Of a stretch of 64,000 bases of DNA, positions 1 to 64,000 are shown piece by piece. Position numbers and translations under genes: made by a program. Every line of letters starts with the position of its first letter. Within the stretch, counting starts at the first letter, position 1. The notes under the pieces were generated by a model, which was given only the letters and a program-made list of their open reading frames with translations, was not told the DNA's origin and did no database searches. Origin of the DNA: an uncultured virus (IMG/VR IMGVR_UViG_3300042261_000615) (lineage: Duplodnaviria; Heunggongvirae; Uroviricota; Caudoviricetes); the IMG/VR virus record IMGVR_UViG_3300042261_000615. One strand, written 5' to 3'.

Positions 1-312
1 ATCAACCCATTTTCTTTTACCTGTTTTCGATGAATCGGCTCTCGACGGTGCTGATAAAATAGATACATTCTTATTTTTAATATAATTCCACAAAGTTTTC
101 CCTTCCGACATCCAACGCATTGATGTCCAAAATGCTTCACCCCCCTTACCAACAACTGCCCAAAATTCAGCAGGGGTCCGTGTTTTATCAAATTCATCGG
201 GGGAAATCCCTCCCGAATAGTGTTTGAATTGACCATCGAAATCAGTCAGTACACCATCTAAGTCACAGTAGATTTTATATTCTACATCATCCATAAGTTC
301 TTTTAGTTTCAT
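1..312 (-). CDS. HAD-family 5'(3')-deoxyribonucleotidase-like protein (runs off the window)
   Basis: Manual translation MKLKELMDDVEYKIYCDLDGVLTDFDG...ILSAPSR...GKRKWVD; DxDGV HAD motif I; not in the ORF track because it is truncated. Confidence 0.75.
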   Translation of the reverse strand, partial: MKLKELMDDVEYKIYCDLDGVLTDFDGQFKHYSGGISPDEFDKTRTPAEFWAVVGKGGEAFWTSMRWMSEGKTLWNYIKNKNVSILSAPSRADSSKTGKRKWVD

Positions 313-316
313 ATTG

Positions 317-1084
317 TTAAAATTGAAAAAATTCGTTTGATTTACTAATGTTATGATTATTTATTCGGTCCACACTTAAATCATAATAATGGGTGTCCAA
401 CTCCATACATATATAGTTTCGGTTTGTATTTATTGCGGCGATTGCAGTTGTACCACTACCAGACGTGTTATCTAATATCGTTTCACCTTCATTACTATAT
501 GTTCGTATCAACCATTCTAAACAATCTATACTTTTTTCTGTCCGATGAAGTGCTACACTTGAATGTGGTTTTTGGAAAGATATTATTGATTTTGGATATT
601 TTTTAGTCGTTTCAGTATCAGTAACCGACGGTTCAAATTTACCATAATTCTTATTATTTACATCTTTTTGTAGAAACTTTTTACCCTGATTATGCGATGG
701 TAATCCATTTGTAAATTGAGGGTTGTATGTTCCCAACTTTTTGTAAAATATAGCAATTTGTTCATGCACTCTCAATGGCATCCGTTTTGCATTTAGAAAC
801 CCACTTGTCAGTTTTTTATCCCAAACTAAATCATACTTAAACATCTTTCTATTCGATTGTACCAAATCTACATAAAATAACCCCTGAGCGAATAAAGCAA
901 TAACACCCGTATCCTTTATTATCCTCTCATAGTGTTGCCATAACGTATCAAATGGTAGGGTTATATCCTTTTTATTAGAAGTAACACCATACGGCAAATC
1001 GCATAAAATCATATCAATACTACCATCGGAAATATCTTTCATCAATTCCAAGCAATCACCGTGATATATTTTGTTTATTTCCAT
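317..1084 (-). CDS. N6-adenine/N4-cytosine DNA methyltransferase (beta class)
   Basis: GDCLELM, motif IV DLPY, HRTEK, motif I DNTSGSGTT, MELD. Confidence 0.9.
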   Translation of the reverse strand: MEINKIYHGDCLELMKDISDGSIDMILCDLPYGVTSNKKDITLPFDTLWQHYERIIKDTGVIALFAQGLFYVDLVQSNRKMFKYDLVWDKKLTSGFLNAKRMPLRVHEQIAIFYKKLGTYNPQFTNGLPSHNQGKKFLQKDVNNKNYGKFEPSVTDTETTKKYPKSIISFQKPHSSVALHRTEKSIDCLEWLIRTYSNEGETILDNTSGSGTTAIAAINTNRNYICMELDTHYYDLSVDRINNHNISKSNEFFQF

Positions 1085-1085
1085 A

Positions 1086-1937
1086 TTAAAATGCGAAAAA
1101 TTTACTAGCCTCTCGTTTTACACTTACAACACTTCCCCAATTTACACAATCGTAGAAATCTTGAAGTTTTTCAGTCAATTCACTATCCAATATTCGGTTA
1201 TGGTCTATATATGTTGTTATAAATTCCATAATCTCAGATGGATCATTATCACCCTTAAATGCCAATGCATCGATACCAAGTGGATTAGATTTCAAATATG
1301 CCCATTTGACCTTATCACCACTCCTAAGAGGTTCATACTTAAACGCACAATTAAAATGCTTCAAACAATCATTATAAAGTATTGCCGCTTTTACATGGGC
1401 AGGAGTACCTTTTTCCAAACTAAACGGTTGTCTTTTTTTGGGCATATATTTTGACATATCCTTTACAGCTGAATTCTTAGATATATCCACTACATTCATA
1501 CTCTTCATATTCGATCTAAAATCAGATATAATGTCTGTAACTTCATCTTCGGTTTTACCTTTCAATATACTAATCAAAACATCAGCCATTACTTTTTGAA
1601 ACGCTTTAGGAAATGAAGATCTCTTTACATCCAACCCCTTAACATCCAATTCATCCTTTGCTATACCATTTTCAGCAATAATCCATTGAGCATATCGTTT
1701 CTTCGATACCCACAAACCGCTACGAGATACAAACTCTTTCTTAATCTGAAAACGGTGGTTCTCTTTTGGTACATTAAATATACGTTCCGATAACAAATCG
1801 TAAAAATTATTAAGAAAATCCTGCGTTTCACCCGCAATACCATCCACTAGTTGTACAATATCCTCAATAGATTTATCTCTCCAATTATCATAACGATGGT
1901 CTAATAACGGAACTGCGCTAAAAAATACGGAATCCAT
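1086..1937 (-). CDS. Family-B DNA polymerase, C-terminal piece (second half of motif C, palm and thumb)
   Basis: Begins MDSVFF; KKRYA, VKGLDVKRSS, TPAHVKAA typical of gp43-like polymerases. Confidence 0.9.
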   Translation of the reverse strand: MDSVFFSAVPLLDHRYDNWRDKSIEDIVQLVDGIAGETQDFLNNFYDLLSERIFNVPKENHRFQIKKEFVSRSGLWVSKKRYAQWIIAENGIAKDELDVKGLDVKRSSFPKAFQKVMADVLISILKGKTEDEVTDIISDFRSNMKSMNVVDISKNSAVKDMSKYMPKKRQPFSLEKGTPAHVKAAILYNDCLKHFNCAFKYEPLRSGDKVKWAYLKSNPLGIDALAFKGDNDPSEIMEFITTYIDHNRILDSELTEKLQDFYDCVNWGSVVSVKREASKFFAF

Positions 1938-2021
1938 CTACGTGTCAATGTAGATGTTGAAGTCTATTCGACCCTCAGCATCTACATTGACAGTACCCTT
2001 TCTTATACTTTTAATTTTCAT
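1938..2021 (-). CDS. 27-aa middle piece of the family-B polymerase, MKIKSIRKGTVNVDAEGRIDFNIYIDT, in frame with the C-terminal piece and separated only by TAG
   Basis: Manual translation ...TAC ATT GAC ACG TAG ATG GAT TCC; YIDT plus DSVF rebuilds motif C; own upstream promoter. Confidence 0.8.
   Translation of the reverse strand: MKIKSIRKGTVNVDAEGRIDFNIYIDT
1943..1992. repeat. 14-bp perfect inverted repeat (extended RNA hairpin) inside the polymerase mini-ORF
   Basis: tgtcaatgtagatg (1943-1956) and catctacattgaca (1979-1992); the inner segment pairs further around a GAAUA loop. Confidence 0.9.
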
Positions 2022-2046
2022 TTATATTATTTTAATTAGTTTACTA

Positions 2047-2078
2047 CAAAGATACGAGAATTATTCCGAATAATCAAA
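2047..2078 (-). promoter_or_regulatory. Bacteroidota-type housekeeping promoter for the downstream polymerase pieces
   Basis: Minus strand TTTG-N20-TATCTTTG. Confidence 0.75.
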
Positions 2079-2918
2079 TATTTTAACATTTAATTTTTCA
2101 TCTATTCTAATAAATTTACATTTTAATTGATTACCGATTTCATTTTGACGAATTAAATCTCTTTCGGGCATGTCACCCCTACTATGATATTTTTCATCAA
2201 ACTCTATAACTACATTATTATCAATATCATAACCATCTACAATATATGTGGTATTTGGGATATGGTACTCACCACCGTTCTCAGCATGTTGGAACTCATA
2301 TCCGTTTTCTTCTGCATATTGTTCTATAATTGGTATTGATTTTTTATTGTAAGCAGTACATGTACCTTGCCTTATAACTCTATTTATAGCAGATTGCTTC
2401 ATTTTTTCTAATTCTTCGGGACGTTTTTTTCGTTTATAATTTCCCGATTTTTCCCCTATACAAATTTTTTTTTGAGTTACAGCATCGTTCATACTATCTG
2501 CTATTTCTTTACCATATAGTGTAACCCATTTTTCATAATAAGATGTACCATACATTGGGTTTTTTTCACCAGAATTACCTCGTTTTTTGTTATATTCAAC
2601 CCATTGTTCATAATCCCAACCGTATCTGTCTCGTTTATACTCAAATGAATTAGAATAAGACTGTTTTTCTTTATATATTTGCCATTTAATTTCACCATCA
2701 ATTTGACCATATTTGGATATCATATTATCCAATGTATTTGATCTACGATTTTGATATTCGGATTTGGCTTTGATTGCATCATCTTTAGATAATCCTTTAT
2801 ACAAATGAAAATACTCAAATGTACCAGGGGTTCTACTCAGCCGCATTTGTTCAGCTTCGGTTTCAGTATACCCGATATCAATCCAATGTTTTAATGTTCG
2901 TGCGCTTCCTTTTCCCAT
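2061..2918 (-). mobile_element. Free-standing homing endonuclease (Vsr/DUF559-like PD-(D/E)XK) between the polymerase pieces
   Basis: C-terminal VDGYD...VIEFDEKYH...RD; KYG-type repeats and NUMOD3-like GEKNPMYG; upstream TATTTATA at 2951-2958. Confidence 0.8.
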
Positions 2919-2974
2919 AATTTATATATAGATATGTTAGTGTATCCATATATAAATATAAGAAATTTAATTAT

Positions 2975-4744
2975 TTAGGCGATAAAATCATCACTTTCTA
3001 ACAAATCTTTTGCTAAAATTTCCTGTAATATACCATCTCGCTTTATAGAAACTTTACTATTTGGGTATTTAGTAATTTCGCTACCATTATCCAATGTAAT
3101 TATAATAGGAGTACCACCAAGTTCCATATTATATTTGGCATTAGCCATAGCTGCAGTAGATTTAATAACCTCCTGCCCCGTAAGTGTTACGGCTTCGGCA
3201 TTTGAAATATTATAGAACCTAAAAGCCGGGAGCCCCATGACGCCATATAAGCTATTGAGCAAAATCTTCTGTACTAACTGACGTTTTTTATAAAAAGTGT
3301 ATTTATCTTTATCACCGGCCAATCCAAATTGTTTTTCCAATTTTCTAAACTCAACACGTTGTTTGAACCAAGTATCCAAAATATCGGGAATACAACCAAC
3401 TTTATCGGTTCTGTACATAACACCATTTGATGCAACCGAATACTTTTCGGTTGTTATCATACGTTTTAGATTTTCAGCCGATATGATATTTTGACCAATA
3501 TGATATTCCGAAACTTTACCATTTATAAAATCGGATGCGTTCCAATTCTCAATCTTACCAATAAGAGTCTCGGGGCTAATATTAATGGTCATAATAATGG
3601 ATGGATACAGCGATGTTAAGTCCAAGTCATAAATCCACTCATACTTACCAGCTATGGGATCCTTAACATACGCTCCGATGAACTTTTCATCACCATTTTC
3701 ACGTAAGGCTTCCATTCGTTCTTGTCTATCAGCAGGTTTATTGGGTGCTACTAAATTCTTTCTTCTCAGATAAGTCAAAATAGCCCCCTCCAAATACTTC
3801 GATGAATATACAAAATCCTCATATGGTACATGACCAACGTGACATATCGCACGTGCCAAATCAATGAATTGTAACTTATTATTGAGTGCCACAACCAAAT
3901 CAACGTCCACTTTGTTGTATTCAATAAACTTTTCAATATCGTCCCTAAACAATTGGTCAAGATTTCCAGTATATTCAACCTTACCACGCTTCAACTCAAT
4001 ATTAGAAATAGTATCCAACCGATAATTCGGTAGTTCGGTGTAGGTATATGTTTTGTACAAATCAATGTAGTCCATATATGATACACCAGCTATAAAATAT
4101 CGTGTACGATACGGACTCCAAAAACACTGACCAATTGGTGATAATCTATTTGCATGTTGTTCACCCAACACATTCTTAATACGATTATACAACATCGGTG
4201 TATCGAACTTGTCTATATTCCACCCCGTTACAATTGTGGGATTGATCATTTCATATAAATCTAAATAACCCAAAAGTAGTTCAGCTTCACTACGATATGG
4301 TATTACTTTAGCACTTGCGGTATCACGTTCGACCATATCACCTTTAGCATCCAAAACCAATACATAATATTGGTCGGTTGCTGAATCGTGTACAGCAATA
4401 GATGTTATTGTATTTTGAGCTTTCTGAACATCTGGCAATCCACTCTCCATCTCAACTTCAATATCATATGTAAGTATGACATGACCATCCGATGAATCAT
4501 CAGAATCGGTGTATAAATCAATTAAAGCCCGTGTTGTTTCAGGAACATCCGATTCAAACAATTCAGGATCATCCTTTTTGAATTTGTAAATTTTATTCAG
4601 TCTATCACCATAAATTGATAGATATTGGCCACCTGCTGATTTTTCATAAGCATACCGTGTATATGGGAAAGAAAAGTACCCCTTCACACTATCCCACACA
4701 TGCATTAAGTTTCGTTCTCGTTGATAATAAATACTGCGATACAT
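2975..4744 (-). CDS. Family-B DNA polymerase, N-terminal piece (3'-5' exonuclease, motifs A and B)
   Basis: YDIEV, TGWNIDKFD, YNKVDV, DLDLTSLYPS, KILLNSLYG; ends before motif C. Confidence 0.95.
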   Translation of the reverse strand: MYRSIYYQRERNLMHVWDSVKGYFSFPYTRYAYEKSAGGQYLSIYGDRLNKIYKFKKDDPELFESDVPETTRALIDLYTDSDDSSDGHVILTYDIEVEMESGLPDVQKAQNTITSIAVHDSATDQYYVLVLDAKGDMVERDTASAKVIPYRSEAELLLGYLDLYEMINPTIVTGWNIDKFDTPMLYNRIKNVLGEQHANRLSPIGQCFWSPYRTRYFIAGVSYMDYIDLYKTYTYTELPNYRLDTISNIELKRGKVEYTGNLDQLFRDDIEKFIEYNKVDVDLVVALNNKLQFIDLARAICHVGHVPYEDFVYSSKYLEGAILTYLRRKNLVAPNKPADRQERMEALRENGDEKFIGAYVKDPIAGKYEWIYDLDLTSLYPSIIMTINISPETLIGKIENWNASDFINGKVSEYHIGQNIISAENLKRMITTEKYSVASNGVMYRTDKVGCIPDILDTWFKQRVEFRKLEKQFGLAGDKDKYTFYKKRQLVQKILLNSLYGVMGLPAFRFYNISNAEAVTLTGQEVIKSTAAMANAKYNMELGGTPIIITLDNGSEITKYPNSKVSIKRDGILQEILAKDLLESDDFIA

Positions 4745-5847
4745 TATTGAATCTCCCTCACATTTTTAATAAAATTATTCTCAATATCCCAACTCTTCAA
4801 TTGGTTTTCCCATAAAAGTGATTGGGCTATTTCTGTTACATTCGGTCGTTCAATTTCACCATCAAATAATTTTACCACTTTTTCTTTGAATTCTTGCTTT
4901 GTTTTATATAGCAATGGGTATTCGTTTCCAACCATTTCTGGATAACACATACCATCTGGTAATAGATATGGTACACCTCTACTTAACCCATCTGTGGTAC
5001 TCATACTCCAAGCTGAATATTTCTGAAAACACCCTACTCCGAAATGGGCTTGTGATAGTTGATTCATATATACATCTCTGTCAGCATGGCCTATATATTT
5101 GGTATATGGTTTACCCATATCCTTCAATGTAGTCCAAACTTGAAAATCCTGACGTTCCTTCCACAATTCATCCATCGTTTCAAAAAACCATTCAGACCCA
5201 GTATACACATTATCTCTATGATTGAACACAACCGTCTTTGGCGTAAACCCATTGGATGGAGTTGCAGTATCACACCCCAAATACCAAGGTTGAATAATCT
5301 TATCCAATTTCTCTATAATATGCGGTTGGAATACTTCGCCGGCGCGTTTCAACACAAGTTGTTTTACCCATTCCGAATTTACACCACACACTTTCATATC
5401 AAGCATACCACGAATGTTTCGCCAAAATGAATTATCATCCCTAGCACCATTATCAGGAATTTCCCACCAATGACAATATCCAATTATTGGTTGGGTTTTA
5501 TTATAAATACGCGTTATCTTAAATTCGTGAGTCCACTCAGGTAGATGCGACCACACCATATTAAAATTACCCTCATCCAATAATTTATCAAAAAACCTAT
5601 GTGGATAATCAACCCGCATCTTAGGCGGAAAGGAATCAACCTTTCCCATCAATCTCAATTTTACGTTTGGATAATCAATCCAATTTATTATGCCGGGCAT
5701 ATTATCGCTCGGGTAAGGCAGAACCCACTCCCAAGTCTTACCAATTTCGGTATTATCTAAAAAAGATTTGAATACCAATAGAAACGAATCTCTATTGATA
5801 TCCTTTGCTCCAAAATTAGTGTAATTAGGTATTACAAGTACTTTCAT
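4744..5847 (-). CDS. GT-B fold glycosyltransferase, probably DNA-modifying
   Basis: VVFNHR, WSMSTTDGLSRGVPYLLP, CYPEMV resemble GT4-type C-terminal motifs; TAATG overlap with the polymerase start. Confidence 0.7.
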   Translation of the reverse strand: MKVLVIPNYTNFGAKDINRDSFLLVFKSFLDNTEIGKTWEWVLPYPSDNMPGIINWIDYPNVKLRLMGKVDSFPPKMRVDYPHRFFDKLLDEGNFNMVWSHLPEWTHEFKITRIYNKTQPIIGYCHWWEIPDNGARDDNSFWRNIRGMLDMKVCGVNSEWVKQLVLKRAGEVFQPHIIEKLDKIIQPWYLGCDTATPSNGFTPKTVVFNHRDNVYTGSEWFFETMDELWKERQDFQVWTTLKDMGKPYTKYIGHADRDVYMNQLSQAHFGVGCFQKYSAWSMSTTDGLSRGVPYLLPDGMCYPEMVGNEYPLLYKTKQEFKEKVVKLFDGEIERPNVTEIAQSLLWENQLKSWDIENNFIKNVREIQ

Positions 5848-5848
5848 A

Positions 5849-7621
5849 TTATGCAGTTAAATTTATTTCTATCATCTCATAAAGAGTATCGATACTTCTT
5901 TGTACTTTTCGTTTCATAGTATTATTGAGTGTGTGCAGCATACACTCATTTTTTTCAATAATGGTTTTCCAATATTCATTTGGTGTACAATTCCAATTTT
6001 TATATTTCTGATTACCATCTAAATTATCATCAATCATACCCAAAAACCCATCTTTAGCATCACCACCGATACTATTGGGTGTTTTGTGTAACCAATGCAA
6101 CCCATCACCATTAGAAATATTTATTTCGGTCAATATATCAGTAGATAGTGGAAATAATTTTAATTTAGGTAAAAACTCATTTTCTATACAAAATGCTGAT
6201 AATTTACTTATAACAGATTCTCTATACTTAGCCTCAACGTTTCTATCGTTACCTCTGTCTAATAACCAATTCTGAACTTCCTTTGGAACGTATTGAAACA
6301 ATTTTTCAGTACGTTGAATACCACTGGTGGATTTGTATATGGATGATTCCGTTCCAAAATAATTATAAACGGCAACACTAGACCCATTAAATTCAACACT
6401 GCCATTTAATAACTTAACATAATTATTAACAACTTGTTCAATAATAGTTGTCAATCCTTTTTTCTTATTACGTTCCTTAAACCAAAGGACAACACACACA
6501 AACCATATACCAGTATGAAATTTTTTAATTTGAAGGTCTTTCATAGCAGTTGTTTCCACCCCATCACAATGTTTTGTTACAATTAATTTAATAGTTTGTG
6601 CAATCGTATCCCATAACTCTGATAAAAATACAACTTTATAATTTTTGTTATAAAAATCAACCATTTCTTGATATGTTGTATCGTTTACCATTTTTTTAAA
6701 CATATTTGACCAGTAATCAGAAACATCAATATCATTATGATTATTAAATCTTATAATCATAAGATGCGCTTCTATAAGTTCATCCAATGTGGTACAATAC
6801 TTAGAAATACAATATGCAACATATATTGGAATTACTCTAGCCACTCTACGTGTTTCAGCATCAGTTTTATACCCATACATCAATTTACCCATAGAAAATC
6901 TAGCAGTTCCAACTTTATCAGAAAAATAATTTAGCAATTCAGACCCTAAAAATTGAGTCTTATATTGTTGAGTGAATTTTAAAGAAGTCATATAGAAATT
7001 ATAAGCCACCCACGGATTCGGTTGCTTATTACAATTAATCATATCTTTTTGATGTTGTTTGGTTGAGAATAGATTAACAACAAACGCAATTTCGGTAGAA
7101 TTGTAAGTAGCCAACGCATTAATTGAATTTTCCAATAATTCTTTCCACGAATATTTTAAATCCAATTGTGATTCACTAAGAGATTCTACAAATTGTTTCA
7201 ATGCATTTATAAAGGTTTGGTTTTGGATATCAACTTCATATTCAGTTATAATATCATCAAATAAATTCAGCCAGTCGTGGCCGGTTAAATACTTTGTATC
7301 AAAGTATTTACCGAACGCAAGAGCAAACATAGTACCATTATCACGTATAAGACCGTGCTTAGATGGATTATCTTTCAGAATAGAAACCATAAGTTGTCCT
7401 TTTTCCGATATACCAACCACATATCGAATCAAATGATTAACTTTTGACTTATATTGGTCTATGGTATCCAAATCTTCATCTCTGTTAGATTCATTATCCA
7501 ATATACCGCTATCTATAAGAGTTTTACACTCCGAGAAAGAAGCCGTACCAAGTTTTCGCATTAAAATACTCGGTTGATACTTATTTTCCCCAACATATTT
7601 AATTGCATCGTGTAACGTCAT
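5849..7621 (-). CDS. 590-aa protein, possibly a diverged DUF262(ParB-like)/HNH GmrSD-like protein
   Basis: Weak motif resemblance: ESNRD, IRDNGT, INCN, and C-terminal HWLHKTPNSIGG...DDN. Confidence 0.4.
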   Translation of the reverse strand: MTLHDAIKYVGENKYQPSILMRKLGTASFSECKTLIDSGILDNESNRDEDLDTIDQYKSKVNHLIRYVVGISEKGQLMVSILKDNPSKHGLIRDNGTMFALAFGKYFDTKYLTGHDWLNLFDDIITEYEVDIQNQTFINALKQFVESLSESQLDLKYSWKELLENSINALATYNSTEIAFVVNLFSTKQHQKDMINCNKQPNPWVAYNFYMTSLKFTQQYKTQFLGSELLNYFSDKVGTARFSMGKLMYGYKTDAETRRVARVIPIYVAYCISKYCTTLDELIEAHLMIIRFNNHNDIDVSDYWSNMFKKMVNDTTYQEMVDFYNKNYKVVFLSELWDTIAQTIKLIVTKHCDGVETTAMKDLQIKKFHTGIWFVCVVLWFKERNKKKGLTTIIEQVVNNYVKLLNGSVEFNGSSVAVYNYFGTESSIYKSTSGIQRTEKLFQYVPKEVQNWLLDRGNDRNVEAKYRESVISKLSAFCIENEFLPKLKLFPLSTDILTEINISNGDGLHWLHKTPNSIGGDAKDGFLGMIDDNLDGNQKYKNWNCTPNEYWKTIIEKNECMLHTLNNTMKRKVQRSIDTLYEMIEINLTA

Positions 7622-7660
7622 AATTTACTTTTTAAATTTATTATTACCAAAGTTATATTA

Positions 7661-7691
7661 CAAAAATACAAATAATTTTTTAATTATCAAA
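7661..7691 (-). promoter_or_regulatory. Bacteroidota-type promoter
   Basis: TTTG-N19-TATTTTTG upstream of the 590-aa ORF. Confidence 0.6.
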
Positions 7692-7713
7692 ATTTATTAA
7701 TCATTTTCAACAA

Positions 7714-8517
7714 TCACCAAAACGATACTGAAAGGCTATCTTCGGGTGGAAATGTTTCGTGATATGTGATATTAGCATCATATACCGCATTATCTTTTGG
7801 GTATGGTTTCAAAGCATGCTTGATGTTCTTCATCAGTTCCTTCTTCTCACGCTTATCACCAACTATAATCTGAACATACCGATGTTTTGGTGGTTCTAAT
7901 CGTCTCCAGAACCCAGCATACCCCTCTTTACCAATCTCTCTTTTTAAATGGTCTAAGTTATTACTACCCCACAATGAATAAACAGTTCTGCTGTGAATCC
8001 ATTTGTAAGGATTTTCTTGCACAGATATCCCGTAATTCGGCATTAACGCGATTTCATCGCTCGTACCCGTATATTGCCAATTGGTAGCCTGATAAATCTT
8101 ACCTAAATGCTCTTGCCCAACATCAGCGTATGATATCAATGCTTTAATATTTTTGTCATTTTCTCTCAACCATTTGAAAGTTTGCCCAATTGCATATGAT
8201 TCAATATTAGAACCATATCCATCATCAATATATAATCGTGTAAGTTCCAATACATTATCTTTTGTCAGACCATCACTAATAGATGTGGGGGCTTTTGCAC
8301 CAACTGGGAATCCGTAGATAGCACACCCAATTAACTTATCCGTATCGCCTAATATATTAACCTCATCGGTTTTATAGAACACCCCTATGGCGTAACGGCA
8401 CGCGGACCATGCGTGGGTATAGTGTTTTTCTACAATAATTTTTTTAGCAGTATCTTTGGATATGGGTGCAACATAAACTCTGCTCACATCGCAATACTCT
8501 TTTCCTTCTTCACGCAT
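7714..8517 (-). CDS. Mom-like GNAT-fold DNA base-modification protein, paralog 1
   Basis: IVEKHYTH, VLELTRLY, ALISYAD, HLGKIYQATNWQYTG. Confidence 0.8.
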   Translation of the reverse strand: MREEGKEYCDVSRVYVAPISKDTAKKIIVEKHYTHAWSACRYAIGVFYKTDEVNILGDTDKLIGCAIYGFPVGAKAPTSISDGLTKDNVLELTRLYIDDGYGSNIESYAIGQTFKWLRENDKNIKALISYADVGQEHLGKIYQATNWQYTGTSDEIALMPNYGISVQENPYKWIHSRTVYSLWGSNNLDHLKREIGKEGYAGFWRRLEPPKHRYVQIIVGDKREKKELMKNIKHALKPYPKDNAVYDANITYHETFPPEDSLSVSFW

Positions 8518-8532
8518 TACAATTTATTTTTA

Positions 8533-8563
8533 CAAATATACTATTTTTTTTTCAGATTGCAAA
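8533..8563 (-). promoter_or_regulatory. Bacteroidota-type promoter
   Basis: TTTG-N19-TATATTTG. Confidence 0.65.
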
Positions 8564-9316
8564 ATTTATTGGGTCTAATTTATAAATCTCGTCAGTATGT
8601 GTATCATTTAATTTTGGATATGGCTTTAATTCATGCTTCAAACTTTTTATTATACGTTTCCGACCACTGCCATTCGTTAAAATATATATATACCTATGCT
8701 TTCTGGGTTCTTTTTTTATCCAAAATGGTTTGTTTACCAAAGTTTGTATTATTTTGGGGTCATTAGTCCCATAGTACGGAAAAATTGTTCTACTATGTTG
8801 CCATTCACCATTTTCATCAAATCTAAATACCCACCCATCATTGAATCGTAACTTATTACCCTGATACATCCAATTCGTTGCCTGATACACTATACCCGTA
8901 TGACCAGCTTTTGGGTCTGAGTATGATATTAATGCCTTTATATGTGGTGCATGTTGTCGTAACCATTTGAAAGTCTGTCCAACGAACCAACTCTCAACAT
9001 TACTGCCATATCCATCAAATACAAATAAACGGGTCAGTTCTAATACAGATGTACGGTCCAATAGTGGTGAAATAGATTGTCCTGCGCTTCTACCAACCGG
9101 ATCCCCATAACAAGCAACCCCTATCAACTTTTCGTTTACGTTATCAAAGAATGGGTGATATTCATTATTCTCAATAAATAACCCAATTGCATAACTAACT
9201 TTAGTCCATAAGTGTGAATAATGGTTTGAAACTATAATTTGTCTAGCAGTACCTTTTGGTATCGCCCGTATGGATAATTTGGATGTATCGCAATACTGCT
9301 TTCCTTCTATTTTCAT
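8552..9316 (-). CDS. Mom-like GNAT-fold DNA base-modification protein, paralog 2
   Basis: IVSNHYSH, VLELTRLF, ALISYSD, HTGIVYQATNWMYQG. Confidence 0.8.
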   Translation of the reverse strand: MKIEGKQYCDTSKLSIRAIPKGTARQIIVSNHYSHLWTKVSYAIGLFIENNEYHPFFDNVNEKLIGVACYGDPVGRSAGQSISPLLDRTSVLELTRLFVFDGYGSNVESWFVGQTFKWLRQHAPHIKALISYSDPKAGHTGIVYQATNWMYQGNKLRFNDGWVFRFDENGEWQHSRTIFPYYGTNDPKIIQTLVNKPFWIKKEPRKHRYIYILTNGSGRKRIIKSLKHELKPYPKLNDTHTDEIYKLDPINFAI

Positions 9317-9321
9317 ATAAT

Positions 9322-9501
9322 CTATTTAAGATGTTTCCACGTTTTACGTTTCGTTATTTCGCGGATATTCCAAGAACTCACCTTAAAGTTTCTAGCAATA
9401 ACATTATCGGAAAACCCCTTTTCATGTAACTCTCGGATTTTCTTTACTTGTTCATTTGTCAATTTTGCTTTTGGGTGCATTTCCCCCCGCAATCCGCTCA
9501 T
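9322..9501 (-). CDS. Small helix-turn-helix protein resembling the DNA-binding tail of HNH endonucleases
   Basis: GEMHPKAKLTNEQVKKIR...IARNFKVS...KTWKHL; start set at the ATGA overlap. Confidence 0.65.
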   Translation of the reverse strand: MSGLRGEMHPKAKLTNEQVKKIRELHEKGFSDNVIARNFKVSSWNIREITKRKTWKHLK

Positions 9502-10130
9502 ATCGAAAACCATTTATCAGCCCCTTTAATTATAGGGTGATACCACCCCAATATCTTACGCATCTTATTACGTTTCATATGGATTGGATATAACCATATG
9601 TTCTTCGGCAGCCCTTCACATATTACAGCCTTACCCGTTTTAACATCTTCCCTCATTCGATATGAATAATCCCTATCTATAGATAATGAGCGTGGGTGAT
9701 ATATTTTACCTTCCCATTCCACCCACTTTGTAGCCGATGTCTGCCCTATATGTCTAAAGTTAGCAGCTTTGTATATAGTACCCATATGTCCTACAGAGGT
9801 ATCGCTGTATGACAATACATTTTCATATTCAGTATTTGTAGATATCCATTGGATAATTTGTCCCAAAAACCAGCTCTCACTATTTTTTGGAGCAGCATCA
9901 ACACACGCCATTCTACGAATATCTATACAATTTTTATAACGATTTTCATGTCTCGGTTTACCCAATACAGCACCCCCAACCAAATCATTATCTATTGTCA
10001 TAGCGAAACAATTACTTATACCGCCACCCATATGACCACGCTTATAGTGAAACTCTTCAAATATATGTCGAATATCACTAAAATCACACAGATATATTTT
10101 GCAACGCGTTTTATCTAAAACTTCATCCAT
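9498..10130 (-). CDS. Mom-like GNAT-fold DNA base-modification protein, paralog 3
   Basis: FEEFHYK, IDIRRMAC, PKNSESWF, VLSYSD, HMGTIYKAANF; start set at the TAATG overlap. Confidence 0.75.
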   Translation of the reverse strand: MDEVLDKTRCKIYLCDFSDIRHIFEEFHYKRGHMGGGISNCFAMTIDNDLVGGAVLGKPRHENRYKNCIDIRRMACVDAAPKNSESWFLGQIIQWISTNTEYENVLSYSDTSVGHMGTIYKAANFRHIGQTSATKWVEWEGKIYHPRSLSIDRDYSYRMREDVKTGKAVICEGLPKNIWLYPIHMKRNKMRKILGWYHPIIKGADKWFSI

Positions 10131-10495
10131 TATTCCCAAAAACAATGATTTGTTGGTTTAATATCACCCACCTTCTTTTTCTTATCAGTATACTCAATTT
10201 TATCCGAATTATGTAGTTCCCAATCGATACGGGCCTCTGCAATTTCGAAATAATCCGGTTCACGCTCAATACCTATAAAGCTCACACCTTCACGTATTGC
10301 AGCTTTTCCGGTACTACCACTACCCATAAAAGGGTCTAACGTAACACCACCCTTTGGAGTAACCAATCGTATAAGATATGACATTAGGTCTACTGGCTTG
10401 AGCGTCGGGTGCGTATTCGATTTACCAGTATGCAGCGTAAAATGTATTTTTAGTTCGTCTGGTAATTTATCGTATTGCTGCTTTGATAGTTTCAT
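10130..10495 (-). CDS. Split DNA methyltransferase, C-terminal SAM-binding piece
   Basis: NTHPTLKP, LDPFMGSGSTG, FIGIERE; complements the ORF at 11275-12924. Confidence 0.85.
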   Translation of the reverse strand: MKLSKQQYDKLPDELKIHFTLHTGKSNTHPTLKPVDLMSYLIRLVTPKGGVTLDPFMGSGSTGKAAIREGVSFIGIEREPDYFEIAEARIDWELHNSDKIEYTDKKKKVGDIKPTNHCFWE

Positions 10496-11216
10496 ATATA
10501 TAATCTTTATTTAATTTAATATCGCTTTCCCAAAATCTTAATACAGTATAACCAGCTTTACGCATATATGCATCTTGACTTTTATCCAGATTCATTCTTT
10601 TTAATTGTCTATGGTCAGGAATGCCCCCTTTTAATTTGGTGGGGTGACCGTGCCAATAATCACCATCCCATTGTATTACTATTTTTTTATCAACTAATAC
10701 AACATCAACTAAAAATTTATCAAATAGTAATTGCTGACATTCATATTCAACCCCTATATCGTTTAATATAAAATTACCAGCAATTTCTAATCCATTCAAC
10801 CCCTTCCTATTTTGTTGTGACTGGTTTGCTTTTATATTGGATTGTCGCCATTCATCATCACTATTTCGACATACGATAGAACAAAATTTAGTTTCATATT
10901 TTCTGCCATCGGCAAGACTTTTACTTATAGCAAATTCAGTGCCGCATGTTTTACATATAAAACGTGATTTATTTCTAGATTGCCAAATAATCTGACACGT
11001 ATTTCCACAAAATCGTTTAGATTGGGTTTTTGTAGTAAAATGGTTACTACATATTTCACATTGCTTTTCTATAATATATCTAAAAGTTCTAGTAGGTCTG
11101 TAAGTATCATAACATTTGCGAGAGCAGTATTTTTGGTTTTTATTAAAATGACCACCAACAGTCTTACCGCATGACACGCACAAAATTTCTCTATATTTAT
11201 ATTCACACTTACCCAT
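10467..11216 (-). mobile_element. Free-standing homing endonuclease (zinc-ribbon repeats plus DUF559/Vsr-like domain) splitting the methyltransferase
   Basis: CxxC...YCSxxC repeats; VDVVL...IQWDGDYWH...D...GYTVLRFWE; TATTTATA at 11249-11256. Confidence 0.85.
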
Positions 11217-11274
11217 AATAATTCATTAAGTTAAAAGGTTTCACTGTGTATAAATATAAAAAAAATAATATAAA

Positions 11275-12924
11275 TCATAAATATTTTTTAATTTTTTCTA
11301 ATATTTCTAATGCAACACCATCGTTTAATATATAAAAATCATCACCCAACCCTTCATTGCGTTCCGATTTGGATACTTTTGGACAATAAAAGAATCGAGA
11401 AGCACCACCCATATCATCATATTCGCAATTAACTTGAACTTCGGTACTATTGTTTAATTTTATCGGGTTACTTATATCAGCCGTTCTTTTATTTCCTTTT
11501 ATAGATTTACTCACACCACTTTGTTCATCCAACAGTTCCCCCGCTTCTTCATCCAAAATTATATTAGCAGGCCATCTACCCAAAGTTTGACCATTAGTTT
11601 GGTGTGTTTCTTGAGCTTTACTATAACCATAAATACCTTTGCTTACGGCACTATCACTACCCCGACTATGGTTCGTTATAGTTTCATCTGTAGCTATTCT
11701 ACACCCGTCTATGTTAATCCCACCAGTACCCCATTTCAGTACGTTGTCTGCAACAGTAGGTTCGGATAGTGGTTTTCTACAAAGTGTCCACAATTCCATA
11801 GCAGGTTTAAGAGCTGTGCCTCGGCCGTCAAATTCTGCTACATGGTTTTTTAGAATATCTACCATGCTTGAAATTAGGAGCTCCATTGTGGATACCGTAA
11901 TAATGACATTGATGACAGTAGGTAATTCCGTTTGAGATAACATGCCGCAACTCGGGGTATTCTGAACATAATTTAATATGATGGGCTTCAAGTTTTTTAT
12001 TATCTCCGCATATTGTACATTTATATCCATCTCGTTCAAGTACCGAACGTTTCCATTGTAAATCTTCTGGACTACGTCTACCTTGAGACTGTCCATTATT
12101 TTTTCTTCTAAAAGAGGATGAGCATTTATGGGAACAGAAATTATGTTCGGAGTGGATGATGTTAGTATTTGGTTTTCGTACTTCAAGTCCACAGTATTCG
12201 CATTTAATAACATTTGAGTTTGCAAGAGATCTGCAGGATTTACTACAATAGTTGTGTGCCCCTCTAGTGTGTGACAAGTTTCTATCAAATTCACTTCCGC
12301 AATTATCGCATTTGACTCTAATTTTAGTTGTGTGTCCGATACCGGAGCACTTTTTACTACAGTATTTTTTTTCGTTATATGATTTCCAGCATCTATCTGT
12401 TGTTTTGGGGATAACTGTTCCGCATGTTTCACAATATCTAAGTTCACGTTTTTCCATAATTCATATATATCTTTACTATAAGTATCAAATTTTTTAAAAT
12501 TGTCAATTGATTTATAGATATTTTTTGATATATTCATACTTTTCGGGAATCCGCTTCCATATACCCAGGCAACAATATCCCTGATTTCAAACCCAGCAAA
12601 TCGCAGACTAGATGCCATCCAATCCTGCGTTCTAGTACCACATGCGACCAGCATATACCCCCCCGGTTTCAATACTCGATATACCTCCTTCCATAATATA
12701 GGTTGGGGTACGAACGAATCCCATTCCTTTCCCATAAAACCACCACCCTTTACTTCATGGTATCCGCACTTTACCCATGATGTCATCACGTCTACAATGT
12801 CGGGTTCTTTTCCAAGTCCGTATGGAGGGTCTGTAACAATACTATCAACCGAATTGTCATCCAATTCTTTTAGCCTATCTAAGCAATCTCCTAATAATAA
12901 TTTAATGTTTCCGTTATAACTCAT
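11275..12924 (-). CDS. Split DNA methyltransferase, N-terminal catalytic piece, with a ~225-aa in-frame insertion
   Basis: GDCLDRL, TDPPYGL, WVYGSGFPKS, GTALKPA, GRWPANII, ASRFFYCPK; no FxGxG motif. Confidence 0.85.
   Translation of the reverse strand: MSYNGNIKLLLGDCLDRLKELDDNSVDSIVTDPPYGLGKEPDIVDVMTSWVKCGYHEVKGGGFMGKEWDSFVPQPILWKEVYRVLKPGGYMLVACGTRTQDWMASSLRFAGFEIRDIVAWVYGSGFPKSMNISKNIYKSIDNFKKFDTYSKDIYELWKNVNLDIVKHAEQLSPKQQIDAGNHITKKNTVVKSAPVSDTQLKLESNAIIAEVNLIETCHTLEGHTTIVVNPADLLQTQMLLNANTVDLKYENQILTSSTPNIISVPINAHPLLEEKIMDSLKVDVVQKIYNGNVRYLNEMDINVQYAEIIKNLKPIILNYVQNTPSCGMLSQTELPTVINVIITVSTMELLISSMVDILKNHVAEFDGRGTALKPAMELWTLCRKPLSEPTVADNVLKWGTGGINIDGCRIATDETITNHSRGSDSAVSKGIYGYSKAQETHQTNGQTLGRWPANIILDEEAGELLDEQSGVSKSIKGNKRTADISNPIKLNNSTEVQVNCEYDDMGGASRFFYCPKVSKSERNEGLGDDFYILNDGVALEILEKIKKYL
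11828..12457 (-). mobile_element. HNH homing endonuclease nested in the methyltransferase gene in a different frame
   Basis: Zinc-ribbon repeats, then VLERDGYKCTICG...LEAHHIK...NGITYCHQCH; promoter variant TACTTATA at 12477-12484. Confidence 0.85.
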
Positions 12925-13664
12925 TCCCAAAAATTATTTGAATTTTTATTTAATCTTTTATTTATAATTTCAATATACTCTATATTATTTTCAATTAAAA
13001 TACAATTTCGATTATTGTTTATACACACATCACCCAAAGTGCCACTACCAGCAAAATTATCCAATATAATATCACCCTCATTTGTAAATAACTTAACCAA
13101 TCGTTCAATAAGTTGATATGGTTTTTGAGTCGGATGCTTTAATTTTTCCCTACTATTATGCGGTAATGCCGGAATATCACTCCAAACGTCACTCATAGTT
13201 ATACCATCTTTTAGAATGCCTGTATAATATTCTTTTCTGTCGGTTTTTGGTTTGATTTTAATATTATTAAATGTACCCCCACTCCCATTAGTATAGTAAC
13301 AAATCGGTTCATATCCACTAGCTAAAGCCGTACCACGGGTATTATTAAATGCGCGTTTTCTAGCCCAAATTATTATTCGTTTTTCATTAAAAAATTCATC
13401 TAATATGGTTGATATTTTGCGATTATATTGACGGCCTGTAAAGATAATTATATTACCCCCATCTTTAATAATTCGTTTATATTCCACTATAATACGTCGG
13501 CACCAATCCAAATACTCAACTTCAGTACTCCATTGATTATCCCAATCTTCTTTAACTACTTTATAAAATGGCCAATCTGAAATTATATGATCTATACTAT
13601 TGGTATCGATATTCCCAAGTTCCTCTATACAATCCCCATAAATAATATTTGCGTTTACACTCAT
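12921..13664 (-). CDS. N6/N4 DNA methyltransferase (beta class) with atypical motif IV DWPF
   Basis: GDCIEEL, SDWPFY, HPTQKP, DNFAGSGT. Confidence 0.85.
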   Translation of the reverse strand: MSVNANIIYGDCIEELGNIDTNSIDHIISDWPFYKVVKEDWDNQWSTEVEYLDWCRRIIVEYKRIIKDGGNIIIFTGRQYNRKISTILDEFFNEKRIIIWARKRAFNNTRGTALASGYEPICYYTNGSGGTFNNIKIKPKTDRKEYYTGILKDGITMSDVWSDIPALPHNSREKLKHPTQKPYQLIERLVKLFTNEGDIILDNFAGSGTLGDVCINNNRNCILIENNIEYIEIINKRLNKNSNNFWE

Positions 13665-13894
13665 TTCTTTTTAATCTTTTTAATTCGTTTACGTTCAAGT
13701 TTTCGCATGTCCGCCAACTCTTTTTGTTCTCGGATGTAAATTGGTTTATAATGGATAATCACTTCAATTGGGCCCGACTTATGCTTACCCAAATCGTATT
13801 TCCAAGTTTCCCGCATATAATCATCTTCAAAGTGTCTATCAAACTTCAAAATAACATCATCAGCTATCGTATTCCTTTTCACCATATACAACAT
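13661..13894 (-). CDS. Hypothetical protein
   Basis: ORF with upstream promoter and ATGA overlap with the next gene. Confidence 0.6.
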   Translation of the reverse strand: MLYMVKRNTIADDVILKFDRHFEDDYMRETWKYDLGKHKSGPIEVIIHYKPIYIREQKELADMRKLERKRIKKIKKK

Positions 13895-13900
13895 TTTTTA

Positions 13901-13932
13901 CAAAGATACTAAAAATATCACACATATCCAAA
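13901..13932 (-). promoter_or_regulatory. Bacteroidota-type promoter heading the methyltransferase/Mom cluster
   Basis: TTTG-N20-TATCTTTG. Confidence 0.75.
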
Positions 13933-13980
13933 CCAATAGACAGTAAAAAGGCACATTTACATAATAAATGTACCTTAAAC

Positions 13981-14178
13981 TTAGCATCCCCAAAATTGGT
14001 TCAAATGCTTCCAAGTTTTATTATTTACAATCTTAATAATGCTTGTAGCAGATACTCCATTTTGGCGCGCCATCAATGAAACATTTCGATATCCCATCTT
14101 CCACAACTTTCGTATTTGTACTACCTGAGCAGACGATAATTTATGCGATGGGTGTAATTCGCCACTTAATACCGGCAT
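13981..14178 (-). CDS. Small HTH protein, paralog of 9322-9501
   Basis: GELHPSHKLSSAQVVQIR...MARQNGVS...KTWKHL. Confidence 0.65.
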   Translation of the reverse strand: MPVLSGELHPSHKLSSAQVVQIRKLWKMGYRNVSLMARQNGVSATSIIKIVNNKTWKHLNQFWGC

Positions 14179-14198
14179 ATGTAACCTTTTTTATTTTA

Positions 14199-14465
14199 TT
14201 ATATGTTTTGATTTATGATATTTACATACGTTGATTTGGGATTCAACCCTACCAATCTTCGTATCTCTTGTCCGTTTTTTTCAAACACAACAGTTGGTAC
14301 ACTTCTAACTCCGTATTGTTGTGTCAATTCTGGGGAATTATCAACATCTACGTTTTGAAACGTAACTGAAGGATAAACACCCCTAAGTTCATCAAACACA
14401 GGATTCAACGCTCGGCATGGTTGACAATATGTCCCATAAAACTTTTTTACTACTAAATTTGCCAT
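14199..14465 (-). CDS. Thioredoxin
   Basis: YCQPC active site, VDVD, YGVRSVPT; adjacent to RNR. Confidence 0.92.
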   Translation of the reverse strand: MANLVVKKFYGTYCQPCRALNPVFDELRGVYPSVTFQNVDVDNSPELTQQYGVRSVPTVVFEKNGQEIRRLVGLNPKSTYVNIINQNI

Positions 14466-14489
14466 ATCATTTATTTTTTAATTTTTTTA

Positions 14490-16346
14490 TCATTGTAATT
14501 CGCATCCAGCACCACCGCAGCTTATTTCACCACTTAAATCTGTCTCGTCAGATAACTCAACCACTTTACTCAAATCCACATCGACTAGGGATTTCATCAA
14601 TCTATCATATTCTTCTTTAGTACATTCCTGGAAAGGAGCCTGGACATAAGTGTGTTCTGCGAATGGTAATACGGATAGACCGTTGTAGTATCGGCGATTT
14701 TGCCACATCCATTCACCAACTTCAGCCCATTCATTTGGTTTTATGGATACGGTTGCGGATATATTGTGTGTATTGCTTCCATTGTCATGCCCACCTTTAA
14801 TCCAATCACCATATACCATTTTTACACGTTCTAAAAGATGTAAAGCACTTTCAGTTCTCAATATTGCACCTTCAGGTGCTTTTTGTGGTACGGATATAAC
14901 TGCTGTATCTTGCGGTCTGAAATATTCATCTTCAATCAGTTCTGGGTGATATAGCAATAGATAGTTGTAAATGGCTTCATTTTTACCAACACGGATTCTA
15001 CGAATATAATAATCACTATGCCAAGCGTGGATTCCCGACGATGTGCCCAACACCAAACTAGCCGATCCGGATGGTTTTATTACCGTCGTTCTTGCTGCAG
15101 GATTTATACCTATAAGTTTAGCGACTCTCTTATTTTCAGATTTAACAACCTCGGCCGCAGATTTCATATCCAAATTCAGTACAGCACCACTACCGATACC
15201 AGTCATAGATACTCCAATTAACGCATCCTTTTCGGTTGTGCGTTTCCATATGGGACGTAGATAATGAAAATCGGTATACCCTGCCTGTAACGTACCAATA
15301 AATGATGCAGTTCTTACACGTGCTTCGTAATCATCCTGATTTTCAACATTGGATACATTCACCTCTGTTAAATTACAGAATTGAAATGGTCTTAATGCAG
15401 TTTCCACGCAGGGGTTTGTTCCATAATCCTTATCATTTGAAAAATAAATACCAGGCTCACCTGCCCCACTCGCTTCTATACGATGCCACAAATCCAAGAA
15501 AAACTCTTTTGTTATTTTATGTCGCATCAATACTGCTGAATTATTAGCTCTACCACGCTGAGGATTCAGTTCCCACCAGGCACCACTCTTTGCACTAATC
15601 ATATCGGCATCGTTGGCTGAAAACAACGATATGAGCGCCGCCCTACGGATACCACCAGCCAATACTGCATCGGCAATATGACAAACCATATCATGTGCAT
15701 CGATGGGTTTCAACTTATCACCATTTTCTTTACTATCCAAAATACCTTCCAACTTAATCAAACACTCCTTCAATGGTTGTGGGCCAGGAGCTTTACCACC
15801 CGATGTGACCAATCTAGCACCCTTAGGTCGTATATCCCTAAAATCAAACACAGGTCTACTACCACCTTGAAAATATGCTTTTACCAGTACGGATACGGCA
15901 TCTGCCCATCCTTCAATACTGTCACCAACTAAAAATCTACGAGTCTTATCTTTGGATGGTTTACGTATCTCAGGTAGTTGTTCTATATGATGTTGTTGAA
16001 CTGAAAATCCTACACCAGACCCACCTAAAAGTAAAAACATAAATTCAGAAAATACCCTAATATCATCGACTGGGGCATATGAACAATTAAATATTCGGTT
16101 TGGCGATATTTCGATTGGTTTGCCGGCGAACTGAATAGAACGCATTGAGGGTAGTACTTTTTTATCAAAAACAAATTTGTAATTCTCTCTAATCTCACTT
16201 TCGAGCTGAGGGTATTTATCTATATGCATTTGCATATTGCGTGTTACCATTTCAGCCCAAGTCTCCCGTCTCTTTAACGTATCGTTATATTTGGCATATT
16301 TCATATGCACCGTAATGTCGCTCAAAATCTTATTCGAAATATCCAT
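14490..16346 (-). CDS. nrdJ: Class II (adenosylcobalamin-dependent) ribonucleotide reductase
   Basis: LPSMR, FNCSY, GGIRRAA, TNPCVE, FCNLTEV, IKPSG, C-terminal CGGAGC; start moved to MDISNK. Confidence 0.9.
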   Translation of the reverse strand: MDISNKILSDITVHMKYAKYNDTLKRRETWAEMVTRNMQMHIDKYPQLESEIRENYKFVFDKKVLPSMRSIQFAGKPIEISPNRIFNCSYAPVDDIRVFSEFMFLLLGGSGVGFSVQQHHIEQLPEIRKPSKDKTRRFLVGDSIEGWADAVSVLVKAYFQGGSRPVFDFRDIRPKGARLVTSGGKAPGPQPLKECLIKLEGILDSKENGDKLKPIDAHDMVCHIADAVLAGGIRRAALISLFSANDADMISAKSGAWWELNPQRGRANNSAVLMRHKITKEFFLDLWHRIEASGAGEPGIYFSNDKDYGTNPCVETALRPFQFCNLTEVNVSNVENQDDYEARVRTASFIGTLQAGYTDFHYLRPIWKRTTEKDALIGVSMTGIGSGAVLNLDMKSAAEVVKSENKRVAKLIGINPAARTTVIKPSGSASLVLGTSSGIHAWHSDYYIRRIRVGKNEAIYNYLLLYHPELIEDEYFRPQDTAVISVPQKAPEGAILRTESALHLLERVKMVYGDWIKGGHDNGSNTHNISATVSIKPNEWAEVGEWMWQNRRYYNGLSVLPFAEHTYVQAPFQECTKEEYDRLMKSLVDVDLSKVVELSDETDLSGEISCGGAGCELQ

Positions 16347-16422
16347 AATCTTATAAATTTTATTGTAGTTAAACCTTCCAAAAATTTTACTGAAGGTAAT
16401 GATAAATATCATCAATTTTTAA

Positions 16423-16456
16423 TAAAAAATGGGTTTTTTTAGCCAAAAACCCATGT
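16423..16456 (-). terminator. Rho-independent terminator after the helicase
   Basis: atgggttttt...aaaaacccat stem with a minus-strand U tract. Confidence 0.6.
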
Positions 16457-16497
16457 TTTCTTTTATTTTTTTTGTCAATACTTATATCGCAAAAACG

Positions 16498-16992
16498 TTA
16501 TCCCAATCCTGAAACTTGTGGAGGTTTACCCCCAATCGGCATTGTTTCCATATATTTTTTATGAAGTAATTGTCTATCTTCTTCAGCACCACTCCTACTT
16601 GCTTTTTGCGAAATAATACCATCGGTTGATGTAGGATTATACACTTCAATAATTCCATGATTCGTGTCCATTTTTGTGGGAAACGTCAATCCATCCGGAC
16701 CGAATCTGTTTTTCATAATATGAATACGAGCAGTATTATTCAATTTATCTTTCGATTTTCTACTTAAACTTATAATGAAGTCTGCGTTCATAACCTTTGC
16801 ATATGAATCCGCAACTTTGTCAGCTTCAATTACCTCACTATCTACAGATGAATTATGGGTATATATATCATTGGCGTAGAACATATGCGTATCCGCCACT
16901 GTTATATCAATCGTTTCCAACTCACCAATCATTTCTATTGAAACGATTTCATCCAAATCAAAATCATTAATATCTAAAGTATGTTTATTCAT
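16498..16992 (-). CDS. Replicative helicase piece 3: 47-aa IntC (16852-16992) plus C-extein
   Basis: TIDITVADTHMFYANDIYTHN|SSVD; ADSYAKVMNAD, MKNRFG. Confidence 0.9.
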   Translation of the reverse strand: MNKHTLDINDFDLDEIVSIEMIGELETIDITVADTHMFYANDIYTHNSSVDSEVIEADKVADSYAKVMNADFIISLSRKSKDKLNNTARIHIMKNRFGPDGLTFPTKMDTNHGIIEVYNPTSTDGIISQKASRSGAEEDRQLLHKKYMETMPIGGKPPQVSGLG

Positions 16993-17956
16993 ATAAAAAT
17001 TTAATACATTGCCCAATAACAACACTTTTATTCTTCATATAATTCTCATATTTTACACGAAGAACATCATAGTTATGCGATTTCAAAAACAAATCACGTT
17101 TCATATCACGATATGTATCATGCCAATACTCACAGTCAAATTCAATAATTTTATGCTTAAACTTAAAATCAACTCTGTGTAATTTTATCAAATTATCAGT
17201 ATGTTCATAAAACTTATACTCTTCATTTAATTCATAAAAATATACGTCAGATTTCATATTATCAGGCAAATGGTTATATATTTGCCAAAATAACGTTTGT
17301 GATGATTTGGATACTCCATTAAATTCCAATGGTTTGGTAATTGCTGATAACCACTCAGTATATTTCACAGTTCCATCAATTTCACCATATTTGGATACCA
17401 TACGGTCTAATGTAATTGCATATTTTTTGCAATTCTCTTCGTATTTAATCCTACCAGCATCTGCCCCATATCTATTTACAAATGATTCAAGTGATATGTT
17501 ATCTTTAATTTTAGCACATATTTCACGACCATAGATTTCACCATATTCGTCTATATATCGTTGCCGAGATACTTTATATGATTGAATTCTATTTCGTTCA
17601 CTCCATTTAGTATAACCAACATCAACACCATGTCGTTCCTGATATTCTTCTAATGTTCTTCCGTTTTTCCACTTTTTATCTCTAAAATTATCTTTTTGAG
17701 TTTTTAGTTTTTTAGAAACAACAGCATCCCATCGTAATTTTCCATCAATATCACCATATTTATCAATATAATATTGTAAATTAAAAGTAGATTTCTTTTT
17801 AGATAAATTTTTAACATAATCATCACCATATTTAATACGTAATTCGTCCTTCGTCTTACCAAATTTTGATTTGTGGTCATTCCACATTCGAAGTCCTTCA
17901 CGCTCTCCGTATTTATTTATCCACGCTTGTTTTACAGATGCCATAATTTTTAACAT
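16985..17956 (-). mobile_element. Free-standing homing endonuclease (DUF559/Vsr-like) between helicase pieces 2 and 3
   Basis: KYG...G...W repeats; VDFK...IIEFDCEYWH...RD...YDVLRV; TATTTATA at 17969-17976. Confidence 0.8.
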
Positions 17957-17993
17957 ATTTAGTGTATATATAAATATAACAACATCACAAAAA

Positions 17994-19121
17994 TTACGTG
18001 TTTTTTTCACTTTTTTTTGTAAAAAGTTTATCACCTACCTTCAATCCCATTTCTATTGATTTCAAATTACCATATTTTGTCGGAAATTGGTGCTTAGCTG
18101 ATACATCTATGGTTTTTCCACTTTTTAATGTTATACGATATACTGCTTGAGTTCCAATTGGAAATACATTAGTAACTGGTTTATATCCATCCGATGTCAA
18201 AACCACATCCCCCTCTTTAATTTTTCCAATTTGTATTTTACCAGATGGGGTATCTACAACACTATCCAGTGCGAGGCATCTATTTGCCTGGCTTGCGGTC
18301 CATATTGGTATACCAAGTTCGCCACCCATACCCCGTAGTTCAATATAAATACCACCCTGTTCACCATAGGTACTATCGGATTTGTTTGTATGCGATAACA
18401 ATAAATCAGCGTAATCAACTATTATCAAATCAGGTTTATTGCCCAATGCAATCATCTTTTCAATATGGGCTTCCAGTTTTTTGGAGGTTATGCCTTTAGG
18501 TGGAAAATATTTAATTAATAGTTTACCTTTCAACTTTTTTATCTTCTCATATACTACATCCGATTTTTCCTTCAAATCAGATGAGGGTATTCCTGTAAAT
18601 ATCGTATCATACCGAGCCCCTACATATTTTTCCGATAATTCAAGTGTATAATGTACAACAGTCTTTCCAGCCTTAACTGCTTGAGCGCCTATGGCATTTA
18701 ACACCCATGTATTATGGGATAGTATCCCATTCGAATAAAAGCAATGTACTTTATCAACAGATAAGTCATATAATATCTTATCAGTTTTCTCTTTTATTTC
18801 TTTAATTTTAGTCACACCAGTTTCAGTCTCTATTATATCGCATGTAATATCAATATCTTTAACAGATTTCCACTCACCGTTTGCCTTCAATTTATGATCC
18901 CAACCACACTCAAGAGTCTTATTATTATTAAAATACAAACGTATTGATTTCTGTTTTACAGTTCTACATACTTGAGGTACTGTATGATACCCGTATGGTG
19001 TGTTTACCTTCAATTCATACGGAATATCAACAAAATAATCTTCAATTTCAGGAATATCATTTTTATTAAAAAAATCGTCAACCCTAATACTTTCCCGTTT
19101 CGTTTTAGTGTGAATTACCAT
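17994..19121 (-). CDS. Replicative helicase piece 2: 137-aa IntC (18711-19121), middle extein, 94-aa IntN (17997-18278)
   Basis: YDLSV...FYSNGILSHN|TWVL; YTLELSE, IIVDYADLL, WTASQANR|CLALDSVV...SAKHQF. Confidence 0.92.
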   Translation of the reverse strand: MVIHTKTKRESIRVDDFFNKNDIPEIEDYFVDIPYELKVNTPYGYHTVPQVCRTVKQKSIRLYFNNNKTLECGWDHKLKANGEWKSVKDIDITCDIIETETGVTKIKEIKEKTDKILYDLSVDKVHCFYSNGILSHNTWVLNAIGAQAVKAGKTVVHYTLELSEKYVGARYDTIFTGIPSSDLKEKSDVVYEKIKKLKGKLLIKYFPPKGITSKKLEAHIEKMIALGNKPDLIIVDYADLLLSHTNKSDSTYGEQGGIYIELRGMGGELGIPIWTASQANRCLALDSVVDTPSGKIQIGKIKEGDVVLTSDGYKPVTNVFPIGTQAVYRITLKSGKTIDVSAKHQFPTKYGNLKSIEMGLKVGDKLFTKKSEKNT

Positions 19122-20013
19122 CTACAATATTTTTTATTTTTTTCAAAATCTCATTTTTGTCATCGTTGTATTCGTTCTCCCATACAACAATAACGGTATA
19201 ACCAAGTCCTTCCAAATATTTTATTTTAGTGTAATCATATTCCCAGATTTCCTTAGCCGTTTTACGTATATGCGGATGTATATCCAACTCATTAAATATA
19301 TTTGGATGACAATGCCAATATATTCCAAAGTATTCAATCACTATATTATCAATGAGAATATCCACATTATAGTGTCCGATAAACGTATTAGCAATTGCAC
19401 TATCGGTTATACTACTAATAATGTTATTATATAATTCAATCTCACCATTGCTACGATATATACTATCAGCTGAATCCCCGAAATGAGATATCCACACATC
19501 GTTACCTACATTATCGATATGCCGGCGAAGTCCTTCAGATATACGATGCTTAGATTCGGTCGAATGGTGTCTCCCACTGAATTTAGGTGAACGACTTGAT
19601 AATTTACGTTGAATTTGCCCAACCATATCTCTAGCTAAACTGTCGTCAAGCCCTCTCCGTTTCCAGAATTCCACACTAAATGATGTTGGTGAAATATCGT
19701 AGTTACGTTTCTTAGAGTTACTACTTTGTATAGTTCGTACACGTTCTTTAGCAGAAATTTCATCCATACCACACCCCATCCAATATTTATAATCGAAAAT
19801 TGATTTACGATTTTCATTCATTTTGGATATCCAATATGGATCTTTCATACGATCTGCCCACAATTTAGATAATTTTTCTTTTTGAGTACCACTCATACTA
19901 TGTACCGATTGTACATTGTATTTTGATTTATAATCAGCAATACTCATATTATGTTTTCGAGTTATATGCGTAATCAAACTGAGCCCTTCAAATCCACAAA
20001 TTTCACATCTCAT
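19105..20013 (-). mobile_element. Free-standing homing endonuclease (zinc finger plus DUF559/Vsr-like) between helicase pieces 1 and 2
   Basis: CEICG...H...H; VDIL...IEYFGIYWH...D...GYTVIVVWE; TATTTATA at 20030-20037. Confidence 0.8.
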
Positions 20014-20052
20014 AATAAATTACCTTTTATATAAATATAAAAAAATATTTTT

Positions 20053-20844
20053 TTATGCGGTCTTACCAACGCCTAATGATAATAATTTTTGAACTTGATA
20101 TGCATACATAAATTCTGAATCACTAATATATATTTTATCCCAAGGTTTGAACCACGCTATAAGTTTATCCGTTAGTTCAAACCCAATTTCGTCATATTCA
20201 ATATCAATAATTGTATCACCACCAACGCATTTCCCAACACCTGACGGAGCGACTACAACTGCCAACTCACCCGGACCTAACCCCCCTTGCATCAATTCAT
20301 CAATTACATCAAACCCAGTTGGTACAGTATCACGGTTTTCATCAGTTACACGATCTGTGTAATCCAACAAATAATCATGACCCAACTCACTATCGACTCC
20401 AATCTTCATAGCGGAATCAACCAATTCTTTAATTCTGTCGTAATTTCCCGATTTAAGCAAATCCACAGATTGAATAATTGCGTTTTTAAGATTTTGATTT
20501 ATACAAAATGCCGAAAACTCATTTTTTATATAATCAGCATCGGTTGCATCTATATTATCATAGATTATTTTAAGTTGTTCCACAATGGACTTCATCAACG
20601 ATTTGTTGTCCATTTTGGAAAGTTCAACCTTAAACACTTCAATTGTCGGAATTCGTCTATAATTTTTGTAATAATTTAATATCTCTTCAACTATCCATTT
20701 ATTCGATTCCGATTCAAAAAACTTTTTATGGATTAATTCACTCAATGAATCCAATAGTTTAATATCTGATAATAACGCTGATATGGTTTTTTGTTGAAAA
20801 GAGTGGCCGTATTTTTCCAGCGTATCTGTATTATTTGTACTCAT
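20053..20844 (-). CDS. Replicative DnaB/gp41-like helicase piece 1: N-extein plus short IntN (20056-20229)
   Basis: VPTGFDVID..MQGGLGPGEL, Walker A APSGVGK|CVGGDTIIDI. Confidence 0.92.
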   Translation of the reverse strand: MSTNNTDTLEKYGHSFQQKTISALLSDIKLLDSLSELIHKKFFESESNKWIVEEILNYYKNYRRIPTIEVFKVELSKMDNKSLMKSIVEQLKIIYDNIDATDADYIKNEFSAFCINQNLKNAIIQSVDLLKSGNYDRIKELVDSAMKIGVDSELGHDYLLDYTDRVTDENRDTVPTGFDVIDELMQGGLGPGELAVVVAPSGVGKCVGGDTIIDIEYDEIGFELTDKLIAWFKPWDKIYISDSEFMYAYQVQKLLSLGVGKTA

Positions 20845-20862
20845 AATAATATTATTTTACCA

Positions 20863-20894
20863 CAAAGGTAACAATTTTTTTTCAATTTATCAAA
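20863..20894 (-). promoter_or_regulatory. Bacteroidota-type promoter for the helicase
   Basis: TTTG-N20-TACCTTTG. Confidence 0.7.
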
Positions 20895-21944
20895 CTATTT
20901 GCAAATAATATTAGTAAATGTAGAATTAAGCCACCCATTAACATCTTTCCAATTTTGAAGTATTTTATACTTCATAGCTGTTTTAATGAAACGCATTTTA
21001 TCAAAAGTTTTGTTTGGTTCATCAAATCTGCCCAAAATCTTCAATGCGTATGACGTAGGTATTTGCGGATCTGATAACTGCATCAATTTTTGATTTCGCA
21101 TCACATCATCCCAATTAGATAGAATATCATCATATATCTTTGATTTTATCGTAGCTGATTTACATTGATGATATAATTCATCAAATGAAAATGCAACATC
21201 ATTAGATAGTTCAGGAAAACGTTTCAATACCGTTTTTATACCGCACCCCTTAACGCCAGGAATGTTATCCGAACTGTCGCCATCCAATGTTCTGAATAGT
21301 AATAGATTTTGCGGATATAATCCGTATTTTTGGTATACAGCTTCTTTGTTGTATAATATCTTATGGGTTGGTGAATATATGGTAGTATTATCATCAACCA
21401 ACTGTAAGAAATCCTTATCGGTTGATACAATTATTGTTTGATTACCATGCTCTCGGTTGTATTTAGCCATATATGCAATTACATCATCGGCTTCAATACC
21501 ATCATATACCATTGTTGTTATAGGTAATTCATCCAACAAATCAGCCAACCATACAAACTGCCGTTTCATCGATATATGCTCCTCCTCTTCATTCAGCATA
21601 TCCGGATATTGACGATTGACTCGGAATCGGTTTTTACCCCTTTCAGATTTATAACCATCAAAAATTTTTTTACGTCCATCACTCCCACCCTTGCCATCAA
21701 ATACTATAATAGCTCGGGTAGGACTGAATTGACGTATCATGTAACCTATTGAATTTAATGTACCAACCACACCACCAACATGTTCACCATCCTCATTCAT
21801 TGTAGGATTTTGAGTCCATAATCTTATAAATGTGTTCAGTCCATCGATTATTAGAACCCTATCGTTTCTTAATCGATTTTGTGTTTGAGTATGTTCCACC
21901 TCAACTTCATTTAGTAACTTTTTATAGAGTTCTTTCATATTCAA
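20895..21944 (-). CDS. 5'-3' exonuclease / RNase H (FEN-like)
   Basis: IIDGLN, VFDG, YKSER, EADDVIA, STDKDFLQL, GDSSDNIPGVKGCG. Confidence 0.92.
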   Translation of the reverse strand: MNMKELYKKLLNEVEVEHTQTQNRLRNDRVLIIDGLNTFIRLWTQNPTMNEDGEHVGGVVGTLNSIGYMIRQFSPTRAIIVFDGKGGSDGRKKIFDGYKSERGKNRFRVNRQYPDMLNEEEEHISMKRQFVWLADLLDELPITTMVYDGIEADDVIAYMAKYNREHGNQTIIVSTDKDFLQLVDDNTTIYSPTHKILYNKEAVYQKYGLYPQNLLLFRTLDGDSSDNIPGVKGCGIKTVLKRFPELSNDVAFSFDELYHQCKSATIKSKIYDDILSNWDDVMRNQKLMQLSDPQIPTSYALKILGRFDEPNKTFDKMRFIKTAMKYKILQNWKDVNGWLNSTFTNIICK

Positions 21945-21953
21945 AACTTATTT

Positions 21954-22391
21954 TTACTCATCCAACAAAGTACCAACCGATAACTCGTCTTCTGCTATCT
22001 GATTGCTCTTATATTGTGATATTGTTGCATCGCATATCTTGCTATACACATCATCTCTCATATCGGGGTGTGATGTCAATATATCTTCAAAATCTTTTGA
22101 TTGAAATTTTATCTCCTCACCTGTAGTTTCATTCACATACGTATACCACGCACCACCCTGCTTTATGATACCATAATCTTTCATAGCACTTATCCAAGCG
22201 CCATAGTTATCGATACCACGGTCAAAGAATATATCGAAATCAGCGGATCTCAATGGTGGGCCCATTCGATTCTTTATAACCTGCGCCCGTACTTTAATAC
22301 CAACAACTTGTTCTTGACCTTTAACTTTTGCTTTGATAGTTCCCATATTTTTCAACCTAAGCCTAACTGATGCGTGAAAAGCCAATGCTTT
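21954..22391 (-). CDS. recA: RecA/UvsX 3' exon
   Basis: KALAFHASVRL, VIKNRMGPP, GAWY; follows the intron terminal G. Confidence 0.9.
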   Translation of the reverse strand, partial: KALAFHASVRLRLKNMGTIKAKVKGQEQVVGIKVRAQVIKNRMGPPLRSADFDIFFDRGIDNYGAWISAMKDYGIIKQGGAWYTYVNETTGEEIKFQSKDFEDILTSHPDMRDDVYSKICDATISQYKSNQIAEDELSVGTLLDE

Positions 22392-23558
22392 CATTTTGTT
22401 ATCGTATAACCATTTAAGTTATACATCTTATGGTTTCCCATAAGTTCGGACTATATCTTTATCAAACTTATTTACACAATTTAACACATACGATTCATTC
22501 ACATCGGATTCAAATATCCTAATTACGTTATATCCAAATGATTCAATTTTAGATTGTCGTTTTATATCAGCATCCCATATTTCATGTGCAGTTACAATTC
22601 GATTTCCAGGATATTTAATTATATCATCGGCTTTGTACTTTTTGGGGTTTGCGTGCCAATAATCACCGTCAGCTTCGATAATCAAATTATATTTGGGTAT
22701 ATATACATCAACATAAAATTCACAAATACTATATTGAGGTATATAGTGTATATTACATTTATCCAATACCATTTTTATGAATTTTTCAATTTTAGTATCT
22801 CTACTTCCACCGGGCAATCTATTTTTAATTTTCCACTCTTCGAGTTTAATATTAGCAATATCCTCACCATACTTGTCACACCAACGTTGCCAATTTGATT
22901 TTTTATAATGAATATGATTCACACCTTTTGGTGAGGTAAGCATGGTTGAACATTTTTCTGGATTATTTCTAACATATTCACTCATAACATTACTCATTTT
23001 CACCCGATATCCATCACTTTTAATAGTTTTAATCAAATTATGCAATCGTTTTGGGTTATTGATAACATTTTTTTGAAGGTTTCTAATATGTTGTTTATTC
23101 TCATCGGAATTTACCCAATCGGATAATTTACGTTTGTGAGAATCGGCAATCATATCAGAATTCGGATATAACGCTTTATATTCGATTGTTGTTATATTGT
23201 GTTTGTCACGTAAATGTGAATTTGTTATGGATTTATAATATTTTCCACACACTTCACATCGTAATAAATTAGTTTGATATTCGGCACTCATGGTATTTTT
23301 ATCTTAATTATTCTATATATAAATATAATGGAATGTGAAATCTTTACCCAATTTCAATTAAATTCCAAAAAAAGATTAATCATACTAGTCTCTGAACCTC
23401 CATCTCATCACTAAGATGTTTGGCTGCTGATTGTCCAATATTTTATTTTTCAAACATTCGCACTTATCGTTACCGATTATGCTGTAGTATAAAATCTCTA
23501 AGGAGTTTCCAGCAATTCACCGAATTTTTTATAGTGGAAGCAAAGCTTATTTAGTTAT
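22392..23558 (-). ncRNA. Group I self-splicing intron in recA (1167 nt)
   Basis: Minus strand P AATTGCTGGAAA, Q AATCAGCAGCC, R GTTCAGAGACTA, S AAGATATAGTCC; exon ends in U (GGT), intron ends in G; guide GCTTTGCTTCCACT pairs with both exons; splicing restores TTSGG|KALAFHAS. Confidence 0.92.
22428..23291 (-). mobile_element. Intron-encoded homing endonuclease (zinc finger plus DUF559/Vsr-like)
   Basis: CEVCG...H...H; YVDVY...IEADGDYWH...GYNVIRIFE; 3' end overlaps intron element S; TATTTATA at 23318-23325. Confidence 0.85.
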
Positions 23559-23924
23559 ACCACCACTTGTTGTATTATGGTTCAACTGACCATTTGCCCA
23601 ATAGCATTCAGTATCATCTACTGAAATGTCTACTACATTCATTTCACCTTTTACTAAAACCGCATCCGGATGATCTTTTAGATGAATGAACGAACCATTG
23701 TAATCAACTCTATGATTACCAGTTCCGGTTAATCCACCTAATTGATAAAACTCGGTTACTTTCGGTTTCACTAAAAAATTAGTAATTTCTTTATAAACCT
23801 CGCCAACATCCGATTCGGATTGTACATGCAACCCCATCCCCTCAATATCAAAGGTTTCGGGATTACTATAATCCATTTCAAATAATCTAGCAAGTTGATC
23901 TAATGTTACTTCATTTTTTATCAT
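23559..23924 (-). CDS. recA: RecA/UvsX piece 2, 5' exon: 117-aa IntC plus five extein residues TTSGG
   Basis: GTGNH (block B), VVDISVDD..CYWANGQLNHN|TTSGG. Confidence 0.88.
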
Positions 23925-24690
23925 AGTTATCCTCCTGTATTATTTTCATAAGTTTAGTGTGATATTCCTCATAAAATGGGGAATTTTCATCGTATTTGAT
24001 TTTTACTTTGGTAGTAAATGGATCTACACACCAAGGGTCTGCAAATGCCATAGCATTCATTTTTTGACGTAATTGGTTTGTAAATACCAATGCTATCTTT
24101 TCACGACCAATTATATTGGTAATCTTCCGCATTGCCTTGGATATGATTATAGCTTTATCGGTAGCGTAACCATCCTTTCCATAGTCGGCTTCCAATTCCT
24201 TAGCAGTGGAGGCGGCCGCAACCGAGTCCACCACAATGGTAACAAGTTTGTTTTTAGAAGTATTACGTACCTTTTCTATAATAGTTTCCGTATACTCAAA
24301 ACATTGTTCAACAGTATCAGCTGATACATACAACATTTTAGATACATCAACACCAATTGCTTCAAGAAATTCACGGCTCACTGCTGTTTCAGTATCGATG
24401 AGAACCGCTACACCCCCCAATTTCTGCGTTTCAGCCAATAAATGAGCCGATACCAAAGATTTTCCTGACTGCTCTAAACCAGTAATCTCTACTATACGAC
24501 CCACTGGAATACCACCGTTTGGACGATTTGATATTGCCAAATCGAGCATAGTAGCACCGGTGGATATCCAATGATCTACATTCGTAGCCGCTGCATCAGA
24601 ATCAAGAAAATATGCAACTTTCTGATCTTTAGTCTGCTTGTTGAGTTCTTCAGCCAACACTTCGGCCAAATCAACCTCCTTCTTTGCCAT
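23911..24690 (-). CDS. recA: RecA/UvsX piece 1: N-extein plus 39-aa IntN (23914-24030)
   Basis: ISTG, GRIVEITGLEQSGKS, IVVDSVAA, FTNQLR, ADPW|CVDPFTTKV. Confidence 0.92.
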   Translation of the reverse strand: MAKKEVDLAEVLAEELNKQTKDQKVAYFLDSDAAATNVDHWISTGATMLDLAISNRPNGGIPVGRIVEITGLEQSGKSLVSAHLLAETQKLGGVAVLIDTETAVSREFLEAIGVDVSKMLYVSADTVEQCFEYTETIIEKVRNTSKNKLVTIVVDSVAAASTAKELEADYGKDGYATDKAIIISKAMRKITNIIGREKIALVFTNQLRQKMNAMAFADPWCVDPFTTKVKIKYDENSPFYEEYHTKLMKIIQEDNYDKK

Positions 24691-24700
24691 AAATTAAAAC

Positions 24701-25501
24701 TTAATTGTTAAAAAGTTCATCAAATGCGTTGGATACCGCATCGATATTTTTAGCACCAGACATAGTATTTTCAGTAGTGCTAACCACCTTTTCAGTATTT
24801 GAGGCAGTTGGTGCCGTTGCATCAGGAGCCGTATCACCATCGCTATCAGAATCCGGATTCAACCAACCTTCCAAAACCTTTTTCAGTTCAGGGTATGTAA
24901 GTTCTTGATACAATTCGGTGATTTCCTTCTGACTTTCCAAGAATTTAGTCATCTGTTCGGTATTATCCGAAAGTAAGGTTTCTTTGGGTTTTACACGAAT
25001 TGTAGTTACAGGGAACGATGTTCCACTATCTTCAGCGGATACAATCTCCACAGTAATATCACGACCAGTCTTTGGGTCGGTTATATCACCATAATCAGGA
25101 TCGGCGATATATCCAAGAATATCTTGGTATACAGTCTTACCAAATCCCCAAAAACGAACACCTTCACCTTCTTCACCCCTTACCAATACAGGTACGAAGG
25201 TACGCAATTTCGGCTCCATTTTTTTGGCAGCTTTCCAATCTTCCTTATCACCCATACGTTTAAGTTTTTCAGCAAACTCAACAATTGGGTCGGGGCGGCC
25301 GAATGACATTGGAGAAAGATACGTTTTGTTGTTGATACCGTAGTGGAAATAAAGTTCAATAAACGGATTTTCTTTATTGAATTTGTAAGGGACTAACCGA
25401 ACTTGATATTTGCCGGGTTCAGGCTTCCAAAGTTCAACGGTTTTCTTTTGAGAGTTTTGTAGTTTGTTCAGTCTACCTCTGATTGCATCAAGATTAATCA
25501 T
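24701..25501 (-). CDS. gp32-like single-stranded DNA-binding protein
   Basis: WKPEPG..VRLVP, FHY, WGFGKTVY, DYGDITDP..GRD; acidic tail AFDELFNN; next to recA. Confidence 0.8.
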   Translation of the reverse strand: MINLDAIRGRLNKLQNSQKKTVELWKPEPGKYQVRLVPYKFNKENPFIELYFHYGINNKTYLSPMSFGRPDPIVEFAEKLKRMGDKEDWKAAKKMEPKLRTFVPVLVRGEEGEGVRFWGFGKTVYQDILGYIADPDYGDITDPKTGRDITVEIVSAEDSGTSFPVTTIRVKPKETLLSDNTEQMTKFLESQKEITELYQELTYPELKKVLEGWLNPDSDSDGDTAPDATAPTASNTEKVVSTTENTMSGAKNIDAVSNAFDELFNN

Positions 25502-25578
25502 AGTTTTTAAGTTTTAGAGTTTTATGTGGTTTAATACTTTTATAGTTTATCAATGTATATATAATTATAAAAGTTTTA

Positions 25579-25683
25579 CAAAAGTACGAAAAAAAAATGA
25601 ATTTTACAACATTTTTTTCCAATATTTTTGTTAAATTTTTATTATATAATTTCAATAGTATTGCACATATTTTTACAAAGATA
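25579..25683 (-). promoter_or_regulatory. Two tandem Bacteroidota-type -7 boxes upstream of the SSB gene
   Basis: TACTTTTG at 25579-25586 and TATCTTTG at 25676-25683. Confidence 0.55.
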
Positions 25684-25708
25684 CAAAAAATATGTGATAT
25701 TGTAAAAT

Positions 25709-25735
25709 AAAAAAGGAAGTATTTTTAGTACTTCC
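25709..25735 (-). terminator. Rho-independent terminator
   Basis: ggaagta...tacttcc stem followed by a minus-strand U tract. Confidence 0.6.
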
Positions 25736-25748
25736 GTTAGTTTACGTA

Positions 25749-26210
25749 TTATCTGATTTTCCGTGCAATTTCCTTAAACCCAGGCTTACCATCCGACCAA
25801 TATACTTTTGCAACCCAACCACCTCGTTCAGGTCTGATTATTATCGTATCAAATATCTTACCATCTGTATTGTAAAAATTTAACGATTGCTGTCTATCAT
25901 TTTTTAATGAATCTATTACTTTTGATTTCAATGTTTCCAAACTATCGTTCATATGGTTTGTATAATCAGTAACGCCGGCAACTACAGAATTGCTATCTTC
26001 AAACTTTGATGCAGCTTGGTCTTTCAAATACCATTTTGCCTTTTTAGCAGCAGCTAAAACTGTGGCTGGACTGATATTATCATACATACTATTGAATTTC
26101 TTTTCTCCAAATTTTTCAATAATATCATTTTTCAATTTTTGAGCATCAATGCGTGATGACCAAAAATCATCTTTTGCTTCCAATAGTTTTTTAAGCTTTA
26201 TCATTATCAA
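25749..26210 (-). CDS. Hypothetical protein with MIKLKKLLE leader
   Basis: ORF overlapping the upstream gene end. Confidence 0.6.
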   Translation of the reverse strand: MIMIKLKKLLEAKDDFWSSRIDAQKLKNDIIEKFGEKKFNSMYDNISPATVLAAAKKAKWYLKDQAASKFEDSNSVVAGVTDYTNHMNDSLETLKSKVIDSLKNDRQQSLNFYNTDGKIFDTIIIRPERGGWVAKVYWSDGKPGFKEIARKIR

Positions 26211-26983
26211 TACCGTTTAATCTCCTTATAATCCAATACTTCAGTTGGGTACACAACCAATTCGTTCCAAAGAGTTGTTTTGTTTTCTTTACATTCTTGC
26301 CAATCTCTACACAAATTACTTTCATGATCTGGATATGATAACCTAAACATATTTGCAGCTCGGTGTCCCATATCGGTAGCAAATGTTTTGGCATCCGATT
26401 CAAATGCGGCAGCCAACTTACCCCTTACTTTGACCAATATATTGCTCTCTTTGACAAAAAATTCCTTAGATTGCGTTGTAAATGTTGATATAGCAATACG
26501 ATACCCATTCTGTACACTGTCTATTATATTTATCAACCCCTCTTTGTTTGTCCAATGAAATGAAGTTACATCGATATCGTTAGAACCATATGTATCTTTT
26601 GTAAATTGGTCATCCATAAGTACATATGGTTCTATAGAACCTCTTGAGTAAAAAAATGCAATCTTATCATTGCTTATATTCACCATATATTTCTTAAATT
26701 CATCCTTCAATGACCAAACTCTATGATTTACAAAATCTTCAATAAAATCCAACACCTTCTTTCTTGTAAAATCGGCATATTGTTCGGTTTCAATATACAA
26801 TTGATATGAAAAATAATTATTGATAAGATTTATCAGTTTTATATTCTGGTCAATATTGCCACTACGAATATCATATCCTTGTTTTTGTAATTCCAAAAAC
26901 TCTTTAGATACAGATTCCCATTCAGCTATCGTATGAAATGCGGATTCTGGTTTATAATATCCCCTAACATCAAATTTCTTCAT
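26207..26983 (-). CDS. Hypothetical protein
   Basis: 258-aa ORF in operon context. Confidence 0.65.
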   Translation of the reverse strand: MKKFDVRGYYKPESAFHTIAEWESVSKEFLELQKQGYDIRSGNIDQNIKLINLINNYFSYQLYIETEQYADFTRKKVLDFIEDFVNHRVWSLKDEFKKYMVNISNDKIAFFYSRGSIEPYVLMDDQFTKDTYGSNDIDVTSFHWTNKEGLINIIDSVQNGYRIAISTFTTQSKEFFVKESNILVKVRGKLAAAFESDAKTFATDMGHRAANMFRLSYPDHESNLCRDWQECKENKTTLWNELVVYPTEVLDYKEIKRY

Positions 26984-27377
26984 TATCCAATTTAACTATA
27001 TCAAATATTTTAGTCGATATTTTACGAACTCCGTCCGGACCGGTAAGTATGATGCAATTCTTATATTTTGGCCAATCTACGATATAACTATCATCGATTA
27101 TACCGTTATTTTCATCAGCAATCAACTGATTCAATGCATTGATTGTATATAATGTGTTACTTTCTTTTTTTCTATGCAATAAAATAGTATTTGCCAACGG
27201 CCGGTGGGGTTGGTGCTTAGAATCGATATTATATGTTACAAATAATTCATTTATATTCGACCTATTCTGCAATACATAAATATAATTATAAACTACAACA
27301 TATGTATTTCGTATTTGTGGCAGCATCAACCCAATATCGTCACGCAATACAAATGTACATAATAGTTGTGTTGTCAT
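26970..27377 (-). CDS. Hypothetical protein
   Basis: 135-aa ORF; TATTTATA at 27403-27410. Confidence 0.65.
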   Translation of the reverse strand: MTTQLLCTFVLRDDIGLMLPQIRNTYVVVYNYIYVLQNRSNINELFVTYNIDSKHQPHRPLANTILLHRKKESNTLYTINALNQLIADENNGIIDDSYIVDWPKYKNCIILTGPDGVRKISTKIFDIVKLDNEEI

Positions 27378-27419
27378 TATCCTATATTGTTGGTTTAATA
27401 TGTATAAATATGTTGTTTT

Positions 27420-30400
27420 TTATTTATTATGAGATTGTAAACATTTTTGCAATTCTGGATGGAAATTGTAAACTGTTTGCAATTTACCAAGAGGGCCGGT
27501 TTTCGATCTTTGACGTTTTTCACCTATTGCGTATTTTTTTCCATCCTTAGTAACGGCATATACGATTTTGGTAGATCCTGAAACCGAGTCTGAACCTTTC
27601 TGAATAACTTCTTTCTCATCCCCCACTTCAAAGTGCGATATCATTTCATCTTTATTTGTATATGGAATGCATTTCGACAATGTATTTCTGCTTACAGTAA
27701 CACCACCACTCTCCTGCACAAAGGCACTCTCATCCATAAATACACCGTCACCACCGAATATTATATTCAAATGCAATTTATCAACAACCGAATTGGCTTC
27801 CAAATAAGTACCAATACCAACCTCCACTCCAGCAATTACAACTTTTTTCTTATCCAATTCCCGAATTAGTTTCAAATCAGTCTCAATAGTTTTCTTTCTA
27901 ATATCACCAATTGCCGACCCTATTTTCGGACCGTTGGTAGAATTTGATAAATCTGTAATGATTCGTTGAGATGGCTTTGTTAAGTTTCCCACATTAGAAT
28001 CATCAATTGAATAATTTATGAAAGCTGCCATCATTTCGGAATCAGTGGGTGGGGTTGAATGCCCAGCAGGTAAGTAATCCGATACCATTCGGTCACCAAG
28101 CTTTCGGTTGGGGTTTGAAAATCTACCAGATATTTGAGTTTTCCAGTATTTTTCAGGATCAGCACCCTTTGATATGGTTTTAGCCATATGCGTTAGAGTA
28201 TTAATATTTTGGGTCTTCAAATGATGCATCGGGGCTGTTACTATATTAGTTAGTTGAGTCTCCAATGTAGAATACTCCTTCAATGAAGTATTCATAATAT
28301 CTTTAATATAAGTGGCCGTTGCGGAATTCAACTTACCATCTGCCGCAAGTTCATCAATTATACCGATCTTAACTGAGGTTTCGGCTGTGATGGATGATTG
28401 TGCAACGATGGCATTTATATTATCCTTATCCGAATAATACGTCATATGCATATCTCCATTCGATTTATCAACAACAAATATAGCAGTATCGGATGGATTA
28501 CGACCTGAACCTCCGGATATTGCGATGCGAATTGCATCCGATTTGGATATCTCTGTATTACCCAAAAATACTTTTCCAGTTGTATTACGAATCATATCCG
28601 ATTGTGACAGCAACCCACCTTTATCACCAAAGAATGGTATGCACATATATTCACCTATACCATTTTTATCTATAATATGAGTACGTACCCAATTGTACTT
28701 ATTCATAGCTGCTCGGGTTGCGGCTATGGTTTTAGATGCCAATTGCATCGAAACACCATATTTTTGAGATACGTCACGCGCATCCGATGCCGTAACACCT
28801 GAAATCGGTTCATCGCCCGTATTTTCATCACCAAGTTTAGAACCTTTAAGTTCGTTTATACTTTTACCTAACGCCGTATTAAAATCAAATTCAGTAGTTG
28901 AGTTCAGATATTCGGTAGCGGAACTTATCGATATAATTTCATTTAACATAGATCCAGGCGAACCGGGTGCACCTTTACTTGCAGAAAATCCATTTTTGAT
29001 GAATGATTTAAGTAGGTTAGAACTACTATTGTAATCAATCGATGAATCGGATTTTAATGATATACCATGCTTACGAAGTAATGATATTGCAATTGGATAC
29101 ACTTTATGACCTTCCCCATATGATAGAGCTGTACTTACTTTTATGTTTCGACCGGTTTCCGGATTTTTAATATGCATATCATATACCGATTGCATATCTT
29201 CAGTTATAGTACCATCAGTTTTATCATTATAGCTGTCCACAACCGATTCCATAAACGATGGTTCTAACTTCATCTTTTCAATACCATCGGCAATCAGATT
29301 TATAAATCTAACCATATCAGCATCAACATCCATATCACCTGCAAACAATGCAGCACGACCAATTCCCTTTAATATAGTTTCACCGATAACATGTGGTATC
29401 AATTGTGATGCAACGTGTTGACTGAACGCCGCAGTTCCATGTGCAACCCCGCCACCAGCCGCACCAAACAATGCGGTAGTAGCAATCTTAACACCAACAT
29501 TCATCAATGCTTTTTTCTGATGTTTGTTTAGTTTTTTACCCGAAAACAGATTTTTAACAGCAACACCTGCGGTCTTGAATTCAACTGTTTCATGCTTCAG
29601 CCCATGTTTCACCGATTTGACAGCCCCAGCCGCCTTTTCTTTGAGAGTTTTACCAAGTCCACGGCGAAATTCCGATTCTACCTTATATTCCTCTTTCTTG
29701 AAAAATTCCTTTTCCGATTCAGACCAATCCTTTATCTTCTGACCGATTCGTTTCGATACCGATTTAGTATCCGTTGCGTTATCTACTTTTTTTTTTGGAC
29801 CTTCTGCGTTTGCATCGGCTTTCTTAGCCGCAATACCAACCTTTTCAGCAAATTTATTGGCCAATGGTATGATGTCTTTGGCATCCATATCTATTACATG
29901 AACTTTCATGTTTACAGGTTTGCCGTCCGTAATTGCCTTCGATGTCATCGCTGCCCATCTGTGGTGACCATCTACCACGTATCCATCACGGCTTACATAT
30001 ATTGGAGCTGTGATAGATGGGTGGTCTGGGTTCGTATCCAATGCTTTAGCCATACCAGCAACCTTAGCACCTACCAATTCCGATTGGGTCGCTTTCAACC
30101 TATCCGATGGGATTTCCGTATCTACTACATTCACACCCTTCGATTTCAATAATGCACGGAACATTGGTTCGGTATCCACTTCACCATTTGCATCCAATTT
30201 CATCTTTGCCGCCGGAGTACCTTCTTGTGGTTTTCCTTTGAATTGCGGCATATCCTCCCGTGGTATTCCCAAATTCCCATCGCAATATAAATTTGTTCCG
30301 GGTATAGTCACCTTACATAAATTGTAATTCGGTGCCTTCTCACCTTTTTCCTTAGCATCCTTAGCGGCTTTAGCTAATTGGTCTATCTTGGTAGCAACCT

Positions 30401-31145
30401 CCAACTTTTTATCACCGGGAATATCTTGAGGTATATCCGATTTTCCTTGGAATGTATCAGTATCGGCATCCGGCATCTCCTTATTCACTTCCGATGATTT
30501 CTTTGGTTTGAAATCGGTTTCAGCATCCATTTGCGCCTGCTTAATCTGGTCTTTGACCTTTTGTTCACCATCACCATCACCACCCGGTTCAGCATCCTTA
30601 GCTAATTTGGTTTGAATCTGCTTTTCCTTTGAAAGCATTGCCGCCATCGCCGGGTCTGATTTGAACATATGCGATGTATCGGGCTGCTGTGGTGTGGTAT
30701 CCGTTTGAACCGCATCAGGTTTGGTTTTTACCTTTGGTTGCTGTGGAGTAGTACTCCCACCCTGACGTTCCGAACCCAAATCACGGTTTATGGCATCTCG
30801 TTCAGCACTACCCTCAGGCGGCAACAACCGTTCTGCGGCTTTACGTCCGGGCTGGTCTGCCGCCAAACGCAAAAGATTGCCGACCACTCCCTGTTTTGCC
30901 ACACCCTTTTTGTTTTTGTAAGTAATCACTTTGTTCAATTCAGGTGTTCTGAACCTTTTATCATCGGCTTCCGATAGCTGGGTAATATTATCAATCAATT
31001 CATATTTGACAGATTGTAATCCCATATCATCCAACACCTCACACAATACTGTTATGTGTTGTTCGTTGAATGGATTTGGCATACCATCGTTTACTCGGTA
31101 CGACCATTCCAATACGATATCATTTATAATTTCGGATATATTCAT
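27420..31145 (-). CDS. Large multidomain protein with a ParB/Srx-like domain
   Basis: LKATQSEL, PIYVSRDGYVVDGHHRWAA; low-complexity linkers; TATTTATA at 31181-31188. Confidence 0.6.
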   Translation of the reverse strand: MNISEIINDIVLEWSYRVNDGMPNPFNEQHITVLCEVLDDMGLQSVKYELIDNITQLSEADDKRFRTPELNKVITYKNKKGVAKQGVVGNLLRLAADQPGRKAAERLLPPEGSAERDAINRDLGSERQGGSTTPQQPKVKTKPDAVQTDTTPQQPDTSHMFKSDPAMAAMLSKEKQIQTKLAKDAEPGGDGDGEQKVKDQIKQAQMDAETDFKPKKSSEVNKEMPDADTDTFQGKSDIPQDIPGDKKLEVATKIDQLAKAAKDAKEKGEKAPNYNLCKVTIPGTNLYCDGNLGIPREDMPQFKGKPQEGTPAAKMKLDANGEVDTEPMFRALLKSKGVNVVDTEIPSDRLKATQSELVGAKVAGMAKALDTNPDHPSITAPIYVSRDGYVVDGHHRWAAMTSKAITDGKPVNMKVHVIDMDAKDIIPLANKFAEKVGIAAKKADANAEGPKKKVDNATDTKSVSKRIGQKIKDWSESEKEFFKKEEYKVESEFRRGLGKTLKEKAAGAVKSVKHGLKHETVEFKTAGVAVKNLFSGKKLNKHQKKALMNVGVKIATTALFGAAGGGVAHGTAAFSQHVASQLIPHVIGETILKGIGRAALFAGDMDVDADMVRFINLIADGIEKMKLEPSFMESVVDSYNDKTDGTITEDMQSVYDMHIKNPETGRNIKVSTALSYGEGHKVYPIAISLLRKHGISLKSDSSIDYNSSSNLLKSFIKNGFSASKGAPGSPGSMLNEIISISSATEYLNSTTEFDFNTALGKSINELKGSKLGDENTGDEPISGVTASDARDVSQKYGVSMQLASKTIAATRAAMNKYNWVRTHIIDKNGIGEYMCIPFFGDKGGLLSQSDMIRNTTGKVFLGNTEISKSDAIRIAISGGSGRNPSDTAIFVVDKSNGDMHMTYYSDKDNINAIVAQSSITAETSVKIGIIDELAADGKLNSATATYIKDIMNTSLKEYSTLETQLTNIVTAPMHHLKTQNINTLTHMAKTISKGADPEKYWKTQISGRFSNPNRKLGDRMVSDYLPAGHSTPPTDSEMMAAFINYSIDDSNVGNLTKPSQRIITDLSNSTNGPKIGSAIGDIRKKTIETDLKLIRELDKKKVVIAGVEVGIGTYLEANSVVDKLHLNIIFGGDGVFMDESAFVQESGGVTVSRNTLSKCIPYTNKDEMISHFEVGDEKEVIQKGSDSVSGSTKIVYAVTKDGKKYAIGEKRQRSKTGPLGKLQTVYNFHPELQKCLQSHNK

Positions 31146-31195
31146 AATTCCAATTGTTCCAATTATTTATATATTATAGGTATAAATATACGATT

Positions 31196-32482
31196 TTACA
31201 CTTTTCCATAATTTTCTCCCCATGATGTTTTGACTGGAAATCCACCACTCTCAATCAGTTCCCGCAACCCCAACAGAACGGATTTGTCACAATCCAACGG
31301 AACATCAAACAGAAACGAATCATATACATATAGACTGATACGTATGCCAGTACCATCGATGTATTTCAGTATTTTTGCCAGCATATCCATATTAAGTTCG
31401 GTTTCCATTGCTTGTAAAAGATAATTGAATACCTTTTGTGGGGTGGCATCCTCAATCCAATCCAACGGAATACGCCGATATCGGGTTTGCAGGTATCCCA
31501 ATTGTTTGGAAGTGCCCCACAACTTTTCAATGTATTCAGCCACCTTATCATAATATTCGATTTGCCGGAACTCATCAGGAATACCACCATACAACAATCG
31601 GAACGTAATACCCTTACCCTCACCATATTCACACCCATATTGGTCGGCCAACCATTGGTGTACGGAAGTTTTCGGCAATTCATATCCTATCAATTTACCG
31701 ATAATGCGTGGGTGATATGCATCATAGTCCATTTGCAGGAATATTCCGTCTGCCACGAAACAATCACGGCTACCATCGGATTTGTTCAATGCAGAGAAAT
31801 TCACCCCACCATGTCGGTTTGATGGTCGGCCGGTCACCGTAAACGGATTGTATTCGGTGTACACCCTACTATTTGGTGAAATATGCTTAGATGAATGGCT
31901 AAAACTATCTGTAAATTTTTTCCTATCGACCCCCACACCCCATTTCTCAATTTGAGATAATGTTGGAATGAATATTTTATCATACCAATTGTAACTATAA
32001 TTCGTATTATCTATACTGATATTATTGATAAATGAACGTATAGTTTCACACAATTTTAATATTGGTAACGATTGTATCAAATCATCTTTGTATCCATGTC
32101 TGGTTAGAATTGACATCACCGGTTGCAATATGGTATCATACTCAATCACCTTACCATTTTTCAAAAAATAAGCGGAATCAACATCATTTACATTGTCACC
32201 ATTGATAGATAATGATTGGATGAACTTCTTCTTTTGGAATGACCATATCTCCGTTGCATCATTAAATACATCGGTAATATCATCGATTTTCAGTGGAAGC
32301 ATATCCGTATGGTGTACGGAAACTATATATTCCGTTCCGCCGCATACTACAAATATAAATGAAAGTTTGGTATTGTATGGGTGTTTGGAATTATCAACCC
32401 ACATTGGAAAGCACACACACATATCGTGCTTAACGATGGATTTCAGTTCCATCAACTCATCGTATGTTTCTATTGTGCGCAT
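31196..32482 (-). CDS. Compact family-A DNA polymerase-like protein
   Basis: TVTGRPS, motif A MDYDAYHPR, motif B GKGITFRLLYG, NYLLQ, motif C YVYDSFLFD. Confidence 0.8.
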   Translation of the reverse strand: MRTIETYDELMELKSIVKHDMCVCFPMWVDNSKHPYNTKLSFIFVVCGGTEYIVSVHHTDMLPLKIDDITDVFNDATEIWSFQKKKFIQSLSINGDNVNDVDSAYFLKNGKVIEYDTILQPVMSILTRHGYKDDLIQSLPILKLCETIRSFINNISIDNTNYSYNWYDKIFIPTLSQIEKWGVGVDRKKFTDSFSHSSKHISPNSRVYTEYNPFTVTGRPSNRHGGVNFSALNKSDGSRDCFVADGIFLQMDYDAYHPRIIGKLIGYELPKTSVHQWLADQYGCEYGEGKGITFRLLYGGIPDEFRQIEYYDKVAEYIEKLWGTSKQLGYLQTRYRRIPLDWIEDATPQKVFNYLLQAMETELNMDMLAKILKYIDGTGIRISLYVYDSFLFDVPLDCDKSVLLGLRELIESGGFPVKTSWGENYGKV

Positions 32483-32491
32483 ATGTAATCA

Positions 32492-32528
32492 CAAATATAC
32501 AAAAAAAGCTTGGAATTACCAAGCTTTT
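32492..32528 (-). promoter_or_regulatory. Bacteroidota-type promoter overlapped by a terminator-like inverted repeat
   Basis: TATATTTG at 32492-32499; aaaagcttgg...ccaagctttt. Confidence 0.6.
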
Positions 32529-32539
32529 AATGATGTTTT

Positions 32540-32659
32540 TCACATTGATTTATATTTCCTAAGAGTTTCAACCGTATTAGCTATTATTTTATGCAGCTTT
32601 CTACGATTTTTCATATTTGGTTTCCGATGGGATACCTTTTGCCGTTTACTTTTCGCCAT
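32540..32659 (-). CDS. 39-aa highly basic small protein
   Basis: Manual translation MAKSKRQKVSHRKPNMKNRRKLHKIIANTVETLRKYKSM; TATTTATA at 32685-32692 upstream and a hairpin downstream. Confidence 0.5.
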   Translation of the reverse strand: MAKSKRQKVSHRKPNMKNRRKLHKIIANTVETLRKYKSM

Positions 32660-32697
32660 AACTGTTGAATTTAGTGATTACTCATATAAATATGGTA

Positions 32698-33213
32698 TTA
32701 TCTAAAATAAGTAATATTATCAAATCCTTCCAATTTTGTTGGAGCTTCATACGATGACATCATACTATCTACAACATCCAACCCAACACGCTTACCGGTT
32801 TCCTTTTCTCGCTTTTCCAAACGTCGTATCAACTCATCTCTGGATACTTTGAATACAACTGCGTTCTTAATATAACCTTTTGGTACGCGTGATAGAATTT
32901 TGTTTCTACTACCTTTATTCATATTAGTCATGTCCACAACAATATCTTTACCCGAACTTAATGTTGAATTTATATGAGATTGTAGTTCTGAATTTACTGT
33001 TTTCTGAAATGGTTGGTCTTTGAATGTTTCCGAATAACTCATACCAGTACCACGTCTCAATCTGTCCACAATATCATCGCGTGATATTATAGTAGCACCC
33101 TTTCCGTATTGTGAAACCCATGTACTTTTACCACTAGCCGGCGGCCCTATCAAAAACGTAATAGTAGGTTGTGGTGATTCTATCAAATTACTAAGTGGTA
33201 TCATATTATTCAT
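32698..33213 (-). CDS. P-loop kinase, polynucleotide-kinase-like
   Basis: IGPPASGKST, ISRDDI, VVDMTN..R, RLEKR. Confidence 0.85.
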   Translation of the reverse strand: MNNMIPLSNLIESPQPTITFLIGPPASGKSTWVSQYGKGATIISRDDIVDRLRRGTGMSYSETFKDQPFQKTVNSELQSHINSTLSSGKDIVVDMTNMNKGSRNKILSRVPKGYIKNAVVFKVSRDELIRRLEKREKETGKRVGLDVVDSMMSSYEAPTKLEGFDNITYFR

Positions 33214-33236
33214 ATATCGATTATAGATATAAATAT

Positions 33237-33261
33237 AAAAAAGGGAGTTTTTCGACTCCCT
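33237..33261 (-). terminator. Terminator after groEL
   Basis: agggagt...actccct with U tract. Confidence 0.7.
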
Positions 33262-33266
33262 TAGTA

Positions 33267-34886
<1,620 letters not shown>

Positions 34887-34910
34887 TTATTTTTATTATG
34901 TATATTTTTA

Positions 34911-34942
34911 CAAAATTACAAAAAAAGTTCGGATTTTCCAAA
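34911..34942 (-). promoter_or_regulatory. Bacteroidota-type promoter for groEL
   Basis: TTTG-N20-TAATTTTG. Confidence 0.6.
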
Positions 34943-35026
34943 CTTTTTATAATTTTTTTTATAATTGGTCGTTTCCAACCATATATAAATATATATATTT
35001 TTCAGAAAACGATAAAAAAATCAGAA

Positions 35027-35389
35027 TTATTCAGTAATTTGTGCAAATTGTAATAAATATGGCAAATACATAGATATATTCTTCATTTTTTCCGAAGCTA
35101 TCCGTATAGATGCTGCATTTGAATTCATAATATCAGGTTTACTACCGGTTAATCTCCAATCTAATTCAACCACATTATATAATGGATTTGCTTTTATAGC
35201 ATGAGTACCATTCAAATCAATTTCATAAATTGGAGAATTTATATCATTGTACCGTTGAGTAAAATAACGTTCAATATAACCGCGCTTATAATCACTTTTT
35301 GTGGGTGATGGTATGTATGGTTTGATATTTATTTGCGTTAAAGATACCACACTATGTAAATTTAGTGATGTATATAAAGAAGTATCCAT
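35027..35389 (-). CDS. Hypothetical protein in the baseplate module
   Basis: 120-aa ORF, context only. Confidence 0.55.
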   Translation of the reverse strand: MDTSLYTSLNLHSVVSLTQINIKPYIPSPTKSDYKRGYIERYFTQRYNDINSPIYEIDLNGTHAIKANPLYNVVELDWRLTGSKPDIMNSNAASIRIASEKMKNISMYLPYLLQFAQITE

Positions 35390-35424
35390 AATTCTATTTA
35401 TATTTGTTGATTACATTTTATATA

Positions 35425-37848
35425 TTATCTGACTGGTGATTTTGTATTTCTACGCCAACCACCCTTCACCTCAGTTACCCATTGGTTATCACTTATTGTA
35501 TGGGTTATGGATAGTACTTGGAAAAACCCATCCGTACTATATTTGGATGGCAATCCATTCACTTTGAATCGGTTTCCACGAATTATACCACTCACCCCAT
35601 GTACTTTGAATGTAAAATCAATAGGCATAAGTGCCGATACCATTGCACTATCACGACTATGCAAATCATAGGCATACTTAAACCCATCAAACACAATAGG
35701 GTCATCAAAACAATCGAAATATAAACAATTTGACCACGAATCCCTACCAATATCTGCTTTTTGTATCTTGAATTTGGGATACACTCCGATTTTTCCCAAA
35801 TATTTTTTAACCTGTTCGGCAGATTTTTCAGATTGGGCCTCATTTCGAATCATCTCATCAGCCGGCGCTCTAAGTGATGCCGCATATTGTGTGTCGTATG
35901 CATATGTTGTAGTTGGTTGTTGAGTTGTTGTAGATGTGGGTGTTACAGAACTATTCATTGTAAAATTAACCTTATTCCACAAATTAGCGGTAATCGCTTT
36001 TGTATTTGATTGTGCCTTAGTGGGAGATTGTAGTGATATTGGTTTTGAAGTATCAGCCGCTTTAATAGTTTTCTTATTAGTATTTGATGTATCAGATGAT
36101 AATAATTTATCAGTATAATTTGAGAACAATCCAATGTATGGTTGAGATACATTAGCACCAGCATTTAATTTTGAAGCTATAATCTGATTACGTTTTGCAC
36201 CGGATATGTCCAAGTCAAGAGATGCTTCCATAAAAATAGAATCAGATCCGTTTATATCAAATTCATATATAGTATTATCTGAGTTGGATAGTAGATTCAT
36301 TTCAATAACCGAAAGTTGATTTGATTTTGAGGCATCGGTTATTTGAAAATCCCATATACCATTCACAGCGGATGACACGCCATTTAATATTTGATATACC
36401 GCATCTTTTAGACTTAGATTTGGAGTCTTTATAATATCATTAAAAAATTGAAGATTGATGTACAAATCCTTAAGATACCCCCAAGTGTGGGCTGAAAATA
36501 TATTCGATTTATTCTTAGTCTCATCCATTTGTTGGGGGAACGTTATAGTACCGATACTGCAATCGGATACGGAATCCCTTTTCAACTCATCTGTGGATTT
36601 TATTGCGTTCGCAAAATTAGGTGTATTTGGGTTTGGTATGAATAACTTTGTTTTATCCATACTAAATATGTTCTCAAATGCCGATATTCTAGTTTCGGAT
36701 ATATCAATACTCATATTGACATTGGTATCACCTAATTTAATTTTCGGAAATTGTACATCATTCAATATCTTAAACAACAATTCAGCTCGCACAAACCGAT
36801 TATCATCTACTATTTCAGTACCCACTGGTAGTTCAACGCCTGCTAATTTAGCCTCTTTAGAAAATATCCAAAATCCACTACCATTTGAGTTACTATTTAT
36901 TTCCGATCTAATATCCTCATCAAAATTTATATAGTTTCCCTGCCAACTCACCTTATTAAATATAAGAGCACCGGTATCACCTATATTCGAGTTTATCTTA
37001 CCATCCATCAGATTCTTAACAGATGTAATCTTCCTATTTTCAGGAAGGTCGTTAAACATAAGCATAAAGAACTTTTTACCAAAATCTGTTTGTGCATTTA
37101 TGTCACTTTGACTGAAATCCTGCTCACGACTGGCATTTAACGTATTTGTATCCGGCGATTCAGTAGTTTGGGTAGTATTCGATACATTCAAGAATGCAGG
37201 CAAATCGGTATATCCAGAGCATTTTACATTCACATCCCAAAACATACCATTCGCTGATATACTACCACCGATAATAAATCCTAAATAATTATCATAATGA
37301 CCTTTTGTTTTTTTTCGTTTAGCAACCAAACTCTCATGTGTTGTAAACGTTGATATGGTTTTGGCGTAATTATCGTTTATATCCACTATACCCGATGTAC
37401 CATCTGACGTATTCCAACCCCATTCTATGAAAACACCAAAACCCGGTTCCAAAAAATATTTGCATATGGTATCCAACTGACCTGTTGTGTATGCGGTTAT
37501 AGTAAATTCGGCTTTACGTGATATACCACCAGCAGCTTCATCCACTGTCAAGTTGGATATAGTTGGTCTAGTTCTGTACGCTACATCCTTTGCCGTGTCG
37601 GCATAAACTGGCCGACCACCCCAATCAATTCCTACAGTACCACTGCGTGAAGAATTACCATACATGGATGTGGTATCGCCTGTTAAGGAAAAATCGGGAT
37701 TCGATTCTATAATCAACCCATTATCGGCACCGGATACCAATCGAATCCAAGGTACAAACGATGATATATATTGGGTATTATGCTTACGTTTTACAAATTC
37801 ATCCGTTATATATCCGTCCAAATCACTGAAATACGGAAAATTAGCCAT
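35425..37848 (-). CDS. Putative baseplate hub / tail protein
   Basis: FIEWGWN near the N-terminus; C-terminal G...FQVLSITHTI..NQWVT like hub proteins; follows the LysM gene. Confidence 0.55.
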   Translation of the reverse strand: MANFPYFSDLDGYITDEFVKRKHNTQYISSFVPWIRLVSGADNGLIIESNPDFSLTGDTTSMYGNSSRSGTVGIDWGGRPVYADTAKDVAYRTRPTISNLTVDEAAGGISRKAEFTITAYTTGQLDTICKYFLEPGFGVFIEWGWNTSDGTSGIVDINDNYAKTISTFTTHESLVAKRKKTKGHYDNYLGFIIGGSISANGMFWDVNVKCSGYTDLPAFLNVSNTTQTTESPDTNTLNASREQDFSQSDINAQTDFGKKFFMLMFNDLPENRKITSVKNLMDGKINSNIGDTGALIFNKVSWQGNYINFDEDIRSEINSNSNGSGFWIFSKEAKLAGVELPVGTEIVDDNRFVRAELLFKILNDVQFPKIKLGDTNVNMSIDISETRISAFENIFSMDKTKLFIPNPNTPNFANAIKSTDELKRDSVSDCSIGTITFPQQMDETKNKSNIFSAHTWGYLKDLYINLQFFNDIIKTPNLSLKDAVYQILNGVSSAVNGIWDFQITDASKSNQLSVIEMNLLSNSDNTIYEFDINGSDSIFMEASLDLDISGAKRNQIIASKLNAGANVSQPYIGLFSNYTDKLLSSDTSNTNKKTIKAADTSKPISLQSPTKAQSNTKAITANLWNKVNFTMNSSVTPTSTTTQQPTTTYAYDTQYAASLRAPADEMIRNEAQSEKSAEQVKKYLGKIGVYPKFKIQKADIGRDSWSNCLYFDCFDDPIVFDGFKYAYDLHSRDSAMVSALMPIDFTFKVHGVSGIIRGNRFKVNGLPSKYSTDGFFQVLSITHTISDNQWVTEVKGGWRRNTKSPVR

Positions 37849-37854
37849 AACCTA

Positions 37855-38145
37855 TTATGTATTAAAATTTGATATAATTTGTCTATAATTTTGGGGAATT
37901 CGTAGAATCGTACCATCAGCCAATCCTAAGTGCGCATTGTGTATATTATTTGCACATGCGATAATCCACCATAATGATGAATCTCCATAATATTGTGATG
38001 CCAATGTATCGAGACGGTCGCCTGTTTCACTCATTACGTATACATCGGTAGAACTTAATGGTATGTTCGGATATATCCTACTTCTATACACAGTCCTACC
38101 ATCGATTGATTTTTTCAGTTGATTGCTTCTATATCTCATACTCAT
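37855..38145 (-). CDS. LysM-like baseplate protein
   Basis: GDRLDTLASQYYGDSSLWWIIACAN...GTILRIP. Confidence 0.85.
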   Translation of the reverse strand: MSMRYRSNQLKKSIDGRTVYRSRIYPNIPLSSTDVYVMSETGDRLDTLASQYYGDSSLWWIIACANNIHNAHLGLADGTILRIPQNYRQIISNFNT

Positions 38146-39998
38146 CCAAAATTATAAAGTGCATTTGTACCAGTTTTTGTTGTAGTATTATTACGACTTT
38201 CCAAAAATTTAAGGCTGACGCTCACCTTTATCATACGCGGTAGTGTATATTTTTCAACATCGGTAGTCGCTCCGCCTGCCGACAATGGTAATTTACCAAT
38301 TTCCCACCCCGCATTATCTTCCATTGACCAATTCAGTGAATCTATAATACATATCTTATTTTTATACAAATCACCAATGGTCACTTTTATTATTGGAGCA
38401 ACAACAGCGGATGCATTTTCTGTATAACTTGATGGATATACAAGAGATGTCAATGCTGAAACTCTCGTCCACATTTGTCGGTGTTGAGATGAATTGTTGG
38501 AATATACCGTAAAATCAAAACTTATACTACGTTCAACCCCAGTATAGTTATAATAATTAAATGGGTTTCCTATAAATCGATTACTATCCCACGACGGAGT
38601 TGAGGTTTCTTGCAATCCGGTTATGGTAGCTGGAAAATATAAAGTACTATCACTACCTGCATCAGGTTCACCTATTTTTGCAAATTTTATAAGTATAAAA
38701 TCCTTTGTAAGTGCATTCTCATCATTGGAGACATTATCAAATATCGTACCATTAGCTTTAGATGATGAAAAATATGTTGTTGCATAATCGGCGTCGGATT
38801 TCACCGAATACATAAGTAACTTTGCCTTTGGACTGTATTTATCTTTCAATTCTATCAAGTCCAATTTAGGTATCGCAGAATCACCAAATGTACGACCATA
38901 TTCCGAGTTATCTAAGTTTTTATCATAATTATAGGCAGGTTTCAATGGGTTGGATTTATTCTTCAAAACTGCATCATAGAATGCCATTAATAGACTGGTA
39001 TCGTTACCGCTAGTATATCCTGATACGTTACTACTATATAAATTATCCGAAGTATAGATTGAATTTGTAAAATGTTTAGTTATACCAATAGCCAATTTAG
39101 TTTGTGTGTGCGGCTCAGATAGTGACAAATAATATAAAGCATCATCATAAAACCCGTCAGAATTAAATGGTTTAAGTATGGTATCACGTTTAGTTATATC
39201 ACCCATCGTTGGAGTTTCACCAATCTTATAACGTAGTGAACCAAATGGCGTTAATAATGATGTAGGATACGACCCTAGTGGTTTACTAACCGATGAATCC
39301 GGATTACTACCATCTTTCAACGCCTTTAGCAGAGATTTAGAAAAATGGTTCATATCCAATTCAGGTGGTGTCGTTTTACTCAAATTCATATCGATGACAT
39401 CCAATGTCGATATACCAAGTGTTTGACCCGCAATCTGTTTAGGAGTATCTTTACCATACACAACCGGTATTGATAGAGTATGTAATGCCGCCAATCCACC
39501 CACAGTTTCTTCCAAAAAGGTTTCCTTAGTTGCAGGTGAAATACCTGTCTTAGCCAATCCGTTACGTAACTTAGTATATGCCCAAAGTGATGGTTGTGTT
39601 GGTATTGATACATTACCGCCATTCACAATATTGTTACTATACCCAGTCAAATCGTTCAGCATTGGATTTCGTATATCATATTTATCCTTTGCAAGTTTAT
39701 CCGAATTTGGTAACTTTTCAGTTAAAAACGAATTCAATATCATCGATTGATTTGGGGTTGTCCTTAAATCGGAAGCATAAAATGGTTTTGCGATTATATC
39801 ATCAGCTTGCTTTGCAGTAAATGAGGTATAAAGTGGATTCTTAACCTTAATATCGGAAAAATTCGATTGCATAGGACTGTTATTCGTATTGACTTTCGCA
39901 TCATACGGATTTTCAGCCCCAACCACACTTGCTGCGGCAGTCTTATTGGTATTGGTTAATACCTGTGTTACAAATAATTCCCTTAAAGTCTTTGCCAT
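38142..39998 (-). CDS. Putative tail tube initiator / baseplate protein
   Basis: C-terminal FPATITGL...W...GNPFNYYNYTGVERSISFDF...P; lies between the tape measure and LysM genes. Confidence 0.55.
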   Translation of the reverse strand: MAKTLRELFVTQVLTNTNKTAAASVVGAENPYDAKVNTNNSPMQSNFSDIKVKNPLYTSFTAKQADDIIAKPFYASDLRTTPNQSMILNSFLTEKLPNSDKLAKDKYDIRNPMLNDLTGYSNNIVNGGNVSIPTQPSLWAYTKLRNGLAKTGISPATKETFLEETVGGLAALHTLSIPVVYGKDTPKQIAGQTLGISTLDVIDMNLSKTTPPELDMNHFSKSLLKALKDGSNPDSSVSKPLGSYPTSLLTPFGSLRYKIGETPTMGDITKRDTILKPFNSDGFYDDALYYLSLSEPHTQTKLAIGITKHFTNSIYTSDNLYSSNVSGYTSGNDTSLLMAFYDAVLKNKSNPLKPAYNYDKNLDNSEYGRTFGDSAIPKLDLIELKDKYSPKAKLLMYSVKSDADYATTYFSSSKANGTIFDNVSNDENALTKDFILIKFAKIGEPDAGSDSTLYFPATITGLQETSTPSWDSNRFIGNPFNYYNYTGVERSISFDFTVYSNNSSQHRQMWTRVSALTSLVYPSSYTENASAVVAPIIKVTIGDLYKNKICIIDSLNWSMEDNAGWEIGKLPLSAGGATTDVEKYTLPRMIKVSVSLKFLESRNNTTTKTGTNALYNFG

Positions 39999-40009
39999 TA
40001 CATCTTATA

Positions 40010-42343
40010 TTATCTTATAGTTGATACAGGTGCACCCGGTACATATGCGTTGGAAGTTTGTGAACTGACGTTCGATTCTATATTTTTGGTTATTTTCTTA
40101 CCATCCAAATAAACTGCGATTTTACCACTAATTAAATCGTTATGCAATGCTTTTATTTCGACCATCAATGGTTCTAAGTTTATAGTTTGATTAACGCCAG
40201 CAGTAACCACATTTCCACCCATACCTATCGTGCCTGAAAGTCCTTTTGCTAACCCAGGTGCAGCAATTACATCATCATTTGGTGATAATTCATACAATCC
40301 CCCCTCTTTAGTTGATATTTGTGTTTTTCCATCAGCAGGTGAAAATACGTCCCCAGCTTTCGACATAGCCCGACCAACCATAGAAATCATACCAATACCT
40401 GCGGCAATCGCAATAGGTATACCAAACGGACCTAACATACCAACAATAGAACTCCATATACTAGCAATTGCAGTACCTATTGATTTAGCAAACACCACAC
40501 CCAATACACCGCCAAGTGTAATTGCAAGTGCAATATTTTCCTTCAAAAAATTAACAATTATACTAAACCCTTCCGCTATTGCCTGTACTGGTAGCATTAT
40601 TAAATTTATAATTGGTATCAGTCCCGCTAATAGTGGTGATATTGTACTACCAAGAGTTGCCGCAATTCCTTTGAATAAATTTTCTAATTGTTCTAATTGC
40701 GATTGCTGCTCCTGTTGTATATTATATTGGGCCAGAGTATTCTTCAAATCACCCTTCTTTATGTTAGATAAATCCAATCCCCTAGCCATAGCTTCTTCCG
40801 CATTTTTTTTATCTTCTTCAGATAAACCAGCTAACTTTTTACGCATATTCAATTGTTTGGATATCTCATCAACACTCATGCCAGCGGCTTGGGCCATAGC
40901 TTTTTGTGCCCATATACTTTGATTCTGAAAATCACCGTTTCGTTCCAGTTGTGTGAGGATTTCATTCTGCATACCAACCATATCACCGGCGGCGGCTAGT
41001 GAACGAGCCTGTGTTAAATTAAAATTTCCACCAGCAATTGCCTGTGCATTTAATTCATCTTCAATACCGGTTTCAAAATCCAACATAGATTCCGCCGTCT
41101 TAGCCATATCCGTTATCGAAGACCCCAAACGAGCCGCTTGAACCGCTGCTTTGGTTAAAGCTTGGATATCACCATGAAAATATTCGGATGTAACCTCAGC
41201 ATTGTTTGCAATATCCTTAAAAACTTTATCAGGCGCAACTCCGGCTAACTTAGCCATACTAACTGTTTGTAACTGAACGTTTGCAGCAGTATCTGAAGTC
41301 AGTCCTCCAATGTTCTCAAATACGTTTTGAACCCCAGATAGCGCTTCAGATGATACACCAAAGTTCTTATTGAGTATAACCATTGCTCGGGTTGCATCTT
41401 CAGTTAAATCTACAGCTCCTGAAAATTGGTTTTTATATTCCGTCACAATATCATACACATCAGCAGCCTCAACCCCCAATCTAGCGTAATCACCAACTAT
41501 ATTATTTACATTAGCATCAATTTCTTTAGTTTGAGATGCAAGCATACCCGATTCCTTACGAAAATCCGATGCTGCTTTTTGTATATCAGTAAAATAAGAA
41601 ATCGCAGCTACCAACACACTACCAATTAATACCCATGGTATAGCCCCCGCGGCAGATGCACTTACAAATTTTTTAGTAAAAGATACCGCACTTTGAATGG
41701 ATTGGGGTGCGGATTGCAATAAATCTGATTGCATTTCATCTATAGCGAGTAACCGTTGTTTTTTATCGGATAATAATTGAGTTTCACGTACAGCAGCAAT
41801 TAATTGATTGGCAATTCTGTCACCGATATCAGCGCGTCTATCCTCAATATCTTGTATTTTTTGTTGAAATTCCGAAATACCTCTTATCGAATTTTCAGTT
41901 TCGGCGGTAGAAACGGCCTGTTCTGTTAAATTATGTATTTCATCCCTAAGAGATTGCGCACGTAGTTCAGCATTTTTCTTGATAATACCTGCACTATTGG
42001 ATTCAATAGATTCTTGTCGCGCCAATTCACGATTCATCTCATGAAGTAATGATGCGCTTCTACCATTAGATTCAAGTTGCTTTTTAACAGATACCGATAA
42101 CGCTTTATAAGATGCGGTAAGTGATGCAAACCCACTATTAGTATCTTTAGAAATTTTAAGTCTACGTTCCTCCGATTTAATTATTTTAGCAGTATCGGAA
42201 TATTGTTTCTGAAGTGTTGTAAGTCTATCACGCTCAACATCAGACAATAATTGTTTAGCCTTAAGTTCTTGTATAGAACTATCAGTTATTTGTTGTTGAA
42301 CTTTTAATGGTTTCAAATCTATACCATTCACGTCATCAGCCAT
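40010..42343 (-). CDS. Tape measure protein
   Basis: Long Ala/Leu-rich helical protein with hydrophobic Gly-rich segments; downstream of the chaperone genes. Confidence 0.75.
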   Translation of the reverse strand: MADDVNGIDLKPLKVQQQITDSSIQELKAKQLLSDVERDRLTTLQKQYSDTAKIIKSEERRLKISKDTNSGFASLTASYKALSVSVKKQLESNGRSASLLHEMNRELARQESIESNSAGIIKKNAELRAQSLRDEIHNLTEQAVSTAETENSIRGISEFQQKIQDIEDRRADIGDRIANQLIAAVRETQLLSDKKQRLLAIDEMQSDLLQSAPQSIQSAVSFTKKFVSASAAGAIPWVLIGSVLVAAISYFTDIQKAASDFRKESGMLASQTKEIDANVNNIVGDYARLGVEAADVYDIVTEYKNQFSGAVDLTEDATRAMVILNKNFGVSSEALSGVQNVFENIGGLTSDTAANVQLQTVSMAKLAGVAPDKVFKDIANNAEVTSEYFHGDIQALTKAAVQAARLGSSITDMAKTAESMLDFETGIEDELNAQAIAGGNFNLTQARSLAAAGDMVGMQNEILTQLERNGDFQNQSIWAQKAMAQAAGMSVDEISKQLNMRKKLAGLSEEDKKNAEEAMARGLDLSNIKKGDLKNTLAQYNIQQEQQSQLEQLENLFKGIAATLGSTISPLLAGLIPIINLIMLPVQAIAEGFSIIVNFLKENIALAITLGGVLGVVFAKSIGTAIASIWSSIVGMLGPFGIPIAIAAGIGMISMVGRAMSKAGDVFSPADGKTQISTKEGGLYELSPNDDVIAAPGLAKGLSGTIGMGGNVVTAGVNQTINLEPLMVEIKALHNDLISGKIAVYLDGKKITKNIESNVSSQTSNAYVPGAPVSTIR

Positions 42344-42374
42344 TGGGTAGCATTTTAAGTATTATCAACTATAA

Positions 42375-42644
42375 TTATTTAGTAATATCTATACCATACT
42401 TTTTCAATATAGCCACAGCATCTTTATCCTTTAACAAACGTAATCTAGCCTCATCGTTTAATTCAGCTATATCGCCATCCAATTTTTTTAATATAGGGTC
42501 GTTATCTATCAAATCATTGATTTGTTCACTTCTATGCGTTTTTGGTTTACCAAATAGGCCAAAAAAATTAGATACTTTAGATTCCGATAATTTATACTTT
42601 CTCATATAGTCAATATTATAGCGTTGTATGTATATAAATATCAT
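42375..42644 (-). CDS. Hypothetical protein (true start probably MRKYK)
   Basis: ORF with TATTTATA at 42633-42640. Confidence 0.5.
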   Translation of the reverse strand: MIFIYIQRYNIDYMRKYKLSESKVSNFFGLFGKPKTHRSEQINDLIDNDPILKKLDGDIAELNDEARLRLLKDKDAVAILKKYGIDITK

Positions 42645-42650
42645 TCAAAC

Positions 42651-42683
42651 AAAAAAGTTGGGAAACTATGATTTCCCAACTTT
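42651..42683 (-). terminator. Terminator
   Basis: aaagttgggaaa...tttcccaacttt. Confidence 0.65.
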
Positions 42684-42890
42684 AGGTATAACAGGTTTAT
42701 TTGATTTTTCAATATATTCCTTTTCTTTTTTCTTACTATCTGCAAGTTTTCGATAATAAAAGTTTCGTAAGTATGTTGGCATCCTATACAAATCCATCAT
42801 AGTAAACCCATTACCATAATAACACATCTCATAAATCTGAGTGTGTACATCAATACTATGCGTTTTCGGTAGGCCAAAAAAACCCGACAC
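42666..42890 (-). CDS. Tail/baseplate assembly chaperone, second part (possibly reached by frameshift)
   Basis: GFTMMDLYRMPTYLRNFY gp51/GT-like motif; overlaps the upstream gene across a T7 run. Confidence 0.6.
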   Translation of the reverse strand: MSGFFGLPKTHSIDVHTQIYEMCYYGNGFTMMDLYRMPTYLRNFYYRKLADSKKKEKEYIEKSNKPVIPKVGKS

Positions 42891-43620
42891 CCATAGTAAC
42901 GGGCACTACCTCACTTTCCCCATTTTCGTGAACATATTCTATATTCATATCTATATCAGGCGAAATGGATTTTATATAACTTCTAAATGCTTTGCTATCT
43001 CGTGCTAAAAACCTGTTGATAAATTTTGATATTTCACCTACGTCAGAATTGCCATTTACGGATTTTATCATATATCTAAACCGTGTTGTAATATCGTTTG
43101 GTTCATCTTTGTTTATTTTCGATAATGCGGCAATATCCTTATCAATTGCCAACTCATCACCGTGAGTCAACAGCTTAAACACAATAGTATCCTTACTGGT
43201 CGGTGTTATAAATTGGAATTCATTTTTGTTGTTATATAAATTCGTATTAATATCCTTAATTTTTATATCACCCAAATTTACAACAGTATCCACCATATCA
43301 CCCACTACAGTTGAGTAAAATCGAATAGGATATTCCGGCCCATATCCCAAAACACGCGTTGCAAGAATAATTGCATTTTTATCACCGATTACGATATCAT
43401 TTATATTTACTTTATCTACAATAATCGATTCAAATAATTTATCCAGAACAACACCCTTCTTAATCAAATTTTGTGATGATAAAATATCTTCTTCCTTTGC
43501 CGTCATATACTTTATTGTAATCCTACCAGATGATAACGGATTATCCAATGGATATACCTTCCCATTTGAAGGTAAATCGATAACTTCAACTGGAAATTCG
43601 AATTTATTTTCTTCTGCCAT
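42856..43620 (-). CDS. gp26-like baseplate hub assembly protein / tail chaperone
   Basis: IDLPSNG, MTAKEEDIL, GDKNAI...R..GYG, C-terminal FFWP. Confidence 0.75.
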   Translation of the reverse strand: MAEENKFEFPVEVIDLPSNGKVYPLDNPLSSGRITIKYMTAKEEDILSSQNLIKKGVVLDKLFESIIVDKVNINDIVIGDKNAIILATRVLGYGPEYPIRFYSTVVGDMVDTVVNLGDIKIKDINTNLYNNKNEFQFITPTSKDTIVFKLLTHGDELAIDKDIAALSKINKDEPNDITTRFRYMIKSVNGNSDVGEISKFINRFLARDSKAFRSYIKSISPDIDMNIEYVHENGESEVVPVTMGVGFFWPTENA

Positions 43621-43672
43621 AATTTATAACATTTAATCGTTTATATATAAATATATACTTTTTGAAAAAATC

Positions 43673-43709
43673 AAAAAAATAAGCCCCAATTTTATTTGAG
43701 GCTTATTTT
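43673..43709 (-). terminator. Terminator closing the MKKS gene array
   Basis: aaaataagcc...ggcttatttt. Confidence 0.6.
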
Positions 43710-43724
43710 ATAACATCGGTATTG

Positions 43725-44060
43725 TTATCGTATTCCAACAGATTTCAATAGTTTCTGAATTTTAAGAACTAACTCACCCTGTTCATCGGCTCCAAGTTTG
43801 TTGAAACCTTTAACATGCATCGTAAGCGCTTTGTAAATATCATCTTCAACTGCCTCAGTAACCACATCACCCGGTTCGGGCTTTTCGTCCTTACCTTTCC
43901 AAGCTGCATCAATCTTATCGAAAAATGCCTTCTTTTCATCATCACTCATATCTGTGATTTTCTTACCTGCTTTTTCCAAAGCCTTAGCGAAGAATTGCGC
44001 ATATTCACCTTCTTCTTTTATCATTTTACGGATTGATTCCCTTAATTGTGATTTTTTCAT
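43725..44060 (-). CDS. MKKS-leader protein 6
   Basis: MKKSQLRESIRKMIKEE. Confidence 0.75.
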   Translation of the reverse strand: MKKSQLRESIRKMIKEEGEYAQFFAKALEKAGKKITDMSDDEKKAFFDKIDAAWKGKDEKPEPGDVVTEAVEDDIYKALTMHVKGFNKLGADEQGELVLKIQKLLKSVGIR

Positions 44061-44061
44061 A

Positions 44062-44652
44062 TTATTTCAGATATTTTTTTATGAACCAATCAAACACAAT
44101 CTTTGCTGCGTTCTTATTACCTCTTAGTTTTTGTTGATAATAAGTTGGGGCATTTCCAAATGTATAATCACCAGAAACCCCATATACTTTGTGCATAGTT
44201 TTACCACCTTGTTGATAAGATTGTGCATATAAATTCCAAGACCAGTGGGGCATGGGTATTTTTTTAATTTCATCGGAAATCGGTCTACCCTCACCATCAA
44301 ACAAATGTTTAACCTTTTCCCAAGCGTCCGGTTCTAATAAAAGAACCATTGTCGGTTTACCTCCACCCGAATCTTCTTTATATACGTAATTCAGATTTTC
44401 AGTTAGTTTGGATTCATTTGACAATTTCTTTACTATTGCATCATAATCGACCATCGACAATACATCTTTGGATTTCGACATTCGAATTAAGTTTTCAGTC
44501 ACATCGTGCAAATCCATATCTGTCTTTGCATCTTCACGGGCGTACTCTAATAATCTAATAAGCAAGGGCACATCCACAGTTATGGTATCGATTGTATCCG
44601 ATTCTTCACGGATAATCGCACGGATTTCTTCGATAAGTTGTGATTTTTTCAT
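44062..44652 (-). CDS. MKKS-leader protein 5
   Basis: MKKSQLIEEIRAIIREE; internal LSNE/LTE. Confidence 0.75.
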   Translation of the reverse strand: MKKSQLIEEIRAIIREESDTIDTITVDVPLLIRLLEYAREDAKTDMDLHDVTENLIRMSKSKDVLSMVDYDAIVKKLSNESKLTENLNYVYKEDSGGGKPTMVLLLEPDAWEKVKHLFDGEGRPISDEIKKIPMPHWSWNLYAQSYQQGGKTMHKVYGVSGDYTFGNAPTYYQQKLRGNKNAAKIVFDWFIKKYLK

Positions 44653-44915
44653 ATTATTTCAGATATTTTTATAACAAATGAGTACTCTTCATCCGGATTA
44701 ATATTTTTAAGCATTCTTAATGCGGAATTTTTATCAACTGGTTTTGATGGTAGTTTTGAATAACCAAAATCACCACTTTTAGTCTTAAAAGATGCATACC
44801 ACCCCTTTTCCTTTGGAGTTATCGTTTTATCCAAGTTTGAATCATAAAATAATGCAGATTCATTCAGTCTGGAAATTTCTTCACGAATGATTTGTCTTAG
44901 TTCTGATTTTTTCAT
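44649..44915 (-). CDS. MKKS-leader protein 4
   Basis: MKKSELRQIIREEISRLNES. Confidence 0.75.
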   Translation of the reverse strand: MKKSELRQIIREEISRLNESALFYDSNLDKTITPKEKGWYASFKTKSGDFGYSKLPSKPVDKNSALRMLKNINPDEEYSFVIKISEII

Positions 44916-45130
44916 AATGTTTTGAGTGTTCGGTATAACTTCATAACTACCGCATCTTTATCTGTATCATTCATAACAGCATACATACCCAACAATTTCT
45001 TCCTATCGAATGATGGGTTTCCTTTTTTGTATTGGTCAATTGCCTTCATCATGTCACGTTGGGCATTGCTGGATTCTCTCAACCGTTTCAAATCCTCACC
45101 AATGATACTACGTAATTGCGATTTCTTCAT
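44912..45130 (-). CDS. MKKS-leader protein 3
   Basis: MKKSQLRSIIGEDLKRLRES. Confidence 0.75.
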   Translation of the reverse strand: MKKSQLRSIIGEDLKRLRESSNAQRDMMKAIDQYKKGNPSFDRKKLLGMYAVMNDTDKDAVVMKLYRTLKTL

Positions 45131-45402
45131 TTTTGTATCCGTTTGAATTCTTTGGATGATTTCAAATGGTTATCTGCCGCAATGACATCCAACATTTTGT
45201 CTATATGGCCGTATTTTTTCTTTTTGTACTCCCAATCATGATCACCAGCTCGCCATCCCTTATAGACACGTTTGCCGTTTACAAATACTTCAACATCAAC
45301 CCCGCCATCATAGGGGTCTCCAGCTATTGTATAATAGTTGTTACTTTCAGTGAGCCGATGGATTTCTTCTCGGATTATATTCCGTAATTCTGATTTTTTC
45401 AT
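45127..45402 (-). CDS. MKKS-leader protein 2
   Basis: MKKSELRNIIREEIHRLTES. Confidence 0.75.
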   Translation of the reverse strand: MKKSELRNIIREEIHRLTESNNYYTIAGDPYDGGVDVEVFVNGKRVYKGWRAGDHDWEYKKKKYGHIDKMLDVIAADNHLKSSKEFKRIQK

Positions 45403-45761
45403 ACTCCTTTAACTTTTTCAATTTTTGGGTCGTTGGCATCCCAAGTACGCCGACCATCCGTAGTGAGAACGGTTATGGTATTACCAGCTTTATTCACAAT
45501 AATACCTGTCAGATTCTCAGTACTATTGTGCACACTATCTCCCAATTTTGCCTTTTTAGCAGAAATTGGAGTATCCATTTTAGCTTGGGACTTTTCTTGT
45601 TTACCAACAGTAGTTGTATAACCCGCGATAGTTACCTTCGTATCAGGCCGCATCTTATGCTGTTTTTTATATTCTTGGAATTCGGCTGGAGTTTGAAATG
45701 ATAACTCACTTAGTTTCTGAATTTCTTCTCGCACCATTTGTCTCAATTCTGATTTCTTCAT
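45399..45761 (-). CDS. MKKS-leader protein 1
   Basis: MKKSELRQMVREEIQKLSE; TATTTATA at 45792-45799. Confidence 0.75.
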   Translation of the reverse strand: MKKSELRQMVREEIQKLSELSFQTPAEFQEYKKQHKMRPDTKVTIAGYTTTVGKQEKSQAKMDTPISAKKAKLGDSVHNSTENLTGIIVNKAGNTITVLTTDGRRTWDANDPKIEKVKGV

Positions 45762-45826
45762 ATCGGTATACGTACTTTTTTAGATTATACTTATAAATAT
45801 AATGTTTTTTGTTTTTACTTAAATTT

Positions 45827-46627
45827 CTATATATTGTATGAAGGGTGTAGTTTCATGTGACATTCTTTGCATAAAGTCTCACCACTTACACCATATTGAA
45901 TATGATAATCAATAACTTTATTCATTATATCACGCTTTTCTTCAAATGTGTATTCTTTATATTCATCAACGGACATATGTAATATATCAGCCATAGTTTC
46001 ATTTGTATGATGTACTTCTAAATTATGTGTACATCCACACCTCACACACTTAAATCCATCCCTAACTAAAATCGGATATACCCAATCCGTATATAATCTC
46101 TTATTTACTCTAACTAACGTATTTATAGATGATGTACCACCTTTCCAATTATGTGAACGTATACCATATTCAGCAATTATATTGCCTCGTTTCCATTGCG
46201 ATGACATTTGTGCCTTACGTCTTTGTATTTCAATTGGGTTGGAGTTAATGGCATTACTACCAATTTCACCATATTTTCTAACTCGTTCATCCGTTTCTTT
46301 AGTCAGGCCGGTATTCCAAACAGTACGTTCACCACTGTTGAACTGTTCTCTGCGAGTTTGAGATGATTTATCAATAGCTGATTGATTGTGTCCCCAATTA
46401 TTTACAACTCGTGCTATATGGCCCCGAATCCATTCTTTATACCCATATTTCAGTGATATGAATCTTGGAGTTTCACCGCAACCACATTTACATTTGGGTC
46501 TTTCATCACCATCTAACACATACATATCATAAAGAGTTTGGGCTGACAGTTGGTGTATACGCATACTATGAATACGCAAAGAATTCAAATTGTCAAACTC
46601 TTCATTGCAAATCGAACATTTAAGCAT
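45827..46627 (-). mobile_element. Free-standing HNH homing endonuclease
   Basis: C2H2-like finger, CKCGCG, WNTGLTKETD, RDGFKCVRCG..LEVHH...GETLCKECH. Confidence 0.85.
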
Positions 46628-46788
46628 AAAAATTTCCTTACATTTATATTATTTATATATAAATATAAGGAAATTTCAAAAACGTAAATATATGATTATG
46701 CAGTATTTACTAAATTTTGTATAATTTCAATTTATTACAAAAATCAATAATTAAGTAATAAATTAATATTTTTTAGTACGTTTTACTA

Positions 46789-47280
46789 TCAATACTCCAA
46801 AATCGCGTAGTCGTAGGAAATTCCCAATTCAACAGTCATTGGGTCATTGCTTGAAAAATCAACATCACCAAAATTAGCCGAATTGATAAACGCCCCCTTC
46901 AAAGTCCATTGTTCAACCTTATCACCTACTGGACCAAGAGAATAGAAATCCAAATCCTTCTTATAGAATTCAGCATATCCCCTGCGACCGGTTATTGATT
47001 CATGCCCCAATCGAATCCATTCCATTACACCTTGAGCGGCCGATGGTACGATGGGGTCGTATAACGTTATAGAGATGTCCTGCCATTCACCCTTTCCTTG
47101 CAATTTTCGTTTGATGTTTATATGGTCGAGAGTAATCGTTTCGAATTGGATTGATGGCCTAGCTGCCGTTTTCACCATATATGCGGGCAATCCATCGGAA
47201 AGCTTCATAATATAGCGATTTTTCATCTTAGGCTCGAAGTTCGTATAGAACATTTCGTTAAATTCTGCTATTTGTGCCAT
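46789..47280 (-). CDS. Tail tube protein (gp19-like)
   Basis: FEPKMKNRY, WQDISITLYDP, WTLKGAF, YDYA; downstream of the sheath. Confidence 0.88.
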   Translation of the reverse strand: MAQIAEFNEMFYTNFEPKMKNRYIMKLSDGLPAYMVKTAARPSIQFETITLDHINIKRKLQGKGEWQDISITLYDPIVPSAAQGVMEWIRLGHESITGRRGYAEFYKKDLDFYSLGPVGDKVEQWTLKGAFINSANFGDVDFSSNDPMTVELGISYDYAILEY

Positions 47281-47395
47281 TTTCTAAAAATTAATATTGT
47301 TATAGATTTGTGGTTTCTTTATAATAAATATATCGTAAAATTATTTTAAGTAATTTTGGGTGTATATATTCGATTTACATAGTATAAATATAATA

Positions 47396-47663
47396 TTATT
47401 TATTTTCCCACAAATATTTATACGAACCACAGTCCCAAATCCTATCATATCCGTTATTTTTCATATTTTGCCATTCGGATATAGTATCATCATATATTTT
47501 TAGCTTTTGAGATAGAATGTTTTTTTCTGACTGTAAATGATGATCCACATTGTACACAATATCGTATTTCATACGTTTTAGCGTTTCGGCTTATATCTCG
47601 ACACTCAATTGAACAATAATGTACGTTTTTAGTATCATTTCCACAAACTTCACATTTATTCAT
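47396..47663 (-). pseudogene. Internally deleted homing endonuclease remnant
   Basis: Zinc-ribbon start MNKCEVCG...YCSIEC...CVQCG joined out of frame at an A run to the tail SEWQNMKNNGYDRIWDCGSYKYLW. Confidence 0.7.
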
Positions 47664-47735
47664 TTACTTTACTATTAGTTATTTAGTATTACATATATAA
47701 TTATAACATTTTAATGCAAACGTACATAAAAGACA

Positions 47736-47768
47736 TAAAAAAGGGAACTTTTTTCAAAATTCCCTTTT
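47736..47768 (-). terminator. Terminator after the tail sheath
   Basis: aaaagggaa...ttccctttt. Confidence 0.7.
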
Positions 47769-47787
47769 AATTTATTGATTATTTTAC

Positions 47788-50103
47788 TTATGCGGAAAAA
47801 GCCGCTCCACCTGTTGGTAAAATATTGAAATCGATGACTATGAATTCCGCCGTTTTGGTCGGTTGAATATAAATTGCACCGGCAAGTATATTTCTATCAA
47901 TTACGTCAGGAGTATTATTAGTATCGTCCATAACTACTTTGAAAGCGTAAAGTCCTTGTCTTTGTTGTATTGCTTCAAGATATGGATTTACAGTATTCAA
48001 AAATTTAGAACGAGTAGCGGCAGTATTTTGTTCAAAAACAAGGTATCTACTTGTACTAGCCACAAACTTCTTCATAGTGATAAGTAAACGTCTAACATTG
48101 ATTCTATCCAACGCAGATGCCTTATCCTGCAAAGTCTTTTGTCCAAATGCCACAATACCTTGTCCAGGGAATGCTGCGATAGGATTGACTTTATTTTCAT
48201 ACAAAGTATCACGTTCGGCATGAGTCAAACGATTCAATACACTAACAGCCCCAACGATACCCCCACGATTCAATCCAGCAGGAGCCCACCATTCAGCGGC
48301 CAGTTTATCATTTGATGCATATACTGCTGGCAACAATACCGATGGGGGAACGGATATCAGTTTATTGGTATTCGTGTCTACCGTCTTAACCCAAGGATAG
48401 TAGGTTGCTGCATAGTTGGTATCAACTGCATTGGCTTGTTCAGCTGCATCATCAATTGTAGCGTCCGCTTTCGAAAAATCTGCAATATAAAATGCATCTT
48501 GTCTTGCTTCCACCATATCAATTATAGCAGTTGCAGTCGAATTATGTAATTGTTTGATAATACCAGGAGCAACTACCATATTGATATCCCACTCATCGGG
48601 ATTGGATATTGCGTTGATTGCTTTTTGGTATGCCAAAGAACCACTTGATGTTGAAGTTGCACAATTGAAACCTTGCGTATTGGCTTCTGAAATATCAGTA
48701 CCCAAATAAATAGGAACAATTGGATTCATACCATCATACCCTCCTTGGAATGCCAATGTAAATTGACGTTTAACCATATCAGCAGCGGATGAACCTGTCA
48801 TTACATATGATAATTGTGAATCAAATCCAAAGTCTACGTTTGCACCAACAGTTGCACCGGCGGGATATGCTTTAAGATATTGAGTATTATCGTTCACATA
48901 ATTGCTATTCTCAAAGTCAAACCCAGCATAATAGATTGGGTTGGTTGTTGTGTTGTTTGCAGATGAGGTGGTATATGTTACAGTAGGTATCGAAGCATCA
49001 GCGGCTATACCAGATACGGGAGTGGTATATGCTCCGTGTCCAAATGGTGCTGCTGATATTGGGAATGTTCCTGGTGCGGAAACTACTACACGGATACACT
49101 TTGATTTGTTTGCATAGTCTCCATACTCAGTAATCTTGCCGTTTGAATCGATTTCTACATATCGGTCACCAATACGTTTAGCAATATAATTAGGAGATGC
49201 TGGGTCAAGATTTACATTATTGTATGTTTCGATTACGGATTTACGTTTATCGGTATCCGAGTATGAACGAACCATTACACTAAATACGGAATAATCAGTA
49301 GCCCCATCTTCACCCGCCGCCTTAACATTAGAAATACTTACCTTATACTTTGTGTTGTATGCATCACCATGACCCAAAGTAACAAACTGGAATAAATCAT
49401 AACGTTGACCGCTAATCAATTGAGATTTTACCTGAGGTGTTGATGCTTCGCTATATGCGGGGGTATCAGATGTACCAGTAAAGTCTTGATTACCCATAAT
49501 TGATGCCGATAATATATAACTACCAGCAAGTAAGTTTGCAGTATCCTCAAAATAAGTATACGTATATGCCTTCTTATTTCCAAATGGACTTTGACCAAAT
49601 ACATCGGAAAGGTCGTTTGTAGCTGATGGTAAAACAGATGCGGATACACCTGCCAAATTCGATGCCGATACGAAGAATGATCCCGAAAGAGATCCTGTAC
49701 TGAATATCAACCCAGAAAATCCGGAATCAACACCCGTAGGTGCGCCAGTTGAAGTTGTTGTCAATACACCTATCAACTTCTTACCACCAATACTAGAACC
49801 ACTTGCGTAAATTGCGATTGGTGATGCCTTAGTGTGTCCACCTATACCTGCGACACGAACTATGGTAGCTGTACCGGCTTCACTTAAGTAATTTTTAACT
49901 GCGTAATCAGTATAATACGTACCATCAGGAGTCCCAAATATATTTTCAAATTCGGTAGCTGTATGCACAACCGTTGGTACGAAAGCTGGCCCTTGTTTGA
50001 ATGGTCCGATAAATGCGGCTCCAATCTCACCTACGCCCTGGGCCAAAAAGGACATGTCATTTTCACGAGTGAATACACCGGGTGATACAATTCTTTCTGC
50101 CAT
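47788..50103 (-). CDS. Contractile tail sheath protein (gp18-like)
   Basis: SPGVFTRE, WWAPAGLNRG, GQKTL, DRINVRRL, VFEQN, PTKTAEFI. Confidence 0.95.
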   Translation of the reverse strand: MAERIVSPGVFTRENDMSFLAQGVGEIGAAFIGPFKQGPAFVPTVVHTATEFENIFGTPDGTYYTDYAVKNYLSEAGTATIVRVAGIGGHTKASPIAIYASGSSIGGKKLIGVLTTTSTGAPTGVDSGFSGLIFSTGSLSGSFFVSASNLAGVSASVLPSATNDLSDVFGQSPFGNKKAYTYTYFEDTANLLAGSYILSASIMGNQDFTGTSDTPAYSEASTPQVKSQLISGQRYDLFQFVTLGHGDAYNTKYKVSISNVKAAGEDGATDYSVFSVMVRSYSDTDKRKSVIETYNNVNLDPASPNYIAKRIGDRYVEIDSNGKITEYGDYANKSKCIRVVVSAPGTFPISAAPFGHGAYTTPVSGIAADASIPTVTYTTSSANNTTTNPIYYAGFDFENSNYVNDNTQYLKAYPAGATVGANVDFGFDSQLSYVMTGSSAADMVKRQFTLAFQGGYDGMNPIVPIYLGTDISEANTQGFNCATSTSSGSLAYQKAINAISNPDEWDINMVVAPGIIKQLHNSTATAIIDMVEARQDAFYIADFSKADATIDDAAEQANAVDTNYAATYYPWVKTVDTNTNKLISVPPSVLLPAVYASNDKLAAEWWAPAGLNRGGIVGAVSVLNRLTHAERDTLYENKVNPIAAFPGQGIVAFGQKTLQDKASALDRINVRRLLITMKKFVASTSRYLVFEQNTAATRSKFLNTVNPYLEAIQQRQGLYAFKVVMDDTNNTPDVIDRNILAGAIYIQPTKTAEFIVIDFNILPTGGAAFSA

Positions 50104-50219
50104 GTTTAATATGTTTTTTAAGATTTATATGTAATAACATTTTATTACTTATATAAATATAATAAAAAAACCCAAAACACTAATATTTCGGGTTTTTAGA
50201 TAAGATTATATTTATGCAG

Positions 50220-50555
50220 TTATACGTTCCAAGGCAATTCGGTACGAATCTCAACCGTTTGTATCGGTGGAGCGGGCGGGTTTATTCGGCGTGATAGCAT
50301 ATCTTTAATTCTGCCATATTCATTTATTGAGTTCAGCCACCCCTTAACGATTTCTTCTGTCAATTCAGCATATTCTACAAATTCAGTATCAACAAAATCG
50401 GGTGATGAATTTAACGATACCCTGCGTAGTTCCTTAATAGTACGCGTACCATTTGAAACTTCGATTTCCACCCATACGGCAGTCACATAATTTGTTTGGT
50501 TGTTGTAGGAAGGTTCTACTTCCAGTTTCTTAATTGTTTCTGTAAATGTTACCAT
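50220..50555 (-). CDS. Small tail-associated protein
   Basis: FVEYAELTEEIVKGW...LPW; start moved to MVTF. Confidence 0.55.
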   Translation of the reverse strand: MVTFTETIKKLEVEPSYNNQTNYVTAVWVEIEVSNGTRTIKELRRVSLNSSPDFVDTEFVEYAELTEEIVKGWLNSINEYGRIKDMLSRRINPPAPPIQTVEIRTELPWNV

Positions 50556-50568
50556 AGTATTGTTTTTA

Positions 50569-51615
50569 TTATAATTTTTTATATTTTCCAAATACCAATA
50601 TCTCATTCGTTTCATCCAAATCGGATGACAGCCCATTGAATGTGAACGATATTTCTTTTAATGCACCATCATATGAATATGTATAATTGATATTGTTTAC
50701 AAATTTACCATCAATATATATTGTAAAAATATTATGTGTATCCGTTTCATTATTATTAGGAGTTGATAAAACGGGTAAAAATACATTTGTCAATTTCGCA
50801 GTAGTAGCGTTAACAAATTGGGCTATATCCGAACTGTTGGTTGATGCATATGTACTTAATGATGAATTATCGGAATTTTCACCGGTCAAATCAGTTTCCA
50901 TACCAACAATAATACGTTTGGGTGAGTATGATTTACCAACCACCGGTTTTTTTGCAAATTCATCAGGCAGCAGATATGCATTTACCGATAACGTAAATGT
51001 AGTACGTATTACACGTTCAGTTCCGTCACCAACATCCTGTTGATTATCAAAGTTTTCAATACGAACCCTAAACTTATATTTCAAAGGGTCTCCCCAATAC
51101 CTATCTGTGGCGAATTGGAATGCCTCAACAATTTTATTCATTTGTTCAGTAAATGCAGTCCATAACATAAGTTCATATGTAATTGTTACATAAGCAGGTA
51201 TAGCTACGGAATATTGTTCATATACAGGCTTTTCATTGTTTAACAAACTGAATCTATCGTATCGGTTTGTGGTGGAATACTTTTTATATGCAGGCATTGT
51301 AAGTTGCTCTCTGAAATGCTGCATTGAACTGTCACGTTCTATACTATTACGTTTGAACATAACAATCGGTGTTTGTATCTTACCACGGCTATCACGAAGA
51401 TACCCATCCTTTCTGGCGTTTACCCATCGTTCCGAATTACCATATATCAAAGGTACTTTAACGGATACCCCATTCTCATCCAAATCTGGAATAATTTGGT
51501 TAGATACATACTCAAAAATGGAAGTATCTATATCTGTTAATGATATTCCCTTTCTGAATTGCTCGTCTGTCGGCAATTGAGTTGCTCTGTTATCTTTAGT
51601 TTCGTAGTTCATCAA
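50569..51615 (-). CDS. Tail terminator / sheath stabiliser (gp15-like)
   Basis: VPLIYGNSERW, PAYVTITYEL, EQMNKIVE; context. Confidence 0.7.
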   Translation of the reverse strand: MMNYETKDNRATQLPTDEQFRKGISLTDIDTSIFEYVSNQIIPDLDENGVSVKVPLIYGNSERWVNARKDGYLRDSRGKIQTPIVMFKRNSIERDSSMQHFREQLTMPAYKKYSTTNRYDRFSLLNNEKPVYEQYSVAIPAYVTITYELMLWTAFTEQMNKIVEAFQFATDRYWGDPLKYKFRVRIENFDNQQDVGDGTERVIRTTFTLSVNAYLLPDEFAKKPVVGKSYSPKRIIVGMETDLTGENSDNSSLSTYASTNSSDIAQFVNATTAKLTNVFLPVLSTPNNNETDTHNIFTIYIDGKFVNNINYTYSYDGALKEISFTFNGLSSDLDETNEILVFGKYKKL

Positions 51616-52067
51616 ATACGGCGTTGTTCAATCTGTAGAGTACTTATACGTGTCATAAATGTTTCACATATAATTGAATATTTGTTATATGTTTGTCCAC
51701 CGACCAATTGGTCTTCTCTAACATTACTTACTTCAAAATATGCATTGTTGTGATAAAATATATCTCCTATTTCAGGATAAAACCCAATTTCTTTCAGTTT
51801 GAATTTATTAAACCTAAAGTCTACAGTCTGAACCGTATCAGATCCAAATCCTTCATATTGCGTAGATGTATCACTTCGTTCTATCAATGCGGTACAATTT
51901 ACAGGAGTGTAATATGTTTTAGACATAGATTCACCATATATATTGGGTGAACTTTTACCAATAACCAATTTATACAATGAAACTATAGTTTCAACGACAT
52001 CATCTACCAATTCACTTGAAATTGATTCAAAAAATGTCACATCTCGATTCAATACAAACCTAGGCAT
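51612..52067 (-). CDS. Neck / head-closure protein (gp14-like)
   Basis: NIYGES, PEIGDI, YFEV; context. Confidence 0.65.
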   Translation of the reverse strand: MPRFVLNRDVTFFESISSELVDDVVETIVSLYKLVIGKSSPNIYGESMSKTYYTPVNCTALIERSDTSTQYEGFGSDTVQTVDFRFNKFKLKEIGFYPEIGDIFYHNNAYFEVSNVREDQLVGGQTYNKYSIICETFMTRISTLQIEQRRI

Positions 52068-52086
52068 ATTATATAATTATTTTATT

Positions 52087-53244
52087 TTATCCAACATATA
52101 CACCCAAAGGTATTTTCTTCAGCATATCCTGTTGTTGCTGAAATTGGTTACTTCTATTTTCAAATTGAACCTTATTACTCAATTCTTCCAAAGTCTCACG
52201 CAATTGAGTCATCAATAACTCTTTTTCAGTTTGAGCTTCTGACCGTAATGCAGCTCCATCCAATGTTACTTCGGAACCCGGTATTGGAATTGTACTATAT
52301 TTTTCACGAATAGCACCCAACAATTCTTTAGATAAGGCAAGTGTGTATTTTCGTATCCATTGTTTACCAACATCATTTATATTCACATATGGAATAAAGT
52401 CATACCCAACATTTGAATAATCAGCAACCACATTATCTTTTGTTTGTGTGGAAAAATCCCTAAAATCATCATCAACGTAATATTCAAAATATACACGCTT
52501 TCTCATATTAGCTGCAGTTGGTATCGGAAATATTTGCAATTTATCGTTTACAATATTGAATGTATATGCAGACTTACGCATTTGGTCGTTGAACTCAATT
52601 GCCTGAATACGTAATAAATCTTCAAATATAGGCATCAATACAAATTGGGCGGCGGGTGAGAACGACCCGAACCCAAATTCATCAATCAAATTCAAAGTAC
52701 CCTGGCCGCTAACAGAATATGGATCAAAAAATCTATTTATTGCGGGTACTGGTTCGTGAAATACCTTTGTAATAACAAGTGCGTTACCATCTTCGTGTGT
52801 ATCAGCCCAAAGTTCCTTCAAATCATATGTCTGTTGACCATCGACTAAATCAACATATCCTTTCTTAATATCAACATCACCCCCAACACCAACAAGTGTA
52901 CCATATGTATCGGATATTTTTATAAGTTGATTGATATTCGTACCTTGAACTAACTTTTGAGTATAATTCGTATCAGTAGAACTACCTTGTAATACATTCA
53001 AATTATTTCGGATATTGAATTGATTTACCTGAGCACCATATTCTGAAATTGATTCTTCAAAACATGCATAAAAGTTTTCATCAAGCAACTCAACATTTTG
53101 AATCGGATACCCCAATCGTCTTGCACACCACAATGCTACCTTTGGGGCATCTGATTTGAAACGATAATCAGTATCGTATATTCCAAACGGAGTTTGTCCT
53201 GCGGAAAACGATGATGAACCTGGATATATTAAATAATCTGACAT
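52087..53244 (-). CDS. Neck protein (gp13-like)
   Basis: RRLGYPIQNVEL, WIRKYTLAL.KE.LG..R.KY..IP, LDG..L. Confidence 0.75.
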   Translation of the reverse strand: MSDYLIYPGSSSFSAGQTPFGIYDTDYRFKSDAPKVALWCARRLGYPIQNVELLDENFYACFEESISEYGAQVNQFNIRNNLNVLQGSSTDTNYTQKLVQGTNINQLIKISDTYGTLVGVGGDVDIKKGYVDLVDGQQTYDLKELWADTHEDGNALVITKVFHEPVPAINRFFDPYSVSGQGTLNLIDEFGFGSFSPAAQFVLMPIFEDLLRIQAIEFNDQMRKSAYTFNIVNDKLQIFPIPTAANMRKRVYFEYYVDDDFRDFSTQTKDNVVADYSNVGYDFIPYVNINDVGKQWIRKYTLALSKELLGAIREKYSTIPIPGSEVTLDGAALRSEAQTEKELLMTQLRETLEELSNKVQFENRSNQFQQQQDMLKKIPLGVYVG

Positions 53245-53309
53245 AGGTTTATGTGTTTATATTATATAAATATAGTAAACCCATTTATTTAGATTTTTGA
53301 TAATCTAAT

Positions 53310-54341
53310 TTACAATTTGGTAATAATAATATAACCATTACTTTGATTGGTATTATTGGATCCACTAACAATAGTGCCAGAATAATAAGTACCCCCACCC
53401 CCAGCATAAGAACTGTTACTTTGTCCGGAATTACCGCCACACGCTCCGCCGGAGTATCCGCCACCACCACCTGCCCAACCAATACTGTTAGCATCTGCGG
53501 ATGCATCTCCATCTACAGCACCACCTCCACCACCAAATCCACCCTCAACACCATTTATGTTTGAAGTTGAACCGGTAGTACCACCCAACCAATTATTAAC
53601 CCTTGATAATCCTTGCCCACCATTTGCCGCAGACCCGGATGAATTTACACCAGCACCCGGTCCACCATATAAAATAGGAGTAGGTGTTCTGTTAGTTATA
53701 TATCCACCCCGACCGCCCCAACCGCCGGATGCAGTTACAGGCAGAGTTATTACTACGCTAGATCCTGATGTTGTATTATACTTTCCACTTGCTGTTGCTT
53801 GGTTCGAATATAAATTTGTAGCGTTACCAGCCGCACCACCTCCACCACCAACAGCAACATAGTATGATAATGATGCACTATCATACATAAACGTACCACC
53901 ACCACCAGACCCACCATTATATGGACTTGCGCCAGAGCCGGTATATCGGTTTCCACCTTTTTGACCAATAACTATATTTATTTTCTGTCCTTGAGTTAAT
54001 ATAACATCTGTAATAACCAACGCACCATACCCACCATTAAATGAAATCGATGGATTACTACCACCTGCAGCACCCGCAGCCTCAACCCTATATGTTGCGG
54101 TTTCCGGAACTGTCCATTGTTGAATACCACGAATGGATGCGGTAAAAAATGATGGGGTTGTGACCCAATTTGCAGATGCCGAATACGATGAAGTCAATTG
54201 TTGATATGTTGGACCTTGCCTACCAACGGCGCCGGCATTTGTAAATGTAAACGATGTAAACGAATATAATGCAGATGATGTATTTTGATTTACATATACC
54301 GATTGGGGGTTGTATAAAAATGAAATTGGTATAATATTCAT
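53310..54341 (-). CDS. Glycine-rich virion appendage protein
   Basis: WTVP...GAAGG, GGSGGGGT, GGFGGGG, GGGGGYSGG. Confidence 0.65.
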   Translation of the reverse strand: MNIIPISFLYNPQSVYVNQNTSSALYSFTSFTFTNAGAVGRQGPTYQQLTSSYSASANWVTTPSFFTASIRGIQQWTVPETATYRVEAAGAAGGSNPSISFNGGYGALVITDVILTQGQKINIVIGQKGGNRYTGSGASPYNGGSGGGGTFMYDSASLSYYVAVGGGGGAAGNATNLYSNQATASGKYNTTSGSSVVITLPVTASGGWGGRGGYITNRTPTPILYGGPGAGVNSSGSAANGGQGLSRVNNWLGGTTGSTSNINGVEGGFGGGGGAVDGDASADANSIGWAGGGGGYSGGACGGNSGQSNSSYAGGGGTYYSGTIVSGSNNTNQSNGYIIITKL

Positions 54342-54342
54342 A

Positions 54343-56931
54343 TTATATCATATTTTTTGCCGAAACAACATATAGGGTAGACGCATCTACCGAAGCGAGG
54401 GTCAGTATATCGACACCAGTGGAAGTTGTTGGTACGTATGCGGAACCCGATGGTTGCTTTACATTTGGTGGGAAAGATACTGTGGCTGAACCAATACTCG
54501 ATACAACAATAATACTAGTCTGACCTGGTAGTATATTAGATGGATTTATATATGTATTTGTACCAGCAACCAATTGCAATGTGAAAAAGTTACCACTACT
54601 CAAATCCATAGATGCTGTATTAGAACTAATCAATAAACTAGTTATATTTCCACGATTAGATCCCGTTACTATTTGAGTACCATTAAAAGTATTTGAACCA
54701 GTTGTAGCCAACGATGCCGTATTAATACCAGTCATACCACTCAACGCATATGATGCGGTCAAAGATGATACAGAATACGATGATGTTCCCATTAAACTAC
54801 CAGTGATACCGCCACTTGTTCTCAACGACCCAGTTATGGTTTGATTACCAATAAATATGTTTGAACCTGTTAATGCGTAACTACCGGTATTTAGTTGAAT
54901 TGTATTCAATGCATATGATGCAGTTAATGCATATGATGCCGATATTGAATTGGTAGCAGTACCAAACAATGAACCTGTAATCGAATTTGAAATCAAATTG
55001 CCGCTTATAACAATCGAAGTACCATTTTGGGTTATTATTGAATCTCCAATGTGATCATCACCAACTGCCACAGTTACCGTACCCACAGTCAAACCTGCCT
55101 CACTTCCAAGAGACCCCGTATTTTTAGGACCGGATATAAACCTAGCAGATGTGTATGCACCACCATCGGGATTTTCATATATCCAAACGTTATTCGTAGA
55201 ATCCCACAATAAAGACCCCGTTTGACCACTACTGCCACTATCATAAACTTTTAGACCCGCCCATCTTACAGCAGGCGTATTTGTATTCAAAATTACAGTA
55301 TTAGTACCGATAGATACAACCGATGCTGTTATATTTTGTATGGATGATGACCCATATACAATCATATCACCCGTTATGTACATTGAGCCCGATAGTATTT
55401 GAGTGCCATTAAAAGTATTTGAACCAGTTGTGGCCAACGATGATGTATTTATAGAAATACCAGTAAGCATACTACCATTACCCGAAAATGAAGTGGCTGT
55501 AATCGTTCCAACTACATCTAATGCGGTAGTTGGTGTACGTTTACCAATCGCAACAGATCCTGAAAAATATGATGGAGTGTGTGTATCGGAATATATCGCA
55601 TAACTGCTTGTGGTGGATGTAGCGTATACACTATTATGAATATAAATTCCGTATAGTTCACTTGCATTTGAATATGCGGCACTGTCCCACGGGTGTATAT
55701 CGGACCCAATTTTCAATCCATATACCGTAGTATTTACCGAACCAGTCGCCATCACCCCACCACTCACGTTATCTTTCAAAAAATAAATACCAACTCCCGA
55801 TAGTTCATTAATACGCCCGGAATTGTAACCATACAACGCCAATCCAATAGATGATTCTACATACGACCCAGATGAGTTTACATTACTCATAGCCACCCCA
55901 TACATATCATTATTCAGTGGAGATGCAGATCTATTAAATACCCACCCATTTATAAAACTCATCTTATTGAACGAACCCGACTGATTTCTAGCATCACCAC
56001 CAAATGCCGTTATATTAGAACCTGTACCTATATAATCGTTTCGTCCATACCCTAATACGCCCGCTATTTCGGATATAGATGCAGCTGATACATTCTTCAC
56101 CAATGAAGTCAATCCATCGAATCCAGTAATATTTGAAGTACCACTATAACCTGTAAGTATTCTAACTGGACGGTGGTATGTTCCCGCTGTACCTGAATTA
56201 TACGATGATGTTATAAGTATCATCGTTGAATTGTTGATTTGGTTGGTTATATTTATAGATCCTGATAAATTCAAAGAACCAGTAAGTATTTGGTTTCCGA
56301 TGAATGTATTACTCCCCGTTGTAGCGAATACGGAAGCATGGTATCCATCCAATAAATCTGAGTTAGATGCCGATACTGCATACGAAGATGATATGGCTAA
56401 TGTAGAATATGAAGAACTACCCAATAAACTACCAGTAATACCGTATACATCCATATCAATACTACCGCCAGCCGTCATATCCCCATTCATATCAATCTTC
56501 CAAATATGGGCACCGATATTCCAATTGGTAACAAGTCTTACATATTCATCATCAACCCATACATAATTTTGACCATTATTAGATCCGATTTCAGACCAAC
56601 CACCGGGCCCAGCAGTCATATCTATATTAGAACCACCGGCTGTAATTACAGATCCGCTTATAAATCTTATAGTACTGTTTACATTATCGGAGCCTGATAT
56701 TATAACATCACCGATGATTTCTTGATTACCAATAAATCTATTTGAACCAGTCGTTGCAACAATACTCATATCGGCATCCTTTCCAGGTAATCCGCTTGAC
56801 ATTATACTAACAACAGTACTATTATCGGTTAATACCAATTGTGTCGAATCTGGATTGGTTATAGTTATAGTATTGGTTGCAACTGGGGATACAGTTACAT
56901 ATGTTGGATTATTTATTGTATCTAATGCCAC
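54343..56931 (-). CDS. Tail/whisker fibre protein with TGSNxFxGxQ repeats
   Basis: Five A(T/L)TGSNxF(I/N)G(N/T)Q repeats, SASYA repeats, Ser/Gly/Thr-rich. Confidence 0.7.
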   Translation of the reverse strand: MALDTINNPTYVTVSPVATNTITITNPDSTQLVLTDNSTVVSIMSSGLPGKDADMSIVATTGSNRFIGNQEIIGDVIISGSDNVNSTIRFISGSVITAGGSNIDMTAGPGGWSEIGSNNGQNYVWVDDEYVRLVTNWNIGAHIWKIDMNGDMTAGGSIDMDVYGITGSLLGSSSYSTLAISSSYAVSASNSDLLDGYHASVFATTGSNTFIGNQILTGSLNLSGSINITNQINNSTMILITSSYNSGTAGTYHRPVRILTGYSGTSNITGFDGLTSLVKNVSAASISEIAGVLGYGRNDYIGTGSNITAFGGDARNQSGSFNKMSFINGWVFNRSASPLNNDMYGVAMSNVNSSGSYVESSIGLALYGYNSGRINELSGVGIYFLKDNVSGGVMATGSVNTTVYGLKIGSDIHPWDSAAYSNASELYGIYIHNSVYATSTTSSYAIYSDTHTPSYFSGSVAIGKRTPTTALDVVGTITATSFSGNGSMLTGISINTSSLATTGSNTFNGTQILSGSMYITGDMIVYGSSSIQNITASVVSIGTNTVILNTNTPAVRWAGLKVYDSGSSGQTGSLLWDSTNNVWIYENPDGGAYTSARFISGPKNTGSLGSEAGLTVGTVTVAVGDDHIGDSIITQNGTSIVISGNLISNSITGSLFGTATNSISASYALTASYALNTIQLNTGSYALTGSNIFIGNQTITGSLRTSGGITGSLMGTSSYSVSSLTASYALSGMTGINTASLATTGSNTFNGTQIVTGSNRGNITSLLISSNTASMDLSSGNFFTLQLVAGTNTYINPSNILPGQTSIIVVSSIGSATVSFPPNVKQPSGSAYVPTTSTGVDILTLASVDASTLYVVSAKNMI
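54672..55442. repeat. 45-bp direct repeat (two mismatches) within the fibre gene
   Basis: tttgagt(a/g)ccattaaaagtatttgaaccagttgt(a/g)gccaacgatg at 54672-54716 and 55398-55442. Confidence 0.85.
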
Positions 56932-56944
56932 AATATATATATTA

Positions 56945-57325
56945 TTATCGAGTTACATTTTTGGATAAACGGATATTGCCCTCAATTAATCGAGTAACGG
57001 TATCCGAATATACCATTTCCAAATCATAAACTGCATCCGAAAATGTCAATAATGATGATGAATATGCGGATATACAGATTGCCATAGATCCTGATGATAA
57101 TGGTGTAGACCCGTTGCTTCCACTTAAATTTATACCACTACCATCCAATCCCATTACTGATGATAAACTTACATACACTTTATCCGATGTAGCATTTGGC
57201 CGTATTTGCATTCTAGCTGAATATCCTGATAAATCAACCGGATTGCCATCACCATCCGACCATTGTAATGGTATGTTTAACGTAGCTCCCTGCTCTATTG
57301 TAAACGAATATTTACCTGCTGACAT
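56945..57325 (-). CDS. Fibre adaptor-like structural protein
   Basis: IEQGAT, VDLSGYSARMQIR, AVYDLE, RLIEG; TATTTATA at 57350-57357. Confidence 0.65.
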   Translation of the reverse strand: MSAGKYSFTIEQGATLNIPLQWSDGDGNPVDLSGYSARMQIRPNATSDKVYVSLSSVMGLDGSGINLSGSNGSTPLSSGSMAICISAYSSSLLTFSDAVYDLEMVYSDTVTRLIEGNIRLSKNVTR

Positions 57326-57361
57326 ATATTAAATTATTACGTTATTACATATAAATATAAC

Positions 57362-57393
57362 AAAAAAGGGAAAGTGGTTACACTCTCCCTTTT
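57362..57393 (-). terminator. Terminator
   Basis: aaaaggga...tccctttt. Confidence 0.6.
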
Positions 57394-57420
57394 AAAATTC
57401 AAATATCTATAATCAACCCA

Positions 57421-57636
57421 TCAGTAACTCAGCAATGCGGCACAATAAGAAACACGCTTTGAATCATCCGGATGATTTACAAAATATGTGTATATTTTTT
57501 GAATTTTTGGTTTTGGTTGCGTAAGATAATAGTTATAATTTCTTTCAAACTGAGTCCCACTGAACATTTGATTCAACATTTCACCTTTAGTAAATGATTC
57601 AGTCAAAAATGGTTTTGCAATTTCAGTCAGTTTCAT
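57421..57636 (-). CDS. Small protein with MKLTEIAKPFLTES leader
   Basis: Start moved downstream of TATTTATA at 57658-57665. Confidence 0.55.
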   Translation of the reverse strand: MKLTEIAKPFLTESFTKGEMLNQMFSGTQFERNYNYYLTQPKPKIQKIYTYFVNHPDDSKRVSYCAALLSY

Positions 57637-57697
57637 ACTAATATTTATTATATATATTATAAATATAATAAAAAAGAAAAAACAATATGTATATGTA

Positions 57698-58042
57698 CTA
57701 ACAATACGATAACGATTGTCTACCGATTGTGTTCCACAAAGTCTCAGAATACCTAACACCATTTTCAATGGATGATTTCAAACAATTTTTCAAAAGTTCA
57801 TAAGTTTCAGTACTCAATCGTTCAAACCCAACCCCTTTAACCAAATAACGTTCACCATTGATATGAATGATATCACCTTTGGATACCGATGGTAGTTCCA
57901 AATATTGCGTTTCTGATGTATTCTGACCAAGGATGTAAATTGTCTCTAAAACAACATCAATCCCACAACTCTTGCATTCTTCAACCTCAACCGGTCGAAT
58001 CACACCCTTACCAAAATTCATCAGTTCAACTTCGTAAATCAT
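57698..58042 (-). CDS. Hypothetical protein
   Basis: 114-aa ORF; PSVSKGDII. Confidence 0.6.
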   Translation of the reverse strand: MIYEVELMNFGKGVIRPVEVEECKSCGIDVVLETIYILGQNTSETQYLELPSVSKGDIIHINGERYLVKGVGFERLSTETYELLKNCLKSSIENGVRYSETLWNTIGRQSLSYC

Positions 58043-58112
58043 AATTTAGTGTTTTAATTGGTCTTACAACACGAAGATACAATGAATATCTACAAATTCC
58101 AAATAATATGTG

Positions 58113-58307
58113 TTAAAAAATGTTAATATTCATCATGTTTTCGGTTAATCTTTCAGAGTATATCTTCCTTGCTTCTGCAAATTTCTCATCAAAATCTTCA
58201 GATTGAATTACTATTCTTTCAAACCATTCATCGAAAGAGATTTGTCCATTCGCTTTAACGTATTCATCGTACGCGATTTCCATTATTTGTTCTCCTACTG
58301 GTCCCAT
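58113..58307 (-). CDS. Hypothetical protein
   Basis: 64-aa ORF abutting the HAD gene. Confidence 0.5.
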   Translation of the reverse strand: MGPVGEQIMEIAYDEYVKANGQISFDEWFERIVIQSEDFDEKFAEARKIYSERLTENMMNINIF

Positions 58308-58308
58308 T

Positions 58309-58857
58309 TTAAATTTTATTTAAGATTTTTACACATTCTTCTGCGAGTTCCTGAGTGATTCCTTCCATCATCTCTGTATTGATAAACCAGTCCTTTTGGA
58401 AGTACAGCATATCAATGTCATCATCTAGAATTACATAAGTGAAATCTCTTCCGACTCTATTTGAGTCCATCATTTTAAATGAACCATCTTCTTTGTAAGT
58501 TCTATACTCTGCATCAAGTTCTGGCCAAGCATACCAAGGGTAATCAAGATGGTCATGGATCCATGTCTGAATTTCATTTCCTCTCACTGAATTAAAAGAT
58601 GATTTAACATAGTGATAATGAGACTTTGTCTCATCGATTATGTGTTCTCTCAACCACTCAGGGAATTCAAGCTTTGTTTTTTCAAGGTTTCCAGTTCTCC
58701 AAGATGAAGATATGACAACCTTTGCGCCGGTCTGCTCTATCACCCATTTTAACCGATCCATTGCTTCAGAGTTAAATCCTCTGAAATGGTCCTTTCCCAA
58801 GCAGATAACACCGTCTACGTCAAGAAATATGACTTTCCATTTTTCACCTTTTTTCAT
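58309..58857 (-). CDS. HAD-superfamily phosphatase (RNA-repair-associated type)
   Basis: FLDVDGVI, VISSSWR, RGNEI, YVILDDD. Confidence 0.85.
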   Translation of the reverse strand: MKKGEKWKVIFLDVDGVICLGKDHFRGFNSEAMDRLKWVIEQTGAKVVISSSWRTGNLEKTKLEFPEWLREHIIDETKSHYHYVKSSFNSVRGNEIQTWIHDHLDYPWYAWPELDAEYRTYKEDGSFKMMDSNRVGRDFTYVILDDDIDMLYFQKDWFINTEMMEGITQELAEECVKILNKI

Positions 58858-58880
58858 CTTTGTAAATTTTTAATGTAATA

Positions 58881-59207
58881 CTACGGATACAATGAAAGAT
58901 ATGATTCAAACAATAAGGTTATAAATGCTAATGGCGTTTCCACATTACATAGTTCCAACCGAGTACTAATCATAGCAAATGCAGTTGGACACCGAACTTG
59001 CCAATCGTATGTGTCAATTTCATATCGTAAATCAGCAATGAACCCATTCGTATGCGTAGCGTTTATCCGAACAAAATAACCGGAACGGCCGTTCAATAAA
59101 CATTCACCTACATCAGTAACCCAACACTCATATTGCCACCCACTGATTATGATAGTTGTCTTCATATCAAGAAGTTTCTCAAACCCGATAATCTGCAAAC
59201 GTTTCAT
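58881..59207 (-). CDS. Hypothetical protein
   Basis: ORF in the small-gene island. Confidence 0.5.
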   Translation of the reverse strand: MKRLQIIGFEKLLDMKTTIIISGWQYECWVTDVGECLLNGRSGYFVRINATHTNGFIADLRYEIDTYDWQVRCPTAFAMISTRLELCNVETPLAFITLLFESYLSLYP

Positions 59208-59233
59208 ATAATTACACCCACTTTATTATATTG

Positions 59234-59626
59234 TTACAATGTTAGTTTCAAAAAATCTACAAATTCAACTCTAAAATTCGTAATAGCAATATGGGTGGCG
59301 TCGTATACAACCTCAACCGTACTATCGTCCAGATTATACAAAACATCAACACATACATCCCCATTACGTATCGCACGCCATACTCTAACACCAATGCAAA
59401 TTATACGTACACCACCATATTTCCAGGGTGATGTGAACGTATCGGTATCAAACTCCAACAAATACGCATCATCCGATATTAAAAGTCCGGAAGCCTTAAC
59501 GCCGTCCGACCATACATTTGGATTCGCAATTCTCAATCGTTGTCCCATTCGATTATCGTTTTTATCATAAAATTGTACATACAACCAATACCATATACCA
59601 CATCGTTTCAAAATGTATGAAATCAT
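59234..59626 (-). CDS. Hypothetical protein
   Basis: ORF in the small-gene island. Confidence 0.5.
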   Translation of the reverse strand: MISYILKRCGIWYWLYVQFYDKNDNRMGQRLRIANPNVWSDGVKASGLLISDDAYLLEFDTDTFTSPWKYGGVRIICIGVRVWRAIRNGDVCVDVLYNLDDSTVEVVYDATHIAITNFRVEFVDFLKLTL

Positions 59627-59665
59627 CCACGACTTTCAACTATATAATTCAGATTTCCCATATTT

Positions 59666-59929
59666 TCAAATACATTCGGTGTGTTTTAGGAATAATTGCA
59701 CGTCTGGGTCGGTAATATTCAACCGTATCCCCGGTTTATCTAACACAATTGCACATGCCAATCGATAGACATCCCCCCTCATAATTGGGATGGCTGCATC
59801 ATTTACTATCACACTCTTAGTATTTTTACCCACCCATACGTCATGCCCATTAAGTCTGAATTTGACTTCACCAAATCCATCATCAATATTACTGATATTC
59901 CTAACTATTTTCATTACAAATTTCTTCAA
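59666..59929 (-). CDS. Hypothetical protein
   Basis: ORF in the small-gene island. Confidence 0.45.
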   Translation of the reverse strand: MKKFVMKIVRNISNIDDGFGEVKFRLNGHDVWVGKNTKSVIVNDAAIPIMRGDVYRLACAIVLDKPGIRLNITDPDVQLFLKHTECI

Positions 59930-60134
59930 ACACTATATACCAAAACGAGTGACCCTCGTTACTATTACCCCAGGTGAATGAACGATTAATCAAGTCAGCG
60001 GGGGTTAAGGCTAAATCAATCTGTTGTTGACGAGAATCGTTCCACTGGTCTTTCACATTATACAGCCACTTATCATAAACTCCCATTTCTTTGAGGCGTC
60101 TGATATATTCTGTCTTTATTTTTAATGTCGGCAT
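59901..60134 (-). CDS. Small protein, paralog of 60151-60357
   Basis: MPTLKIKTEYIRRLKEMGVYDKW...SFTWGNSNEGHSFW; start moved. Confidence 0.65.
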   Translation of the reverse strand: MPTLKIKTEYIRRLKEMGVYDKWLYNVKDQWNDSRQQQIDLALTPADLINRSFTWGNSNEGHSFWYIVFEEICNENS

Positions 60135-60150
60135 ATACTGATGTTTATAT

Positions 60151-60357
60151 TCATTTGAGTGAGATTTCTCTCCAATACTCATATCCGTCAGCGGTCTCCG
60201 ACCATACAAATGATATTCGTATGAATAGTTCCCAATCATAATAGCGCCACTCACTATCTCGATTAACAGAATCAACTATGGCAGTAAACCACTTATCATA
60301 AATCCCCAATTCGTTGAGGCGTCTAAGGTGGGTTGTAGGTATCGTCAGTTTTGGCAT
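60151..60357 (-). CDS. Small protein, paralog of 59901-60134
   Basis: MPKLTIPTTHLRRLNELGIYDKW...SFVWSETADGYEYW. Confidence 0.65.
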   Translation of the reverse strand: MPKLTIPTTHLRRLNELGIYDKWFTAIVDSVNRDSEWRYYDWELFIRISFVWSETADGYEYWREISLK

Positions 60358-60418
60358 AATCGTTTCTTTACTATTGTCGAATGTATTGGTTAATGATTCC
60401 CATATAGAAATATGAATA

Positions 60419-60730
60419 TTAGTTTAAGTATTCAGGTCCGTAGAAATTCCATCGATCAGTACCATCCCAAATGTTACCCCTACTATGTTTGGCTGGAGCG
60501 TTCCAATTAGCAGCCTTCATCAAATCACCAATCCGTACAGGAACTCCTTTGAAATAACCAGTATACATACATACAAATCCCCACACAGAATCTTCATCGA
60601 TGATTTTGACAAACTTAGTACCTTTTTTGTAAGTAAGTGGAGAATATGGTTTGTACGTATAATTCAAATCCCAATATTCTTTGCGTTTTTCATTGACTTT
60701 AGCCAACCAATCTGGAAATGATTTTGTCAT
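60419..60730 (-). CDS. Hypothetical phage protein
   Basis: GTKFVKI..SVWGFV...GDLMKAANWNAPAKHSRGNI; start moved to MTKSF. Confidence 0.65.
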   Translation of the reverse strand: MTKSFPDWLAKVNEKRKEYWDLNYTYKPYSPLTYKKGTKFVKIIDEDSVWGFVCMYTGYFKGVPVRIGDLMKAANWNAPAKHSRGNIWDGTDRWNFYGPEYLN

Positions 60731-60777
60731 AATTGTATATATCTTAGTTCCACACTCAATAACAATGTAAATGTACA

Positions 60778-60816
60778 AAAAATAACCCATACTGCAAAAT
60801 AGTATGGGTTATTTTT
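60778..60816 (-). terminator. Long inverted repeat overlapping a promoter-like box
   Basis: aaaaataacccatact...agtatgggttattttt. Confidence 0.6.
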
Positions 60817-60835
60817 ACGTTAAATCTTTCGGTAA

Positions 60836-61636
60836 TCAATCGTTACTCCACTCAGATAAGATGGATTGTTTACATTCATTTGCAATATCGGAACTTGCAA
60901 AGTAGTTTCCAGTGATACGACGCCATTCCAACGCCTGTCTGGTAAGATTGGACCGTTCTTCAAAGTCACGACAAACGACACCTTCGGAGTTGATGAAGTA
61001 GTAAATAGTGGCTGTTTTCAATTCGGATTCGGTCATATCCGTAAATTGTTTTCCATTTTCAAACCGAACCGTATATCTATACCCTCCACCACGCAATACC
61101 GCTGATTTCACAATTCCCAACTGACCAGACTTCACAACGTATTCGCCACTAACGAATGTTTGTATGGGGACTGGTTTCAACAGTTTTTCGGGCATATCAT
61201 ACCATTCCGAACCCCCATGCGACCTGGATACGAAATCATACGAATGACCGGACCTCGAACTATGAAGATTGGTAATTACTACAACAGTATTGTCATAGAG
61301 GGCAAGTCCACCAATTTCAAAAATTGGGGTGGATTCGACGGGATACAATAAAAATTCCGGAACAGTATACACTTTACCAGAATTTGGATCCGTAATATTG
61401 TACGCATATCCCTTTTCGATGGGGATTACTTCACTGATGGTAAACGCATACGGATAATTGTCAACCCCGACGGGTTGTCCAATTTCGAACTTTGGTTCAT
61501 GCTGAGGTTCAAAAAATTTGGTGTTGGCGAAATCAATTGGTAGGGACTGCCACTCAGAATCATCGATAACCATTCCCCTTTTAATTCCCATAGACAACAA
61601 CGGTTCCGGAAACGACTGTAATACTAAATACTTCAT
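60836..61636 (-). CDS. Protein with three tandem SH3/KOW-like repeats
   Basis: Repeats PKFEIGQPV...VPEFLL, PIFEIGGLA...MPEKLL, TFVSGEYV...MTESEL; TATATTTG at 61684-61691. Confidence 0.6.
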   Translation of the reverse strand: MKYLVLQSFPEPLLSMGIKRGMVIDDSEWQSLPIDFANTKFFEPQHEPKFEIGQPVGVDNYPYAFTISEVIPIEKGYAYNITDPNSGKVYTVPEFLLYPVESTPIFEIGGLALYDNTVVVITNLHSSRSGHSYDFVSRSHGGSEWYDMPEKLLKPVPIQTFVSGEYVVKSGQLGIVKSAVLRGGGYRYTVRFENGKQFTDMTESELKTATIYYFINSEGVVCRDFEERSNLTRQALEWRRITGNYFASSDIANECKQSILSEWSND

Positions 61637-61747
61637 TTTTAATTTATTTAAGTGAATAATGTTTCATAACTATGTGAATACAACAAATATAATAAATAGT
61701 ATGGATTTTGCAGAATAATACGTATTATTTTTACGTTAAATTATTAC

Positions 61748-61942
61748 TTATACGAAATAATAAACTCCACCAGATTCATACACACCACGCCATCGACCGA
61801 CAACTTCGCCTTCAATAACCCAATGTCTAAATGTGGTGATACCACTTACAATACCTTTGTTAGTAATTGAACCAACAACTATTTTATTTTTTTCAATAGG
61901 GGATAGTAATGTACGAACTGTGTTACTCTCAATTGGTTTCAT
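61748..61942 (-). CDS. Hypothetical protein
   Basis: 64-aa ORF. Confidence 0.45.
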   Translation of the reverse strand: MKPIESNTVRTLLSPIEKNKIVVGSITNKGIVSGITTFRHWVIEGEVVGRWRGVYESGGVYYFV

Positions 61943-62047
61943 AACTTTAATTTAAGTGGGCATCTCTCAATCACATTGTAAATGTACACAAAAAAGCATG
62001 GATAAACAAGCCTTACATAGTTAAAGAATGTTAAATGATGTTAAAGT

Positions 62048-62626
62048 TTATTTGGAAGATACAAATCTACCCGTTTCATCAGTTTTCAATTTTCTATTTT
62101 TTAATTGCTGATATCGGTCATTATATAATGTAGTACCATCATCCAATCCATATCTATCAATAAACCAATGTAACGTAAATCTTCCTTTGGCTTTGGATTT
62201 CATTAAATTCATAGTTTCATCAGTATGAGTTTTACCATACATACCATTACTTTCACCTGAATTTATTTTTGTCATTTTATCAATCCACTCCGTATATTCA
62301 GTAGTTTCTTTTCTATCTTTCCACATATCACCGCCACCACCAACATAAGTATCATTATATCCGGTTTTAACGGAATTATAAGCTAAAATAAGTTGTTCTT
62401 CAATTTTTTGAGATTGGTCTGAATCAACTTCACATATAATCTCCTTTATCATATTATCCCAACCATATTTACGTATGGCTTTATGAATTGAATTTTTTGA
62501 ATGTTTAGTTAAAGCGTTACACTTATGTTCGTGCATTCTACCTATAAAATTATTAGTCCTACCAATATATACTTTCCCGATTGGAGATTGTATTTTATAA
62601 ATCACATCTTTATCCATAGAATTCAT
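62048..62626 (-). mobile_element. GIY-YIG homing endonuclease
   Basis: VIYKI..PIGKVYIGRT...R..EH, GYN, NUMOD3-like GESNGMYGKTHT. Confidence 0.85.
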
Positions 62627-62666
62627 TTTATATATATATAAAAAGAGTTTTATGATAAAAGAGCAT

Positions 62667-62694
62667 AAAAAAAAGGGAGATTTCTCTCCCTTTT
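62667..62694 (-). terminator. Terminator after the major capsid gene
   Basis: aaaagggaga...tctccctttt. Confidence 0.75.
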
Positions 62695-62716
62695 AGTTAT
62701 TTAGATTCGTTATAGA

Positions 62717-64000
62717 TTAAATCAAAGATAAATCTTTAACATAAATCTTACCATAATACTCAGGTCTGACCATCTTCTTAGCGTAACGAGTCATTACTCC
62801 GCGTCTTGGTGTGAAGTTTTGTGGGTCGTATACCAACGGAGTCATAATCAGCGGAACGTATGGAGCGTATACAGCGCCAGTTTCCAAGAAGTTGTTACCA
62901 CGGTAACCCATAAGGATTTCGTTAGAAGTCATATAAGGGTTCTTATATACGGTGTAACGATTGTTCATCGAACCGATTTGAGTAACACCAGCTGCGAATT
63001 GCAATGCATCCTTTTCAGCGTTCACCATGAAACCAGGGATGGATTCAAGGATAGTGCAAACATCAGGAGAAGCAACGATGAAGTTAGCACCACCACGAAG
63101 TGTCAATTGATGGATCTTGTTAGATACCTTATTCAATTTAACACCCAATGTTTGATACCAAGTATTCTTTTGGTAGTAAGGAGTAGTTGCTCCAGTAGAC
63201 CAAGTTCCGTTACCTTGATATTCTTGACCGATAGTTGCTGACCAATAATCGGTAGTCAAAGCGTTTGATTTCAACATGTCAAGGATTTCCAAATCAATTT
63301 CCAAAGAAATGTAATCACTCAACATAGAAGTCAATTCAGCTTCAGCGTCGATAGAGTGGTAAGCGTTCAAGTCTTGCGCAAGTTCAGGAGTCCATACGGC
63401 TTTCAACTTACGAGTCTTAGCAACGATGGCTTCAGACTTCATTTCCAAATCAATTTCTGGAATATCAAGAGGAGTAATAGTACTACCTTCAGACTTATCT
63501 TCAAAGTCACCACGGTTGTAAGCGGCAGGAACTTTACTGTAATAAACGCTTACGCTAGATGTAAGTGTATTAGCCATATTGGTAGATGCTGAAATAAACA
63601 TAGAAGCGCTCGACAACGTAGCGTTGTAGCTATTCAATCCGTTCAAATTAGTTGAGAACGTAGTACCTTCGGTACCTGATACGACGAAAGAACGAACAGT
63701 ATCCAAGTCAGGAGTAGTAAATACGCTGGTTGGGAAGGAAATTTTCTTAACTTCACCAGCAGCAACTGAAGCTGAAAGAGAACCGTTGAAACCGGTGTCA
63801 GCCCAAGATGCGGTAACGACGTTAGCCGACGTTACAGCCACAGTGGATTCGTTAGTTGAATAACTATAACGACCATCACCATAAAGACCGTTTACAGCAG
63901 CATCGGTACGACCAAACAAAGTTCCAGTACCCCCGAATAGAGATTTGCTTGCAAACAATGGGCTACCAGGTTGGTTAGTACCATATTTGAAGTCAAGATA
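62717..64000 (-). CDS. Major capsid protein, gp23-like (5' part outside the window)
   Basis: AKTRKLKAVWTPELAQDLNAYH.IDAEAEL, YAPYVPL, FTPRRGVMTRYA; frame open to the window edge. Confidence 0.96.
   Translation of the reverse strand, partial: YLDFKYGTNQPGSPLFASKSLFGGTGTLFGRTDAAVNGLYGDGRYSYSTNESTVAVTSANVVTASWADTGFNGSLSASVAAGEVKKISFPTSVFTTPDLDTVRSFVVSGTEGTTFSTNLNGLNSYNATLSSASMFISASTNMANTLTSSVSVYYSKVPAAYNRGDFEDKSEGSTITPLDIPEIDLEMKSEAIVAKTRKLKAVWTPELAQDLNAYHSIDAEAELTSMLSDYISLEIDLEILDMLKSNALTTDYWSATIGQEYQGNGTWSTGATTPYYQKNTWYQTLGVKLNKVSNKIHQLTLRGGANFIVASPDVCTILESIPGFMVNAEKDALQFAAGVTQIGSMNNRYTVYKNPYMTSNEILMGYRGNNFLETGAVYAPYVPLIMTPLVYDPQNFTPRRGVMTRYAKKMVRPEYYGKIYVKDLSLI

Follow-up and report, generated by a model that had tools for sequence, protein, structure and literature searches.

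An HNH endonuclease gene nested out of frame within a stop-free stretch of a phage DNA methyltransferase gene

The window analyzed here is a 64,000-nucleotide stretch of DNA from an uncultured virus of the Caudoviricetes (IMG/VR record IMGVR_UViG_3300042261_000615). On its minus strand, an open reading frame (ORF) of 551 codons (11275..12930) encodes the N-terminal piece of a beta-class N6/N4 DNA methyltransferase, identified by Pfam (PF01555 positions 1-120 of 221, residues 28-161 of the ORF, E 5.5e-11), by phrog_67 and phrog_3008, and by alignment with homologs. Its start codon is probably the ATG at 12924, which shares bases with the stop of the upstream methylase gene. The C-terminal piece of the same enzyme lies at 10130..10495 on the minus strand (PF01555 positions 157-220 of 221, E 1.7e-21). 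The N-terminal piece bears motif IV (DPPY) and the C-terminal piece bears motif I (FxGxG, here DPFMGSGSTG), an order that fits the N6_N4_Mtase family PF01555 of the beta class. The methylase motifs DPPY, GTALKPA, SRFFY, and DPFxGSG are all kept, and the closest relatives of known structure are 5hek and 6pbd. The two pieces are split by a second, free-standing endonuclease gene (10467..11216, minus strand), whose product combines zinc ribbons with a DUF559/Vsr-like nuclease (PF04480, E 2.1e-8).

The large ORF encloses, on the same strand, the 209-residue ORF of an HNH endonuclease (11828..12457, with its ATG at 12457-12455 and its TGA at 11830-11828). A preliminary description of this DNA had placed the small ORF wholly inside the methyltransferase ORF in another frame; the ORF list confirms the arrangement and assigns frame +2, in which every HNH codon begins at the third position of a methylase codon. 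The small ORF matches phrog_1271 (HNH endonuclease) in PHROGs at E 8.6e-25, and the Pfam HNH family (PF01844) at E 0.0043 and 17.6 bits, under the cut-off of 21.4. The protein has three CxxC...(Y/F)CSxxC zinc-ribbon repeats and, C-terminal to them, an HNH core, and residues C147, C150, H159, H160, N176, C181, H182, C184, H185, and H190, together with the cysteines, are invariant in 10/10 sequences. The conserved H, N, and H and the CxxC pair indicate a His-Me finger core typical of HNH nucleases. The zinc ribbons resemble those of the 10467..11216 product (E 6e-5), and the HNH start codon is ATG in all 64 distinct relatives. A PDB sequence search with the HNH profile and a near-identity DNA search of 10000..13700 in a phage collection returned no match. 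The window holds another nested ORF at 31366..31683, for which no family match was obtained, and its ribonucleotide reductase yielded no assignment to a host or lineage.

Alignment with insert-bearing and insert-free homologs delimits the part of the methylase frame between GFPKS and GTALKPA to 11821..12537 (minus strand). The preliminary description counted about 225 stop-free residues here; the absence of a stop holds, but the number is 239. These residues comprise a native 'NISKNIYK' target copy, the overprinted insert peptide, and a junction without the native loop, the insert ending ...ILKNHVAEFDGR|GTALKPA. The 5' leader of the cassette (12458..12510, minus strand) holds a second, degenerate target copy (SIDNF) containing TTGACA at 12507-12502.

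The methylase frame runs without a stop across the nested gene, from which the preliminary description concluded that selection is at work; it proposed a shuffle of synonymous HNH codons and asked whether homologous insertions commonly carry stops. When the synonymous codons of the window's HNH gene are permuted, the methylase frame stays open in 20 of 20,000 trials (0.001), and it is open in none of 20,000 trials when codons are drawn from the usage of the flanking methylase. The same permutation test on relatives leaves the host frame open in 0.005-0.16 of trials. In DNA of 36% G+C a dead frame would soon gain stops, as the third frame across the HNH gene, with 35 stops, illustrates.

Censuses of relatives, anchored on the HNH frame only, give a consistent picture. 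On viral contigs, all 22 close relatives of full length are nested and have no stop in the host frame, and both relatives from metagenome-assembled genomes (MAGs) are likewise nested and open, for a total of 24/24. In contrast, all 57 free-standing distant relatives have 5-21 stops in the corresponding frame. Among whole sense-oriented metagenome copies the host frame is open in 59/60, in one of them only under code 25; the sole exception, L169, has a single nonsense codon. The HNH gene is intact in 57 of these 60 copies, and three metagenome copies have a stop in the HNH frame with the host frame still open. Stops are thus uncommon in homologous insertions, and the claim of selection is borne out. 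A chance origin of the open second frame is unlikely, and the comparisons indicate that selection keeps the methylase frame stop-free across the HNH gene. Most truncated proteins from the representative search come from contigs of 0.9-2.8 kb and so say little about stops. In viral scans, the insert peptide of the window by itself recovered no relative and the window's HNH by itself only distant matches, and a region-limited word search added just one protein.

The retention of an open frame bears on how the methylase survives the insertion. The preliminary description saw no intein or group I motifs, and the scans agree: an Rfam scan of 9000..14500 detected no group I intron or other family at E<=10, a scan of six relatives detected no family at E<=1, and nine insert peptides compared with Pfam yielded neither a Hint/intein family at E<=0.1 nor a shared family. 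An intein, with Hint blocks, a Cys/Ser/Thr nucleophile at its start, and His-Asn followed by Cys/Ser/Thr at its end, was rejected since no Hint family was found; a group I intron carrying a homing-endonuclease ORF was rejected on the lack of an Rfam match and the conserved open host frame. Among the sequencing runs listed as containing the stretch there was no RNA run; the contigs matching it in three freshwater/lake DNA sets, one of them possibly the source, included no joined form and no empty allele. Removal of the insert ahead of or in the course of translation, through an unrecognized intron, an intein-like reaction, or ribosomal bypass, with the open frame otherwise caused, is highly improbable. 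The first insert residues do repeat the target motif, a feature discussed for a published system as reminiscent of group I introns (PMC11855218, section 3.1). However, besides the empty scans, removal would leave nothing to keep ∼200 codons stop-free in 46 diverged lineages or to fix wobble bases.

Comparative evidence therefore supports survival of the element by apparent read-through, not splicing. We infer that both frames are translated, that no splicing takes place, that the empty site is cleaved, and that the two-piece methylase of the window is active. Read-through is not the sole tolerated state, given the nonsense codon of L169 and nine relatives in which the HNH gene is antisense and the methylase is split into two ORFs whose tail and head peptides are conserved.

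The methylase in the window is also cut by the second endonuclease gene, which makes its activity uncertain. A dead methylase, with the open frame as a relic and the HNH as the sole functional part, would be compatible with an enzyme in two ORFs whose native loop has been deleted. We consider this reading very unlikely, as both methylase pieces retain their catalytic motifs and full length, and a dead frame at this base composition would quickly resemble the third one. Moreover, the same split by the same endonuclease gene recurs in relatives: L027 and L038 are arranged alike, and the split site of L156 holds a gene 42% identical to the 10467..11216 endonuclease. The ShiLan gp65/gp67 methylase is split likewise.

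The history of the cassette differs from that of its host gene. Insert-bearing methylases do not form one clade (25 rows vs 99, dlnL 722.7, p-AU 8e-71), and the insert pattern needs at least 10 changes on a methylase tree of 129 rows. In 24/24 pairs, amino acid identity is 73-96% for the HNH and 44-71% for the flanks, and the cassette borders in DNA identity profiles are sharp, ∼80 nt ahead of the ATG and ∼30 nt past the stop. Alignment with insertion-free homologs, as the preliminary description had suggested, identified a filled and an empty sister (P0007/P0021) with flanks 91% and 86% identical, in which the insert replaces 43 amino acids. Patchy on the methylase tree and far less diverged than its flanks, the cassette is, on these alignments, mobile; its disjunct distribution indicates horizontal transfer among methylases.

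Codon usage in the nested gene provides insight into the peptide read in the host frame. In 46 nested genes (<80% identity), 21 of the 69 HNH columns with a conserved amino acid use a fixed codon, for example TAT (45/45), CCT (45/45), and ATT (41/42). Residues 126-199 hold 19 of these 21 columns, most of which cannot create a stop. The same codons occur at 785/941 sites in nested copies vs 68/165 in antisense family members, a contrast that amounts to one phylogenetic comparison because all antisense controls belong to one clade. Selection appears to act on the read-through peptide itself. Earlier wobble tests were dropped as evidence for constraint on the peptide because the cassette is younger than its flanks. 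The preliminary description's proposal of a neutral, tolerated loop is consequently retained for read-through, which the comparative evidence favors, and set aside for neutrality: the loop is probably not neutral, since its C-terminal part appears to be under codon-level constraint.

Such constraint would also be expected of a domesticated cassette, in which the methylase or the phage has come to use the host-frame peptide or the HNH protein, for example as a replacement loop, target-recognition part, or nuclease partner, beyond mere tolerance. The intact HNH in most whole sense copies points the same way, as does the sub-lineage of the window (the window, L138, L144, L167, and L156), in which the native loop is gone and the insert is the sole link between the methylase halves. 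Domestication is nevertheless unlikely in our assessment: the patchy distribution and the relative youth of the cassette are as expected of a selfish element, insert-free sisters exist, and the insert peptide has no recognizable family. Language-model recognition of the insert peptide (1176) is in the range of shuffled sequences, and the ESM Atlas gave no usable match to it.

The signals available for HNH expression vary within the family. The preliminary description assigned the HNH gene its own late-type box, TACTTATA at 12477-12484. The motif is present, but promoter function is unsupported, as the window contains 12 copies vs 5.4 expected and 9 of the 12 are on the non-coding strand. A second motif, TANNTTTG, occurs 104 times vs 85 expected and is uninformative. 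The leader before the HNH ATG is AT-rich and unstructured (MFE -3.2 kcal/mol over 80 nt, z +1.16); it has no Shine-Dalgarno motif and no good -10 box, and a sigma-70 scan found no site ahead of the window's HNH. In 38/64 relatives, a near-consensus sigma-70 promoter, TTGACA-16-TATAAT, lies exactly 6 nt ahead of the HNH ATG; the window scores 4 of 12 in this geometry and lacks the arrangement of most relatives. In those relatives, the geometry would predict a leaderless HNH mRNA.

The most probable explanation, in which we have considerable confidence, is a mobile cassette that is read straight through in the host frame, with the HNH overprinted in frame +2 and selection keeping the host frame open. 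In this explanation, a cassette of ∼0.7 kb has entered the variable loop of a phage DNA methyltransferase at a conserved 'D-I-S-K-A-I-D-K' directly after GFPKS. It consists of a leader with a degenerate target copy, the HNH homing-endonuclease gene, and a 3' end overlapping another target copy. The HNH would be translated from its own ATG, and ribosomes on the methylase message would cross the cassette in the host frame, adding ∼225 residues between two conserved parts of the enzyme. Reading through the cassette would leave the host gene undestroyed and make splicing unnecessary. Selection on the host would then maintain a stop-free frame and constrain the last ∼75 residues of the extra peptide, a stretch that probably folds compactly and brings the insertion ends together. 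The cassette spreads horizontally among diverged methylase genes, presumably through HNH cutting of insert-free alleles. A broader proposal, to which we give somewhat less than even credence, is that the cassette is a self-contained dual-coding module rather than a passive insert, with a selected peptide that bridges the methylase halves, a promoter for a leaderless HNH mRNA in most relatives, and the antisense, two-ORF form as a second solution.

By the usual view, a homing endonuclease depends on an intron, an intein, or an intergenic location. Like inteins and group I introns, the window's element brings a homing nuclease into a conserved gene without killing it; unlike them, it has no Hint blocks or ribozyme core, and its nuclease frame differs from that of the host protein. 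The mobE gene in nrdA of Aeromonas phage Aeh1 is reportedly a free-standing homing endonuclease gene that splits its host gene. Splitting of this type resembles both the 10467..11216 endonuclease between the methylase pieces and the antisense HNH family members, in which the methylase is cut into two ORFs, whereas the nested HNH leaves its host ORF unsplit.

The closest parallel is the ShiLan domain, a hidden out-of-frame HNH in mycobacteriophage DNA methylases (Gosselin et al. 2023, PMC9957025; Arsenault, Gosselin and Gogarten 2025, PMC11855218). The preliminary description presented the arrangement as a route to host-gene rescue distinct from introns and inteins; the principle was already published in 2025 (PMC11855218), where the authors left open whether the insert is retained in the mature mRNA or protein (section 4.4). 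ShiLan gp65 belongs to the same host enzyme family and aligns by eye with the window methylase on DPPYG, GFPKSMDVSKAIDKAAGAEREVIG, GTALKP, and SRFF. In both systems, the HNH occupies frame +2 relative to a host frame that is open, with no intron or intein signs, the insert start repeats site-adjacent sequence, occurrence is patchy, the zinc-ribbon repeats share one type (E 3e-7), and the methylase is divided between an N and a C ORF (gp65/gp67 in ShiLan). In contrast, the window site after GFPKS..SKAIDK lies ∼70 residues upstream of ShiLan's GTALKPxxEP, three ribbons precede the HNH instead of the ribbon-HNH-ribbon order, the HNH cores do not align, and the start is ATG rather than GTG. A ShiLan domain proper was rejected for the window, as the insertion site differs and only the zinc ribbons align. 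Also unlike ShiLan, the hosts are not actinobacteria: the family occurs in phage BUCT618 of Escherichia coli, in one MAG each of Pseudomonadales and Bacteroidales, in a contig recoded for TGA=Gly, and in freshwater phage contigs with a G+C content of 28-37%. The leaderless promoter geometry of most relatives is a further difference. By these comparisons, the window is assigned to a further, widespread lineage of the published hidden-HNH design with a different site and HNH architecture.

The family adds weight to a third route for homing endonucleases, first reported in 2025, in which the nuclease is overprinted on a read-through stretch, and extends it beyond actinobacteriophages to many uncultured phages and one bench-tractable E. 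coli phage. Because AT-rich DNA seldom leaves an alternative frame free of stops, the statistics are stronger than for the G+C-rich mycobacteriophages. Three additions lend themselves to testing: selection acting on the overprinted peptide, the promoter geometry, from which a leaderless nuclease mRNA is predicted, and sense/antisense dimorphism at one site.

Escherichia phage BUCT618 (OM735461.1) carries the same HNH family in its methylase (51% identity over 96% of the query) and shares the window's insertion site, frame, and layout. No paper on a hidden HNH in this methylase was found, and the words Escherichia, BUCT618, and selection are absent from the main text of PMC11855218. In BUCT618 the native loop (AAGAEREVVG...) still follows the cassette and the methylase is in one piece, whereas the window has lost the loop and has its methylase split by the second endonuclease gene. 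The BUCT618 gene is annotated solely as a 620-amino acid site-specific DNA-methyltransferase, an example of the nuclease genes that annotation routinely misses and for which oversized methylases merit checking.

The methyltransferase ORF on the minus strand of the window (11275..12930; 551 codons) encloses an HNH ORF of 209 codons (11828..12457) on the same strand. HNH codons begin on the third base of methylase codons, so that the HNH gene is in frame +2. The start of the large ORF is that of a beta-class DNA methyltransferase (PF01555 positions 1-120, E 5.5e-11; DPPY motif). The nested ORF is an HNH endonuclease matching phrog_1271 (E 8.6e-25), while its match to Pfam HNH (E 0.0043) is under the cut-off; three CxxC...YCSxxC zinc-ribbon repeats precede the HNH core, and no metal-binding or catalytic residue varies among 10/10 aligned family members. 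The preliminary description of a 209-aa HNH gene lying wholly within the methyltransferase ORF in another frame of the same strand is borne out by these coordinates, as is the absence of a stop in the methyltransferase frame across it. Its figure of about 225 intervening residues is corrected to 239 between GFPKS and GTALKPA, a position at which insert-free homologs align with a short variable loop.

An intron or intein reading of the insert was considered and is rejected, as an Rfam search of 9000..14500 of the window at E<=10 returned two weak, irrelevant matches only, a search of six relatives at E<=1 returned nothing relevant, and nine methylase-frame insert peptides contained no Hint domain at E<=0.1. 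The same searches agree with the earlier remark that intein and group I motifs are not seen. The nine peptides have no common Pfam family, and the recognition score of the window peptide by a protein language model (1176) is within the range of shuffled sequences.

The same insert is present in frame in 8 of 119 other best methylase homologs from a protein search, with a ninth insert-bearing methylase detected by a region search. With the methylase-frame peptide as anchor, a viral scan yielded 11 loci (9 distinct); at each of them the methylase (host) frame is open and the frame +2 HNH ORF, 192-212 aa long, is intact. Ascertainment through the host frame is avoided when HNH motifs alone serve as the anchor. 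A scan of this kind in viral contigs, which retained 80 loci from 174 relatives (one locus not parsed), revealed that 22/22 close full-length HNH family members are nested with 0 host-frame stops, and that the more distant, free-standing relatives (57/57) carry 5-21 stops in the host-equivalent frame. Two loci in species genomes, from a Pseudomonadales MAG and a Bacteroidales MAG (the latter ending at a contig end), are both nested and open. Among the best 80 of 239 metagenome relatives, 71 copies are in sense and nine lie at that methylase site in antisense orientation. Of the sense copies listed, 60 span the whole HNH region, and 59 of these have an open host frame; the exception is L169, with a single nonsense codon in it. 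Three of the listed metagenome loci (L140, L149 and L155) have one HNH-frame stop each and a host frame that is still open. One of the 59 open copies, L183 (548..2542), is open in both frames only under table 25 (TGA = glycine), with 19 TGA codons in a 664-aa methylase and 12 in a 216-aa nested HNH; the aligned HNH stretch has 11 TGA codons, which read as its stops under table 11, several of them at conserved glycines. Some contigs are common to the viral and metagenome collections; by sequence, there are at least 80 nested genes, 46 of them with <80% amino-acid identity to one another. An insert-peptide profile searched against 1.84 billion representatives matched 143 clusters at E<=0.001, 102 of them at E<=1e-30.

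With 59/60 open sense copies among the metagenome matches listed and 22/22 in viral contigs, host-frame stops are not common in homologous sense insertions. From the censuses together with the intron and intein scans, the original proposal that the frame is under selection and would be read through, not spliced, is judged real, well supported and rightly interpreted at the level of sequence. The expectation that an open second frame is rare by chance was confirmed by synonymous-codon shuffling: the methylase frame is open in 0.001 of 20,000 within-gene permutations of the window HNH, a conservative estimate because HNH codon usage is already shaped by the overlap, and in 0/20,000 sets with codons drawn from flanking methylase usage. 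The third frame of the same stretch contains 35 stops.

Frame +2 is common to four separate nested HNH lineages of this methylase family, namely the window's HNH family, the hidden HNH of mycobacteriophage ShiLan, and second HNH genes in the relatives L038 (3770..4198; 142 aa; phrog_1271, E 7e-13) and L048 (3887..4285; 132 aa; PF13392 HNH_3, E 1.5e-18). The latter two are unrelated nested genes farther downstream in the methylase, and the host frame is open across them. Free-standing relatives have 6.5 stops per 100 codons in the would-be methylase frame vs 13.3 in the other frame, indicating that the methylase-side frame is easier to clear.

The order along the cassette in most relatives is GFPKS, a native-like target copy (xISKxIDx), a short linker, a second copy (KISKALDNI) and the HNH gene, with a third copy (SKAVDK) that overlaps the HNH stop and continues into the native loop (GNEREV...). 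Both the third copy and the native loop are deleted in the window and in its nearest relatives (L138, L144, L167 and L156; all of 28-37% G+C), where the HNH stop lies four codons ahead of GTALKPA.

A methylase tree computed with the loop left out (129 rows, 29 insert-bearing; 14 rows without anchor motifs excluded) requires at least 10 gains or losses of the insert, 7 of them forced by well-supported branches. A single insert-bearing clade is rejected by the AU test (25 vs 99 rows, dlnL 722.7, p-AU 8e-71), which was run without the gappy or long-branched L032, L039, L051, L053 and P0087. In 24/24 pairs (HNH identity 72%-98.5%), the HNH is 73-96% identical in amino acids vs 44-71% for the methylase flanks; third-position differences per site in those pairs are 0.257 vs 0.593. 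In the locus pairs L030/L035 and L044/L051, DNA identity rises to ~90-100% from ~80 nt 5' of the HNH ATG to ~30 nt 3' of the stop. The sister methylases P0007 (insert) and P0021 (no insert) have flanks that are 91% and 86% identical, with 43 residues replaced by the insert.

In frame +2, a synonymous third-position change in the HNH gene is always a second-position change of the host codon. Among 46 diverged nested genes (34-57% G+C), 21 of 69 columns of conserved HNH residues use one codon far above the pooled-usage expectation (Bonferroni 0.05), such as Y186 TAT (45/45), P194 CCT (45/45), N195 AAT (45/46), I161 ATT (41/42) and L156 CTT (45/46). Residues 126-199 contain 19 of the 21 columns; for the zinc-ribbon cysteines in the N-terminal half, TGT and TGC are about equally frequent. 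Stop avoidance is not the explanation, since most of the biased choices are unable to create a stop. The common codon occupies 785/941 sites (0.83) in nested genes, including 195/226 in the 11 with G+C >=0.48, vs 68/165 (0.41) in eight antisense family members (six distinct, G+C 0.45-0.55), although the antisense copies group together on the HNH tree (SH-aLRT 92), so that the comparison amounts to one phylogenetic contrast. Constraint on the nucleic acid itself may also contribute to the fixed codons. On the codon evidence, the read-through peptide looks to be under selection, beyond mere tolerance.

Antisense HNH copies at the same methylase site are found in L114, L117, L131, L135, L136, L152, L163 and L165, and likely in L145. 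The methylase frame at antisense loci has 9-14 stops, and the gene is split into two ORFs whose junction peptides are conserved: AEKGFxExVWSxDRE and a stop close the N piece, and the C piece starts with MSSxVxERIELEIxGxxVxVERLxDGTFxKPxYLAGAEREVVG.

The HNH gene starts with ATG in 64/64 distinct sense loci. A promoter-like TTGACA-16 nt-TATAAT sequence ending exactly 6 nt 5' of the ATG is matched by 38 of them at >=10/12 positions and by 17 at 12/12, against a background of 1.05e-4 of 579,396 other positions. This spacing would place the transcript start at or beside the A of the ATG, and a leaderless HNH mRNA is predicted in most relatives from the usual distance between -10 box and start. The window matches 4/12 positions, and its nearest relatives lack the geometry too. 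Almost no secondary structure is predicted in the 80 nt around the window HNH start (MFE -3.2 kcal/mol, z +1.16), and only 4/56 long window ORFs have a Shine-Dalgarno-like motif. These three features make internal initiation on the methylase mRNA plausible for the window HNH.

An out-of-frame HNH in a mycobacteriophage methylase with an open host frame, known as the ShiLan domain, was described by Gosselin et al. 2023 (PMC9957025, consulted in part) and by Arsenault, Gosselin and Gogarten 2025 (PMC11855218); it has no intron or intein, repeats flanking residues at the insert start and has a disjunct distribution. The preliminary description had presented the route as distinct from introns and inteins; as a new principle it is anticipated by these papers, and the window element is a new lineage of the published design. 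ShiLan gp65 belongs to the window's methylase family, with its HNH also in frame +2, but its insertion site is ~70 residues downstream, its domain order differs and the zinc ribbons alone align between the two HNH proteins. A full-text literature search retrieved only actinobacteriophage cases (PMC11855218, the consulted parts of PMC9957025, and those of the genome announcement PMC12613952), and supplements or GitHub may list more. The words Escherichia, BUCT618 and selection are absent from the main text of PMC11855218; a sequence check places the window's HNH family at the same site in the methylase of Escherichia phage BUCT618. Added here are an unbiased census that includes natural controls, evidence from codons suggesting selection on the overprinted peptide, promoter geometry predicting leaderless nuclease mRNA in most relatives, and the same nuclease family in antisense at the same site with the methylase split in two.

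Motif I is absent from the 551-codon methylase ORF of the window. Downstream lie a free-standing endonuclease with zinc ribbons and a DUF559/Vsr-like nuclease (10467..11216, minus strand) and a methylase C piece of 121 codons (10130..10495, minus strand; PF01555 positions 157-220, DPFMGSGSTG). Split by this second endonuclease gene, the window methylase could function only as two separate polypeptides. That gene recurs at this split site in L027/L038 and, 42% identical, in L156; all of them share the tail-gene-head arrangement. Within 10130..11330 (minus strand), the N piece ends in GLGDDFYILNDGVALEILEKIKKYL before its stop and the C piece starts with MKLSKQQYDKLPDELKIHF; both resemble copies of one Y-x-L..D..PE-type segment, suggesting that the target is duplicated at the second split too. 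The end of ShiLan gp65 has a tail similar to the window N piece.

In L163 (1..4597, minus strand), four invaders are present in one methylase gene: an antisense HNH of the window's family, a ShiLan-type HNH (856..1479) occupying the site used in ShiLan, an intein-like end within motif I, and, on the other strand, a gene with zinc ribbons and DUF559. The window ORFs 9322..9513 and 13981..14178 (minus strand; 63 and 65 aa) are mutually similar and may be remnants of further homing-endonuclease genes; the former, located between two Mom-like genes (8552..9316 and 9498..10145), matches C-terminal parts of HNH/endonuclease PHROGs (phrog_20467, E 1.5e-8). ORF 16985..18034 (minus strand) matches phrog_22677, which also weakly matched the DUF559 endonuclease, and overlaps the DnaB-like helicase gene (17994..19121) at the 3' end of the latter; possibly it is a further endonuclease beside a replication gene. 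A complete, uninterrupted PF01555 methyltransferase (12921..13664, minus strand) is directly upstream of the invaded one, its stop overlapping the likely start of the latter (ATGA). Every long gene of the window is on the minus strand, and the contents are myovirus-like, with a tail sheath, a DNA polymerase, a DnaB-like helicase and a class II-like ribonucleotide reductase. The window DNA is present in freshwater and lake metagenome runs.
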